From: Cetorhinus maximus
Taxonomy: Eukaryota
Direction: 5' to 3'
Length of the DNA: 64,000 nucleotides
NCBI RefSeq assembly: GCF_964194155.1
Contig: NC_135890.1
Location: forward strand, 107,198,001 to 107,262,000
Shown: positions 1 through 64,000 of the stretch, piece by piece
Position numbering within the stretch: the first letter of the stretch is position 1
Layout of the letters: every line of letters begins with the position of its first letter
The notes under the pieces: model-generated
Databases searched by the model: none
What the model was told of the DNA's origin: nothing
What the model saw: only the letters and a program-made list of their open reading frames with translations
Program-made: the position numbers and the translations under genes

Positions 1-969
1 GCAATCATTGTTGATCTTTATATGGGGAATATTTGGCATGGCCCCTCCTATACAGTGAAACATTTTTGGAATTGCCCCATCAGCCATCTTATGGTCCCTG
101 TGAGTCAGGAGGTGAATTAGTACCGAATGAGAGATGAGCTTGGAGCTGTGTACTCATTAGGATCTCAACCAATATTAGTTTCACTCTTCAGAAGAATCTT
201 TAAGGTTAACAGTACATGCTTTTGACCAATGATCAACCAGGGTTGATGTAAAATGGTTCTGTACATCCTGGCACCGGCAACAAGAGAATCCCAGTGACCC
301 AGTGCACTGGGACTTTTGAAGATGATGATAATTTCCTGCTTCTGCCCCTTCTCATCACCCCCATCCTACTATCTGTCACGAAATGCAAACTGCAGATGGT
401 GTAACCATGGACCTCTTGCTTCCCACCCTTGCCCCTTCTTCACCTAACCTTCCACTTCTGATTTTGTGATTTCTGATACCCTAGAACTGCCCACTTACAC
501 AGCACAGCAGCCCAAGGAGCAAGAGAGAGAGCTGCAGCCACAGCACTGATGAAGAGGTCCTATCCACTTAACCTGGTGCTCAGATACTGCCGCTGTGCGC
601 AACTTTTAGAGGCCACTACAGATTTAGATCAGCATGTGGTGAGTCACCAGGCATGAGTGGCCTGCAAACAGGCCAGGGGCAAAGGATGGTTTGTTTGTCA
701 GCTTACTGGAGGGTGAGGTCACAGACAAGTGTTACTGCAGTCGACTTCGGTGAGGATCTCGATGGACAGCATACAGGAGAATACTAAGGGGCATGCACAC
801 TGAGGTACTGGGTACATTGGCTGGCCTGGAGCAGGAACACAGCCTTCCTATCACTGTCAGGGAACATGGAGGGGTCTGACACCAAGTTGGCAGATTTTAT
901 GGTGCAAAGCTTGCCCTCTCCGCAGCCACTACTCCATCTCTATCTCACGTTGCAGACCCAGGGTCACTG

Positions 970-2830
970 GCACAGAACCACAGAATTATTACGGTGTAGA
1001 AGGAGGCCATTTGGCCCATCGTGTCTGCACCGGCTCTCTGAGCATTTTAACTTAGTGCCAATCTCCTGCCTTTTCCCTGTAACCCTGCACATTGTTTCTA
1101 TTTAAATAATCATCCAATGCCCTCTTGAATGCCTTAATTGAACCTGCCTCCACCACTCTTCCAGGCAGTGCATTCACTGTATGAAGAAGTTTATTCTCAC
1201 CTCACATTTGCTTCTTTTGCAAAACACCTTAAATCTGTGCCCTCTGGTTCTCGATCCGTTAAGAACAGGGAACCGTCTCTCCCCATCTACTCTGTCCAGA
1301 CCCCTCATGATTTTGAAAATTTCTATCAAATCTCCTCTCAGCCTTCTCCTCTCCAAGGAAAACAGTCCCAACTTCTCCATTCTTTCCTCATAACTGAAGT
1401 GTCTCATCCCTGGAACCATTCCCGGTGCCTTAACAATTTTAAGTACCGACAGCTTATCCAATACCTCCTCCTTATCAATTTTAAACCCTTCTAGTGACTG
1501 AGTTTCCTCCTCTGTCACCATGGCCTGGGCAGCATCTGCCTCGTAGGTAAAGACAGATGCAACGTATTCATTTAACACCTCAGCCATGCCTCTTGCCTCT
1601 ATATGTAAATGCCCTTTTTGATCCCTAATTGGCCCTACTCCTCCTTTTACCACCCTTTTACTATTGGTGTGCTTATAGAATACTTTGGCATTTCCTTTTA
1701 GTTAGCTGCCAGTCTTTGTTCATTATCCCTCACTGCTTCTCATATTTGCTTTTACACATCCCTTCTGAACCTTCTGTATTCAGCTTGGTTCTCAGTTGTA
1801 TTTGCTGCCCGATACCTGTTGTAAGCACACTTTTTCTTCTTTAACCTAATTTCTATTTCCTTTGTCATCCAGGGAGCTCTGGATTTGTTTGTCCTACCCT
1901 TCCCTTTTGAGGGAACATGCCTTGACTGTGCCCAAACCTTCTCCTTTTTGAAGGTAGCCCATTGTTCAGCTCCTGTTTTTCCCACCAACCTTTGGTTCCA
2001 GTCCCTCTGGTCCAGCTCTGTTCTTGCCCCATTGAAGTCCATTCTCTGTCAGTTGATTATTCTTATTAGGTTTGACCAATGTCATTTTCCACCGTCATCC
2101 TAAACCTTATGATACAATGATCACTGTTCCTTAAATGTTCCCCCACTGTCACTTGATCTACTTGGCCCACCTCATTTCCAAGAACGAGGTCTAGCAGTGC
2201 CTCGTTTCTTGTTGGACTAGACACTTCGTGCTGCAGGAAATTGTCCTGAACACAATCTAGGAACGTTTGTCCCTCACTGCCCCTTACACTACCACTATCC
2301 CTGTCTATATACGGGTAATTAAAGTCCCCCATTTAATCTACTCTACGATGTTTTCAACTCTCTGTAATTTCCTTGCAGATTTGTTCCTCTATATCCTTCC
2401 CACTAGCTGGTGGTCTGTATATTACTCCGAGCAATGTAATTGCACCTTTCTTATTCCTTAGCTCTAGACAAAATGAGTCTGTCCTTGATTCCTCTGATAC
2501 AACCTCTTTCTGCAGTACTGCAATACTCTCATTCACCAAAAATCCTCCTCCTTTGTTCTCTTTCCTATCTTTTCTGAACACCTTCTAATCAGGAATATTT
2601 AACACCCAGATCTGCCATTCCTTAAGCCAGGTCTCCATTATCGCCACAACATCATAATCCAATAAGACAATCTGTGCCTGTACCTCCCCAATTTTATTAA
2701 CTATACGCCGTGCATTCACAAACGTGCAGTGTAACCCTGATTTTGTCTTCATTACTTGCTCCGTTACTCTGACTTCATCTATTAACTTAGTATTCTCTTT
2801 GTCTTTTCTTAATTCTATCAACATGGAGAA
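970..2830 (-). mobile_element. Degenerate CR1-clade LINE: APE endonuclease plus ORF2 C-terminus, RT core deleted
   Basis: ORF pieces NARRIVNK..DVVAIMETWL, GVIYRPP, MGDFNYP, LDLVL..SDH (APE) and YEERMEKLGLFSLERRRLRGDLIEIFKI..RTRGH (CR1 C-terminus), broken by frameshifts. Confidence 0.9.
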
Positions 2831-3606
2831 AGGGTAATCTTTTCATTTGTAAATTTAAACAGTATTTGCTATAACTGACACTGCTGTCCCCATACCTGTT
2901 GCAGCCTTTGTGTGGACAGGGCACCAAATCCTCCGTCTTCCCTGTCAGAATACAACAATACTCTGGAAAATCCAAGAATCCCAGAAACACTCCAGAGTAC
3001 CTCCAGACACTTTACAAATGCAGAAGTTCCTCATGTTAGCTTTCCTGCAACTTGGGTGCTTGGCCCTTCAAAGAATGCGAGTGCTAGACCCATTTTGTAT
3101 CTCTGCAACTGATGTTTGCAGGCTGCTGTATGAATATGTTGTCTGGGCCTGAGTGAACCAAATTCGATATCCCTGGTGTCACATCTGTAGTTAGACTGGG
3201 TGACAACAGGACAGCGTCGATTCACAGCTCACATGTAGGGGAAACCCTGGGTGTGCTCTTTTACGAATGGAACTCCGTACAGGAAGCAGCCGCAGCCAAA
3301 TGGTATATGGCATGACTAAAATGAATTCTATGCTCTTTGTGTTTGAAGTCTCTTGATAAGGCTCCTTGACATTGTCAGCAGCTGCCTCAATGCACTGAGG
3401 CTAATATCAGTCGGTCCCTAATCAGTCCTCAGTGCCTCAATCAGAGTTATTTCCTTAAAACTCTTGGTTCGGTTAAATCAAATGAAAATGGTTTCAGATG
3501 TTGATCGTGACGTAACATACATAGATTCACGGACAATTCACATTTACAAATTTTCACAAGGCAGAAACAACACAACAGCATTTAGATTTGTATCCAAAGA
3601 AACAAC

Positions 3607-3612
3607 TTTATT
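3607..3612 (-). terminator. Probable polyadenylation signal of ISG15-A1
   Basis: AATAAA on the minus strand followed by a GT-rich tract (tgttgtgttgttt). Conserved at 24990-24995. Confidence 0.55.
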
Positions 3613-4353
3613 TTCAAGTAACGTTGCACATTTCAATAAAATGAACAGCCCGGCACATAAATTCTGTTATTACAAAAGACTAAGCACACTGACTAAAGCA
3701 TTTATATATTGGACATCGACATCTACTCACATAAAGTAAGGTTAAAGGAATACTTGCAGAACATTTAGCATTATTGTTCATTATATACAGTTATTTTGGG
3801 CAAATTTCAGTGCATCACAAAAAGCGTCCCATTTCTCCATTTCTCATAACAACCACCTTGTGCCACACCCGAGTGGCAATAGAACCGAAAAGAATAATCC
3901 TCATGCTATGAGCGCACGTGCATCAGGTTAACACTGACACTCACACAACCTATTTCATAGAGGATATCCACAGACAGCAGGCTTGAGGGAGGTTGGGCCT
4001 AATCTGAATTTAGGTCCCAAAGTAAAATGTTTAGTAATCTTTGGCCTCATGTATAAAATAAAAATATTTTTCCATTGCTTCTTTCAAGGATACCCTCTGC
4101 TGCTTTGTCTGAAACATTCCATGTGGGCTATGAGTGCAGGCAGTGGCCTGCTTCGTAGACAGACACTAATATGTGCATGAACACCCCACTGTTATTAACA
4201 AGACAATCGAAGAGTGACAGTCAAAGTATCATTTACTTACTAACCGCGATGCTTAAACTCATAGAAATTGCATCAGTGGGAAAAAAACCAACAGATTTTT
4301 ATCGTAGTTTTTGTGTGATATCTAACACTCATTCCATATTGGTGCTGTCTTAG

Positions 4354-4821
4354 TTAACCACCTCGTAGACGTAGCATGAGGAAGATGGTGCTCTCAGGCT
4401 GAATATTGTAGTCGGCGAGTGTCCGACCATCCTCCAGCTGTTTCCCCTCGCACACCAGACGCTGCTGATTGGCTGGGACACCCTCCTGCTGTTGTACCCG
4501 TGCTCTAAAATCCCGAACAGACTCAGAGGGATGAACGTCATATGTAGATGTTTTCCCCTTGTCATTCTTCAGGAATATCTGCATGCACTCCTCGTTCTTG
4601 ACAATCAGCATGACCTCATGACTGGGAGAGACATTGTAGTCAGACAGCCTCCTGCTGTCCTGCAGCTCTTCAGTGTTTCCATTTTGCACCACCAGGCGCT
4701 GTCGGAAATGGGGCACCTTGGTTCTTTCATATATCATCTTCTTCAGAGCTGACACTTGGATGGAATGGTCAATATCAAGTTCAATAACCTCACCGGTCAT
4801 AAACTTCACCCGGAGTCTCAT
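4354..4821 (-). CDS. ISG15: ISG15-like di-ubiquitin protein, type A copy 1 (155 aa, ends LRLRGG-stop)
   Basis: Two tandem UBL domains ([17 protein letters not shown]; [32 protein letters not shown]). Single coding exon with acceptor ttcatttcttaacag 12 nt before the ATG. ISREs upstream. Confidence 0.92.
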
Positions 4822-6393
4822 CTTGTCAAATTTCTGTTAAGAAATGAACAAGATATCAGTGACGGAGATGCTGTGTATTGTGTATCAGTCACATAATACT
4901 ATTTTGAACATGCAGTACATTGTCCAGACAATCATAGAATCTAGGGAACTAATGCATTGTGTAATCTGCACCTACTGTACTCCCAACTCAGTCAAACGCC
5001 TGTCAGTATTTTATTCCCTATCGGTGCAATGCTGCACACAAAGCCATGGACTGCTGCAAATACCGAGCAGCCAGCATCTATTGACAGATTAGAGCCTTTT
5101 GCACTTGATATATGAACTCTGTTTCTCTCTTCACAGATGCTGCTAGGTCTGTTGAGTTTTATCAGCATTTTCTGTTTTAATTCTTATTTTCTTCTGTTTG
5201 TACATTGGATTTCAGCATCGCTGCCAAGGCTAGCGTTTATTCCCCAAAATTAATTGCCCTTGTGAAGGTGGTGGTGAGCTGCCTTCTTAAACCGCTGCAG
5301 TGTGTATGTGGTATAGGTCCCACAAGATGCCTCACTTGCTTAAATACAACTTTGATGTTCAGGGCAGTCACTCTCACTTCTAGAATTTATCTGATCTGTC
5401 ACCTTTGGATCAAGTTGTAACGAGGTGTGGAACTCAGTGGTGGTCCTAGGAGAACCCAAAATGTGATGAGTTAACATTTCAGGTGTGAATCCTTTGTGGG
5501 AATTGGAAGATATAAAAATGATCCCACTCCTCACATGTTTCGCCGGCTCACCCACATTCCCATATCGGCAACATTTCGATGTCATGTCTGTTTTCCAGTT
5601 TGAATGAGGCAGAAACTAAGTTAGAAATATTTGTGCAACTTATATTCTGAATTTATGTTGGAGTATTGAAGCTATCGGGTATCTGCTGCGCACACAGTTG
5701 CAATACTCGGTTTTTGCCACAAGAGTGACCCAAGTAACGTGTAACATGAGCCGTGAATGAACGGGCTTCACTTGTGGGGAGCGCTGAACATTTAAACAGC
5801 CAACAGCAGAGTTCTCTAAACCAGGAACGATGAAACTGTTCTTCGTTGTGCAGAATTCCATCACAGCTTCGTTCGTTTTAGACACTGCACTCATGATGAA
5901 ATTAGATTTGTCAGGCTGCCCAAAACCTACATCTGCCCTGGGAATATAGGAATGATTTATCTCACTCACATCTCTCTGTTTAACTTTGGGTATATTCTCT
6001 TCCACTGTCGCCACATTGAGAGGATATTATTTTATCTTAAATTGACTGAGATTCAATATAACCCATTCGAGCTCCCAACATAAATTCACCCTCAAACGTA
6101 TCTTACTATATTGTTTTAAAAAAGCAATGACCCTTGTAATCTTAGTTAATGAATGTTTAATATATTATTTCGAATATTTGAACACCCCCGGTTAGAATAT
6201 CTGAGAACGGGTGTCACATAAACATTAGATCTGTGTCTCCAACAGGATTGAGTTTTTCAATGACTTTCTTTCCATTCTCACCGGGTTTTAATAATAATAA
6301 TTTATCAGAAATTGCATCTGAGATTCAGAACAAAGCAATTTCCACACCAGAAACAGAATATTGAAATTGCCCCGAAAGGCAGAATGAACTCAC

Positions 6394-6590
6394 AGTCCTT
6401 GCTGGAAGCACAGGTCCAGGAAAGTTCAGCTGCTGAATAATTTCTGATGCACTTTTTCTGCGCAGTTGGTCCTTTCTGTTTCCCTTCGCACCGACTCTCA
6501 GATCTGGACGGAGTATGTGAATCAAGCTCTTTGCTTCTGCTGCTCTGTATCTTGCTCTGTGCGTCTCTCCGTTAAACAACTCTGTCTGCG
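6394..6590 (-). other. Predicted non-coding exon 1 of ISG15-A1
   Basis: Donor ACT|gtgagt at 6394/6393, no ATG in the exon, homologous to exon 1 of the B copies, TATA-like ATAAAA at 6613-6618. The TSS is approximate. Confidence 0.65.
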
Positions 6591-6612
6591 CGCGTCTCCG
6601 GCTCCCTCCTCC

Positions 6613-6843
6613 TTTTATTCTCAGACCCGGTTTCCGAACGTCACAGCCCCGCTGTCCTCTGATTGTCGGAAATCCCCTGTTCTGTTATGAAATAAATGTG
6701 ATCGGAGCTGAAGTTTCGTTTTCCGAAAACATCCTCCCCCCCCCCCCCCCCCCCAGTGTCTGACAAATGATCTCTCAGCCAGCAGCAGAGCATTCTTGCT
6801 GATAACAGGAAATGGCCTCTGATCTGTTTCGTTTTCCATTTCC
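6613..6843 (-). promoter_or_regulatory. ISG15-A1 promoter: TATA-like box, kB site, two ISREs
   Basis: Minus strand: ATAAAA 6613-6618, TGACGT ~6638-6643, GGGGATTTCC 6668-6677, GGAAAACGAAACT 6712-6724, GGAAATGGAAAACGAAACA 6825-6843. Confidence 0.78.
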
Positions 6844-6989
6844 TTCAGTAACACAATGTAGAGCATCTTCAGCCGAAAGTGAGCCTGGAGGATTCGATGC
6901 TCTGTTGCCATCGGCCGTTTGAACAGCTGTTACTCTTAGAAATTTCATCTGGACCCAATGTTTTCTTTGAAAAACGATCTTTATTTTTA

Positions 6990-7790
6990 GGAGTGTGAGG
7001 TGATGCTTTTTGGGAGGACTAACACGGCAAGGGAATCCACAATGAATGGTAGGACCTTAGACAGTACAGAGGATCAGAGGGACCTTGGTGTACATGTCAA
7101 TAGATCCCAGAAGGCAGCAGCTCAGTAGATAAGGTGGTTAAGAAGGCATATGGGATGCTTGCCCTTGTTAGCCGAGGCATGGAACATAAGATTAGGGAGG
7201 TTATGTTGGAGTTGTATAAAACGCTAGTTAGACTACAGCTGGAGTAGTGTGTGCAGTTCTGGTCACCATCCATATGGGAAGGATGTGATTGCACTGGAGA
7301 GGGTGCAGAGGAGATTCACCAGGATGTTGCCTAGGCTGGAGCATTTCAGCTATTAAGAGAGACTGGATAGGCAAGGGTTGTTTTCCTTAGAGCAGACAAG
7401 ACTGAGGGGGGACCTGATAGAGGTATCCAAAATTATGAGGGGCATAGATAGGGTAGATAGGGAGAAACCTTTCCCCTTAGCAGAGGTATCAATAACCAGG
7501 GGGTATAGATTTAAGGTAAGGCGCAGGATGTTTAGAGGGGATCTGAGGGAAACCTTTTTCACCCAGAGGGTGGTTGTAATCTGGAACACACTGCCTGAGG
7601 GGGTGGTAGAGGTGGGAACCCTCACAACATTTAAAAAGTATTTAGATGGGCACTTGAAATTCCACAGCATACAGGGCTACAGGCCAAGTGCTGGAAAATG
7701 CGATGGGAAAAGTTAGGTGCTTGATGGCCAGAACAGACACGATGGGCTGATGTGCCTGTTTCCGTCTGTATAACTCTATGACTATCAAGC
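6990..7790 (+). mobile_element. 5'-truncated CR1 LINE 3' fragment
   Basis: FSLEQTRLRGDLIEVSKIMRG..TRG..FFTQRVV..WN, followed by a (ctatga)-type tail. Confidence 0.88.
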
Positions 7791-8819
7791 ACTCATTCTA
7801 ACTCAGACCCTATGATGAAAGGCACTTCCTGTGACACGCCAATATAAGGAAACAGGGAAGGGATTACAGTGATATGGCTGGTATAGCAGGATGGCATCTC
7901 CACATTGGCACCAGTGATGTAAATTATAAAATTCTTGATTTTTTACAGATTGAGGAGTGGGTACAAAAACTGAATTTGGACACACAGTGTCCTGTGTCCC
8001 GAGCAGTGATACGTAGATAAGTGCTTGATGGCTGGCACAGACACGATGGGCCGAAGGGCCTGTTTCTGTGCTGTATAACCACATGACGCTACGACTCTAA
8101 GACGGTACAGTATTTCTTGGGCGGCTGCCTGAGTTGAGTTGGTTTATGTGAGATTTGGGGAGAGTGAGAGAAGGTGAAGGTGAGGTTGATGAGACCTGAT
8201 TTGAATGGCAGAGCCAGTTCAAAGGACTAAGCCTCTACTCCTTCTGATGTTCTTGTTTGATTTGACAGTGCAGCAATATTGTAAAAAGCTTGTCAAATGA
8301 AAGATTGCTTCTATTCTGAACTGATAGTGAGGGTGATTGCAGATTGAACTACAGATCTAGAGCCAACCCAAAGGGGCAGTGGAGTCAGTTCTCCTCTTAA
8401 AAATTAAGTTAGACATTTTGGCTGAGATAATCATCTTAGTCTGATGTAGCATGTAACTGAGCTGGAGAGGCTCTCCATCAAAAGTGTGCCCTCAAAATGG
8501 CTGCTGTAATACCCTTTCCATGATCTTACTCTGATTTTCTTCCACCTTCTGGAAACAAATTAACTCTTGCAATTAAATGAAGCAAGGGAGTGGGGTCCCC
8601 ATATTTCCCTTTCTTTGTGCCCGGTTACCATCCCTGAAAATCAGCACCAGTTTACCAGTGGCAGTTCTTAACCGATCAGAGATGGGGAAGGTGAAGAGGA
8701 GAAAGGTGCTGGAGGCCAATCAGGATGAAGGTGCCGAGAAGTAAGGTGGGTCCAAACACCTCATGAGCATCAAATAGGCGCGAGCACTGATCCTTGCAGC
8801 ACCCGGCTAGTTACATCCT

Positions 8820-10150
8820 GCCAACCAGAAAATGGCCTGTTTATTGCTACTCTCTGTTTTCTGACCATTAACCGATTCTCAGTTCATGTAATATATTAGC
8901 CCTAATCCCATGAGCCCCAATCTTTTGAAATAAGCTCATTGACGGTAGCTTATTGAATGCCTTTGGATAATCCAATTAAAATAAATCCACTGGTTCCTCC
9001 TCATCTACCCTGCAACTCAGAACATCAACAAACCTCAACAAACTTTAACAAATGTATAGAACACAGTTTCCCTTTCATACACCCATGTTGACTTTGACCA
9101 ATCAAATTATGATTTTATAAGTGCCCTATTATCATGTCCCTAATAACAAATTGTCGCACATTCCTTTCTGTTGATGTCAGGCTAACTGGCCTATACTCCT
9201 TCCTGATTCTTTCTCCCTTCGTTTCTTGAATAGTGGGTTTATGTTTGATCCTCCCAATCCATGAGGAGTGTTTGAGTATCTATGGAATCCTGCAAGACCC
9301 AGTGTGCCCACTATCTCTGTAGCCAGATCTTTTACCCCCTATGAAGGCGGCGATGGGTCCAGGGAATCTGTTGCCTTTTCGTCCCATGAATTTCTCTCGT
9401 ACTTTTTTCAGGATACAATTAGATTAATCCTGGGGATTTTAATTTTCATAGCGACTGGATGAAATAAATCTGCTGTAGTAATGTGGGGGATAAGGTTATA
9501 GAATGCAGTCAAAAATATTTTCTAGATCAGTGTCAGCAACCAGCCACAAGGAGAGGTCCCTAATTCTGGCAGTAGATAGGGAACACAATCTTGGGGACTC
9601 CTGGGTGTGGCTCCAGAGAACAGTATCCATCCCTCTGATTATACTGTCCTCTGCCATTACCACATTCCTTCCCCACAGCTTGGCCTCAACATAAATGGCC
9701 TCATGTATCATGGTTCTGTGGTCAGTTTTCTCATCCACCAGATTTTTTTATCATTCAGACAGGCAGCAGGAAGCCCATGCCTGTTAGATAAGGACAATGG
9801 CTGAGGTCCCCTGCACTGCACGATTGTGCTACGCTGTCTATGTTCCTATTTTCTTATCCGCCTTGTGTCTCCTTACTAACCTGACCCGCAGCCACACCCT
9901 CCTGTCCCTGACCACTATTTAGACACTATGGGGCACTACGTAACCTAAGGAGTGTGACTGCCTCTTGGATGAAGTGTCCAGCTAACAGTCTTCCTCCCTA
10001 ATGCCCCACAATGCCTGCATCTCGGATTGAAGCTCGACAAGTCGGAAGTTGAACTTCCTTGAGGTTCAGACACTCACTGTGGATGTGGTTGTCAGCAATT
10101 GCAATGCTGTCCACAAACTCCCACATGCTGCTTTTGTTGCAAAGTACCTG
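8820..10150 (-). mobile_element. Old CR1-type LINE fragments (RT remnant and ORF1 esterase-like remnant)
   Basis: VVMAEDSIIRGMD..LCSLSTARIRD resembles the GDSIVRG..CLPGARVRD motif of CR1 ORF1. RT remnants lie at 8820-9360. Repeated at ~30150-31480 and ~62520-63850. Confidence 0.6.
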
Positions 10151-10936
10151 CAATTCCATCACTATCTACCCAGTTTTATTTATTTCATTAATTAACATTT
10201 ATGCATTTAAACAACTTAGCTTATTTTGTTAACCTTTACGATATAGCTTTAAGTGATTGGTATATTGATATTTATCTGTAAATTACCCATTTCCTCCCCA
10301 TGCTGTGATGTCACTTTGTGAATGCAACAAAGCCCTGAGTTTACCAGCACTTCTGGCCATTTATGAAGCAGTCATTGGCACCATTCCCAAAAAAAAACAC
10401 AACTGCTTTGATTTGAAAGCCTCTTGTTGAATCCTTTGGCTGCATTGAGTTTCTGGAATGTCTCAGTCACCAGGGTGTCCCTGACATTATGCCACACCTC
10501 CAGCTTTGCATTGCAATGTGGGTGTGGTCTCTCATGATTCAGCCTTAGCACTGCATGAGAAACCACCGTCTCCACTAGCTGCATGAGATATATGCTCACG
10601 AAACAATGATCTGTTAAAGCCTGTGCCCTGATATCTTTGTGTTTGGTTCCTTCACCAAGGAAGAGGTTTCTGTCCCCTCCAGGGAGAGAAAACTGTTTCC
10701 CTGTCATTTCCTCCCAGTTCTGTCTGCTCCCTGGTGCACCGTGAACCACTGACTGATAAGCTTCCACCTCAGTAATTCCCTTGTCTCAAGTAAGTGCATC
10801 GGGACAGGTGTTTGAATAAGCAAGTTGTCTCTTGGAAGTTTCTAGTATTCCAAACTGGAATAATTAGAAAAGCATATTTTCTTAATTATTAAATGTGACC
10901 AGTGTGAACTTAATTTTTGTACAAATTGCTGCCTTA

Positions 10937-11044
10937 GTCTCAGAATGACAAAATCACACAGCGCAGAAGAGGCCCTTTGGCCCATTGAGTCTACACCGAC
11001 ATGGGAGAAATGCCCGACCTACCCACCTAATCCCATTTACCATA
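10937..11044 (-). mobile_element. Short CR1-type 3' tail insertion specific to unit 1
   Basis: Unit 2 shows the empty site (gctgccttaattaatattc, ~32266-32284). The insert contains the gggccaaagggcctcttctgcgctg 3'-end motif. Confidence 0.7.
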
Positions 11045-12429
11045 ATTAATACTCTTAGTTGATCGCTCAGTAAAGAATCAATACAGACATGATTAGCCAA
11101 TAGTTCTGTGTTGTAAATCTTTATCGTTCTCACAAAAACCTGAGTATTTGATATTTTTACCCAAAGCTGTGATGCTGTGAGAACCATTGAGATTGTCCAG
11201 TCTGAGCATGTGCAGACTGAATGTTTTGGTACAATTTGTTGATCGGCTCGCCGGCTGCCTCCGTTCCTGATCCCATCAGGGCCTAAAAATCCTGCCCCGA
11301 TTCTCTAACATATCATGTTAAATGCCACAGAAGATCAACCGGTACAATATAATTAATATAATTAAACAGTGGAAAATATGGGCTGGTGATCTGGGCTGGT
11401 GTGATTCTTCAATATTGTCCATAGGTGTCTCATTCATAGCTGATTCTCCCATCAACACTTGTTAGGGTAAATGATCATAACCTAGGTTTAAATATGCATC
11501 CCGGATGGAATGCAGGGAACGCCACAGACAATACAGACAGATAGAAACACACATTCCAATTTTTATTAAAATGGACAACTTTACTTTCAAATCACATTGG
11601 GTATTTTGGCAAACACAATGTGCAGGCCTGACATCCTCTGCTCTTACACAACACTAAGCACCCAGATTAAAGCATTTCAATGTTAAACACATACAATTCT
11701 CCAAGAACACATTAAGGTTAAAGCAATTACTTGTAGATGACCTTAAGTCATTTTAAAATGAAGCTGGAAGACACTCATTGTTGATCCTTTGGAATTTTTG
11801 GCATGGCCCCTCCTATTCAGTGAAAGAGCTTTGGAATTGCCACATCAGCTAACTAATGGTCCCTGAGAGTGAGAAGGTGGATTCGTACTGAATGAGAGGC
11901 AAGTTTGGAGCTGTGGATCAGGGACTGGATCATTATTGGCCTAAATCTTCAGTAGAATTTTGAAGAGTAACAGAACATACTTTTGACCAATGATCGGCCA
12001 GGATTGATGTGAATCAAAGTATCACGAGTCAATGATCAGAATGGAACACGTTGCATTAGCAGTCCCCCCGAATCCTTCTATATTGTTAATTAAGTTGCTG
12101 ACCCTTGTAAAATTGTGTCCAATGTTTTGTACCTGCATCTTTCCTCAGGTGAGAATGCAGGAAGGTGACCTGCACCCAGGCCTCAGTTGGTATCATTTCC
12201 TAGCCAAACATTATCTGTTGAATAAACTTCCTGTTGTTATGGGAACTGGGGCAGACAGGAATAAGATTCAAAAGTATCATGGACAAGTCAGTTACTGTGC
12301 AACCTGGGACTCTTACCAACTGCAGCTGAGAAAACAGGAGTATATGAAAAAATTGATCAATTGAGGCACTATAAATAATTTACTTCTGTAATAGCTAGAG
12401 TTCATGGTATAAACCGCTGCAAGTGCAGG

Positions 12430-12897
12430 TTAACCACCTCGTAGACGGAGCATGAGGAAGATGGTGCTCCCAGGCTGAATATTGTAATCGGCGAGTGTCC
12501 GACCATCCTCCAGCTGTTTCCCCTCGCAAACCAGACGCTGCTGAGTGGCTGGGACACCCTCCTGCCGTTGTACTCGTGCTCTAAAATCCTGAACAGACTC
12601 AGAAGGAAGAACGTCATATGTAGATGTTTTCCCCTTGTCATTCTTCAGGAATATCTGCATCCGCTCCTCGTTCTTGACAATCAGCATGACAGCATCGCTG
12701 GGAGAGACATTGTAGTCACACAGCCTCTTGTTATCCTTCAGCTCCACAGTGCTCCCATTTTGCACCACCAGGCGCTGTTGGAAATAGGGCACATTGGCTT
12801 TTTTGTATATCATCATCTTGAGAGCCGAGATTTGGATGGAAGGGTCAACATCAAGTTCAATATCTTCACCGGTCAAAAACCTCACCTGGAGCCTCAT
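12430..12897 (-). CDS. ISG15: ISG15-like di-ubiquitin protein, type B copy 1 (155 aa, ends LRLRGG-stop)
   Basis: ATG at 12897 (the ORF track starts earlier at a TTG), acceptor ctcttaacag 12 nt upstream, two UBL domains, LRLRGG-TAA. Confidence 0.92.
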
Positions 12898-13968
12898 CTT
12901 GTCCAATTGCTGTTAAGAGATGAACAGGATGTCAGTGATGGGGACACTTTATATCACGAGTCAATTGCTAAGAATGAATGAAAGAATTTAACACGCAAGA
13001 CGCATTGTCCCAGGCATTGGCTGCAAGCGCAGAAGCTGAGGGGTAACTGTTGTGTAAATTTCATCTGCAATAATAGCAACATCTGGCTTCCTACATGATA
13101 CCTGAATCGCCTAGACACCAATCTTCACCAACTCCTCCCTTCCTGCCAGACAAAAAGCACCAGATTCACATATCTGTTCCCCTGATTGCATTTGGCTTTG
13201 TCTTTGCTGCTCTATGCTGACTTGTTAAAATATTCAGAAACCCCCTGGGATCTGCGTACTGAGCTGCAATGCTAGCATCTGTCTGAAGTAGCCCTCAGTG
13301 AGCTGTGTAATGTGGCACAGTCTGTGTTTGGGTTCATGGGGAGATAAGAACATGGGCTTGGAAATTCTGTGGGTTTCTCTTGATCTTGCACCATAGCTTC
13401 AGCAATTCATCAATGGAGTCTAAGAGAATGGTTGTAAATGAAGGAAAATGACTGTAAGTTTCACCTTCAAATTAAAGGAACCATTTGTATAACTCTCTAA
13501 ACCACAAGACAGGGCATCCCCAGTCCAGTAGTGAAAAAAAAGTACCCTATTGTTGAGTAGAATTTTCTCTTTTGATGCAAGTGGTCTATGAATGAAATCT
13601 GTACAGTTATGACAGACCAAGCAGCAGAGAGTTATTCTGTCCAGAAATGCTTCCTCTCAGATTCAGACTTACATAATGCATTGTATTGAAAAACAAAAAC
13701 TACTTTGCTGATATTAGATAATGAATGTTTAATACATTAGTTTAAATTTCCATCTTTATAATAGCAGACAAAGGGGTGGCACATAAACATGTTAAGTTGT
13801 TATCGCCTTGTATTGTCTTCAATAACTCACAGGCTATGCTTTTTAAATTAACCTGACCCAGTTCAGAGAATATTAAGAACTTATTTTAAATGGTGAGTTT
13901 CATTCAAAATGACTTATTTTAAAACCCAGAATTAGAATATTGAAATTTCTAAATAAAAGACAGGATAC

Positions 13969-14170
13969 CTGACAATCTTTGCCGGAAGCACAAGTCCAGG
14001 TGAATCAGAAGAAATTTGAGCTGCAGAATGGGGAGAGATTCACTTCCCTGCACAGTTTGTTTTCTCTGTGTTTCTCCACACCGGCTCTCCAATCTAGTAT
14101 AAGGGAATGAAATTCTGTGTGTTTCTTGCTCCGTCTCTTCTGTGTTTCCCACCGTTAAACAAGTGAGTGA
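13969..14170 (-). other. Predicted non-coding exon 1 of ISG15-B1
   Basis: Donor CAG|gtatcc at 13969/13968. Alignable to A1 exon 1 (ggaagcaca.gtccagg; gttaaacaa; ggctccctcct). The TSS is approximate. Confidence 0.6.
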
Positions 14171-14193
14171 GTGTCTGGCTCCCTCCTCAGTCC

Positions 14194-14395
14194 TTTTATT
14201 ATTATTGCTGGTTTCTGAACGTCACAGCCTTGTTGCCCTCTAATTGGTTTGAACAAACAAGTGAGACCAGAGCTGGTTTCATTTCCCAAAGCCTCCCCTC
14301 AGAGTCTGGGAAATAACCTGACAGGAGCAGCAGGAATGCACCTTGCTACAGGTAACAGGTACTGAATTCCGAGTTATCTCAGTTTCAGATTCCTA
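14194..14395 (-). promoter_or_regulatory. ISG15-B1 promoter: TATA-like box, CCAAT, ISRE/IRF element
   Basis: Minus strand: ATAAAA 14194-14199, CCAAT 14243-14247, GGGAAATGAAACC 14275-14287 (same position as the A1 proximal ISRE), and a degenerate GGAATCTGAAACT near 14380-14393. Confidence 0.7.
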
Positions 14396-14595
14396 TCTGG
14401 TGCCACAGTCATAAACAACAAGAACAGAATCAGCTGAGCGGTGAGTCAGAGGCCTCACTGCCTGTTTGAAGCTGTGGGCAGGGCTTGAACAATACAATGT
14501 ATAAAGATACCGTGCATCAGACCAGTCAGTTTAATTATCTAATGAAAAGAAATTGGCCTCAAATTGCAGGGGTCCTGCTCCACGAGTACAAGTCA

Positions 14596-16935
14596 AATTT
14601 GTGGAATGTCTATAAGATGGCTTTTTGGAGCAGCTTGTGGTGGAGCCCACGAGGGGACAGGCAATTCTAGATTTAGTGATGTGAAATGAGGCAGATTTGA
14701 TAAGGGTGCTTAAGGTGAAGGAGCCCTTAGGAGGAAGTGACAATAATATGATAGAATTTACCCTGCAATTTGAGAGGAAAAAGCTGGGATCAGATGTAAC
14801 TGTATTACAGTTGAATAAAGGCAACTACAGAGGCATGAGGGAGGAGCTGGCCAGAATTATCTGGGAGATGAGCCTAGCAGGAATGACAGTGGAACAGCAA
14901 TGGCAGGAGTTTCTGGGAGACACATCAAAAATTCATCCCTTGGAAGAAGAAGTATACTAAAGGGAGCACGAAGCAACCATGGCTGACAAGGGAAGTCAGG
15001 GACAGCATAAAAGCGAAAGAGAAAGCATACAATGCGGCAAAGAGCAGTGGGAAACCAGGGGATTGGGAAGCCTACAAAGACCAACAGAGGACAATTAAAA
15101 AATAAATAAGGAGGGAGAAGATTAAATATGAGTGTAAACTGGCCAGTAATATAAAAGAAGATTGCAAGAGTTTTTTTTAGATATATAAAGAGTAAGAGAG
15201 AGGCAAAAGTGGACATTGGGCCGCTGGAAAATGATGCTGGAGAAGTAGTAGTGGGGAACAAAGAAATGGCGGAGGAACTGAATAGGTACTTTGCGTCAGT
15301 CTTCGCGGTGGAAGACACGAGCAACATCCCAAACGTTCAAGTGGGTCGGGGGACAGAGGTGAGTATGGTGGCCATTACTAAGGAGAAGCTGCTAGGAAAA
15401 CTGAAAGGTCTGAAGGTGGATAAATCACCTGGGCCAGATGGATTACACCCCAGAGTTCTGAAGGAGATAGCTGAAGAGATAGTGGAGGCGTTAGTGGTGA
15501 TCTTTCAGGAATCACTGGAGTCAGGGAGGGTCCCAGAGGACTGGAAATTCGCTTATGTAACCACCCTGTTTAAGAAGGGAGTGAGGCAAAAGATGGGAAA
15601 TTACAGGCCGATTAGCCTGACCTCGGTCATTGGTAAGATTTTAGAGTCCATTATTAAGGATGAGATTTCAGAATACTTGGAAGTGCATGGTAAAATAGGG
15701 CAAAGTCAGCAAGGTTTCATGAAGGGGATGTCATGCCTGACAAATCTGTTCCAGAAGGCCTTTGACAAGGTGCCGCACAGGAGGCTGCTCAGTAAGATAA
15801 GAGGCCATGGTGTTAGAGGCAAGGTACTAGCATGGATAGAAGATTGGCTGTCTAGCAGGAGGCAGAGAGTGGTGATAAGGGGATTCTTCTCAGGATGGCA
15901 GCCGGTGACCAGTGGAGTTCCGCAGGGGTCAGTGTTGGGCCCACAACTTTTCACTTTATACTTTAATGATCTTGATGAAGGAACTGAGGGCATCCTGGCT
16001 AAGTTTGCAGATGATACAAAGATAGGTGGAGGGACAGGTAGTATTGAGGAGGCGGGGAGGCTGCAGAAGGATTTGGACAGGTTAGGAGAATGGGCAAAGA
16101 AGTGGCAGATGGAATACAACGTGGGCAAGTGTGAGGTCATGCACTTTGGTAGGAAGAATAGAAGTATAGACTATTTTCTAATTGGGGAGAGAATTCAGAA
16201 TTCTGGAGTGCAAAGGGATTTGGGAGTCCTACTCCAGGATTCTCTTAAGATTAACTTGCAGGTTGAGTAGGTAGTTAGGAAGGCAAATGCAATGTTGGCA
16301 TTTATTTCGAGTGGACTAGAATATAAAAGCACGGATGTGCTGCTGAGTCTTCATAAGGCTCTGCTCAGACCACATTTCGAATATTGTGAGCAATTTTGGG
16401 CCCCGAATCTCAGGAAGGATGTTCTGGCCCTGGAGAGGGTCCAGAGGAAGTTCAGGATCACGATCCCAGGAATGAAAGGCTTAACATATGCGGAACGTTT
16501 GAGGGCTCTGGGTCTATACTCAATGGAGTTTAGAAGGATGAGGGGGGATCTGATTGAAACTTACAAAATACCCGAAGGCCTGGATACAGTGGACATGGGG
16601 AAGATGTTTCCATTAGTCGGAGGGACTAGGACCCGAAGGCACAGCCTCAGAGTAAAGGGAGGAACTTTTGGAAGAGAGATGAGGAGAAACTTCTTTAGCC
16701 AGAGAGTGGTGACTCTATGGAATTTATTGCTACAGAAGGCTGTGGAGGCCAGGTCAGTGAGTGAACTTAAAACTGAGAGAGATAGGTTCTTGATTGGTAA
16801 GGGGATCAAAGGTTATGGATAGTAGGCGGGAGAATGGGGTTGAGAATCTTATCAGCCGTGACTGAATGGTGCAGCAGACTTGATGGGCCGAATGGCCTAA
16901 TTTTTGCTCCTATGTCTTATAGTCTCATGGTCTTA
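14596..16935 (+). mobile_element. CR1 LINE ORF2 (5'-truncated, RT domain), inserted only in unit 1
   Basis: RT motifs KSPGPDG, NYRPISLTS, FQKAFDKVPH, GVPQGSVLGP, FADDTK, with stops and frameshifts, and a tatgtcttat..ggtctta tail. Empty site aagtca|ggtagag at ~35836. Confidence 0.95.
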
Positions 16936-17501
16936 GGTAGAGGAAAACCCCTTTCCCTTTCCAATCACAAGGCCAAGGGGTTAATGTCACTTCGATGTCA
17001 TGGTGGATGCTCAGAAACTGTAAGAGTACTTTAGTGGACAGATCCATCCTAATCTTTGCTTTGTTTATAACATCTGAAATCCCTCTGTGACTATTCTCAC
17101 ATGATCCTTTTTGCTGCTACTGTGGACCTGTGCTTCTATGCCTCCCGTGTTCCTTTGCTGCCCCAGGTAAGAAGTACAAGGTTTGTGACATGTAAACCAT
17201 CTCCACCAATCAATACATTTTGATTGTCTTTTTCTAAAAGAAAACTTAATACTTTGTCAAATCCCACATGTGCACACCCCGGTTGAATTACAATTCATCC
17301 TCAGACCCTTCCTCTAGCATCGACATGGTGCATCCTGTGTAACTTCAGCCAAGTTAGATACAGGCTGTCCAGATCAGTGTTGGAAATTTTTGTCCAGCTT
17401 TGCCTTAAAACTGATCCTCCAGCTGAACACCACTCCACTACTCGTGTTTTGATGGAGGTTCCAACGTGTATCTTACCCTCTCCTCCTCCAACAATGGAAA
17501 C

Positions 17502-17610
17502 AGCAGCACAGCCATATCACAGCCGTAATACAGCCATGCCACAGCCATATCACGGCAATATCGGAGCCATGTCACAGCCGTACCACTGTCATATCACAGC
17601 CATATCACAG
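17502..17610 (+). repeat. Short copy of the CACAGCCATAT-type minisatellite; resumes at ~19252-19310 after a LINE insertion
   Basis: ~11-bp units, orthologous to the array at 41574-42495. Confidence 0.8.
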
Positions 17611-19251
17611 TGATACCTCCTCCGGATGTTCCCAGCATCACTGATACCAGTCTTCAGCCAATTGAATTCACTCCACGTGATATCGAGAAATGGCTGAAGG
17701 CACTGGACACTGCAAAGAGTACGGGCTCTGATAATATCCTGACAATAGTAATGAAGACTTATGCTCTAGGACTTGCTGTGCCCCTATCCAAGCTGTTCCG
17801 GTACAGCTACAACAGTGGCATCCACCCGGCAATGTGGAAAATTGCCCAGGTATGTCCTGTAAACAAAATACAGGTCAAAACCAACTGGGCATATGACCGC
17901 CCCATCAGTCTACTCTTGATCATCAGCAAAGTGATGGAATGGGTCATCAACAGTGCTATCATGTGGCACTTGATTAGCAATAACCTGCTCACTGACACCC
18001 AGTTTGGGTTTGGCCAGAATCAGTCAGCTCCTGACATCATTACAGCCTTGGGTCAAACGTGGACAAAAGGATTGAAGAGAAGAGATGAGGTGAGACTCAC
18101 TGCCCTTGACATCAGCGAAGCATTTGATTGAGTGTGGCATCAAGGACCCTTAGCAAAACTGGAGTCAATGGGAATCAGGGGGAAAGCCCTCTGCTGGTTA
18201 GAATCATACCTAGCACAAAGGAAGATGGTTGTGGTTATTGGAGGTCAATCATCTCAATTCCAGTACATCACTGCAGGAGTTTCTCAGGGTAGTTCCTAGG
18301 CCCAACCATCTTCAGCTGCTTTATCAATGACCTTCCTTCCATCATAAGGTCAGGCGTGGGGACGTTCGCTGACGATTTCACAATGTTCAACACCACTCGT
18401 GATTCCTCAGATACAGAAGCAGTCCATGTCCAAATGCAGCAAGACCTGGACTATATTCAGGGTTGGACTGACAAGTGCAAGTAACATTCACACCACACAA
18501 ATGCCAGGAAATGACCATCTCTAACAAGAGAAAAAGTAACCATCGCCCCTTGACATTCAATGGCATTATCATCGCTGAATCCCCAACTATCAATATCCTG
18601 GGGGTTACCATTGACCAGAAACTGAACTGGATTAGTCATATCCATACTGTGGCTATAAGAGCAGGTCAGGGGCTAGGAATTTTGTGGAGAGTAACTCGCT
18701 TCCTGACTCCGCAAAGCCTGTCCACCATCTACAAGGCACAAACCGGGAGTGTGATGGAATACTAATCACATGTCTGGATGAGTGCAGCTCCAACAACACT
18801 CAAGAAGCTTTACGCCATCCAGGACAAAGCAGCCAGCTTGATTGGCACCCCATCCACAAATATTCACTCCCTCCACCACTGACGCACAGTGGCAGCAGTG
18901 TGTACCACATAGAAGATGCACTGCAGGAACTCACCAAGCCTCCTTACACAACACCTTCCAAACTCACGACCAATACCATCTAGCAGCAGAATCATGGGAA
19001 CAGCACCACCTGGATGTTCCGCTCCAAGCCACTCACTATCCAGACTTGGTCATATATCGCTGTTCCTTCACTATTGGTGGCTCAAAATCCTGGAACTCCT
19101 TCCCTAACAGCACTGTGGGTGTAACTACACCACATGGATTTCAGCAGTTCAAGAAGGCAGCTCACCACCACCTTCTCTAGGACAATTAGGGATGGACATT
19201 AAATGCTGGACTATCCAGCAACACCCATATCCCATAAGTGATAAAAAGAAA
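17611..19251 (+). mobile_element. Non-LTR retrotransposon RT and 3' end (second LINE family), inserted in the minisatellite, unit 1 only
   Basis: LDTAKSTGSD..RPISLL..QFGF..ALDISEAFD, GVSQGS..FADD, ILGVTIDQKLNW, and an A-rich tail gataaaaagaaaa. Confidence 0.9.
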
Positions 19252-19345
19252 ACCACAGCCATATCACAGCCATACCACAGCGGTATCACAGGCAGACCAC
19301 ATTGCCAGCACCGACAGCCATGAAGGCAAATTGGAGTTATAGTTC

Positions 19346-20944
19346 TTTAAAGTACACTGTTGGGCTCCTCACTGTAACATAATCTTTAGCTCCTCTTGTT
19401 TACAACTACGATCACCATCAGGTCCACATGGGATATGTTTGGTCCAGAAGATGGGAGTCTCCTTCGCTTGGTCCGTTGTCCGTCTAGGGATGGTGGGGTC
19501 TGATACACACTTTGCCTAAGGGACTACCCTTTTTGCTGACTCTGCTGGGACATCAACCCCCTAAGGAATATATAGTTTCCTGGATGGAATTTACCTTGCC
19601 ATTTGGACCGACATAACTGGATATAATTATCAGGTGTTCTCATCAGAATTATTCTTACTAAGATAAAAGCAAAATACTGCGCATGCTGGAACCTGAAACA
19701 AAAACAAAAACTGCTGGAGAAACTCAGCAGGTCAGACAGCATCTGTGGAGAGAAAAAGCCAACGTTTCGAGTCCAAATGACACTTCATCTTCAGTTCTGA
19801 AGAAGAGTCATCTGGATTCGAAACATTGGCCCTTTCTCTCCACTGATGCTGTCAGACCTGTTGAGGTTTTCCTGCAGTTTTGGTTTTTGTATCATTATTC
19901 TAACGTTGTCTCCTGGGTTGTTTACTCACACATTTTTCTATTCACCACTCTCCCCAATTTGTCTCAAAGTGACAAATGAGGAATGTCTAAGGGCAGAGTA
20001 GTTTCAGACTCTGACATAATTATTTTCCATTGAAACTCTCTGATTAAACATATTGCATTTACTTCCTTCATTCATCATACTTATTACCTTCCTTGCAACT
20101 GTTTGGGTAGCCACCTTTAATCGCTCCATGGTTTTTCCACACGTGTACCCTCCCTGACTCCCCAGGAATCACTTGGGGTTTGTTAAATGCGATATCGTGG
20201 TCACTAAAGTTGGACCAAACAAAGAAATCGCTTTTCTAACCTGGATTTCCAAAATACACTGGTTGACCTCTTCCAGAATATGGATGGCTATTAACAGGTG
20301 GCTGATCTTTAATGTTTGGGCCCATATCTTCGACTGACCGTCAATCCAGATTTTTCTGAAAAATAAAACAAAATACACCAACCTCTGTGGGTGAAACTTT
20401 TCTTTTGGACACAGGTGAGTAGTTAAGGGTTAACAAAATTGCCTTTCTCTTCTGTGGCCTCTATTAACCCTCTCAATTCTGCATAGGAGTGAATCAGCTG
20501 AACCCTCTCCCTTTGAGCGCTGCCTTTGTAACGCATACCTCTGCTGGCATTTCGGCTTCCTGGCCAGGGCTGGCTCCCAGATTCAACTCCTCCTCCAGCA
20601 TCCCCTCGGAGGTGGTACTTCTGGATCTCATTATTGGGTCTGTGGGCCTGATGCTGGCTGCTTTTCCTTTCTGCAAATGTTCCCCCTTAAATAGTTTCAC
20701 CTGATTAATATGAAACCATGTATCCCACTTTGTAAGTTGGACAGCATACACCATTGGGCTGGCTTTATCCACAATGCTGTATGGCCCCTTGCATCCAGAT
20801 TCAAACAGACCAACTCTCGCATCATTTCATGCCTTAACCTGCTGACCTATATCCCACTCTTGTGGTTTGGCTTTTTCTAGGAGCAATTTATTAACACAAT
20901 GCGCCCTCCCTATGTTCCTTGCAGCCTCATCGTGGAGGCCTTGC
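19346..20944 (-). mobile_element. LTR-retroelement (Gypsy/ERV-like) integrase C-terminus and downstream fragment at the duplication junction
   Basis: Minus strand reads ESGCKGPYSIVDKASPMVYAVQ..WFHINQVK, resembling the GPY/F integrase C-terminal module. The extent is approximate. Confidence 0.55.
19663..19890. repeat. Fold-back short interspersed element (inverted arms)
   Basis: The arm ctcagcaggtcagacagcatctgtggagagaaa..tttcgagtcca is mirrored by tggattcgaaa..tttctctccactgatgctgtcagacctgttgag. Single arms occur at ~5110-5190, 46950, 55080, 57870 and 58270. Confidence 0.75.
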
Positions 20945-21630
20945 AAGGCCACAGAAGATCAACTGGTTCAATATAATTAATATAATTAAACTGTGGAAAT
21001 TATGGGCCGGTGATCTGGGCTGGTGTGATTCTTCAATATTGTCCATAGGTGTCTCATTCATAGCTGATTGTCCCATCACCACTTGTTAGGGTAAATGATC
21101 ATAACCTGACTTTAAATATGCATCCCGGATGTAATGCAAGGAAAGCCACGGACAATTCAGACAGACAGAAACACACATTCCAATTTAAAATAAAGTTTTA
21201 CTTTCAAATCACATCGAATATTTTGGAAGAAACAACGTGCAGGCCTGATATCCTTTGCTCTTGTAAAACACTAAGCACCCAGAATAAAGCATTCCAATGT
21301 TAAACACTTACAATTCTCCAAGAACACTTTAAGGCTAAAAGGAATTACCTGTAAAAGTTATTTTAAAATGAAGAAGGCAGGCAATCATTGTTGATCTTTA
21401 TATGGGGAATATTTGGCATGTCCCCTCCTATACAGTGAAACATTTTTGGAATTGCCCCATCAGCCATCTTATGGTCCCTGTGAGTCAGGAGGTGAATTAG
21501 TACCGAATGAGAGATGAGCTTGGAGCTGTGTACTCATTAGGATCTCAACCAATATTAGTTTCACTCTTCAGAAGAATCTTTAAGGTTAACAGTACATGCT
21601 TTTGACCAATGATCAACCAGGGTTGATGTA
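20945..21630 (-). pseudogene. Orphan ISG15-B-type 3' UTR and 3' flank with no coding exon (its end also appears at 1-250)
   Basis: Colinear with 11322-12010 and 32551-33240, which lie directly 3' of the B CDSs. Homology stops at ~21630 and no UBL ORF follows. Confidence 0.7.
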
Positions 21631-22351
21631 AAATGGTTCTGTACATCCTGGCACCGGCAACAAGAGAATCCCAATGACCCAGTGCACTGGGACTTTTGAA
21701 GATGATGATAATTTCCTGCTTCTGCCCCTTCTCATCACCCCCATCCTACTATCTGGCACGAAATGCAAACTGCAGATGGTGTAACCGTGGACCTCTTGCT
21801 TCCCACCCTTGCCCCTTCTTCACCTAACCTTCCACTTCTCTTTTTGTGATTTCTGATACCCTAGAACTGCCCACTTACACAGGCACAGCAGCCCAAGGAG
21901 CAAGAGAGAGAGCAGCAGCCAGAGCACTGATGAAGAGGTCCTATCCACTTAACCTGGTGCTCAGATACTGCCACTGTGCGCACCTTTTAGAGGCCACTAC
22001 AGATTTAGATCAGCATGTGGTGAGTCACCAGGTATGAGTGGCCTGCAAACAGGCCAGGGGCAAAGGATGGTTTGTTTGTCAGCTTACTGGAGGGTGAGGT
22101 CACAGACAAGTGTTACTGCAGTGGACTTGGTGAGGATCTCGATGGGACAGCATACAGGAGAATACTAAGGGGCATGCACACTGAGGTACTGGGTACATTG
22201 GCTGGCCTGGAGCAGGAGTACAGCCTTCCTATCACTGTCAGGGAACATGGAGGGGTCTGACAGCAAGTTGGCAGAGTTTATGGTGCAAAGCTTGCCCTCT
22301 CCGCAGCCACTACTCCATCTCTATCTCACGTTGCAGACCCAGGGGCACTGG

Positions 22352-24212
22352 CACAGAATCACAGAATTATTACAGTGCAGAAGGAGGCCATTTGGCCCAT
22401 CATGTCTGCACCGGCTCTCTGAGCATTTTAACTTAGTGCCAATCTCCTGCCTTTTCCCTGTAACCCTACACATTGTTTCTATTTAAATAATCATCCAATG
22501 CCCTCTTGAATGCCTTAATTGAACCTGCCTCCACCACTCTTCCAGGCAGTGCATTCGCTGCGTGAAGAAGTTTATTCTCACCTCACATTTGCTTCCTTTG
22601 CAAAACACTTTAAATCTGTGCCCTCTGGTTCTCGATCCGTTAAGAAGAGGGAACAGTTTCTCCCCATCTACTCTGTCCAGACCCCTCATGATTTTGAAAA
22701 TTTCTATCAAATCTCCTCTCAGCCTTCTCCTCTCCAAGGAAAACAGTCCCAACTTCTCCATTCTTTCCTCATAACTGAAGTGTCTCATCCCTGGAACCAT
22801 TCCCGGTGCCTTATCAATTTTAAGTACCGACAGCTTATCCAATACCTCCTCCTTATGAATTTTAATCCCTTCTAGTGACTGAGTTTCCTCCTCTGTCACC
22901 ATGGCCTGGGCAGCATCTGCCTCATAGGTAAAGACAGATGCAAAGTATTCATTTAACACCTCAGCCATGCCTCTTTCCTCTATATGTAAATGCCCTTTTT
23001 GATCCCTAATTGGCCCTACTCCTCCTTTTACCACCCTTTTACTATTGGTATGCTTATAGAATACTTTGGGATTTCCTTTTAGTTAGCTGCCAGTCTTTGT
23101 TCATTATCCCTCATTGCTTCTCATATTTGCTTTTACACATCCCTTCTGAACCTTCTGTATTCAGCTTGGTTCTCAGTTGTATTTGCTGCCCGATACCTGT
23201 TGTAAGCACACTTTTTCTTCTTTAACCTAATTTCTATTTCCTTTGTCATCCAGGGAGCTCTGGATTTGTTTGTCCTACCCTTCCCTTTTGAGGGAACATG
23301 CCTTGACTGTGCCCAAACCTTCTCCTTTTTGAAGGTAGCCCATTGTTCAGCTCCTGTTTTTCCCACCAACCTTTGGTTCCAGTCCCTCTGGTCCAGCTCT
23401 GTTCTTGCCCCATTGAAGTCCGTTCTCTCTCAGTTGATTATTCTTATTCAGGTTTGACCAATGTCATTTTCCACCGTCATCCTAAATCTTATGATACAAT
23501 GATCACTGTTCCTTAAATGTTCCCCCACTGTCACTTGATCTACTTGGCCCACCTCATTTCCAAGAACGAGGTCTAGCAGTGCCTCGTTTCTTGTTGGACT
23601 AGACACTTCGTGCTGCAGGAAATTGTCCTGAACACAATCTAGGAACGTTTGTCCCTCACTGCCCCTTACACTACCACTATCCCTGTCTATATACAGGTAA
23701 TTAAAGTCCCCCATTTAATCTACTCTACGATGTTTTCAACTCTCTGTAATTTCCTTGCAGATTTGTTCCTCTATATCCTTCCCACTAGCTGGTGGTCTGT
23801 ATATTACTCCGAGCAATGTAATTGCACCTTTCTTATTCCTTAGCTCTAGACAAAATGAGTCTGTCCTTGATTCCTCTGATACAACCTCTTTCTGCAGTAC
23901 TGCAATACTCTCATTCACCAAAAATCCTCCTCCTTTGTTCTCTTTCCTATCTTTTCTGAACACCTTCTAATCAGGAATATTTAACACCCAGATCTGCCAT
24001 TCCTTAAGCCAGGTCTCCATTATCGCCACAACATCACAATCCCATTAGACAATCTGTGCCTTTACCTCCCCAATTTTATTAACAATACGCCGTGCATTCA
24101 GAAACGTGCAGTGTAACCCTAATTTTGTCTTCATTACTTGCTCCCTTACTCTGACTCCATCTATTAACTTAGTATTCTCTTTGTCTATTCTTAATTCTAT
24201 CAACATGGAGAA
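22352..24212 (-). mobile_element. Duplicate of the RT-deleted CR1 LINE at 970-2830
   Basis: Same APE and C-terminal motifs and the same deletion junction (KAPG|MVPG). Confidence 0.9.
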
Positions 24213-25737
24213 AGGGTAATCTTTTCATTTGTAAATTTAAGCAGTATTTGCTATAACTGACACTGCTGTCCCCATACCTGTTGCAGCCTTTGTGTGGACA
24301 GGGCACCAAATCCTCCGTCTTCCCTGTCAGAATACAACGATACTCTGGAAAATCTAAGAATCCCAGAAACACTCCAGAGTACCTCCAGACGCTTTACAAA
24401 TGCAGAAGTTCCTCATGTTAGCTTTCCTGCAACTTGGGTGCTTGGCCCTTCAAAGAATGCGAGTGCTAGACCCATTTTGTATCTCTGCAACTGATGTTTG
24501 CAGGCTGCTGTATGAATATGTTGTCTGGGCCTGAGTGAACAAAATTCGATATAGCTGGTGTCACATCAGTAGTTGGACTGGGTGACAACAGGACAGCGTC
24601 GATTCACAGCTCACATGTAGGGGAAACCCTGGGTGTGCTCTTTTACGAATGGAACTCCGTACAGAAAGCAGCCGCAGCCAAATGGTATATGGCATGACTA
24701 AAATGAATTCTATGCTCTTTGTGTTTGAAGTCCCTTGATTAGGCTCCTTGACATTGTCAGCAGCTGCCTCAATGCACTGAGGCTAATATCAATCTGGTCC
24801 CTAATGAGTCCTCAGTGTATCAATCAGAGTTATTTCCTTAAAACTCTTGGTTCGGTTAAATCAAATGAAAATGGTTTCAGATGTTGATCGTGACGTAACA
24901 TACATAGATTCACGGACAATTCACATTTACAAATTTTCACAAGGCAGAAACAACACAACAGCATTTAGATTTGTATCCAAAGAAACAACTTTATTTTCAA
25001 GTAACGTTGCACATTTCAATAAAATCAACAGCCCCGGCTCATAAATTCTGTTATTACAAAAGACTAAGCACACTGACTAAAGCATTTATATATTGGACAT
25101 CGACATCTACTCACATAAAGTAAGGCTAAAGGAATACTTGCAGAACATTTAGCATCATTGTTCATTAAATACAGTTATTTTGGGTAAATTTCAGTGCATC
25201 ACAAAAAGCGTCCCATTTCTCCATTTCTCATACCAACCACCTTGTGCCACACCCGAGTGGGAATAGAACCGAAAAGAATAATCCTCATGCTATGAGCGCA
25301 CGTGCATTAGGTTAACACTGACACTCACACAACCTATTTCATAGAGGATATCCACAGACAGCAGGCTTGAAGGAGGTTGGGCCTAATCTGAATTTAGGTC
25401 CCAAAGTAAAATGTTTAGTAATCTTTGGCCTCATGTATAATATAAAAATATTTTTCCATTCCTTCTTTGAAGGATACCCTCTGCTGCTTTGTCTGACACA
25501 TTCCGTGTGGGCTATGAGTGCAGGCAGTGGCCTGCTTCGTAGACAGACACTAATATGTGCATGAACACCCCACTGTTCTTAACAAGACAATCGAAGAGTG
25601 ACAGTCAAAGTATCATTTACTTACTAACCGCGATGCTTAAACTCATAGAAATTGCATCAGTGGGAAAAAAACCAACAGATTTTTATCGTAGTTTTTGTGT
25701 GATATCTAAAACTCATTCCATGTTGGTGCTGTCTTAG

Positions 25738-26205
25738 TTAACCACCTCGTAGTCGTAGCATGAGGAAGATGGTGCTCTCAGACTCAATATTGTAGTCGGC
25801 GAGTGTCAGACCATCCTCCAGCTGTTTCCCCTCGCACACCAGACGCTGCTGATTGGCTGGGACACCCTCCTGCCGTTGTACCCGTGCTCTAAAATCCCGA
25901 ACAGACTCAGAGGGATGAACGTCATATGTAGATGTTTTCCCCTTGTCATTCTTCAGGAATATCTGCATCCGCTCCTCGTTCTTGACAATCAGCATGACCT
26001 CATGACTGGGAGAGACATTGTAGTCAGACAGCCTCCTGCTGTCCTGCAGCTCTTCAGTGTTTCCATTTTGCACCACCAGGCGCTGTCGGAAATGGGACAC
26101 CTTGGTTCTTTCATATATCATCTTCTTGAGAGCTGACACTTGGATGGAATGGTCGATATCAAGTTCAATAACCTCACCGGTCATAAACTTCACCCGGAGC
26201 CTCAT
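25738..26205 (-). CDS. ISG15: ISG15-like di-ubiquitin protein, type A copy 2 (155 aa, ends LRLRGG-stop)
   Basis: Intact ORF with 6 aa differences from A1. The exon starts at 26217 after ttaacag. Confidence 0.92.
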
Positions 26206-27783
26206 CTTGTCAAATTTCTGTTAAGAAATGAACAAGATATCAGTGACGGAGATGCTGTGTATTGTGTATCAGTCACATCATACTATTTTGAACATGCAAT
26301 ACATTGTCCAGACAATCATAGAATCTAGCGAACTAATGCATTGTGTAATCTGCACCTACTGTACTCCCAACTCAGTCAAACCCCTGTCAGTATTTTATTC
26401 TCAATCGGAGCAATGCTGCACACAAAGCCATGGACTGCTGCAAATACCGAGCAGCCAGCATCTATTGACAAATTAGAGCCTTTTGGACTTGAATTATGAA
26501 CTCTGTTTCTCTCTTCACAGATGCTGCTAGGTCTGTTGAGTTTTATCAGCATTTTCTGTTTTAATTCTGATTTTCTTCTGTTTGTACATTGGATTTCAGC
26601 ATCGCTGCCAAGGCTAGCGTTTATTCCCCAAAATTAATTGCCCTTGTGAAGGTGGTGGTGAGCTGCCTTCTTAAACCGCTGCAGTGTGTATGTGGTATAG
26701 GTCCCACAAGATGCCTCACTTGCTTAAATACAACTTTGATGTTCAGGGCAGTCACTCTCACTTCTAGAATTTATCTGATTTGTCACCTTTGGATCAAGTT
26801 TTAACAAGGTGTGGAACTCAGGGGTGGTCCTAGGAGAACCCAAAATGAGATGAGTTAACATTTCAGGTGTAAATCCTTTGTGGGAATTGGAAGATATAAA
26901 AATGATCCCACTCCTCACATATTTCGCCGGCTCACCCACGTTCCCATATCGGCAACATTTCGATGTCATGTCTGTTTTCCATTTTGAATGAGGCAGAAAC
27001 TGAGTTAGAAATATTTGTGCAACTTATATTCTGAATTTATGTTGGAGTAATGAAGCTATCGGGTATCTGCTGCGCACACACTTGCAATACTCGGTTTTTG
27101 CCACAAGAGTGACCCAAGTAACGTGTAACATGAGCCGTGAATGAACGGGCTTCACTTGTGGGGAGCGCTGAACATTTAAACAGCCAACAGCAGAGTTCTC
27201 TAAACCAGGAACGATGAAACTGTTCTTCGTTGTGCAGAATTCCATCACAGCTTCGTTCGTTTTAGACACTGCACTCATGATGAAATTAGATTTGTCAGGC
27301 TGCCCAAAACCTACATCTGCCCTGGGAATACAGGAATGATTTATCTCACTCACATCTCTCTCACTGTTTAACTTTGGTTATATTCTCTTGCACTGTCGCC
27401 ACATTGAGAGGATATTATTTCATCTTAAATTGACTGTGAGATTCAACATAACCCATTCGAGCTCCTAACATAAATTCACCCTCAAACGTATCTTACTATA
27501 TTGTTTTAAAAAAGCAATGACCCTTGTAATCTTAGTTAATGAATGTTTAATGTATTATTTCGAATATTTGAACAGCCCCCGTTAGAATATCTGAGAACGG
27601 GTGTCACATAAACATTAGATCTGTGTCTCCAACAGGATTGAGTTTTTCAATGATTTTCTTTCCATTCTCACCGGGTTTTAGTAATAATAATTTATCAGAA
27701 ATTGCATCTGAGATTCAGAACAAAGCAATTTACACACTAGAAACAGAATATTGAAATTGCCCCGAAAGGTAGAATGAACTCAC

Positions 27784-27980
27784 AGTCCTTGCTGGAAGCA
27801 CAGGTCCGGGAAAGTTCAGCTGCTGAATAATTTCTGATGCACTTTTTCTGCGCAGTTGGTCCTTTCTGTTTCCCTTCGCACCGACTCTCAGATCTGGACG
27901 GAGTATGTGAATCAAGCTCTTTGCTTCTGCTGCTCTGTATCTTGCTCTGTGCGTCTCTCCGTTAAACAACTCTGTCTGCG
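27784..27980 (-). other. Predicted non-coding exon 1 of ISG15-A2
   Basis: Donor ACT|gtgagt at 27784/27783. Near-identical to A1 exon 1. Confidence 0.62.
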
Positions 27981-28002
27981 CGCGTCTCCGGCTCCCTCCT
28001 CC

Positions 28003-28230
28003 TTTTATTCTCAGACCCGGTTTTCAAACGTCACAGCCCCGCTGTCCTCTGATTGTCGCAAATCCCCTGTTCTGTTATGAATTAAATGTGATCGGAGCTG
28101 AAGTTTCGTTTTCCGAAAACATCCTCCCCCACCCCACCCCCAGTGTCTGACAAATGATCTCTCAGCCAGCAGCAGAGCATTCTTGCTGATAACAGGTAAT
28201 GGCCTCTGATCTGTTTCGTTTCCCATTTCC
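28003..28230 (-). promoter_or_regulatory. ISG15-A2 promoter: TATA-like box, two ISREs, altered kB site
   Basis: ATAAAA 28003-28008, GGGGATTTGC 28058-28067, GGAAAACGAAACT 28102-28114, GGAAATGGGAAACGAAACA 28212-28230. Confidence 0.75.
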
Positions 28231-28377
28231 TTCAGTAACACAATGTAGAGCATCTTCAGCCGAAAGTGAGCCTGGAGGATTCGATGCTCTGTTGCCATCG
28301 GCCGTTTGAACAGCTGTTACTCTTAGAAATTTCATCTGGACCCAATGTTTTCTTTGAAAAACGATCTTTATTTTCAG

Positions 28378-29130
28378 GAGTGTGAGGTGATGCTTTTTGG
28401 GAGGACTAACACGGCAAGGGTATCCACAATGAATGGTAGGACCTTAGACAGTACAGAGGATCAGAGGGACCTTGGTGTACATGTCCATAGATCCCAGAAG
28501 GCAGCAGCACAGCAGATAAGGTGGTTAAGAAGGCATATGGGATGCTTGCCCTTGTTACCCGAAGCAAAGAATATAAGATTAGGGAGGTTATGTTGGAGTT
28601 GTATAAAACGCTAGTTAGACCACAGCTGGAGTAGTTCTGCGGTTCTGGTCCACACCATAGGAAGGATGTGATTGCACTGGAGAGGGTGCAGAGGAGATTC
28701 ACCAGGATGTTGCCTGAGCTGGAGCATTTCAGCTATTAAGAGAGACTGGATAGTCTTGGGTTGTTTTCCTTAGAGCAGAGAAGGCTGAGGGGGGCCCTGA
28801 TAGAGATATCCAAAATTATGAGGGGCATAGATAGGGTAGAAAGGAAGAAACTTTTCCCCTTAGCAGAGGTGTCAATAACTAGGGGGCATAGATTTAAGGT
28901 AAGGGGCAGGATGTTTAGAGGGGATCTGAGGAAAACCTTTTTCACCCAGAGGGTGGTTGTAATCTGGAACCCACTGCCTGAGGGTGTGGTAGAGGTGGGA
29001 ACCCTCACAACATTTAAGAAGTATTTAGATGGGCACTTGAAATGCCACAGCATACAGGACTACTGGCCAAGTGCTGGAAAATGCGATGGGAAAAGTTAGG
29101 TATTTGATGGCCAGAACATACATGATGGGC
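28378..29130 (+). mobile_element. CR1 3' fragment (duplicate of 6990-7790)
   Basis: FSLEQRRLRGALIE..TRGHRFKV..FFTQRVV. Confidence 0.88.
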
Positions 29131-32100
29131 TCATTCTAATTCAGACCCTATGATGAAAGGAACTTCCTGTGACACCTCAACCATAACGAAACAGGGAAGG
29201 GATTACAGTGATATGGCTGTTATAGCACGATGGCATCTCCACATTGGCACCAGTGATGTAAATTATATAATCCAGTTTTTGTACAGATTGAGGAGAGGGT
29301 ACAAAAACTGAATTTGGCCACACAATGTCCTGTGTCCCGAGCAGTGATACGTAGATAAGCGCTTGATGGTTGGCACAGACACGATGGGCCGAAGGGCCTG
29401 TTTCTGTGCTGTATAACCACATGACGCTATGACTCTAATACAGTATGTCCTGGGCGGGTGCCTGAGTTGAGTTGGTTTATGTGAGATTTGGGGAGAGTGA
29501 GAGAAGGTGAAGGTGAGGTAGATATGCCCTGATTTGAATGGCAGAGCCAGTTCAAAGGACTAAGCCTCTACTCCTTCTGATGTTCTTGTTTGATTTGACA
29601 GTGCACCAATATTGTAAAAAGCTCGTCAAATGAAAGATTGCTTCTATTCTGAACTGATAGTGAGGGTGATTGCAGATTGAATTACAAATCTAGTGCTAAC
29701 CCAAAGGGGCAGTGGAATCAGTTCTCCTCTTAAAAATTAAATTAGACATTTTGGCTGAGATAATCGTCTGTGTCTGATGTAGCATGTAACTGAGCTGGAG
29801 AGGCTCTCCATCAAAAGTGTGCCCTCAAAATGGCAGCTGTATTACGCTTTCCATGATCTTACTCTGATTTTGTTCCACCTTCTGGAAACAAGCTAACTCT
29901 TGCAATTAAATGAATCAATGGAGTGGGGTCTCCATATTTTCCATTCTTTGTGCCTGTTTACCATCCCTGAAAATCAGCACCAGTTTACCAGTGGCAGTTC
30001 TTAACCGATCAGAGATTGGGAAGGTGAAGAGGAGAAAGGTGCTGGAGGCCAATCAGGATGAAGATGCCGAGAAATAAGGTCGGTCCAAACACCTCATGAG
30101 CATCAAACAGGCGCGAGCACTGATCCTTGCAGCACCCGGCTAGTTACATCCTGCCAACCAGAAAATGGCCCGTTTATTGCTACTCTCTGTTTTCTGACCA
30201 TTAACCGATTCTCATTTCATGTAATATATTAGCCCCAATCCCATGAGCCCCAACCTTTTGAAATAAACTCTTGGGCGGCGCCTTATTGAATGCCTTTGGA
30301 TAATCCAATTAAAATAAATCCACCGTTTCCCCCTCATCTACCCTGCTACTCAGAACCTCAACAAACTTTAACAAATGTATAGAACACAATTTCCCTTTCA
30401 TTGATCCATGTTGACTTTGACCAATCAAATTATGAATTTCTAAATGCCCTATTATCATGTCCCTAATAACAAATTGTCGCACATTCCTTTCTGTTGATGT
30501 CAGGCTAACTGGCCTATACTCCTTCCTGATTCTTTCTCCTTTCGTTTCTTGAATAGTTGGGTTATGTTTGATCCTTCCAATCTATGAGGAGTGTTTGAAT
30601 ATCTGTGGAATTGTGCAAGACCCAGTGTGCCCACTATCTCTGTAGCCAGATCTTTTAAACCCTAGGAAGACGGCTATGGGTCCAGGGAATCTGTTACCTT
30701 TTAGTCCCATGAATTTCTCTAGCACTTTTTTCAGGATACTATTAGAGTAATGCTGCGGACTTTAATCTTCATAGCGACTGGATAAAATAAATCTGCTGTA
30801 GTAATGTGGGGGATAAGGTTATAGAATGCAGTCAAAAATGTTTTCTAGATCAGTGTCAGCAACCAGCCACAAGGAGAAGCCCCTAATTCTGGCACTAGAT
30901 AGGGAACACAATCTTGGGGACTCCTGGGTGTGGCTCCAGAGAACAGTATGCATCTCTCTGACTTTACTGTCCTCTGCCATTACCACATTCCTCCCCCACA
31001 GCCAACACTCAATGTAAATGGCCTCATGTATCATGGTGCTATGGTCTGCTTTCTCATCCACCAGATTTTTTTATCATTCAGACAGGCAGCAGGAAGCCCA
31101 TGCCTGTTAGATAAGGACAATGGCTGAGGTCCCCTGCACTGCACGATTGTGCTACGCTGTCTATGTTCCTATTTTCTTATCTGCCTTGTGTCTCCTTACC
31201 GACCTGACCCGCAGTCACACCCTCCTGTCCCTGACCACTAATTAGACACTATGCGGCACTACGTAACCTAAGGAGTGTGACTGCCTCCTGGATAAAGTGT
31301 CCAGCTAACAGTCTTGCTCCCTAATGCCCCACAATGCCTGCATCTCGGATTGAAGCTCGACAAGTCGGAAGTTGAACTTCCTTGAGGTTCAGACACTTAC
31401 TGTGGATTTGGTTGTCAGCAATTGCAATGCTGTCCACCAACTCCCACATGCTGCTGTTGTGGCAAAGCACCTGCACTGTCATCACTATCTAACCCAGTTT
31501 TATTTATTTCATTAATTAACGTTTATGCATTTAAACAACTTAGCTTAGTTTTTTAACCTTTACGATATAGTTTTAAGTGATTGGTATATTGATATTTATC
31601 TGTAAATTACCCATTTCCTCCCCATGCTGTGACGTCACTTTGTGAAAGCAACAAAGCCCTGAGTTTACCAGCTCTTCTGGCCATTTATGAAGCAGTCATT
31701 GGCACCACTCCAAAAAAAAAACACAACTGCTCTGAGCTGAGAGCTTCTTGTTGAATCTTTTGGCTGCATTGAGTTTCTGGAATGTCTCAGTCACCAGGGT
31801 GTCCCTGACATAATGCCACACCTCCAGCATTGCATTGCAATGTGGGTGTGGTCTCTCATGATTCACCTTTAGCACTGCATGAGAAACCACCATCTCCACT
31901 AGCTGCATGAGATGTATGCTCACGAAACATTGATCTGTTAAAGCCTGTACCCTGATATCTTTGCGTTTGTTTCCTTCACCAAGGAAGATGTTTCTGTCCC
32001 CTCCAGGGAGAGAAAACTGTCTCCCTGTTATTTCCTCCCAGCTCTGTCTGCTCCCTGGTACTCCGTGAATCACTGACTGATAAGCTTCCACCTCAGTAAT

Positions 32101-33664
32101 TCCCTTGTCTCAAGTAAGTGTATCGGGATAGGTGTTTGAATAAGCAAGATGTAATTTGAAAATTTCTAGTATTCAAAACAGGTGGTTGAAATAAAGATAA
32201 TTAGAAAAGCATATTTTACATAATTACTAAATGTAACTGGTGTGAACTTAATTTTTATATAAATTGCTGCCTTAATTAATATTCTTAGTTGATAGCTCAG
32301 TAAAGAATCAATGCAGACATGATTAGCCAATAGTTCTGTGTTGTAAACCTTTATCATTCTCACAAAAACCTGAGTATTTGATATTTTTACCCAAAGCTGT
32401 GATGCTGTGAGAACCATTTAGATTGTCCAGTCTGAACATGTGCAGACTGAATGTTTGGGTACAATTTGTTCATTGGCTCGCCGGCTGCCTCCATTCGTGA
32501 TCCCATCAGGGCCTAAAAATCCTGCCCAGATTCTCTAATATATCATGCGTAAGGCCACAGAAGATCAACTGGTTCAATATAATTAATATAATTAAACTGT
32601 GGAAATTATGGGCCGGTAATCTGGGCTGGTGTGATTCTTCAATATTGTCCATAGGTGTCTCATTCATAGCTGATTCTCCCATCAACACTTGTTAGGGTAA
32701 ATGATCATAACCTGCATCTAAATATGGATACCGGATGGAATACAGGGAAAGCCACAGACAATTCAGACAGACAGAAACACACATTCCAATTTTTATTAAA
32801 ATAAACAGGTTTCCTTTCAAATCATGTTGAATATTTTGGCAGATACAACGTGCAGGCCTGATATCTTTTGCCCTTGGAAAACACTAAGCACCCAGATTAA
32901 AGTATTCCAATGCTAAACATATACAATTCTCCAAGAACACATCAAGGTTAAAGCAATTAGTTGCAGATGACCTTACGTCATTTTAAAATGAAGCCGGAAG
33001 ACAATCATTGCTGATCTTGTGGAATTTTTGGCAAGGCCCCTTCTATACAGTGAAAGGTTTTTGGAATTGCCACGTCAGCTATCTAATAGTCTCTGAGAGT
33101 GAGAAGGTGGATTCATACTGAATGAGATACAAGTTTGGAGCTGTAGATCAGGGACTGGATCATTATTGGCCGAACTCTTCAGTAGAATCTTGAAGAGTAA
33201 CAGAACATACTTTTGACCAATGATCAGCCAGGATTGATGCAAATCAAAGTATCACAAGTCAATGATCAGAATGAAACACATTGCATCAGCAGTCCCCCCC
33301 CCCGATTCCTTCTATGTTGTTAATTAAGTTGCTGTCCCTTGTAAAAATTGTGTCCAATGTCTTGTACCAGCATCTTTCCTCGGGTGAGAATGCAGGAAGG
33401 TGACCTGCACCCAGGCCTCAGTTGGGATCATTCCCTAGTCAGACATTATCTGTTGAACAAACTTCCTGTTGTTATGGGAACTGGGGCAGACAGGAATGAG
33501 ATTGAAAAGTATCATGGACAAGTCAGTGACTGTGCAACCTGGGTCTCTTACTAACTGCAGCTGAGAAAACAGGAGTATATGAAAAAATTGATCAATTGAG
33601 GCACTATAAATAATTTACTTCTGTAATAGCTAGAGTCCATCTTATTAACCGCTGCAAGTGCAGG

Positions 33665-34132
33665 TTAACCACCTCGTAGACGTAGCATGAGGAAGATGGT
33701 GCTCTCAGGCTTAATATTGTAGTCGGCGAGTGTCAGACCATCCTCCAGCTGTTTCCCCTCGTACACCAGACGCTGCTGAGTGGCTGGGACACCCTCCTGC
33801 CGTTGTACCCATGCTCTAAAATCCCGAACAGACTCAGAGGGACGAACATCATATGCAGATGTTTTCCCCTTGTCATTCCTGAGCAAAATCTGCTTCCGTT
33901 CCTCGTTCTTGACAATCAGCATGACAGCATCGCTAGGAGAGACATTGTAGTCACACAGCCTCTTGTTGTCCTTCAGCTCCACAGTGCTCCCATTTTGTAC
34001 CACCAGGCGCTGTTGGAAATAGGGCACATTGGCTTTTTTGTATATCATCATCTTGAGAGCCGAGATTTGGATGGAAGGGTCAACATCAAGTTCAATATCT
34101 TCACCGGTCAAAAACCTCACCTGGAGTCTTAT
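33665..34132 (-). pseudogene. ISG15: ISG15-like type B copy 2 with the start codon mutated ATG>ATA (pseudogene or N-truncated)
   Basis: Plus strand gtcttatcttgtc versus gcctcatcttgtc in B1, giving ATA at 34132-34130. The frame is otherwise open to LRLRGG-TAA. The MQIF motif is altered to KQIL. Confidence 0.75.
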
Positions 34133-35209
34133 CTTGTCAAATTGCTATTAAGAGATGAACAGGATGTCAGTGATGGGGACACTTTATATCACGAGTCAAT
34201 TGCTAAGAATGAATCAGTAAACTTAACACGCAAGTTGCATTGTCCCAGGCACTGGCTGCAAGTGCAGAAGCTGAGGAGTAACTGTTGTCTAAACCTCATT
34301 TGCAATAATAGCATCATCTGGCTTCCTACATGATACCTGAATCGCCTAGACACCAATCTTCACAAACTCCTTCCTTCCAGCCAGACAAAAAGCACCAGAT
34401 TCACATATCTGTTCCCCTGATTGCATTTGGCTTTGTCTTTGCTGCTCTATGCTGACTTGTTAAAATATTCAGAAACCCCCGGGGATCTGCGTACTGAGCT
34501 GCAATGCTAGCATCTGTCTGAAGTAGCCCTCAGTGAGCTGTGTAATGTGGCACAGTCTGAGTTTGGGTTCATGGGGAGATAAGAACATGGGCTTGGAAGT
34601 TCTGTAAGTTTCTCTTAATCTTGCACCATAGCTTCAGCAATTCATCAATGGAGTCTAAGAGAATGGCTGTAAATGAAGGAAAATGGCTGTTTGTTTCAGC
34701 ACCATGTTAGAGGAACCATTTGTATAACTATCTAAACCAGAAGACAGGGCATCCCCAGTCCAGTAGTAAAAAAAAAGTACCCTATTGTTGAGTAGAATTT
34801 TCTCTTTTGATGCCAGTTGTCTATGAATGAAATCTATACAGTTATGACAGACCAAGCAGCAGAGAGTAATTCTGTCCAGAAATGCTTCCTCTCAGATTCA
34901 GACTTACATAATGCATTCTATTGAAAAACAAAAACTACTTTGCTGATATTAGATAATGAATGTTTAACGCATTACTTTAAATTTCCACCTTTAAAATAGC
35001 AGACAAAGGGGTGGCACATAAACATGTTAAGTTGTTATCGCCTTGTATTGTCTTCAATAACTCACAGGCTATGCTTTTTAAATTATCCTGACCCAGTTCA
35101 GAGAATATTAAGAACTTATTTTAAATGGTGAGTTTCACTGAGATTCAAAATGGCTTATTTTAAAACCCAGAATTAGAATATTGAAATTCCTAAATAAAAG
35201 ACAGGATAC

Positions 35210-35530
35210 CTGACAATCTTTGCCGGAAGCACAAGTCCATGTGAATCAGAAGAAATTTGAGTTGCACAATGGGGACAGATTCACTTCCCTGCACAGTTTG
35301 TTTTCTCTGTGTTTCTCCACACCGGCTCTCCAATCTAGTATAAGGGAATAAAATTTTGTGTGTTTCTTGCTCCATCTCTTCTGTGTTTCCCACCATTAAA
35401 CAAGTGAGTGAGTGTCTGGCTCCCTCCTCAGTCCTTTTATTATTATAGCTGGTTTCTGAACGTCACAGCCTTGTTGCCCTCTAATTGCTTTGAACAAACA
35501 AGTGAGACCAGAGCTGGTTTCATTTCCCAA
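35210..35530 (-). promoter_or_regulatory. ISG15-B2 exon 1 and promoter with ISRE
   Basis: Donor CAG|gtatcc at 35210/35209, ATAAAA ~35434-35439, GGGAAATGAAACC 35516-35528. The CCAAT seen in B1 reads GCAAT here. Confidence 0.65.
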
Positions 35531-36660
35531 AGCCTCCCCTCAGAGACTGGGAAATTACCTGACAGGAGCAGCAGGAATGCACCTTGCTACAGGTAACAGG
35601 TACTGAATTCCGAGCTAACTCAGTTTCAGATTCCTCTCTGGTGCCACAGTCATAAACAACAAGAGCAGAATCAGCTGAGCGGTGTGTCAGAGGCCTCACT
35701 GCCTGTTTGAAGCTGTGGGCAGGGTTTGAACAATACAATGTATAAAGATACAGTGCATCAGACCAGTCAGTTTAATTATCCAATGAAAAGAAATTGGCCT
35801 CAAATTGCAGGGGTCCTTCACCACGTGTACAAGTCAGGTAGAGCAAAACCTCTTTCCCTTTCCAAACACAAGGCCAAGGGGCTAATGTCACTTCCATGTC
35901 ATGGTGGATACTCAGGAAGTGCAAGAGTGCTTTAGTGGACAGATCCATCCTAATCTTTGCTATGTTTATAATATCTGAAATCCCTCTGTGACTATTCTCA
36001 CATGATCCTTTTTGCTGCTACTGTGGACTCGAGCTTCTCTGCCTCCCATGTTCCTTTGGTGCCCCAGTTAAGAAGTACAAGGTTTGTGACATGTAAACCA
36101 TCTCCACCAATCAGTATATTTTGATTGTCTTTTTCTAAAAGAAAACTTAATATTTTGTCAAATCCCACGTGTGCACACCCCGGTTGAATTACATTTCATC
36201 CTCAGACCCTTCCTCTAGCATCGACATGGTGTATCCTGTGTGACTTCAGCCGAGGTAGAGACAGGCTGTCCAGATCAGTGTTGGAAATTTTTGTCCAGCT
36301 TTGCCTTAACACTGATCCTCCAGCTGAACACCACTCCACTACTAGAGTTCTGATGGGGGTTCCAACCTGTATCTTACCCTCTCCTCCTCCAACAATGGAA
36401 ACAACTCCCAAAATTTTCTGTTAGGTGGGCAGGCAGAGCTGAAGCTGTCGTTGGCAGCTGTGGACCCGATTGCCACCCGCAATCAGGGCCGCGACGCATT
36501 TTGCGCGGGCGGGCCAATTAATGCCCGCCCAGTGCCCTTCTCACTCCCATGGAGAGCGGGAGTCTGAAGTTTGTGGCGGGCGTGTACAGACCGCTGGGTC
36601 CAATGGCGACCCGGCAGTCTGTATAAAAAAAGGCCTGGCAGCCTCCTTTAGACTGTTCAC

Positions 36661-39600
36661 AATGGCCAGCTACAGGTGTCACTGCAGGGGGTCTGCACAG
36701 CAGGCCAGTGTAGAGGGAAGACCAGAGGAGGAGGGCAGACTGCAGGGTGTTGGCCAGGAGCAGGGCAGGCTGCAAGGTGGGCCACCGGGAGGGCCAATGT
36801 GCCCCTCGCTTTTCCGATGACTGCCTTGCTGCCCTTGTGGAGGAGGTGGCAGCACGGTGGGGGGGTGCTGTTTCCCCAGGACGGGAGGAGGAGGGCCCCC
36901 CACATGACAAAGCGTGCCTGGGAGGAGGTGGCGGAGATGGTGAGCTCCTGCGATGTGGTGCACCGAACCTGAATCCAGTGTCGTAAGCGGTTCAACGATT
37001 TGTTGCGCTCTGGAAGGGTGAGTACCATGTTGGCCTTGGGCATTTAACCCAGCAGATAGCCTTAGCCTTTGAGGCCCCCCCCCCACCCACGTCTTAGTGT
37101 CGTGACTGCATTGACTCATGTTGGGCATTTGTCGCACACTGGGTGGGCAAGCAGATAGTGACCATGCTTACATCAGCCTTAGTGGTTCATGAGAAGATGG
37201 GTTTTCCCCGCACTATGTGTTGGCCATAGTGGCACATGACTAGTCTGGGAGCAACCTGCAGGAGATGCAGCTAAGCGCATACTCAGAACTCCAACACATG
37301 TCCTATTCATGGCAGAGATTGTGAAAGGGGAGCCTCAAGGTCTCATGGCCAAGAGCCATCTGGTGCCCTTGGCGCCGCATCTAGTTACGCCTCCTTGCCA
37401 TGGGAGCTAAGACTGTGTGTTTCTGAAAGTGATGGACGCAGAATGTGTCCAAGGTGGCTGTCTGGGGAGGTGGGGGGGGCATTGGGAGCAGCCATACTAT
37501 ATTTTTGTGACCGATCAACAGTAGCGTGGACAGGAGGCACTGGAGGCCTCAGATGGGCCACTGTGGTTGGGGTGCAGCGTGGGTATGCAGAGTACATGAG
37601 AGATCAGCCCCAATAAATGGTCTTCTCTGTTTTGCAGGAGAAAAATGCGCAGAACGCTTATGAGCATTTGCGCACTGGAGGCGGCCAGGCCCAGCTGGTG
37701 ATATTAAGCCGTTTTCAGTAGGAGGCCCTGGAGCTTGAAAAGTGCCATGCGCCCAGGCCCACAGGTGTCGGTGAGGCTGGGGTGGAGCGGGCCAGGTATG
37801 AGGTCCACAGTCCACAGTCCCATCTGCTCTGTCTTCCCACCATGCAAAGCACTGATGATTGTTGCAGTCGTTAATGTAGCAACACTGCTCATTCACAGAC
37901 TGATAGAGTCAGACGTGTGGGTCATAGACAAAGGTCCCTCGGCCCTTCGAAGATGCGCGTGTCTATCCCCGTGGCCTTGTATGCCATGGCATCGCAACTG
38001 CACATCCAAATACTTATTACATGTTAGGAGGGTTTCTGCGTCCACCACCCTTTCAGCCAGTGCGTCCCACATTACTCTGTGCAAAAGTTCCTCATCACCT
38101 CACCTGTCAACCTTATGCCCCTTACCTTAAATAAATGCCACCAGATTAGTCATCCCTCCACCAAGGGGAAAAGTTGCTTTCTGTCCACCCGATCTATGCC
38201 CCTCAATGTTATGAAGCTCAATAATGTCACCCCTCAATCTCCTGTACTCCATGGCAAACATCACCAGTGTATGCAATGTTTCCTCATAACTCCCAACTCT
38301 CCAGGCCAGTATGCATCCTGGTCAGTGACCTCTGCACTCTCTCCACTCCAATCACATCCCTCCCATGAAGTGCTGATCATAACTGAACGCAGAAGTGTAG
38401 CTGTGGCCTCAGCACCATTTTCTGCACTTGCAACATGACCTCCCTGTTCCTACGTTCCATTCCTTGGCTAATAAAGGCAAGTATGGTTTTTACCTTGTTA
38501 AACACCTTATTTTCCTGTCCCGCTACCTTAACGGGCCTGTCAACATGCTCAGCAAGGTCCCTCTAATCATCCTTAATTTCCACAGTCCTACCATTCCTCG
38601 TGTATTCCCATACTTTGTTTGTCCTGCCCAAGTGCATCACCTCACACTTATCCACATAACATTCCATTTGGCATTCCTTAGGCCATCTGACCAGCCCATC
38701 TGTATCCGCCTGTAATGTTTGGGCCTCCTCCTGACTATTCGCCACCCCACCAATGTTCGTCTCCTTAGGTTCTGGAAGGTTGAGCGCATTATGAGCCCGG
38801 GGGAAAGGGATGAAGTGTGCCACTGTGTGGACGGTAACTGATCCACTGTCCTTGTTGTTATTTTCAGCATCATCAGAGGCTGCCGACCAGGCTCCATTAC
38901 ATAGGCCCCCTCTCACACTTGAGGGCCCTGAACTGTCACCAGCGTCGCACCATTTCTGCAAGGCAGACACCAGCGCAGATACTAGTACATTGGTGGGAAT
39001 TGTAACATCGGCTAGTATCCCGGGGCACAGTGGAGAAGGCACTTCACAATCGCTGGAGGAGATGGCAGAGACAGAGAGTGCCAATGGCGCCAGCAGTCGG
39101 AGGACTGTAGGGGACCAGGCACATGCACATGCCATGATGATGTGCCTCTGGAGTCATCCGCGACGCAGCAGCTGCAGGAAATGCAGCCGGGTGTGTGGGA
39201 GCATCTGGGAGTGTTGCAAGAGAGTATGCTTCGCTTGGTGTCCGTGGTGGAGGAGTCCACGCGGAGCATGAGTGATGCCATGAGCCTCATGTCAGAGCGT
39301 CATGCTTCCTCCATGGAGAGAGTGGCAACTCTCCTGGAGAGGGGCTTCCAGGAGAACAAGCAGCTCCTCCTGGGGATACACTCGGACCGGCAAGCCCTCA
39401 CAGTGCCAGTGGCCACAGCTGGTCATTGGCAATGTGGGAGATGGCCTAGGCACCAAGTGTCCCTGCTCGGTGCCCATCCATCTACGGTGAGCAGGGAGGT
39501 CCGAAGCCACCTCACGTCAGCGCAGCAGCTGTCTGTCGTCTCTGCGGGCTCCTCTCAGAGCACTCCGGATGAGGGCAACAGCTCCTCCGCTCCTCTGCCA

Positions 39601-39876
39601 GTGACCGTTGCATTCGTTGAGGCTGCAACGACTGGGGAGGTGCTAGTTCTGGAACTGGCCACTCCCTCCCAGGCGGGGCCATCACAGGCTCCACGGGCCA
39701 AAGGACATCTGCCAAGGTCATCGAGGCCAACAGAACAGCAGTGTCAGCAGGCTGTCTCACAGGCCACTCCGAGCAATGGGGCGGCACCAAGGCATAGCAC
39801 CTGCAAACGTAAGCATAAGGCAACTGAGGCACACCATGGGTCTCTCACTGGTGCTTTTGTGTTGGCCCTAGCTTAG
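36661..39876 (+). pseudogene. Harbinger Myb/SANT-like DNA-binding protein gene (spliced, disrupted)
   Basis: APRFSDDCLAALVEEV../..KRAWEEVAEMV..RT*IQCRKRFNDL, with a frameshift and a stop at 36970. Donor near 37018, acceptors near 37638 and 38867, low-complexity C-terminus. Confidence 0.75.
37895..38765 (-). mobile_element. CR1 3' fragment nested in the Harbinger element
   Basis: LQADTDGLVRW..QMECYVDKCEVMHLGRTN; HRVMWDALAERVV..KYLDVQL. Confidence 0.8.
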
Positions 39877-40165
39877 GGAATTATTATTTTTTGCCGTTGT
39901 AAAAACATTTTGGTTTCATTTTGTTGGACCATATGATGGATCATAATAAAATCCAGATGTGTTACCATGGCTGAGGGTGGCTCCTTTGTGCTGCATTTGT
40001 ATGTTTTACATAAATGTCATGAGTGTTTGAGTGGACATTGAGGTTTATGCCCAAAGCTCTTAGCTGCAGTTGATGAGGTGGAAGATGTAGCACCTAAGTG
40101 CCGCGTATGGAAGCGCCAGGCAATTCTGGTCCTCCAGATCCATTTGTGTGGAGCTAGCTGAAGGT

Positions 40166-41339
40166 TCATTGGATTAAAGCCTCCCGGGTGTCCCTGCCTC
40201 CTTGGTGTAGTGCTGGGTCAGTGTGCAGCCTCTCATCATTGCCCTGTGCTTCCTCATCCTCCAATCCACTGCTGGACTCATCGTGTGCAGCCACATCCAC
40301 TGTGTCAAGGTCTTCATCGTCCACTGCGTCCCCCCTTTCCAGCGCAAGATTGTGCAGAGCATAGCATGCTACCACTATCACAGAGACAGGATCTGGGGGG
40401 TACTGGAGTGTGCCCCCTGAGCGGTCCAGGCATTGGAAGTGCATCTTGAGAAGACTGATGGTTCTCCCCACCACATCCCTTGTGGTGCCCTGGCTCCTAT
40501 TGTAGCGCTGCTCAGCTTCTGTTCTTGGATGGTGGAGAGGCGTCATGAGCCACCTTTGGAGGGGATAGCCCTTGTCACCCAGCAGCCATCCATCCAGCCA
40601 GCCCGGCACCTGGGAGTGTCTGAGGATGTAGGCGTCGTGGGAGCTGCCTGGGTACCTTGCACAAACTTGTAGAATCTGCATCCTGTGATCACACACTATC
40701 TGCGCGTTCATGGAGTGGAAGCTCTTTCTGTTGACGAAGGCATCGGGCTCACCTGCTGGCGCCTTGATGGCTACATGTGTACAGTCTATTGCACCCTGGA
40801 CACGGGGGAAGCCAGCAATGGCTGTGCCTGGCTTGCCTGGTCCCAGTGGAAGTGGATGAAGGTCAATGCACGTCTGTAACCTGCTTGACACGAGTGTGCA
40901 CAGCTGATTAGGAGACACTGTAAAGATCACCCACTGAGCCCTGGAAGGAGCCAGAGGCATAGAAGTTGAGGGCAGCTGTGACCTTCAGAGCCGCTGGCAT
41001 GGGGTGTCCGCCCACACAGTTAGGAGAGATCTCAGGGCCAATCATCTGACAGATGTAGTTGAGCGTCTCCCTTGACAGTCGGAGCCTCCTTTGGCACTGC
41101 GCCTCAGTCATACTGAGGTAGCTGCTTTGCCGCCTGTATACCCTGGCAGCAGGATAGTGGCATCTTCTGTAGCCCCTTCCACCTTGGACTACCTCTTGGC
41201 CCTGCGCCCCTTGTGCCTGCACCTGTACTCCCAAAGGTGGCTCCCCTGGAGGCTGATTGTCCAGTCCTGGCCTCCTCCTTATTCTATCCCTCCCTTCCTC
41301 TTCAGAGGAGCTGCCTCCAGTAGAGATGTCAGAACCCAT
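40166..41339 (-). pseudogene. Harbinger DDE transposase (HARBI1-like), frameshifted
   Basis: LKVTAALNFYASGSFQ; GFPRVQGAIDCTHV; NRKSFHSMNAQIVCD; YPGSSHDAYIL; LLGDKGYPL; ACYALHN. Frameshift near 40920-40960. Confidence 0.92.
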
Positions 41340-41573
41340 ACCCCCAGGCTAAATGGAGGCCTCTGGAAAGCTGCAGGCCTGATAAAGATTCCTAACTGAA
41401 GAGTGCTGAGCTGAAGGTTTAAAGTACACAGAAAGCTGCTGGAATTCATTCTGAACTGCTACAGATCACACAGGCAAGTTTAAAAAACTTCCTGCAATAA
41501 ATACTTCACAGACCAGATTGACAACACCACTGAGCCCGCCCCCCCCCCGCATGTCACCCAGAAAATTCTGCCC

Positions 41574-42495
41574 AGCAGCACAGCCACATCACTGCAATAC
41601 CACAGTCATATCAGAGCCATATCACAGCAATATCAATGCAATACCACAGCCATATCAGAGCCATATCACAGCAATATCACAGCAATACCACATTCATATC
41701 AGAGCCATATGACAGCAATACCACAGCCATATGACAGCAATACCACAGCCATATGACAGCAATACCACAGTCATATCAGAGCCATATCACAGCCATAGGA
41801 CAGCAATACCACAGACATATCAGAGCCATATCACAGCAACACCACAGCCATATCACAGCAATACCACAGTCATATCAGAGCCATATCACAGCAATACAAC
41901 AGCCATATGACAGCAATACCACAGCCATATGACAGCAATACCAGTGTCATATCAGAGCCATATCACAGCAACACCACAGTCATATCACAGCAATACCACA
42001 GTCATATCAGAACCATATCACAGCAATACCACAGCCATATCACAGCAACACCACAGCCAGATCACAGCAATACCACAGTCATATCAGAGCCATATCACAG
42101 CAATACCACAGCCATATCACAGCAACACCACAGCCAGATCACAGCAATACCACAGCCATATCACGGCAATACTACAGCCATATCACTGCAATACCACAGC
42201 CATATCACTGCAACACCTCAGCCATATCACAGCAACACCACAGCCATATCACAGCAATACCACAGTCATATCAGAGCCATATCACAGCAATACCACAGCC
42301 ATATCACAGCAATGTCTCAACCATATCACAGCAATATCACAACCATATCACAGCAATACCACAGCCATATCACAGCAATACCACAGGCATATCAGAGCCA
42401 TATCACAGCAATAACACAGCCATATCACAGCAATGCCACCGCCATATCACAGCAATACCACGGTCATATCAGAGCCATATCACAGCCATATCACA
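41574..42495 (+). repeat. Minisatellite of ~11-bp units (CACAGCCATAT alternating with CACAGCAATAC)
   Basis: About 0.9 kb of directly visible tandem repeat with 22-bp higher-order periodicity. Confidence 0.95.
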
Positions 42496-42549
42496 TTACT
42501 GGCACTAAAGCCCTGAGGAAAATTGGAGCTGTAGTTAATGTCTCAAGTT

Positions 42550-43110
42550 GTTAAAACCAAAGGGCTACATTGTGTCTGAATGAAATGTTGTTCCTCAAGC
42601 TTATGTTGGGCATTGGAATGCTTTAGAAGGCCAAAGACAAAGTGGTCAGAGTGTGTGTGGAAATGGAATAGAATAGCAAGTGACAGGGAGTTTGGTGTTA
42701 CACTTGTCAGCAGAATAGAGGCATTCAGCAAAGCGATTGGCCAATCTGCTGCTGGTTTCCCTAATGCAGAGGAGACTGCTCCATAAGCAGCCATCGCTGT
42801 GTATTAGGTTGGAGGAAGTACATGTGAATTGCTGTCTCACACAGAAAAAGTGTTTAGGGATTGAACTGTGGTGATGGAGGAAGTGAAAGGCCATTTTTTA
42901 CATCTTTTGAACTTGCATGGGAAGATGCCAGGGGAAGGCAAATACATGATAGGAGTGATGGAAGAGTGAAGCAGAATGTAACAGAGGGAACAGTCCCTTT
43001 GTGGCACGGGGAGGGGAGGGGTTGGGAAGTTGTGTTTGGTGCTGGGTTCGCTTAGAGGGGTCAGAAATGACAGAAGGTGATCTATCAACTGAGGTCAGGC
43101 AAGGCTCAGC
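42550..43110 (-). mobile_element. Penelope-like element fragment (GIY-YIG remnant)
   Basis: LLCIRETSSRLANRFAECL resembles the YIGET.R.L..RF.EH motif. A related copy lies at 48680-49320. Confidence 0.65.
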
Positions 43111-43635
43111 TTTAGTGCCCACTAATCATCAGCGTCTAACCTCAGAAGTGAGGACCTGCAGGACTGGTGGCATCCCAGACTGACAGAGGAATAGGGCACA
43201 AAATAAAAGAATAAAGGGAAGACAGATGGAAATGTAGATCCAGATATTTCATACTGTGGCTGCTGTTATCTTCTGAAGGTAGGCATGTCATCAACACAGT
43301 GGGAGGGATTCCAAATTTATAGTTAGATTCTTTTCCAACAAATGTCCACTGGGTTTATAGAGGAACTTTACAAATGTGTTTTCTTGGCAGCTTCCCCCAC
43401 AGCATCACACTATCAAATCAGCACAGATCACAAATTTAAGTTGTGGGTAGGAAGGAAGTGACAATTATATTTTCCATGACATTCCTACATTACAACAGTG
43501 ACTGTAGTTAAAAGTACTTCTATGGCTGTAAATGCTGGTGCATTGCCTGTGGTCGTGAAAGGTGCTTTATAAGTACAAGTCTGTTCTTTTAGCTCATGAT
43601 CACTACGGGCGTTTACAGACAGCTGTGGAACTGGA

Positions 43636-43692
43636 GAAATGAAACCGAAACCAAACAGTCAAAACAAGTCGTGTTTCTGAGGAAATCGAAAG
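43636..43692 (+). promoter_or_regulatory. OASL promoter ISREs
   Basis: GAAATGAAACCGAAACC at 43636-43652 and GGAAATCGAAAG at 43681-43692, about 220-270 nt upstream of the ATG. Confidence 0.8.
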
Positions 43693-43907
43693 AGATTTGG
43701 TGTTTACTTAGGATCATATACAAATACTGAGCAAGGAAAAACTTTGAACCGGGTGGAGATACAGAACTGTGACGTGTATAATGTGTATTTGTTGAAAGGT
43801 TTTACAATATAAATCTGACTATATTGTTTGAATACTTGAAGGAACGGTTAGAGCTGTGGTTATAAGGAGCTGTAGTTACACCAACATCACTTGGTGTGAA
43901 AGCTGGA

Positions 43908-44081
43908 ATGATGGAATTATACAGCACTGATCACAAGAGGTTGGACGATTTCATTAAAACTAACCTGGAGCCGAATGAATTTAATACCAATGTGAGGAAT
44001 GCTGTGCACAGAATCTGTGAATTTTTAAGGAATCGATGTTTTCTCAAACAACCTGAGATCAAAGTAATCAGAGCCGTTAAA
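43908..44081 (+). CDS. OASL: OASL coding exon 1 (of 6; total 1509 nt, 502 aa)
   Basis: MMELYSTDHKRLDDFIKTNLEP..ICEFLRNRCF..VIRAVK matches the OAS N-terminus. Donor AAA|gtaagt, phase 0. Confidence 0.9.
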
Positions 44082-46191
44082 GTAAGTTATTTTATTTTTA
44101 AAGCAGCACATGGAATTAATAATGTTTACAATACTATTTACAATATCAGAAACTTTACCTTGCTTAAGTACGGAGATGTTTTCTGACGTGATTGTAAAGT
44201 TTCCTGTTTTCTGTGTTGTACTCCCTTCTCTCTAGAATATGTAAACTCGCTGTAGGACACAGTTTCAAGGGTGGCAGTTGCCTCCAGTATCTCAACTAAA
44301 TTAATGGGATTAGGTGGGATCATCATCATTTCATGGGACGATCTCAAAATGATGTCGATTTGCCCTTACAACGGCACAAATTTCCCGGAAAACCTGGATT
44401 AAAAGGGGATTATTTGCCTAAAGGGACAGAATGTTTTTGACCTGCTTGTTTTAAAAGCTCAGCAGCTTTAGATGTTTATCTGTTAAAGGGAACATTTACT
44501 TCAAATCTGTTTCTCTTAAAAAACTACATTTGGATGAACTTTTATCAAATTATTAATTTTATCATGCTTTAAATATGCTCCTCAAAATCAATAACAGTCC
44601 CAATTCCTAAAGTCACAACACACTTGTAAAGCAATTTTAATTTAAAGGCAATAAAGAACTGGTGTGTTACCTGAAATACACATTTCATGTTATTTAGCAA
44701 TAAATGAAACCCAAAAATTTGGGAAGAGAGGGAATTTCCCTTCTCCTCCCCACCACCCCCACCAATTCTGAGCACCCCCTCTAATCATCTGATCTTCAGT
44801 CAGCTGCAATAATATCAATTTTCTCTTTAGGGGAGGGAAGCAGGAGTCGGGACTGTTACTTTGTCCTGGGACCAGAGGGATACCAGTCACTCTTTGGGAT
44901 TTTGCCCAGAGTGCTCTTTTAATTGACATGGAGACAGGTCCCTCCTCCAGTTAAGAGCAGTGGGTGGGCTCTCGAAGCTGGAGGGGCAATCTGGGGCCTT
45001 TTAGCTTGAGAGGACCACCTGGCTATAGCACAAGGTAAGTAACTAAGAGGGTGCTTCAACATGGAGGTGCTCTTTCAGTAACCAATTGAAAAATTTAGTC
45101 AAGAAGTATAGAAATGAGCCAGGCCGCCACTGTGGGTCTTTTGATGGAGGGAGGGGGCGATTCGCTGTTTGGCTGCAATCGCACCAGGACACGGGTCGGG
45201 GGGAGGAGGGGGCCTGCCTGCTTAGGGCACTGCCCCCTCTCCCAGCCATTGGATGCCTGCCTCCAGGCAGTTGAACTGCCCTAGTCACATCAGGAAAGTG
45301 GAGACTGACTGGAATCTGAGTCAGCCTCTAATACCCACTGTTAACAAAGATCTTAATGAGTTGACCTAATTGACTTCTGGGTTGGGCATTTTAGCCGGGC
45401 TCCCAAACCCGCCTCCCCCAAGGTGGCCAATATGGGAATGGTGTCTGGAAACCGGCTGCCGACCATTTTGAATTCAGCTCTGTCCCTGACTTCAGCAGGG
45501 CCTGAAAATTCAGTGCAGTGAGTCTGTCACATTTACTCTTGTACAAGGGATGGCAGAGAGAGCAGGTCACAGCTAAATGATAGTTAGTGGCTTCACTCTT
45601 GTTTAAGCTTTTTAAAAAGAAAACTGTCAAGAGATTTAGTTTGCAACTTATGATTTTATTGTCATACTTAAACAGAAAGTTGTTTGGCAGATTGTGACTT
45701 GGTAGCAACTCTGCCACTGGCTAAGAATAAAAATGCAAAGAATTATATTAATCCCCACAAAAAGATCACCAAATAGGGCAATACCACTCTGTTGATAACA
45801 GAGTTAAAATTGAGCACAAAGGCTAGACAAGAAGGGAACAATCAACCCAGGTTTCCCAATCCTGTTCAGTGAGGACAAGATTAGGCTGTGATGCCCCATA
45901 TGGTTGAATAGCCTGTTGTCACCTGTGGTCCAAGATAACATATGAATAATGGCTAATGAGGGGAATTGCTGAAGTGGGCTTCTGGACCTCTGTCTCATTA
46001 AAGTGTCAGCACCTTCACAAAAAGACGGCAAGAGGACAAAAATCAGAAGGAAAATGGCAGTGAAAATTAAGCCTAAATCAAGAACACAGATAGTCTGCAT
46101 GGCTTCAATAACTCTTCCACATTTCAGTAATGGTAAGTTCACCAGTCATTGAAATAATCATAAATAATTGTCTATTTTCCCTCCTCCTCAG

Positions 46192-46492
46192 GGAGGGTCG
46201 TCAGGCAAAGGAACAGCTTTAAGAAACGGTTCAGATGCGGATCTGGTTGTCTTCCTCAGTTGTTTCCAGAGTTTCCAGGAGCAGAGGAACACCAGGCATG
46301 AAATCCTTGAAGGAATCCAGCAAATGCTGGAAAAGTGTGCTTTGAGTATTGCCTATGAGATCAGTGATATCAGTATCAATTTTATACCGAACAGCAACAG
46401 CCCACCAAAATCGATGAGCTTTTCAATAAAATCAAAGAAGAAAGATTCAGACAGCGTGGATTTTGATATTTTGCCAACATTCGATGCATTAG
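46192..46492 (+). CDS. OASL: OASL exon 2 (nucleotidyltransferase core)
   Basis: GGSSGKGTALRNGSDADLVVFL..VDFDILPTFDAL. Acceptor ctcctcag, donor G|gtaaga, phase 1. Confidence 0.95.
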
Positions 46493-47053
46493 GTAAGAAT
46501 TGATGCGGTTATTAAATCATTAAAGCTCAAGTTTAATTTTAGTTCTTCCAATAGCCTCTGTTGTCCATCAAGAAAAACAGTGGGTGTTATCAGCTTTGCT
46601 TTATCACATGTCCTGTTCCTAGTTAAGATGATGCCATAGTTGAGCTCTATATTTGGTTATTAGAGTTGTTGCTGAGGGAGAATATGTTGCTTTTTAAGTG
46701 GGACATTAGCCTAGGTTTAGGATTGACATTATTAACTGGCGTTAACGGTTTGGTATTATGATGCTGATGGAAAGTCTAGGATACAAACACTTTAACGTAA
46801 AGAAACAAAATCTAACCAGTAATGTTGATGTCTGAATTTATTTCATTTCCCCTCCTTTTCTAAAGCAAATGATTCAGTTCCTTAGTCACCAGAAGTGCCT
46901 GGTACTTCTGTCAGCTGATCATTTTTCATACAAAAACAGGAGTGTCAGCAGCAACACAAAAATAAAATACTGTGGATGCTGAAAATCTGAAATAAAAGCA
47001 GAAAGTGCTGAAAATATTCATCGTGCCTAGCAGCGCCTGTGGAGAGAAACAGA

Positions 47054-48335
47054 GGCCTGGATTTCACCATGATGGAGGGCCTTTCCTCCATGTTGAAAAT
47101 AGTGGACAAGCCCGGAAATAGGAAGTCCCACCCCCAAACACCACACTTTCCATTTTCGTGAGGTGGGAATGAAGTTGGGCTGGGGTTTGTGCATAGGTGG
47201 ATTATGGATGCAGCTGGTGGTATAAATCACCAGCTGCCTCCACTGAAGTGGGATTTTGGTCAGCCGGGTGTGTGAAACCCAAAGTGTGTAGATTGGACCA
47301 GTTGAGAGTAGGGCCCAGGTTTCTGCCCAGGGGTTGGGAGATTTTCTGGCTCGGCGAACGCAATCTTTAAAAGTGTCTGCCCGCCAGTCAGATTTTTGGT
47401 CAACAAATGGAGGTGAAGCTTAAATAGGAGTTGGGTCGGGTGATCCCAGAACAAGTGCAGTGGCTAGTGGGTGTAGAGGCGGGATGGGCGCAAGGCCTGA
47501 AAAACAAAACACATCCCTCCTACCTCACCCCTTGCCCCCTCACCCTCCCGCACACACCCTGTGCCTCGTCCATGCGAACCCATGCTCCTGTACACACACC
47601 CCATGCCTCTTCATACCCCCATGCCAACTTAGTGTCAACTCACTCCAACTCCTGCCCCAACCCACCACCCTTTGCCTCTAACCCTCTTCATGCCAACTCA
47701 CCAAGAATCTATGGACAGTTCCTTGACAGCTTTGATAGCTGAACAGTTATTTGAAAGCCAGACAGTTCTTCAATAGTTCCTTGACAGCTGTACAGCTCTT
47801 TAACATTTATTTGCTAGCTGGACAGTTCTTTAACAGCTGGACAGTCCTTTAACATTTATTTGACAGCTGGACAGTTCTTTAAGAGTTTCTTGACAGCTGG
47901 ACAGTTAAATATTTCTTTGACATCTGGACAGTTCCAAGGAGATTCTGTGTAAAAAGTGCGTAATCATGTTTAATTTTAACGATGCTAAAGGCTGCCTTAC
48001 CTCTCCCAAAGGTGTCTCAAGACTCTACACAAGGGGGTACCCTGACTATCCAAAGAATCCACCAAGCTCAGACCGCCTCTTACGTGGTCTGCTCTGCGCA
48101 GTTCCAGATTCCAGCAGCCAAAGTTCAAAAATCCCATTTCAGTGGAGGAACTGGTGATTTAAATGGCCAGCTGCTTCCACAAATCGCGCATGTGCAAAGC
48201 CTGGGCCCACTCCAGTCTCGCCCTCACGAAGATGGGAATTACTGGGTTCGGGGGTGGGACTTAGAAATTTCTGACATTTTTGAGACTTTTGCCACGCCGG
48301 AGAAGCTCTCCGACCCGTGTGTGAAAATCCAGGCC
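47054..48335. mobile_element. Non-autonomous TIR element (Harbinger-like) inserted in a short interspersed repeat
   Basis: TIRs ggcctggatttcac / gtgaaaatccaggcc and a 3-bp TSD AGA. It splits ggagagaaacaga|gttaacatttcagg. Internal gacagctggacagttc tandem repeats at ~47715-47935. Confidence 0.85.
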
Positions 48336-48679
48336 AGAGTTAACATTTCAGGTCAACCTTTCATCAGAAATCTTCTTTCGGATCAGGCAAAAGTTAGAAG
48401 TGAAATAAGTTTAAAGCAAATCAAAGGGAGGAGGGTGGGAAAAAGAATAAAGGGAACAGTGTTTGAAAGGTAGGGGAGATTAGATGACAAATGTGTTGAT
48501 AGTGAAAGGCCAAAAGGGAGTGGTATTTTGGACAGGTTATAAAAGAGATGTTTCTGCAGGAGGTGTCAATGGCAGTGTCATGAACAGCTGCCATCTGCAG
48601 GCAAAAAAAATGGAGAAAAACAGGAGAGAAAAAATAAAATCAGCAAAGAAAAAGGAAACAAATGGAGGCTGAGGTCACG

Positions 48680-49320
48680 ATTTGAAGTTGTTAAACTCAA
48701 TGTTGAATCCAGGAGAGTGTAGAGTGTCTGATTTAAAGATGAAATGCTGTTCCTCAAGCACACGCTGAGCCTCCAGTGTAGGAGGTCAGCGATAGAGGTC
48801 AGAGTGGGAGCATGGTCCAGAATTAAAATGACAGGTTTGGGGAAGTTTGGGGTTATCTTGCAGACTGAATGGAGATGTTCTGCAAAGTAGTCACCAAATC
48901 TGCATTTGGCTTCTCCAGTGTAAAGGAGGCAGGGACGGCAGGAATCTAAATTGAGTAAATTAATGTTTCACCTGGAAGGAATCTTTGAGGCTTTGGACAG
49001 TTAGAAGGGAAGAGGTAAAAGGCCAGGCATTGTATCTGCTGTGATTGCATGGAAAGGTGCTGTGGGAAAGAGAGGGAGGTGCTGGCAGGGTGATTGAGGA
49101 GTGGACCAGGGTGTTGCGAAGGAATTGGTCCTTTTCAAAAAGAAGGGAAGATGTTTTTAGGTGGCGGCGGTGGTGAGAATAGTGGAGGATGATCCATTGA
49201 AGAAAAAGGCTGGTGGGGTAGTAGGTGAGGACCAGTGGAACCCTATTGTGGTCCTGGAGGGAAAAGGAAGGGTTGAGAGAAATATGTAAAATGGAACAGA
49301 TATGGCACAACGGACTTAAA
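48680..49320 (-). mobile_element. Penelope-like element fragment
   Basis: RVPLVLTYYP..; minus strand YTGEAKCRFGDYFAEHL. Confidence 0.65.
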
Positions 49321-49433
49321 ATGTAAGAGTGTTAAAGGATTACTTGGCCTAGAGAGTGGGGGCACCATACCCTGCTTACTTGTGATGACCACAAACACTT
49401 TCTGTTGCTCATTAAGCATTTCATTTCTTACAG

Positions 49434-49609
49434 AGGGAACAGACAATGCCAATGATGCCCACCTCAAGCTAATCAAGTTAGTAAACGAAAATGGAGCTCT
49501 AGGTGGCGAATTTTCTGCCTGTTTTACTGAGCTTCAGAGAAACTTTGTGAAGCAGTGTAAACCAAAACTTAAAGACTTGATTCGCCTGCTGAAGCATTGG
49601 TACAAGCAG
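49434..49609 (+). CDS. OASL: OASL exon 3
   Basis: GEFSACFTELQRNFVK..KLKDLIRLLKHWYKQ (OAS signature). Acceptor ttcttacag, donor CAG|gtaagt, phase 0. Confidence 0.95.
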
Positions 49610-51668
49610 GTAAGTGACTGGGGAATGTGCTAATTGTTAATGCTTGGAGGTTATGGGAGGATTGTAACACTAAATGACAGCTTCCCTCTGTGTCCCAACG
49701 TCCACCCGCTCCATTGACAAATACTACAGGTGAATCCAGGGATTCCCCATATTAAAAACTAGCAAAGAGTTGTCTGGGATGTTTGCATGGAGGGGGATTG
49801 AGAGAACCTTTGGAGAAAAGTCCATTTGTGCTGTTTCTCCAGCACCTACACCAGTCTCTGCTGAATTTACAACAGGAGGTTAGCAGATCCCAGAGGAAGT
49901 CAGGCTCAGTATTTGGAATAACTCAAGATTCTTGCTTCCCCTCTGCTGGAATTTGACTTTGGTTGAAGCTGTTGGAATGAATTTGGACGAAGGGGAGAGC
50001 TCCTGTCCACCTTCTGGGTTAGGCCGAACAAATATTAAAACCACTTCTTGATTCTCAAAAGAATTAAAGAGCAAATCCCCTGAACCCATATTCTGTGGAG
50101 GGGCTGTATTCAAGGGAAGTACAGATCAGAGATAGAGCCTCAACCCTTCAATTTCCACCTACTTCCAATAAGGCTCTACATTTAGAGTGAGGATCAGGGA
50201 TTTTATCCTTAAATCTTTTACAGTCCCTCAATATTGTGCCTTAAAGTGAACGTCTCAAGTTATATAAACCTGCAAATGGCAAGTTTGACCAGCCCCCTAT
50301 ACAAAGCCAAAGGCTGTATTCAATTCTCCAGTGCCTGGGGCTCCAGAATGCAGGACAAAAGACAACCAAACCCAAGTTAATTAATCGCTGAAGGAACAAT
50401 TGAAAAATGATGAGGTGGAAATTGGTTCTCATGGTGCCATTTTTCCAAGTGGGAAATTGAGGCAAAAAATGACCAATTTCAACCAAAGGCGCCTGAAATA
50501 TGACCGGTGCAATAAGGGTCTTGGACAATTTCCAGGTGTCCGGGCAACTGTCCGGAACAGGCATTATGCTCCTTGAATATGTTAATGCGGGATCTAATGC
50601 CTGTTTAACGAGGTTTACTGCAACTGGTCAGCGCTGAGTGGTCACCTCAGATTTTTGCTTCCACGTGCAACTTCTACATTAATACATTTTTATACTTCAT
50701 GTAGGGGCAGGGTCTCCTCCCAGTGGTGCTCCCAACTTCACTGCTGCTACCAGCCCACCATCACCCACCTCCCCACTCTCTCCCTATCTGATGGTCATTG
50801 CTGGAGAGGCAGCTGGCTGATCTTGGTCCTCATGGAACCTGTGAGCTGTTGTTTCATACCCAATTTGAGTCCGCATCTTCCCAGCAAATTTCTGATAATG
50901 TCCCGAGGTCTAATTTCAGTTGAGTCCCTGGCTTCTGGTGCACACTCCCAGCATGCTGCCTACTTCAGGCAAGAAAATGGACCAAAATAAATTTCTACCC
51001 CAGTCACTTTCAGGTGAGATATTCAATGAAAGCCTTGCCTGCCCTCTCAGGTGAGCCTAAACGATCCTATCACACTCTCCGGGGAAGAGTAGGGTGTTCT
51101 GCTGGATATCTGGATAAAATTTAACCTCAACCAACATAATGAAAAACAGACAATCTCGCCATTTATCTCATTGTTGTTTGTGGGATCTTGCTGTGTGCAA
51201 ATTGGTTGCTGCATTGCAACTTCAAAATACCTCATCTTGGGAAGTGCTTTGGGAAATTTTGAGGTTGTGAGAGGTGTTACGTACCTAATGCCAAGTACTT
51301 GCTTTCTTTTGAACCCTGACTCTCCAACGCACTATTCTGTAGGATCATGTCCACAATTTGCCCATGGACAGTTTGTGTGCTCAGCCTTATCTTTGTGGAG
51401 AGATACTGAACGGAGATTTGGCATTTCATCCAATAGAAGGAGAAAAAGTTGGAATGAGGCCACTTTGGGCAGATCTTGTGGATTTCTTAGTGCATGCTGG
51501 GGTGGCAGCACTAGACTAGGTCTAGCTTCAACCAGTCCTATCAAGAAAGTTGCTTGGTTTCCAAAGAATGATGGAAGTAAAATATATGGAAGCAAAAATA
51601 TCGGATGGAAGGAGGAGTGAGTACTTTTAATATCTTGTATATTTACATTTATCAATCATTTGCTCTAG

Positions 51669-51919
51669 CATGTCAAGCCACGGAAATCCGATCTGAGACC
51701 TGGCGAACGTCTTCCTGCTAAGTATACAGTGGAGCTGCTGGCTATCTATGCCTGGGAGCAAGGCAATGGGCAGGAGAGATTCAGCACAGCTGAAGGGTTC
51801 CGGACAGTCCTTGAACTGATCTGCAGATATCAGGATCTGTGCATCTACTGGACTCAGAACTACAACGTCGAGAATAGAGTCATTGCAGACTTTCTAATAA
51901 AGGAACTCAGTGGCAAGAG
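51669..51919 (+). CDS. OASL: OASL exon 4
   Basis: HVKPRK..LPAKYTVELLAIYAWEQG..AEGFRTVLELI..LCIYWT.NY. Acceptor tgctctag, donor AG|gtaatc, phase 2. Confidence 0.95.
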
Positions 51920-52591
51920 GTAATCTTCAAATACATTTAAAACTAAACCAATTAGAGCTGTTTCATTTCTTTGAACAGCTCCCAAGTAAGGGGGCGTTTT
52001 TAGGGTCTGGTTCAGCTGGTCTTTAATATCCATTCCTAACTTTGGCGTCATGGAGTGTCGAATAAGTGACATATTGGCTGCATCATTTGAACGTGATGAA
52101 TGTGCAACTGAATGTTTGGAGTGAGAGTCAATCCAACACATTGTTCTTTGTGAAAATGTGCCCAAGAGGCAACAGTTTTCATAACGCTACTTTCTCATGT
52201 GAGATTGTACTAAACTACCATTAAAAAGTCTGCTCTTGCTCCTTCCCCAACTAATGTTTAAGGTCAAAATATTAACTCTCATTTACAAACCTCACCATCA
52301 TTTCATCTATTTGCCCTATCCTGCCTCAGCCACATCCTCCAGCCTTTTTTCCAACTCATGCCCTCAACCTCCTGTGTATTGCCATCTCTCTTATTTGGCA
52401 CCATTAGCAAAGTTATAAGTCATCTTAGTGCCACATTACGGAACTCTTCATAAAATTCTTTGCCTCACTTTGTCTTTTCCCATTTTCAATAATCGCCTGA
52501 AAACCTTCGGTCAGATCCTCAGATTCTACTACCGGTCAGGATCTGTTTCTTTCCGCTGTATCTTAAGATATTTACAATATTTAAATCTAAA

Positions 52592-53326
52592 AGAAGCCGA
52601 CCACTGCTCACGATTGGGGCCGGACCGTGATTTCATGCTGGTGGGCCAATTAAGGCCCGCCCAGCGTGAAACGCGCACTGCAGCACGGCCTGTATTGGGG
52701 GGGAAGGAGGGCAAGAGTGCAAGTTCGCGCAAGCGCGAGTAGGAAAAGCTCCCTGAGGCACAGAGCTGCCTCAGCGGAATGAAGTTATGAAAATTTAAAA
52801 AGAAAGCATTTTAAGATGTTAAAAAACATGTCCCCTCATGTGACTCTGTCACATCAGTAAGGACATGTTAGAAATTAGTATGAACATTTTTTTAAATGAC
52901 GGATTGAAATCTCATCCCGTCTGTGGATGAGGATTCGCAAAAAATGCAAAGGCCGCTTTGACCGCAAAGGCTGAGCTGAGAGATGGTGATCGTCTTCCTG
53001 CTAAGTACAGAGTGGAGCTGCTGGCTATCTATGCCTGGGGGCAAGGCAATAGGCAGGAGAGAGTCAGCACAGCTGAAGGGCTCCAGACAGTCCTTGAACT
53101 GATCTGCACATATCAACATCTGTGTATCCACTGGACCAAGTAGGTGACGAGCTGAACGCCAACCGTAAGGTTGGACAGGCAGCAAAAAATTTAAATCAAT
53201 TAGGTTGTTAATGGCCTTAATAGGCCTGTTAGTTGTCGGTGGGCGCACTGCCAATTCCTGCGCGTGCCCATCAACCCAAATATCACACGTCATGTACACC
53301 TGCCCAACGAGCGAGGAATCCTGCCC
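52592..53326 (+). mobile_element. Harbinger-related MITE carrying an inserted OAS exon-4 fragment
   Basis: Shares gggccaattaa.gcccgcccag with the Harbinger left end (~36510). Ends aatcctgccc|taa. Inverted homolog of 54252-54914. Confidence 0.78.
52963..53140 (+). pseudogene. Partial diverged copy of OAS/OASL exon 4
   Basis: ELRDGDRLPAKYRVELLAIYAWGQG..TAEGLQTVLELICTYQHLCIHWTK*. It lacks the native acceptor and the 3' part of the exon. Confidence 0.88.
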
Positions 53327-53600
53327 TAACTTTCTGTGGAGAGTTTAACTTGTAAATAAACACAAATATAGCAATTCCTTGAAATACACAAGGTGTTTGA
53401 CAGTGAAACTACCGACAGAACAGCGCCAATCATCCAGCAATTTATGCTGATTCCAAACCCATGGGGTTTCTCTTTCCGACCTTGAATTGTTGGATGATTT
53501 CCACAATAATAACAATGAGCGCCATTAAACTTGTCAATATTTTGCCAGCAAACCCCAGCCTATGGTTAATAATTGTTTTTGGAACTGTTTTATTTTTCAG

Positions 53601-53733
53601 GCCAATAATTCTTGACCCAGCTGACCCAACTGGAAATGTGGCTTTGTCTAATGGATGGTATGTCATGGTGGCTGAGGCTAAGAAATGTCTGAGCATGCCA
53701 TGTGCCTCTCAAGTTCCAGAATGGGAATTCCAG
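53601..53733 (+). CDS. OASL: OASL exon 5
   Basis: RPIILDPADPTGNVA..W..EAKKCL..W (OAS signature). Acceptor tttttcag, donor CAG|gtaaaa, phase 0. Confidence 0.95.
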
Positions 53734-54251
53734 GTAAAACAGTTTTAATAAATCATAAAGTTTTGAAACAAAACAGTATAAAATGTAGAAATTTTGTAGA
53801 TTGTGTTGTTCAATCTAGGAGTTCCATCTGTATAGAATACATAGGACCATAGGACTGAGGAGCAGGATTTGAAATTAGCTCTCAGACGCAAAGGATCATG
53901 TTCTCATTGGGGAGAATTTTCGACGAAGTCACCACCTGTCATTTTACGTGTTGGCGAGCGGGGCCTGCCCCCTCACGCTGACCCGAAGATTCAGGCCATT
54001 AATTACCTCAATCCTCCTTTGGAAACTTCATTCTTTAAAGCAAGCTGGAAATGATAGACCAGTTGCCGGGATTTAAAGATATATATAGAGAGTCACATTA
54101 ATCAGAAGCTCCCCAGGTTCAATTCTCAGTCCATACAGAGTTAGAGGATATCAACGAGGTGAAGGTGGGAGTGCTACAATTCACCTCAACACCCCTGTGC
54201 TCAAGCTGCAGAAAGAATCAGCTGGGATTCCCGCTGACCACATATTATATG

Positions 54252-54914
54252 TGGACAGAAATTTTTTCTCGGTTGGTGGGCGCGTGCCTGACCCGCTGAA
54301 GCATGAAATGACACATGAGACCTTTGGCCAAACGTGCCGGGGTCAACGTGCAGTTGCGCAATAGTTCGGCCAACGGGTGTGCACTGGAGCCAAAGTGCGC
54401 CCGCCGGCAATTAAGACCATTAAGTAATTAATTAACGTAAATTTTTCACTGCCTGCCCAACCTAATGGCTGGCGGGCAGGCGAAAAGACCAAGCAGCCTT
54501 TGCATTTTTTTTGGAAACCTTATCCACAGGCGGACGAGTTTTGCAAGAGCAAATAAAAATAAAATAAAATCTTTAATTTTTAATTAACAACATGTCCCTG
54601 CTTATGTGGTAGAATCACATGAGGGGACATGTTTCAGTACATTTTTAATTTTTATAATTATTTTCTTTCATATCTCTTACGGCTGCCTCAGGGATGTTAT
54701 GCAGCATTCACTCCCGCGTATTCGTGAAGTTCACACCCTTCCTGATCACTCTCCTCCCCCCCCTCACACAGGCACCGCTCAGCGTTGCCACTCACATGTC
54801 ACGCTGGGCGGGCCTTCATTGGCCGCCAGCGTGAAATCTCGGTGCAGTGCCGATCGCGAGCGGCTTCCCAACCAGCCCTGCCGAGCCCGCAGGCCAAGGG
54901 CAAAATTCTGCCCC
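54252..54914 (-). mobile_element. Harbinger-related MITE
   Basis: Ends ggacagaaatttt / aaaattctgcccc match the Harbinger right TIR. Possible 3-bp ATG TSD. Confidence 0.78.
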
Positions 54915-55302
54915 ATGTGTGTGGGTATCAGATAAATATAAGATCCAACTGGGTTGGACAGTTGAGTGAAACTCACTGTCTAAGCTCACACAAGAACAAT
55001 GGCCACTTGTGTGAGATACGGAGTGTAGTTATCACATCATAACAATCAATCAGGAGAGAAAGGATGAAAATTAAGGAGATAAAAGCAAAAAACTGCAGAT
55101 ACTGGAAATCCAAAACAAACACAAAAATACCTGGAATAACTCAGCAGGTCTGGCCGCATCTGCGGAGAGGAGCACAGTTAACGTTTCGAGTCCGAAAGAC
55201 CCTTCAACAGAACTAAGTGAAAATTAAGGAGATGTAATTATCAGAGCACTTAGAAACCAGGACACAACTCATTGCTACATTCTTATTTTTTTTTTGTCTT
55301 AG

Positions 55303-55776
55303 CCAATAAAAGAGTTTGAAATCACTGTGTTTACACTGGATGGGAGCTCATTAAGCCTGAATGTCAATATTGACAACAAAATCTCAATGATCAAGAAACA
55401 AATCCAGCAAGAATGGGACATTCCAGTTTACCAGCAACGCCTGAGCTTTAATAAAGCCATTCTGGATGACAACAAATCCTTGTTGCATTCCGGAATATTC
55501 TTTGATGCAAGGCTCCATCTGGTCATCACAACGTCAATGCAGATATTCGTCAGGACTGTAAATGGGCGTGACCTGACACTTGATGTATCCCCAACTGACA
55601 AGGTTTTGAGCCTGAGAAATAAGATTGAATCTCAGGAGCGCCTTTCATCGAGCCAATACTACCTGACCTATGGATCGATACCATTAGAAGACGGCCGCAC
55701 ACTGGAATCCTACGGCATTCAGCAACATTCCACCATCACCATCAACTTGCGTCTCCGTGGAGGCAAGGAGACTTGA
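55303..55776 (+). CDS. OASL: OASL exon 6: two tandem UBL domains ending LRLRGG-KET-stop
   Basis: Acceptor (t)n-gtcttag, in phase with exon 5. PIKEFEITVFTLDG..YQQRL..; MQIFVRT..LEDGRTLESYGIQ..LRLRGGKET. Confidence 0.93.
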   Translation, partial: PIKEFEITVFTLDGSSLSLNVNIDNKISMIKKQIQQEWDIPVYQQRLSFNKAILDDNKSLLHSGIFFDARLHLVITTSMQIFVRTVNGRDLTLDVSPTDKVLSLRNKIESQERLSSSQYYLTYGSIPLEDGRTLESYGIQQHSTITINLRLRGGKET

Positions 55777-56069
55777 AAATTAATCATGAAACTAATGACT
55801 ATAAAGTGAATTTCACTATTACATAATATCAACTGAATTGAATTAGAATTAGATTTAACCATACATACTGCATATTAATTCTTCCTGCATCAGAGAATAC
55901 GTACAAATTAAATAGAATTTGTATGCAAATGAGATCAAATTTAAGGAAGATTTAGAGTGGATGTGATCCTCTGAATTCTGAAACATGTTTAAATTATTTA
56001 TTGAAGAAATGACAATTAACAGGAAAACAATCATTTACATTTATTTTACATTACGTATTGGCAGCAGTT

Positions 56070-56079
56070 AATAAATAAA
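56070..56079 (+). terminator. OASL polyadenylation signal(s)
   Basis: Overlapping AATAAATAAA about 300 nt after the stop, in an AT-rich 3' UTR. Confidence 0.65.
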
Positions 56080-56467
56080 GCTTCTTTAAATTATTATCGA
56101 TTATTTGACTGATTCTGTTCACATAGATCATGGATTCATTTGCTTTAATTAGCTGTTATGAATATTTTAAGTTTGCTTACATACTAAGGTACAGTGAATA
56201 GATTTGTGAAGTAAATTGGATGTATTACAATAACCTTAGTATCACAGAGTTGTACACCTCAGAAGGAGGCCATTAGGCCCATCATCTGCGTCGGTTCTTT
56301 CAAAGAGCTATCCAATTATTCATATTCCCTTGAATGTTTCTCCTTTTCAAGTATATATCCTGTTTTCTTTTGAAGATTACTGTTGAATCTGTTTCCACAA
56401 TATCGCAGTAGATGAACTATCTAATGCTGCACAATAGTGAGCTGATCAATCAGGGCCATAACTCATT

Positions 56468-57693
56468 GGGTGGAATCCTCCGGTCCTGTTGGCAGTGGGC
56501 ATCATGGTGGGCGTGAGCAGACAATGTGGCAAGAAGGCCAAAAATTGGTTTTACATCATCATGAAACCATCCGCCCCACCCCCAATGGCGGGGCCGCGTT
56601 TCCCGCCGCCACACATCGGGAACCTAATTTCAATACTTTAGCATCTCATTATAAGCTCTGTTTACTGGAATCATTCCCCCCACACTGAATCATCCAGGCA
56701 TCATCACACTGACATGTTTCACAACTCTACATAAGTAATGTGCATCTGGCGAGCTGCACTGCGCTCGGGACTTTGAGGTTTTTTGCCTACCTTGCTTAGG
56801 GCAACACTTGTGGTCATCAGTGCCAGGCTTTGCAGGCTACACCACATCTCTTTTAGGGGTGCTCACGGGGAGGTTTATAGCTACCAGATCTGCCGTAAGG
56901 CGGAGGTGGCTTTTCAATGGCTGCAGGGCTAGGGCTTGCTTGGGGGAGGGGGAGAACTCAGACAAGGAAAGAGGCTGCTGGGCGAAGGCTGTACTGGGGA
57001 AGGAGGGTATCCCAGGATACGTGTGGGGCTACACGTTGATCAAGATGGTTAGGGCTGAGGAGGTAGTCTCCAGAGGAGATGAGGCCAGATGGAAATGTGA
57101 GGGTCTGTGTGAGAGAGTGAGTGGTGATGTCCCTTGAGCTCGCAGTGAGTGAGATGCCGGTGAGTGTGTGACTGCCTTGTGAGTGTGAGAGTTTAGAGCG
57201 ATAAGATGGTTGCCTTACCCTGGTGGCACAGATCAGATCATTCATCCTCTTTCTGCACTGGATGGCCAACCTCATCTGAGCAGCACTGCCAATGCCTCTC
57301 AAGCCGGAGTGGAGAGATTGGTGGACCTACTGTGGCCAGAGCGGGAGAGTGGAGGACATCACGGTGGGTCTACAAAATGCATTCCATTCACTGAACTCTT
57401 CATGGGTTTCAGGGCCATGTTTTCACTGGAGCAGTCCCGGGCTGCAAGCATTGAGGATTGTGTGTGTGGTTGCAGTTTAGATAATGCACCAAGAGTGAGG
57501 AAATGGTGAGGTAAGGGCGGGGCAGGCGATTCAGAGGCCACACACCAGTGAGACAGCATGTTTCCTGTGGCTGCTTATTTTAAAGAGGCGGGAAGTGGAA
57601 GATATGGCACGAAAACCCACCATTGCGGCCAGCAGGTCAAATGTCGTTTTTCACGCCCACCACCGCACTTAGTACAAATCTGGGATGATTCTG
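56468..57693 (-). mobile_element. Harbinger deletion derivative with a Myb/SANT remnant
   Basis: Minus strand IQCRKRMNDLI followed by a donor-like gtaagg, similar to IQCRKRFNDLL at ~36973. TIR-like ends gggtggaatc / gattctgc. Confidence 0.6.
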
Positions 57694-58544
57694 CTTATTC
57701 ATTAATAAGATTGGCCTCTGGGTTTTCATTAATATTTAGTGAGTAACTAACATCTAATTTCATATCTATAAAGGCTCTCCTGACTTTCTCTTCCTTACCT
57801 TGTTGGATTTAATGTAAAGGGTTTCACCTACCGGCCAATCATTCTCTTACCTTTAATTTTCAAACAAAAAGCAAAATACTGCAGATGCTGGAAATGTGAA
57901 AATGTGTGGAAAATGTTGGAAACACTCAACGGGTCAGACAGCATCGGTGGACGCAAGTGTCCACTTTGGTTTCTGACCTTCTTGTGAAAGTTGACAATTG
58001 AAAGCTATGGCCAAGAGCAGCCTTTAACAAGGACAGGACATAGAGAGGGGGAAGAAAAGAAATACAACGATTAAAAAAACAGGAAATAGTTAACTGGCAG
58101 AACTGATAAAAGGATGAGACTTCAGGAGATGTAACGAGACATATGAAAGATAGATGTGGAAAGCAATCTTTTGTTATTCATTCACAGGACGTGGGCTTCG
58201 CTGGCTAGGCCAGCATTTTTACTGGCCATCCCTAATTGCCCTAGAGTAGATTATGATGAAAGGTCATTGTGTTGAAACGTTAACTCTGTTTTTCTCTCTC
58301 CACAGATGTTGCCTGACCTGCTGAGTATTGCCAGCATTTTCTGGTTTTATTTCACATTTCCAGTATCTGCAGTAGTTGCTCTTGTGGAGAGGTGTGGAAA
58401 GTGTGTGAACAGTTTTCAAAAATGTGAGGCTGAGGCAGGTAGAAAGGGAAGCACAAAAAATTCACAAAGTACAGATGCAAGCAATTGGATTACACACATC
58501 GTACTGATCTAGTGTCACCTGTTTCTGAACTTTTGGGCAATCGA

Positions 58545-58790
58545 TACAAGGGCAACGTGAGGGAGAGCTTTTTTACACAGCAAGATGGTGATGCACCTGA
58601 ACTCACTGCCTACCAGGATGGTGAAAGCAGGGGTGATCAGTGATTGTAAAAGGAAATTGGATCAGCAGTTGAGGGATATAAACTTGCAGGGCTACAGGGA
58701 TAGAATGGGGACTGACTGGGTTACTCTGCAAAGAACCAGCATAGACTGGATGGGCTCAATAGCCTCTTCTCTGTGTCCTAATGATCCCAA
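58545..58790 (+). mobile_element. Degenerate CR1 3' fragment
   Basis: FFTQQDG..LNSLPTRMVKA..CKRKLD..LQGY. Confidence 0.6.
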
Positions 58791-60454
58791 ATCTATATTT
58801 AATATTGCTTCCCAGTTACAAGGGTGGAATTTGTACCTGGTTATGATTTGGTTTGTATGCATATATTTCTTGTATTAATTATTCATCACTAACTTCATTG
58901 TCTATATGTCTTCTTGTGGGGATTAATCCTTTCCATTGAAATTTCAATAAAATTTGCAAATCTGCCTTCCCAATGCCTTCTCAAGGCATTCTCACTAAAA
59001 CCATGTTTTGGGTTGGCTCTCATAACACTGAGCTGTGCATCCACCACATTCAAATAATACAATCAAATTGTCACTTACTGGAATCCCCATGGTGTGAAAA
59101 TTAGGAATTTGAAGCTCAATTGACCGGATCCCCAAAGACTTCTTGGATTGGCCCTTTGGCAAGCTGATCAAAACAATGGGCTCTCAAATAGGATATCAAA
59201 GTAGTACCTCCTACAGTGTTCACTCCCTCAATACTAGACCCTAGTCTAGAATAGTGCTTCCCAAACTATCTTCCAATTTGATTCTAATTGAACACATGAA
59301 ATTTAACACGATCCCAGGTACAACAAAAACAAAACAGCAATAAAGCTGCGTAGCAACATTCAGTACCTAATGAGTAAAGTTTGCATATTATATAGATCAT
59401 ATAATACGTCGTATAAAAATGAAAATCTGTGCTTGTAAAGTACTTTGTAAAAATGTTATTGTTTTATGTACTCACCGGTCCATTACTTCATCTGTGCTGC
59501 TCCAGCTCATGGGCCTTGGCTAGGAAGCAGCAGAAGTACAGGTTAAGGGTCTTGAGGTGGCTGATGTTGATGAGGTGGTTACACAGCGCCAGGGTGATGG
59601 ATTTGCACTCAGCCAGGCAACAGCTCAGGCCACCAGGTTCATGGTTGGCGATGGATTTGAGACTCAGTGAATCGGCCATAGGCAGTAGTCACTGGCTTAT
59701 AGGGGAGACTGAGTGACGAATATGGCAAGGGCAGTGTCTGATGCTGCCTGCGTCTCAGTGCAGTTGCTGGGCACAGTCTCAGAGGAGGGGGGAGATCGAT
59801 CTGGGCTTCACACTGGTGGTGTTTTGAGCAAAGCACATCACCCTCAGCTTCAGGCCCGCCACCCCCCACCACCCCTCACCACCAACCACCCCCCACCCAC
59901 CCCCACCCACCCTCACCTCAACACCATCAAATTTAATCACGTAAGATCATAAGAAATAGGAACAGAAGTAGGCCCCACCATTCAATAAGTTAATGGCTGA
60001 TCGAACTGCGCTTTTAAGTCCACTTTCCAACCTGCCTTCTATAGCCCTTGACTCCCTTGTCAATCGAAAAATTGTCTTGATGTGATTATCAGGTTAGGAT
60101 TTGTGTTAACATTGGAGTTTAGCTGGAATAATGGGGTTTCCTTTCAGCCGGGTAGTCATCGATCTGGGATGACCCAGGGCAAATCCTGTCACTTTGTATT
60201 GTGAGACATTGAGTTAAACTGATTAACAATCAATCTGGTAAAATGGCTAGCATCTGGAGGTTTGGTGATAATCTCACTTCAATATACATATACATCCCTC
60301 ACAACCCCACTCACTAGTTTGTGAACTGCTGGTCTAAAATATGTGCTGAAGTTGGATTTATTGCACAGCTTTCTGACACGATGCATCTATGGCACATCTA
60401 CTACTGAAATACAGCCTGAATAAATTATATTAGCCTGAGCAATTCTATTATCAT

Positions 60455-61140
60455 TCATTTTTCAATTCATTTATGGGATGTGGGCCTCGCTGGCTAGACC
60501 ATCACCTATTGCCCATCCCTAATTGCCCTTGAGAAGTGGTGATGAGCTGCTTTCTTGAATCACTGCAGCCCATGTGGTATAGGTACACCCACAGTGCTGT
60601 TAAGGAGGGTGGTAATGGTAGAGTGTGGGATATGCTGGGCCGTACAATTCTGGTGCTGCTGGTGGCCCACAGAGCCTGCTGTCCAGTCTTGACCTGTTTG
60701 AAATCTAGACCATTTAGCAAAGCGGTAGAGCCACACAACACAATGGGGTGTATCCTCTTTGTGATGATGGGACTTTGTCTCTGCATGGACTGTGCTGTGG
60801 TCACTCCTACCACTACCATCATGGACAGATGCATTGGCAGCATGTTGGTGAAGATGAGGTCAAGTACATTTTTCCCCCTCTTCTTGGCTCCCACACCAAC
60901 TGCCCGCTGCCCAGTCTAGCAGCTATGTTCTTTAGGACTCAGCCAGCTTGGTTTGTGCTGCTGCTTCCAAGCATTGAAGCCCCCCACCAGGATTCCCCTC
61001 AGACCATCCTCCAAATGGTGTTCAACATTCAGCAGGAGTTCTCCTTGCCCCTGTCATGCCATGAGACTTCATGGGGGTGCTGGAGTCAAGGTTGACGACT
61101 CAACCATATACCACTGTGCCAGCAGGCCTGACGGATCTGT
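60455..61140 (-). mobile_element. Internally deleted LINE of the same family as 17611-19251
   Basis: Its 3' end is the reverse complement of ~19110-19240 (gggatgtgggcctcgctggctag..ccctaattgcccttgagaag). An APE remnant (VLDLIFTN) lies upstream. Confidence 0.65.
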
Positions 61141-61479
61141 CCTGTCGGTGGAATTTGAGGTTCCCTGGAGCATTAGCCTGGGTTGTTGGATTACTAGTAT
61201 AGTGAAAATATCACTATGCCGCCGCATGCCCTGTACAAAGCTTCATTCTTTCAGGCCTGTTGCAATACAACCAATTTTAATAACTTCGCTTTGTTGACAC
61301 AAGATTCCTTTTTTATGTATTTACCAGTTTCCATATTACACATGTTCTCATCTCTAGACTGAATTTCTTTAATGTCCTTCCTGGTGTTTTCCTAAACTTC
61401 ATCCTCCATCCACATAAAGTGCAGATAATTGTTTTCAGTCAGAAATTATAATCATTCTTTTATTTGTCGAATGCATAAT

Positions 61480-64000
61480 CTATGACTCTGTGACTATCAT
61501 GCACTCATTCTGATTCAGCCCCTATGATGAAAGGCACTGACTTTATTTTATACCCCCTGTGACACCTCAACTGTAAGGAAACAGGGAAGGGATTACAGTG
61601 ATGTGGCTGATAATGCACGATGGCATCTCCACATTGGTAACAGTGATGTAAATTATATAATTCTAGTTTTTGTACAGATTGAGGAGAAGTTACAAAAACT
61701 GAATTTGGCCACACAATGTCCTGTGTCCTGAGCAGTGATCCATAGACAAGTGCTTGATGGCCAGCACAGATACGATGGGCCGAAGCGTCTGTTTTTGTGC
61801 TGTATAACCACATGACGCTATGACTCTAATACAATATTTCCTGGGCAGGTGCCTGAGTTGAGTGTTTGGAGTTGGTTTATGTGAGATTTGGGGAGAGTGA
61901 GGGAAGGTGAAGGTGAGGTTGATCAGCCCTGATTTGAATGGCAGAGCTGGTTCAAAGGACTAAACCTCTACTCCTTCTGATGTTCTTGGTTGATTTGGCA
62001 GTGCACCAATATTGTGAAAAGCTCGCCAAATGAAAGATTGCTTCTATTCTGAACTGATAGTGAGGGTGATGACAGATTGAAATACAAATCTAGAGCTAAC
62101 GCAAAAGGGCAGAGGAATCAGTTCTCCTCTTAAAAATTAAATTAGTCATTTTGGCCGAGATAATCATCTTATCCTGATGTAACATGTAACTGAGCTAGAG
62201 AAGCTCTCCACCAAAAGTGCGCCCTCAAAATGGCTGCTGTATTCCCCTTCCACATTCTGGAAGCAAATTAACTCTTGCAATTAAATGAAACAAGGGAGTG
62301 GGGTTCCCCATATTTTCCTTTCTTTGTGCCCGGTTACCATCCCTGAAAATCAGCACCAGTTTACAAGTGGCAATTCTTAACCAATCAGAGATTGGGAAGA
62401 TGAAGAGGAGAAAGGTGCAGGAGGCCAATCAGGATGAAGATGCCGAGAAGTAAGGTGGGTCCAAACACCTCACGACCATCAAACAGGCACGAGCACTGAT
62501 CCTTGCAGCACCCAACTAGTTACATCCTGCCAACCAGAAAATGGCCCGTTTATTGCTACTCTCTGTTTTCTGACCATTAACCGATTCTCTGTTCATGTAA
62601 TATATTAGCCCCAATCCCATGAGCCCCAATCTTTTGAAATAAACTCTTGGGCGGCACATTATCGAATGCCTTTGGAAAATCCAATTAAAATAAATCCACT
62701 GGTTCCCCCTCATCTACCCTGCAACTCAGAACCTCAACAAACTTTAACAAATATATAGACACAATTTCCCTTTCATAGTTCCATGCTGACTTTGACCAAT
62801 CAAATTATGTTTTTCTAAGTGCCCCATTATCATTTTGCTGATAATAAATTGCCGCACGTTCCTTACTGTTGTCGTCAGACGTCTACGCCTCCCTGTTTCT
62901 ATCTCCTTTCGTTTCTTCAATAGTTGGGTTATGTTTGATCGTTCCAATCCATGAGGACTGTTTGAGTATCTATGGAATCGTGCAAGACCCAATGCGCCCA
63001 CTATCTCTGTAGCCAGATCTTTTAAACCCTAGGAAGACGGCGATGGGTCCAGGGAATCTGTTACCTTTTAGTCCCATGAATTTCTCTAGCACTTTTTTCA
63101 GGATACTATTAGAGTAATGCTGCGGACTTTAATCTTCATAGCGACTGGATAAAATAAATCTGCTGTAGTAATGTGGGGGATAAGGTTATAGAATGCAGTC
63201 AAAAATGTTTTCTAGATCAGTGTCAGCAACCAGCCACAAGGAGAGGCCCCTAATTGTGGCACTAGATAGGGAACACAATCTTAGGGACTCCTGGCTGTGG
63301 CTCCAGAGAACAGTATGCATCTCTCTGATTATACTGTCCTCTGCCATTACCACATTCCTCCCCCACAGCCAACACTCAATGTAAATGGCCTCATGTAGCA
63401 TGGTGCTGTGGTCTGTTTTCTCAACACCAGATTTTTTTATCATTCAGACAGGCAGCAGGAAGCCCATGCCTGTTAGATAAGGACAATGGCTGAGGTCCCC
63501 TGCACTGCACGATTGTGCTATGCTGTCTATGTTCCTATTTTCTTATCCGCCTTGTGTCTCCTTACCGACCTGACCCACAGTCACACCGTCCTGGACCTGA
63601 CCACTAATTAGACACTATGGGCACTACCTAACGTAAGGAGTGTGGCTGCCTCCTGGATAAAGTGTCCAGCTAACAGTCTTGCTCCCTAATGCCCCACAAT
63701 GCCTGCATCTCAGACTCCAGCTCAACAAATCCAAAGTTGTACTTCCTTGGGATTCAGACACTTACTGTGGATGTGGTTGTCAGCAATTGCAATGCTGTCC
63801 ACAAACTCCCACATGCTGCTGTTGTGGTAAAGCACCTGCACTGTCATCACTTGCAGTCATTGGCACCACTCCAAAAAAAAACACAACTGCTCTGATCTGA
63901 GAGCCTCTTGTTGAATCTTGTGGCTGCATTGAGTTTCTGGAATGTCTCAGTCACCAGGGTGTCCCTGACATTATGCCACACCTCCGGCATTGCATTGCAA
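61480..64000. repeat. Third copy of the ISG15 A-B intergenic segment (runs off the window end)
   Basis: Colinear with ~7775-10520 and ~29130-31840, with a ~200-bp deletion at ~63850. Confidence 0.92.

Follow-up and report, generated by a model that had tools for sequence, protein, structure and literature searches.

The OASL gene of Cetorhinus maximus raises the question of whether a 2-5A synthetase may also act as a protein modifier. An earlier note on the stretch of DNA analysed here (the window, 64 000 nucleotides) described an intact enzyme with a precursor-like LRLRGG tail. The novelty was overstated: a pro-tail with conjugates in chicken (PMC8764230) and the OAS+UBL architecture (PMC10400998) are already published in the parts of these papers drawn on here, and the mechanism considered below is one already published for chicken OASL, of which shark OASL would be a further case.

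Gene structure and splicing

The gene consists of six exons (174+301+176+251+133+474 nt), all with GT–AG borders and preserved phase, which encode 502 residues and a stop codon (Table 1). This is the model that had been read from the letters, and the product has no position differing from P0021, which is RefSeq XP_078410450.1/451.1 of the same species. All five splice joints are present in contigs of related sharks; since no run recorded as RNA was listed, the joints rest on runs presumed to be RNA, and as these are mostly 85–99% alike, they show the orthologue rather than the Cetorhinus copy itself. The joint between exons 5 and 6, named beforehand as a check, was found in two of four runs, and the KET region is spanned by contigs of three runs with no joint listed there. 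The gene model, the RefSeq identity and the joints in relatives rule out an artefact or mis-splicing.

Table 1 Features of the window (positions counted from its first nucleotide)
Feature	Position	Strand	Support
ISG15-like di-UBL gene, coding exon, 155 aa, LRLRGG-stop	4354..4821	-	
ISG15-like di-UBL gene, 155 aa, LRLRGG-stop	12430..12897	-	
ISG15-like di-UBL gene, 155 aa, LRLRGG-stop	25738..26205	-	
ISG15-like di-UBL copy closest to OASL; ATA at start, frame otherwise open	33665..34132	-	
Triple GAAA ISRE-like element, ~270 bp upstream of ATG	43636..43650	+	
OASL exon 1, coding part	43908..44081	+	joint to exon 2 in 3/4 runs
OASL exon 2: GGSSGKGT P-loop; D73, D75 (46234-46242); D150 (46465-46467)	46192..46492	+	
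OASL exon 3: basic dsRNA-groove R194, K198, K203; helix with R209/K212	49434..49609	+	
OASL exon 4 (OAS1_C)	51669..51919	+	
OASL exon 5: OAS1_C end, LDPADPT	53601..53733	+	exon 5–6 joint seen in X2 and X3
OASL exon 6, UBL1 (first ubiquitin-like domain)	55303..55536	+	
OASL exon 6, UBL2 (76 aa): Y465/T467/P472/N493 = Ub 42/44/49/70	55537..55764	+	
LRLRGG of OASL UBL2	55747-55764	+	
KET extension + stop codon, putative pro-peptide	55765..55776	+	gene model, orthologue tails

The catalytic domain and the 2-5A pathway

Pfam assigned NTP_transf_2, OAS1_C (5e-66) and two ubiquitin stretches (8e-30) to the protein, giving a single NTase + OAS1_C unit (also found by fold search) followed by two tandem C-terminal UBLs (also seen in the predicted model). 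The GGSSGKGT loop begins at residue 59, and in alignment the counterparts of the human OAS1 triad (D75/D77/D148) are D73, D75 and D150, so that the loop, the D-A-D pair and the third Asp are indeed intact, as had been noticed. The P-loop, the Asp triad and the basic groove R194/K198/K203 of active OAS enzymes are all present, and residues homologous to these three basic residues are reported to act in the dsRNA groove (PMC6019448). The predicted model (pLDDT 85) has dsRNA-bound porcine OAS1 as its top fold match (E 3e-32). The same genome contains an RNase L gene with ankyrin, kinase and RNase exons (C18:76.54–76.57 Mb), found at a looser search threshold after a stricter first search had returned only two IRE1 genes. 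The triple ISRE-like pattern matches once in the window against 0.02 expected, a number reached by 2 of 100 shuffles with a pattern chosen after the site had been seen, and the same element precedes four of six OASL copies. Judged from its sequence, OASL is likely to be a dsRNA-activated, interferon-induced 2-5A synthetase.

The LRLRGG end

UBL2 extends from M424 to G499 and is followed by KET and the stop codon, exactly the 76-residue domain and three-residue extension first described; both a β-grasp fold and a conserved LRLRGG at positions 71–76 are present. Conservation of the di-glycine end in orthologues was confirmed, the L-x-LRGG pattern being present in 20 of 20 chondrichthyan rows (exact in 19) with a variable tail after it. 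The pattern with a tail is also found in coelacanth, lungfish, caecilian and bird, and in none of four mammals. R72, R74, G75, G76, Y42 and N70 of UBL2 show no substitution in any of the 13 genera compared. Of the 76 residues of chondrichthyan UBL2, only 29–37 are identical to ubiquitin. The tail behaves like a pro-peptide, as the term precursor-like had suggested: it is 3–21 residues long, variable and never has Pro at P1′ in the 20 single-ended proteins, a count from which P0002, P0005, P0011, P0013 and P0018 were left out, these being multi-unit RefSeq models in which splicing runs past GG and which are probable gene-model fusions. KET is disordered in the predicted model. Among seven exon-6 copies, a single one has GG changed to VG; it is also missing exon 3 as well as the 5′ portion of its exon 6. 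Two relatives, P0247 and the second lungfish unit, end directly in GG-stop, and P0156 ends in LRLREG. None of the three contrary results named by the earlier note that can be sought in sequence was found.

Residues facing E1

The residues at ubiquitin positions 42, 44, 68 and 70 are Y, T, T and N, as correctly read in the earlier note, which took them to make E1 recognition uncertain. They do depart from ubiquitin, but the departure is ISG15-like. In human ISG15, W123, T125, P130, F149 and N151 are reported to replace ubiquitin R42, I44, Q49, H68 and V70 (PMC10693564, PMC10409785); at these five positions UBL2 has Y, T, P, T and N, with W123/T125/P130/N151 of the E1 patch corresponding to Y/T/P/N, a resemblance for which our literature searches found no earlier statement. 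An aromatic residue at position 42 occurs in 5 of 238 and N70 in 3 of 240 unrelated divergent UBL domains, controls that are not mutually independent for a likeness spotted post hoc, and P49 is present in only 11 of 20 chondrichthyan rows. Because the residues depart from ubiquitin as those of human ISG15 do, they argue against UBA1 and not against conjugation. R42 is absent from all 20 chondrichthyan rows and retained in the bird row, and the findings in chicken may therefore not carry over.

Two UBA1-type E1 genes were found (UBA1 on C4153, and a second at C6:12.1–12.25 Mb). Both encode a UBA1-type adenylation sheet without the Tyr/Ile residues by which human UBA7 is reported to read ISG15 W123/T125/N151 (PMC10693564, PMC10409785), and the second, on C6, is a candidate UBA7. 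The ISG15 patch reportedly bars ISG15 from human UBA1 (PMC10693564); given a UBA1-excluding patch and UBA1-like E1 surfaces, the shark tail might be readable by neither E1. A search for the E1_UFD family gave no match anywhere and was uninformative.

The ISG15-like array and the origin of the tail

Nineteen ISG15-like genes accompany OASL in an array of 350 kb, of which no earlier report was found in our literature searches. ISG15-like genes are thus present in the same species, in agreement with the supposition that it retains ISG15, and with 19 of them beside OASL its tail does not stand in for an ISG15 that has disappeared. The 155-residue proteins comprise two non-identical UBLs, with lobes at 34% and 55% to ubiquitin. 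Their best full-length single-stretch PDB match is ISG15; in the Atlas, ISG15 clusters rank second and fourth (0.95 and 0.94), behind a 'polyubiquitin-like' first rank and with ubiquitin D fifth (0.93). The tree bearing on their orthology contained no named ISG15 sequence. The shark gene for agrin, which we take to be the neighbour of human ISG15, lies on another contig than the array. OASL is flanked by a P2RX2-like gene and by PLA2G3- and INPP5J-like genes, not by P2RX7, presumably the neighbour of human OASL; positional orthology with the human P2RX7–OASL locus was dropped, as P2X2 is the top-scoring match for two of the exons. The contig also carries an HNF1 gene and a polyubiquitin. Of the 108 frames compared with Pfam in the flank scan, 106 were a selection out of 1058 non-repeat flank frames, and further neighbours may therefore be missed.

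The array holds one putative in-frame chimera (C12:107,319,679), and in coelacanth the tail of OASL clusters with ISG15; tails thus appear to be exchanged, and our literature searches found no earlier report of such exchange. The catalytic units are not sorted by tail type, with at least three changes. The shared-derived fraction with ISG15 is 0.30 for UBL2, a modest signal (9 and 7 of 240 controls) that is absent from the mammal row, and 0.10 for UBL1, where 181 of 240 controls are as high, leaving an origin of the entire tail from ISG15 unsupported for UBL1. There is a weak trend for the single UBL of OAS-B to be UBL1. The position of OASL beside 19 ISG15-like genes suggests an ancient design that mammals lost. 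A joint reading, offered tentatively, would be that ISG15 and the OAS genes originated together in an ancestral interferon-induced locus, kept by sharks, in which OASL took its conjugating lobe from the adjoining ISG15, with repeated tail swaps (coelacanth, an OAS1-type tetrapod protein, the array chimera), and that sharks use two interferon-induced modifiers in parallel, an ISG15 whose face is that of ubiquitin and an 'OASLylation' tag with the W/T/P/N face that mammalian ISG15 later used.

Proposed mechanism and alternatives

On balance, we favour a mechanism in which KET is clipped and the whole protein is attached to lysines, by analogy with chicken OASL. The gene would be induced by interferon, as its ISRE suggests, and spliced to the 502-residue form, as shown for related sharks. 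The enzyme would very probably bind dsRNA, synthesize 2-5A and activate RNase L, a step inferred from its residues, its fold, the RNase L gene and a ghost-shark yeast assay. A USP/UCH-type protease would then probably cut after G499. Activation by an E1, for which the candidate UBA7 would be likelier than UBA1, may well follow, and the protein may well become conjugated, chiefly to itself and to proteins close by. The purpose would likely be a sensor tethered or multimerised at viral RNA, a covalent counterpart of the CaaX anchor borne by the neighbouring OAS paralogue.

An active synthetase could instead use LRLRGG without conjugation, for USP/ZnF-UBP or RIG-I binding, as basic charge for dsRNA or as a deubiquitinase decoy. 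This is possible but doubtful. The mismatch between the UBA1-like E1 surfaces and the UBL2 patch fits it, as do bird UBLs, which are reported to bind dsRNA and to be required for RNase L activation (PMC6019448); moreover, ISG15 W123 is reported to be a deISGylase recognition site too (PMC10693564), which makes a conserved Y42 just as compatible with protease binding. However, dsRNA binding would not need the invariant G75-G76, the GG-stop ends of P0247 and the lungfish unit are the mature form of a modifier, and conjugates are known in chicken (PMC8764230). It is highly improbable that LRLRGG is an unused relic of a ubiquitin-derived domain: its loss in all four mammalian rows and in P0156 would suit a relic, but it is retained from Callorhinchus, sharks and rays to coelacanth, lungfish, caecilian and bird, in a domain that has diverged far from ubiquitin and while the residues past GG were free to vary. 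A FAT10-like degradation signal, limiting a toxic enzyme via UBA6 or the proteasome, is an improbable main function, as UBL2 is without the Ile44 patch, the surface read by proteasome receptors. Its favourable points are a UBA6-like E1 on C2 and the reported cost of OAS activity (PMC10400998).

If the tail is conjugated as we favour, OASL conjugation would not be a bird patch for ISG15 loss but an ancestral jawed-vertebrate trait that exists alongside ISG15 and that mammals have lost, and the shark locus would be a test bed with two modifiers of different E1 faces, a candidate UBA7 and a natural chimera. The array would also point to a source of the ubiquitin-like tail of OASL, a domain gain left unexplained in the parts of the 2018 and 2023 phylogenies drawn on here. 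If the tail is not conjugated, the gene would be an active OASL of the ordinary kind within a cluster that has expanded.

Comparison with known systems

Avian OASL is alike in having one OAS domain with an intact triad and two UBLs (chicken; PDB entry 7SBI; PMC8764230) and LRLRGG with a short extension (zebra finch row), whereas its UBL2 retains R42 where the shark has Y42/T44/N70. Chicken OASL has residues after LRLRGG and forms conjugates, evidence that comes from overexpression with no GG mutant and no named E1 in the parts of the paper drawn on here (PMC8764230); birds are reported to be without ISG15 (PMC8764230), in contrast to the 19 copies beside shark OASL. Callorhinchus milii OASa and the other members of the jawed-vertebrate OASa.U class share the NTase–OAS1_C–UBL order, published as the ancestral architecture, and a yeast assay showed RNase L activation by a ghost-shark OASa (PMC10400998); the di-Gly end, conjugation and the source of the UBLs are untreated in the parts of that paper drawn on here. 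The shark catalytic unit groups with Callorhinchus units (SH-aLRT 100).

The mammalian ISG15 precursor resembles shark OASL in its two UBLs and LRLRGG, and its pro-tail would correspond to the putative one of the shark protein (PMC10693564, PMC10409785). Its E1-face residues R87, R92, T125, P130 and N151 are identical in shark OASL (offset 81) and W123 is similar, whereas V takes the place of N89 and T that of F149; the shark protein differs in carrying a 345-residue enzyme at its N-terminus, and the shark UBA7 candidate differs from mammalian UBA7 in its UBA1-type surface. Human OASL and mouse Oasl2 have the same domain order as shark OASL, and the OLD structure 4XQ7 matches; human OASL, however, is reported to be inactive, and mammalian OASLs are without LRLRGG (PMC8764230), as are all four mammalian rows here.

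Structure and expression of the gene

OASL is a real gene, and the earlier reading of its sequence was correct: the six exons, with AG/GT ends, were reproduced and join in phase into 502 residues identical to the Cetorhinus maximus protein P0021 (RefSeq XP_078410450.1/451.1, named '2'-5'-oligoadenylate synthase 1A-like'). The product contains the Pfam domains NTP_transf_2 and OAS1_C and two ubiquitin domains, and by this architecture belongs to OASL/OASa.U. All five exon joints were seen in contigs of four related-shark runs (presumed RNA; none recorded as RNA), with the expected splicing of exon 5 to exon 6 present in two of the four. The LRLRGG-KET-stop end was spanned by contigs of three runs, with no joint there among those listed and, among the differences listed, a single silent one. 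A partial duplicate of exon 4 is present in all six OASL copies; no joint to it was found among those listed in the related-shark runs.

The catalytic Asp triad, previously described as intact, lines up with that of human OAS1 (D73, D75 and D150). The AlphaFold model (pLDDT 85, pTM 0.77; final five residues below 50) has dsRNA-bound porcine OAS1 as its best fold match, and R194, K198 and K203 align with dsRNA-binding residues, the roles of whose homologues are given in the available text of PMC6019448. We infer that OASL is very probably an active synthetase. An RNase L gene is located on contig C18, and ghost-shark OASa together with RNase L slows yeast growth via mRNA decay, according to the accessible part of PMC10400998. 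A triple GAAA element also precedes four of the six OASL copies.

Features of the OAS-ISG15 region and the E1 genes of the basking shark
Feature	Position	Strand	Remarks
OASL	window 43908-55776	+	six exons
Triple GAAA element	window 43636-43650		1 found, 0.02 expected
Partial exon 4 duplicate	window 52973-53136	+	within intron 4; 90% alike
DDE_Tnp_4 (PIF/Harbinger-type) transposase frame and adjacent frame	window 40166-41339	-	between ISG15 array and OASL
LINE reverse-transcriptase remnant	window 14857-16822
Simple tandem repeat	window 41907-42554		long open frames
ISG15-like array	C12:107074037-107382044 (window part 4354-34132)	-	two alternating subtypes, ~82% alike
In-frame chimera	C12:107310288-107321465		CaaX-type OAS exons 1-5 and OASL LRLRGG-KET exon; crossover in intron 5 at 107,319,679
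Second OAS type	C12:107406099-107420647	+	models P0018, P0155
UBA1	C4153		canonical E1
UBA6-like E1	C2		canonical E1
UBA1-like E1	C6:12125694-12242605	-	UBA7 candidate

The array of OAS and ISG15-like genes

The region C12:107.07-107.42 Mb holds 19 ISG15-like genes, six OASL copies and two copies of a second OAS type. The ISG15-like genes all lie on the minus strand, 16 upstream (four of them within the window) and three interleaved; 17 end in GG-stop and two carry 37 extra residues, while one has lost its ATG. RefSeq labels them 'polyubiquitin-like' or uncharacterized, and the putative ISG15 label rests on architecture and on PDB and Atlas matches. Since most teleosts have one ISG15, as stated in the available portion of PMC13030082, the 19 copies are a large expansion. 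Three of the OASL copies are complete, with six exons each, and a fourth has a 5'-shortened exon 6; the remaining two combine this shortening with loss of exon 3, one also with GG changed to VG. The array is flanked by a P2RX2-like gene and by PLA2G3-/INPP5J-like genes, and the agrin gene is located on C15. In all eight species with records of both, the contigs that carry the di-UBL genes and OASL are equal in length, an indirect sign of linkage, the accession numbers being within 20 in three (Cetorhinus, Heptranchias and the stingray Hypanus), 70 apart in one and more than 1000 apart in four.

The second OAS type (further models P0286, P0144, P0165, P0218 and P0229) has a single UBL and ends in a CaaX box, WCILM here and SCILL, WCSIL or CYIM in others. 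A prenylation anchor is known from human OAS1 p46, and these ends suggest that it is as old as jawed vertebrates. The chimera, one of the two copies of this type and 98% identical to the second type left of its crossover and 97% to OASL right of it, may be an in-phase CaaX-type OAS/OASL fusion gene, with an assembly error as the alternative.

The di-Gly end and the E1-facing residues

The conservation of GG asked for in orthologues was found: LRLRGG is present in 19 of 20 chondrichthyan rows and LQLRGG in the other, and when each genus is represented by a single row, Y42, N70, R72, R74, G75 and G76 are unchanged in 13/13. RLRGG is also present in seven of eight non-mammalian rows beyond cartilaginous fish (coelacanth, lungfish, caecilian, zebra finch and three others; lost in P0156) and in none of four mammalian rows. 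Because the end is kept in all 20 chondrichthyan and seven of these eight other rows, it is likely to be the ancestral state of OASL. The extension after GG in 20 single-ended proteins is variable, of 3 to 21 residues, and never begins with Pro, which directly after GG blocks deubiquitinases.

In human ISG15, W123, T125, P130, F149 and N151 occupy the ubiquitin R42, I44, Q49, H68 and V70 sites, and this patch touches UBA7 and bars ISG15 from UBA1 (PMC10693564 and PMC10409785, available sections). Basking-shark OASL UBL2 has Y, T, P, T and N there, against W, T, P, F and N, and has R at the equivalents of ISG15 R87 and R92. The departure from ubiquitin that had been raised as a caveat on E1 recognition stands, but the residues resemble the human ISG15 E1 patch. 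Among the 20 chondrichthyan rows Y42 occurs in 20, T44 in 18, P49 in 11 and N70 in 18; among 240 divergent UBL domains of 58 unrelated proteins, an aromatic residue at 42 occurs in 5/238, T44 in 25/237, P49 in 22/239 and N70 in 3/240. In sequence, UBL2 carries an ISG15-type E1 face.

This argument is complicated by the E1 enzymes. Two IP6K genes share contig C6 with the second UBA1-like E1, one of three canonical E1 genes in the genome, and human UBA7 is linked to IP6K1; the C6 gene is proposed as the UBA7 candidate. It lacks the Tyr/Ile residues found in human UBA7 and retains the UBA1-type ubiquitin-binding sheet; discrimination between ISG15 and ubiquitin in sharks may work differently from that in mammals. 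R42 and Q49 are retained in the shark ISG15-like proteins, which, judged by these residues, would fit the surface of the C6 enzyme.

Proposed kinship of the OASL tails and ISG15

In a tandem-UBL tree of 32 rows, the tails of coelacanth OASL and of P0172, whose enzyme part is OAS1-type, join the shark di-UBL genes (support 100/97; 93/95 in a 16-row subset). In that subset a single clade of all OASL tails was rejected at p-AU 0.03, a modest result given the 160 columns and the long branches. The identity of coelacanth UBL2 is 63-68% with shark di-UBL and 42% with basking-shark OASL. Measured as non-ubiquitin residues in common with the di-UBL genes, both coelacanth lobes and bird UBL2 exceed all 240 controls; the signal is modest for basking-shark OASL UBL2 (0.30; 9 and 7 of 240 controls) and absent, against the same controls, for its UBL1 and the mammal row. 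In the Latimeria rows P0150/P0286, both lobes of the coelacanth tail resemble captured ISG15.

Because of these trees and common residues, our reading is that OAS genes captured ISG15 more than once and, possibly, that UBL2 alone is of ISG15 origin. P0172 may exemplify the squamate OAS that gained UBLs independently, as described in the accessible part of PMC10400998; alternatively, the gene model may have fused adjacent genes, from which linkage would still follow.

Comparison with known OASL proteins

The literature searched, with subscription journals mostly outside its coverage, contained no report of the shark LRLRGG end, the OAS-ISG15 cluster or a CaaX-ended shark OAS, nor did the available text of PMC6307210, PMC11354881, PMC12234341, PMC6002735, 10.1101/693333 and PMC4446440 mention them. 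The added value is evolutionary: the likely ancestral state, an OASL that coexists and is linked with ISG15, the ISG15-type E1 face and the exchange of tails. Chicken OASL has residues beyond LRLRGG and upon overexpression forms conjugates, chiefly to itself, according to the available part of PMC8764230; the mechanism proposed in the earlier note has therefore already been published for birds. By analogy, shark OASL most likely works like avian OASL, and the balance tips slightly towards its being processed and conjugated. The conjugation mechanism itself is already known from birds, and shark OASL extends the known OASL type.

What the first reader, a model, noticed from the sequence alone, without database searches (positions are those of the whole stretch)
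55303..55776. OASL UBL exon and ISG15 coding exon share the same splice geometry, suggesting exon capture
Seen: in all four ISG15 copies the acceptor sits exactly 4 open, phase-0 codons before the first UBL residue (A1: ag|[14 protein letters not shown]). OASL exon 6 has the same layout (ag|PIKE-FEITVFTLDG), with V and G aligned. Both encode two UBLs in one exon ending LRLRGG. The 5-codon length difference is accounted for by a 3-aa loop and a 2-aa hinge indel. Inference: OASL arose when an OAS gene spliced onto a neighbouring ISG15-type exon, or ISG15 split from OASL. Caveat: by my count OASL UBL2 is about equally similar to ubiquitin (~35/76) and ISG15-A1 UBL2 (~34/76), so sequence alone does not decide it.
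Basis: partly seen in the sequence, partly recalled or inferred. Interest (0 to 1): 0.78.

Follow-up and report, generated by a model that had tools for sequence, protein, structure and literature searches.

The report
OASL's ubiquitin tail is captured ISG15
In this shark genome the antiviral genes ISG15 and OASL sit interleaved in one cluster and use a splice site the same 12 bases ahead of their double-ubiquitin part, and trees pair those parts domain by domain, so OASL likely gained its tail by splicing onto an early ISG15 gene.

Summary
The layout is real, but one detail is wrong. The splice acceptor lies 12 nt before ubiquitin position 1 in OASL exon 6 and in 19 of 19 ISG15 copies. In ISG15 those 12 nt are 5'UTR, not 'phase-0 codons'. 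The copies are recent duplicates, so they count once. Sea bass ISG15B also has 12 nt; human ISG15 has 3; five other ubiquitin-family genes here do not have 12. Alone the geometry is weak.

Stronger evidence lies outside the finding. All ISG15 copies sit with eight OAS units behind PXMP2-like, POLE and P2X2-like genes, and salmon ISG15 also flanks PXMP2. With 28 vertebrate OASLs, UBL2 groups with ISG15 UBL2 and UBL1 with UBL1, apart from ubiquitin, NEDD8 and seven unrelated UBLs. The UBL2 signal beats simulated nulls (0 of 150). Against this: an AU test does not reject independent origin (p=0.13), shark OASL alone is uninformative, and no FAT10 or bony-vertebrate ISG15 was in the trees.

Common origin is about 0.8 likely; capture rather than fission about 0.55. 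I did not find this link in the papers I could search.

The parts
55303..55776 (+). OASL exon 6: 4-codon linker + UBL1 + UBL2 + LRLRGG-KET*
55303..55314 (+). 12-nt linker (P-I-K-E) between acceptor and ubiquitin position 1; W-x-x-x|P-x-x-x spacing kept in the OASL proteins examined
55315..55536 (+). OASL UBL1 (74 aa; lacks the loop insertion seen in ISG15 and in most bony-vertebrate OASLs)
55537..55764 (+). OASL UBL2 (76 aa, ends LRLRGG)
43634..43692 (+). ISRE-like motifs upstream of OASL exon 1 (consensus match only)
43908..44081 (+). OASL exon 1, coding part
46192..46492 (+). OASL exon 2, nucleotidyltransferase core with D-x-D and third Asp present
49434..49609 (+). OASL exon 3
51669..51919 (+). 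OASL exon 4
53601..53733 (+). OASL exon 5, phase-0 donor spliced to exon 6
4354..4833 (-). ISG15-A1 exon 2: 12 nt UTR + whole 155-aa CDS (ATG at 4821)
6394..6618 (-). ISG15-A1 non-coding exon 1 (TATA-like box to donor; no ATG); ISRE-like motifs upstream
12430..12909 (-). ISG15-B1 exon 2: 12 nt UTR + CDS
13969..14199 (-). ISG15-B1 non-coding exon 1 (2 in-frame stops)
25738..26217 (-). ISG15-A2 exon 2
33665..34144 (-). ISG15-B2 exon 2; start codon is ATA, likely non-functional copy
52967..53140 (+). degenerate duplicate of OASL exon 4 inside intron 4 (stops; no joint to it among those shown)

Best explanation
OASL exon 6 and the ISG15 coding exon likely descend from one double-ubiquitin exon, which an OAS gene likely captured from a neighbouring early ISG15 gene before sharks and bony vertebrates split. 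Steps. (1, inferred) A polyubiquitin-type gene (non-coding exon 1, intron, one coding exon) gave a two-unit copy that diverged into proto-ISG15, with its acceptor 12 nt before the ATG. (2, shown for today's genome) ISG15 and OAS-UBL genes share one locus. (3, inferred) A same-strand copy came to lie behind an OAS gene, and the phase-0 donor of OAS exon 5 was spliced to the ISG15-type acceptor. Because 12 is a multiple of three, the former UTR became the 4-residue linker without a frameshift. (4, inferred) The fused tail kept LRLRGG. The shark protein is predicted to be an interferon-induced, catalytically intact 2-5A synthetase that could be conjugated once KET is trimmed, as shown for chicken OASL. 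(5, inferred) Mammalian ISG15 later moved to the HES4-AGRN site and changed its junction.
For: Geometry: 12 nt in 19 of 19 ISG15 copies, in OASL and in the single-UBL OAS type. Also 12 nt in Asian sea bass ISG15B, counted by me from the printed genomic sequence with its 115-bp intron (PMC9680060 suppl. 1). The same register appears in an antisense ISG15 stretch embedded in a Heterodontus OAS model, P0122. 0 of 5 other ubiquitin-family genes have 12. The OASL linker spacing is kept in 116 of 116 proteins after dropping 6 of 122 that had no UBL or were truncated (permissive pattern, protein-level inference). Linkage: PXMP2-family 106.74 Mb, POLE 106.88-106.90, P2X2-like 106.98-107.02, 16 ISG15 copies, then 8 OAS units with 3 more ISG15 copies among them. 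AGRN is on another chromosome. Salmon ISG15.1 is listed next to PXMP2 (PMC12234341 suppl.). ISG15 and OASL proteins share the longest-contig length in five other sharks. Trees: UBL2+UBL2 SH-aLRT/UFBoot 85.5/98, UBL1+UBL1 83.1/49, all four versus ubiquitin+NEDD8 96.9/99. With seven unrelated UBLs added: 88.5/85 and 91.9/85, controls outside both clades. UBL2 delta lnL 10.24 was reached by 0 of 150 star simulations under each of two models, and by 0 of 100 with birds removed. One by one, OASL UBL2 prefers ISG15 UBL2 in 26 of 28 and ISG15 UBL1 in 5 of 28; OASL UBL1 prefers ISG15 UBL1 in 23 of 28; seven controls reach at most 0.26. Shared non-ubiquitin, non-NEDD8 residues include Y15 and I67 of UBL2, and a TEP-type hinge is shared by salmon ISG15 and turtle/bird OASL. 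A shark-ISG15 profile scores chicken OASL UBLs 107 bits, level with human ISG15 at 108. For direction: ISG15 keeps the polyubiquitin-like two-exon layout with Met at position 1, and invertebrate OAS proteins lack UBLs (PMC6307210; PMC10400998).
Against: The AU test does not reject independent duplications (p=0.134) or the crossed control (0.137); it rejects only 1 of 6 alternatives (72 sites). The UBL1 signal fails the site-heterogeneous null (19 of 150). Cartilaginous-fish OASL alone is not significant (10 of 100). This window's own domains give delta lnL 0.27 and 0.39, and its UBL1 is closer to ubiquitin (25/74) than to ISG15 (15-20/74). It lacks the ISG15 loop insertion, so that indel must have been lost or gained twice. 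Human ISG15 has a 3-nt offset. Only one teleost offset could be read; the ISG15A stretch was cut in the supplement. All 19 ISG15 copies are antisense to OASL. The NEDD8 outgroup is a processed-pseudogene-like copy. FAT10 and bony-vertebrate ISG15 were absent from the trees. One single-UBL OAS sequence scored 4.23 with ISG15 UBL2 although the tree places it with UBL1, so single scores of that size can mislead. No test addressed direction.
Confidence: 0.55

Rival explanations
1. Fission: OAS first captured a polyubiquitin-derived di-UBL exon, and ISG15 arose later when a copy of that exon gained its own promoter and non-coding exon; the 12 nt are then relic linker codons.
For: It predicts the same trees and linkage. 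The 12 nt stay stop-free and fixed in length although untranslated in shark and sea bass. Exon 6 is shuffled within this array: one B-type OAS carries an A-type exon 6.
Against: It needs a new interferon-responsive promoter and first exon that recreate the polyubiquitin layout, with the ATG exactly at position 1, a site that is rarely Met in OASL. Shark ISG15 is sister to OASL, not nested in it, for UBL2.
Confidence: 0.22
2. Independent origins from polyubiquitin. The resemblance then comes from convergence on the same conjugation machinery, or from later gene conversion between neighbours, and the 12-nt match is chance.
For: AU p=0.134. The shark OASL domains are no closer to ISG15 than to ubiquitin. 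The strongest scores are in birds, which lack ISG15 and conjugate OASL (PMC8764230). Polyubiquitin genes have the same two-exon plan with 3- and 6-nt offsets, and one lies on this chromosome.
Against: The signal persists without birds (0 of 100 simulations) and is domain-matched. Seven unrelated UBLs do not join. Linkage and offset would be two further coincidences. Gene conversion cannot be excluded, but it still implies shared descent of the present sequences.
Confidence: 0.2

Closest known systems
Avian OASL with ISG15-like tandem UBL (chicken, PDB 7SBI; Shepard et al. 2022, PMC8764230; passages and one discussion section read)
   Same: OAS domain + two UBLs + LRLRGG with a short C-terminal extension. 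7SBI is the best hit to the shark tail after di- and poly-ubiquitin-type chains.
   Different: In what I read, the paper reports structural likeness and conjugation but no common descent, linkage or exon structure (0 hits for phylogen, ancest, synten, shark). Here ISG15 is present beside OASL.
OASa.U class of jawed vertebrates (Chu et al. 2023, PMC10400998; results section 5 and passages read)
   Same: OAS-UBL is the ancestral architecture, acquired before the jawed-vertebrate ancestor. This gene is such a protein.
   Different: The source of the UBL is not named; ISG15 and synteny have 0 occurrences in the main text (supplement not read). Hu et al. 2018 (PMC6307210, passages) likewise say only 'domain fusion of UBL'.
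Teleost ISG15 (two exons, intron in the 5'UTR; PMC9680060, passages and both supplements)
   Same: Non-coding exon 1, whole CDS in exon 2, ISRE-like promoter, LRLRGG end, 12-nt offset in ISG15B, and a PXMP2 neighbour in salmon.
   Different: 19 copies here against one to six reported in teleosts; here they lie beside OAS genes, none of which is listed among the salmon flanks.
Polyubiquitin genes (UBB/UBC type; labels recalled)
   Same: Intron just before the ATG and all repeats in one exon.
   Different: Offsets of 3 and 6 nt, near-invariant repeats, cleavable junctions.

Membership tests
OASL / OASa.U | OAS nucleotidyltransferase + OAS1_C domain | tested here: met
OASL / OASa.U | C-terminal tandem UBL in the same transcript | tested here: met
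   Pfam ubiquitin x2; exon 5-6 joint in 2 of 4 runs from related species
OASL / OASa.U | UBLs group with other vertebrate OASL UBLs | tested here: met
   UBL2 clade 91.8/99 (28 of 28); UBL1 clade 97.1/99 (27 of 28, lungfish outside)
OASL / OASa.U | 2-5A synthesis, interferon induction, conjugation via LRLRGG | not testable with these tools
   Only the catalytic Asp residues and ISRE-like motifs are seen
ISG15 (the four minus-strand genes) | Two UBLs with non-cleavable hinge ending in LRLRGG | tested here: met
ISG15 (the four minus-strand genes) | Fish-type two-exon gene with 5'UTR intron and ISRE-like promoter | tested here: met
ISG15 (the four minus-strand genes) | Orthology to teleost ISG15 by position | tested here: met
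   PXMP2-family neighbour shared with salmon; its identity as PXMP2 rests on Pfam plus the recalled POLE adjacency
ISG15 (the four minus-strand genes) | Orthology to mammalian ISG15 (position HES4-AGRN; closer than to OASL) | tested here: inconclusive
   Not at the AGRN locus; human ISG15 and chicken OASL score alike against shark ISG15, 96 versus 95 bits
Exon-capture gene fusion | Captured exon homologous to a donor gene's exon, same acceptor position, in frame | tested here: met
   AU test not significant
Exon-capture gene fusion | Donor on the same strand downstream of the recipient, and donor older than the fusion | tested here: inconclusive
   All present copies are antisense; no outgroup genome was available
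FAT10 relationship | Placement of FAT10 UBLs in the tree | not tested

The most novel reading that the evidence does not exclude
ISG15 and OASL are two products of one ancestral antiviral locus (PXMP2-POLE-P2RX2-ISG15-OAS) in the first jawed vertebrates. OASL is an OAS-ISG15 fusion made by a single splice event, so OASL conjugation in birds is inherited ISGylation, not convergence. The single-UBL, CaaX-ending OAS of sharks, chimaera, coelacanth and a worm lizard is a truncated descendant of the same exon and may be the source of prenylated mammalian OAS1. Mammalian ISG15 is a relocated copy with a remodelled junction.
Probability: 0.45. Interest if true: 0.75.

Novelty: new variant of a known kind. 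Interest (0 to 1): 0.58.

Why it matters
If true, it names the source of OASL's tail, which the OAS evolution papers I read leave open, and joins two separately studied interferon pathways at one ancestral locus. It would explain why birds could lose ISG15 while OASL is conjugated. It predicts that shark and bird OASL use the ISG15 enzymes (E1, E2, USP18) rather than the ubiquitin ones, and that viral deISGylases have had two related targets since early jawed vertebrates. Each of these can be tested.

Tried and rejected
(1) 'Four open phase-0 codons' in ISG15: rejected, they are UTR. (2) Treating the four copies as independent: rejected. (3) I first assumed the neighbour was P2RX7, as recalled for human OASL: rejected, the best match is P2X2. 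The two HNF1-family hit clusters nearest in kind lie 27 Mb away and on C9. (4) ISG15 at the mammalian AGRN site: none among scored candidates. (5) Pairwise identity with the window's own domains: uninformative or against. (6) The ISG15 homologue search was swamped by polyubiquitin; of 120 listed hits only 13 were shark-type ISG15. The profile search of representatives was not available, so no bony-vertebrate ISG15 or FAT10 entered the trees. (7) No run was on record as RNA; the runs laid are guessed RNA from related species. (8) No downstream flanking gene was recognised among long ORFs in about 80 kb after the last OAS gene, only repeat-like ORFs (output partly cut, no family scan). (9) Literature searches: OASL+ISG15+ubiquitin-like+evolution+cartilaginous 0 papers; OASL+ISG15+synteny+shark 0; isg15+p2rx2+zebrafish+chromosome 0; some searches gave listings with no paper stating common origin in title or abstract start. 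Four relevant papers were not held, and subscription journals are not covered. (10) Earlier scan findings: none relevant. (11) The Atlas look-up of the single-UBL domain gave no answer.

Full report
What is there. The window is part of a shark genome (G000, C12:107.198-107.262 Mb); the closest named proteins are from lamniform sharks. The stretch 55303-55776 is the last exon of an intact six-exon OASL. The exons join in frame, the catalytic aspartates are present, and the protein ends LRLRGG-KET. Contigs from guessed-RNA runs of related species span all five introns, the exon 5-6 joint in 2 of 4 runs. Four ISG15-type genes lie upstream on the other strand. Their introns are spanned in 3 of 4 runs for A1 and for B1.

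The observation. The acceptor is 12 nt before ubiquitin position 1 in OASL and in 19 of 19 ISG15 copies on the chromosome. In ISG15 these bases are not codons. Exon 1, located for 16 of 19 copies, has no ATG in 8 of 8 A-type copies. It has in-frame stops in 8 of 8 B-type copies, and its few ATGs are out of frame. The copies are recent tandem duplicates, so this is one comparison.

How special is 12? The two polyubiquitin genes of this genome have the same plan with apparent offsets of 3 and 6 nt. UBA52-like, UHRF1-like and Parkin-like genes give 5 nt, about 22 nt and an internal site (read from sequence only). So a near acceptor is a ubiquitin-family trait, but 12 is not (0 of 5). The printed genomic sequence of sea bass ISG15B also gives 12 nt after its 115-bp intron (my count; PMC9680060 supplement 1). 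The ISG15A stretch was cut and could not be read. An antisense ISG15 stretch caught in a Heterodontus OAS model keeps the same register. Human ISG15 differs: the ATG is in exon 1 and residue 3 aligns with position 1, giving 3 nt. In OASL the linker spacing holds in 116 of 116 proteins from chimaera to birds after dropping 6 of 122 without a usable UBL; this is inferred from protein alignment with a permissive pattern, and no mammalian OASL was among them.

The locus. On C12 the order is PXMP2-family (106.74 Mb), POLE (106.88-106.90), a P2X2-like gene (106.98-107.02), 16 ISG15 copies, then eight OAS units with three more ISG15 copies among them. AGRN, the human ISG15 neighbour, is on C15. A salmon supplement lists ISG15.1 directly after PXMP2, with other copies near TPCN1/IQCD/CFAP73 and GATC/SFRS9, and gives HES4-ISG15-AGRN for human (PMC12234341). 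That these salmon neighbours surround human OAS1-3 and OASL on 12q24 is recalled, not checked. The linkage therefore looks ancestral and the mammalian position derived (inference).

The trees. I used 28 OASLs (10 cartilaginous fish, 8 non-bird bony vertebrates, 10 birds chosen from a bird-heavy list), 11 shark ISG15s, ubiquitin and a NEDD8-like processed copy, with 72 columns per domain. The best tree pairs UBL2 with UBL2 (85.5/98) and UBL1 with UBL1 (83.1/49). On a reduced set with seven unrelated UBLs and three single-UBL OAS domains, support was 88.5/85 and 91.9/85, with the controls outside. For UBL2, delta lnL 10.24 was not reached in 150 star simulations under either model; for UBL1, 3.66 was reached in 0 of 150 and 19 of 150. 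Without birds UBL2 stays significant (0 of 100); with cartilaginous fish only it does not (10 of 100). The pattern is domain-matched: 26 of 28 versus 5 of 28 for UBL2, and 23 of 28 for UBL1. An AU test on 18 taxa per domain ranks common origin first but rejects only 1 of 6 alternatives; the by-gene tree has p=0.134. The window's own tail has drifted and shows little: UBL1 is closer to ubiquitin than to ISG15 and lacks the ISG15 loop. In PDB searches shark ISG15 scores chicken OASL UBLs as high as human ISG15. An OASL profile aligns mammalian ISG15 across both domains in one stretch (92-113 bits), while di-ubiquitin matches twice with its best stretch at UBL2.

Mechanism. Most likely, an OAS exon-5 donor was spliced to the acceptor of a same-strand proto-ISG15 copy, and the 12-nt UTR became the linker. 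Shown: gene structures, offsets, linkage, tree grouping with the limits above. Inferred: the ancestral layout, the direction, the inversion needed to reach today's strand arrangement, and any conjugation of shark OASL. Capture is preferred over fission because ISG15 keeps the polyubiquitin-like gene plan with Met at position 1 and invertebrate OAS lacks UBLs. No test of direction was possible. I put common origin at about 0.8 and capture at about 0.55.

What is known. Chu et al. 2023 (section 5 and passages read) date the OAS-UBL fusion to before jawed vertebrates and do not mention ISG15 in the main text. Hu et al. 2018 (passages) speak only of UBL fusion. Shepard et al. 2022 (passages, one section) show ISG15-like structure and conjugation of chicken OASL without a descent claim in what I read. 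Four reviews were seen as passages only. Searches for the link found nothing. Older and subscription papers, four of which I could not open, and the Chu et al. supplement may already state part of it.

Verdict. Interest 0.58.

Noticed in passing
L022:7993-8247 (G000:C12 about 107.420 Mb); proteins P0122, P0124, P0125, P0157, P0191, P0198, P0205, P0234: A second OAS type with one UBL ending in a CaaX-like motif (CILM/CSLM/CCII/CVCL) occurs in sharks, chimaera, coelacanth and a worm lizard, with the same 4-codon linker. The three tested group with UBL1. Prenylated human OAS1 p46 is the obvious parallel (PMC12737575); a search with 'shark' among the terms showed no listed paper containing that word.
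   Followed up: partly
G000:C12:107.07-107.39 Mb: 19 ISG15 copies, 16 of them alternating A/B types in a roughly 21-kb repeat unit: far more than the one to six reported for teleosts. Assembly inflation was not checked.
   Followed up: partly
L005-L006: A B-type OAS body is followed by an A-type di-UBL exon 6 (95.5% identical to the window's), an apparent exon swap within the array.
   Followed up: no
L004:9054-9344, L009:7211-7486, L014:4441-4731: Three OAS copies have lost the exon-6 acceptor and most of UBL1 through the same deletion; one also has LRLRVG.
   Followed up: no
L003:4265 and L012:9644 (minus strand): Two ISG15 copies read through LRLRGG into a roughly 39-residue extension instead of stopping.
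   Followed up: no
window 6394-6618 (minus) and the other A-type copies: A-type ISG15 exon 1 has no ATG yet is open for 75 codons in frame with the UBL in 8 of 8 copies; chance or a non-AUG start.
   Followed up: no
window 33665-34144: ISG15-B2 has ATA at the start codon and three out-of-frame upstream ATGs, so it is likely a dead copy.
   Followed up: yes
L049, L050 (unplaced contigs C1108, C3654): A divergent single UBL ending in GG-stop, of unknown family; it does not group with ISG15 or OASL.
   Followed up: partly
G000:C12:126.027 Mb (L015): A four-unit polyubiquitin gene on the same chromosome, 19 Mb from the cluster; a candidate relative of the source gene.
   Followed up: partly
G000:C2:65179423-65179632: A lone OAS1_C match outside the cluster.
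   Followed up: no
window 41573-42495: A degenerate tandem repeat array between the ISG15 and OASL promoters, with related sequence near 17.3-17.6 kb.
   Followed up: no
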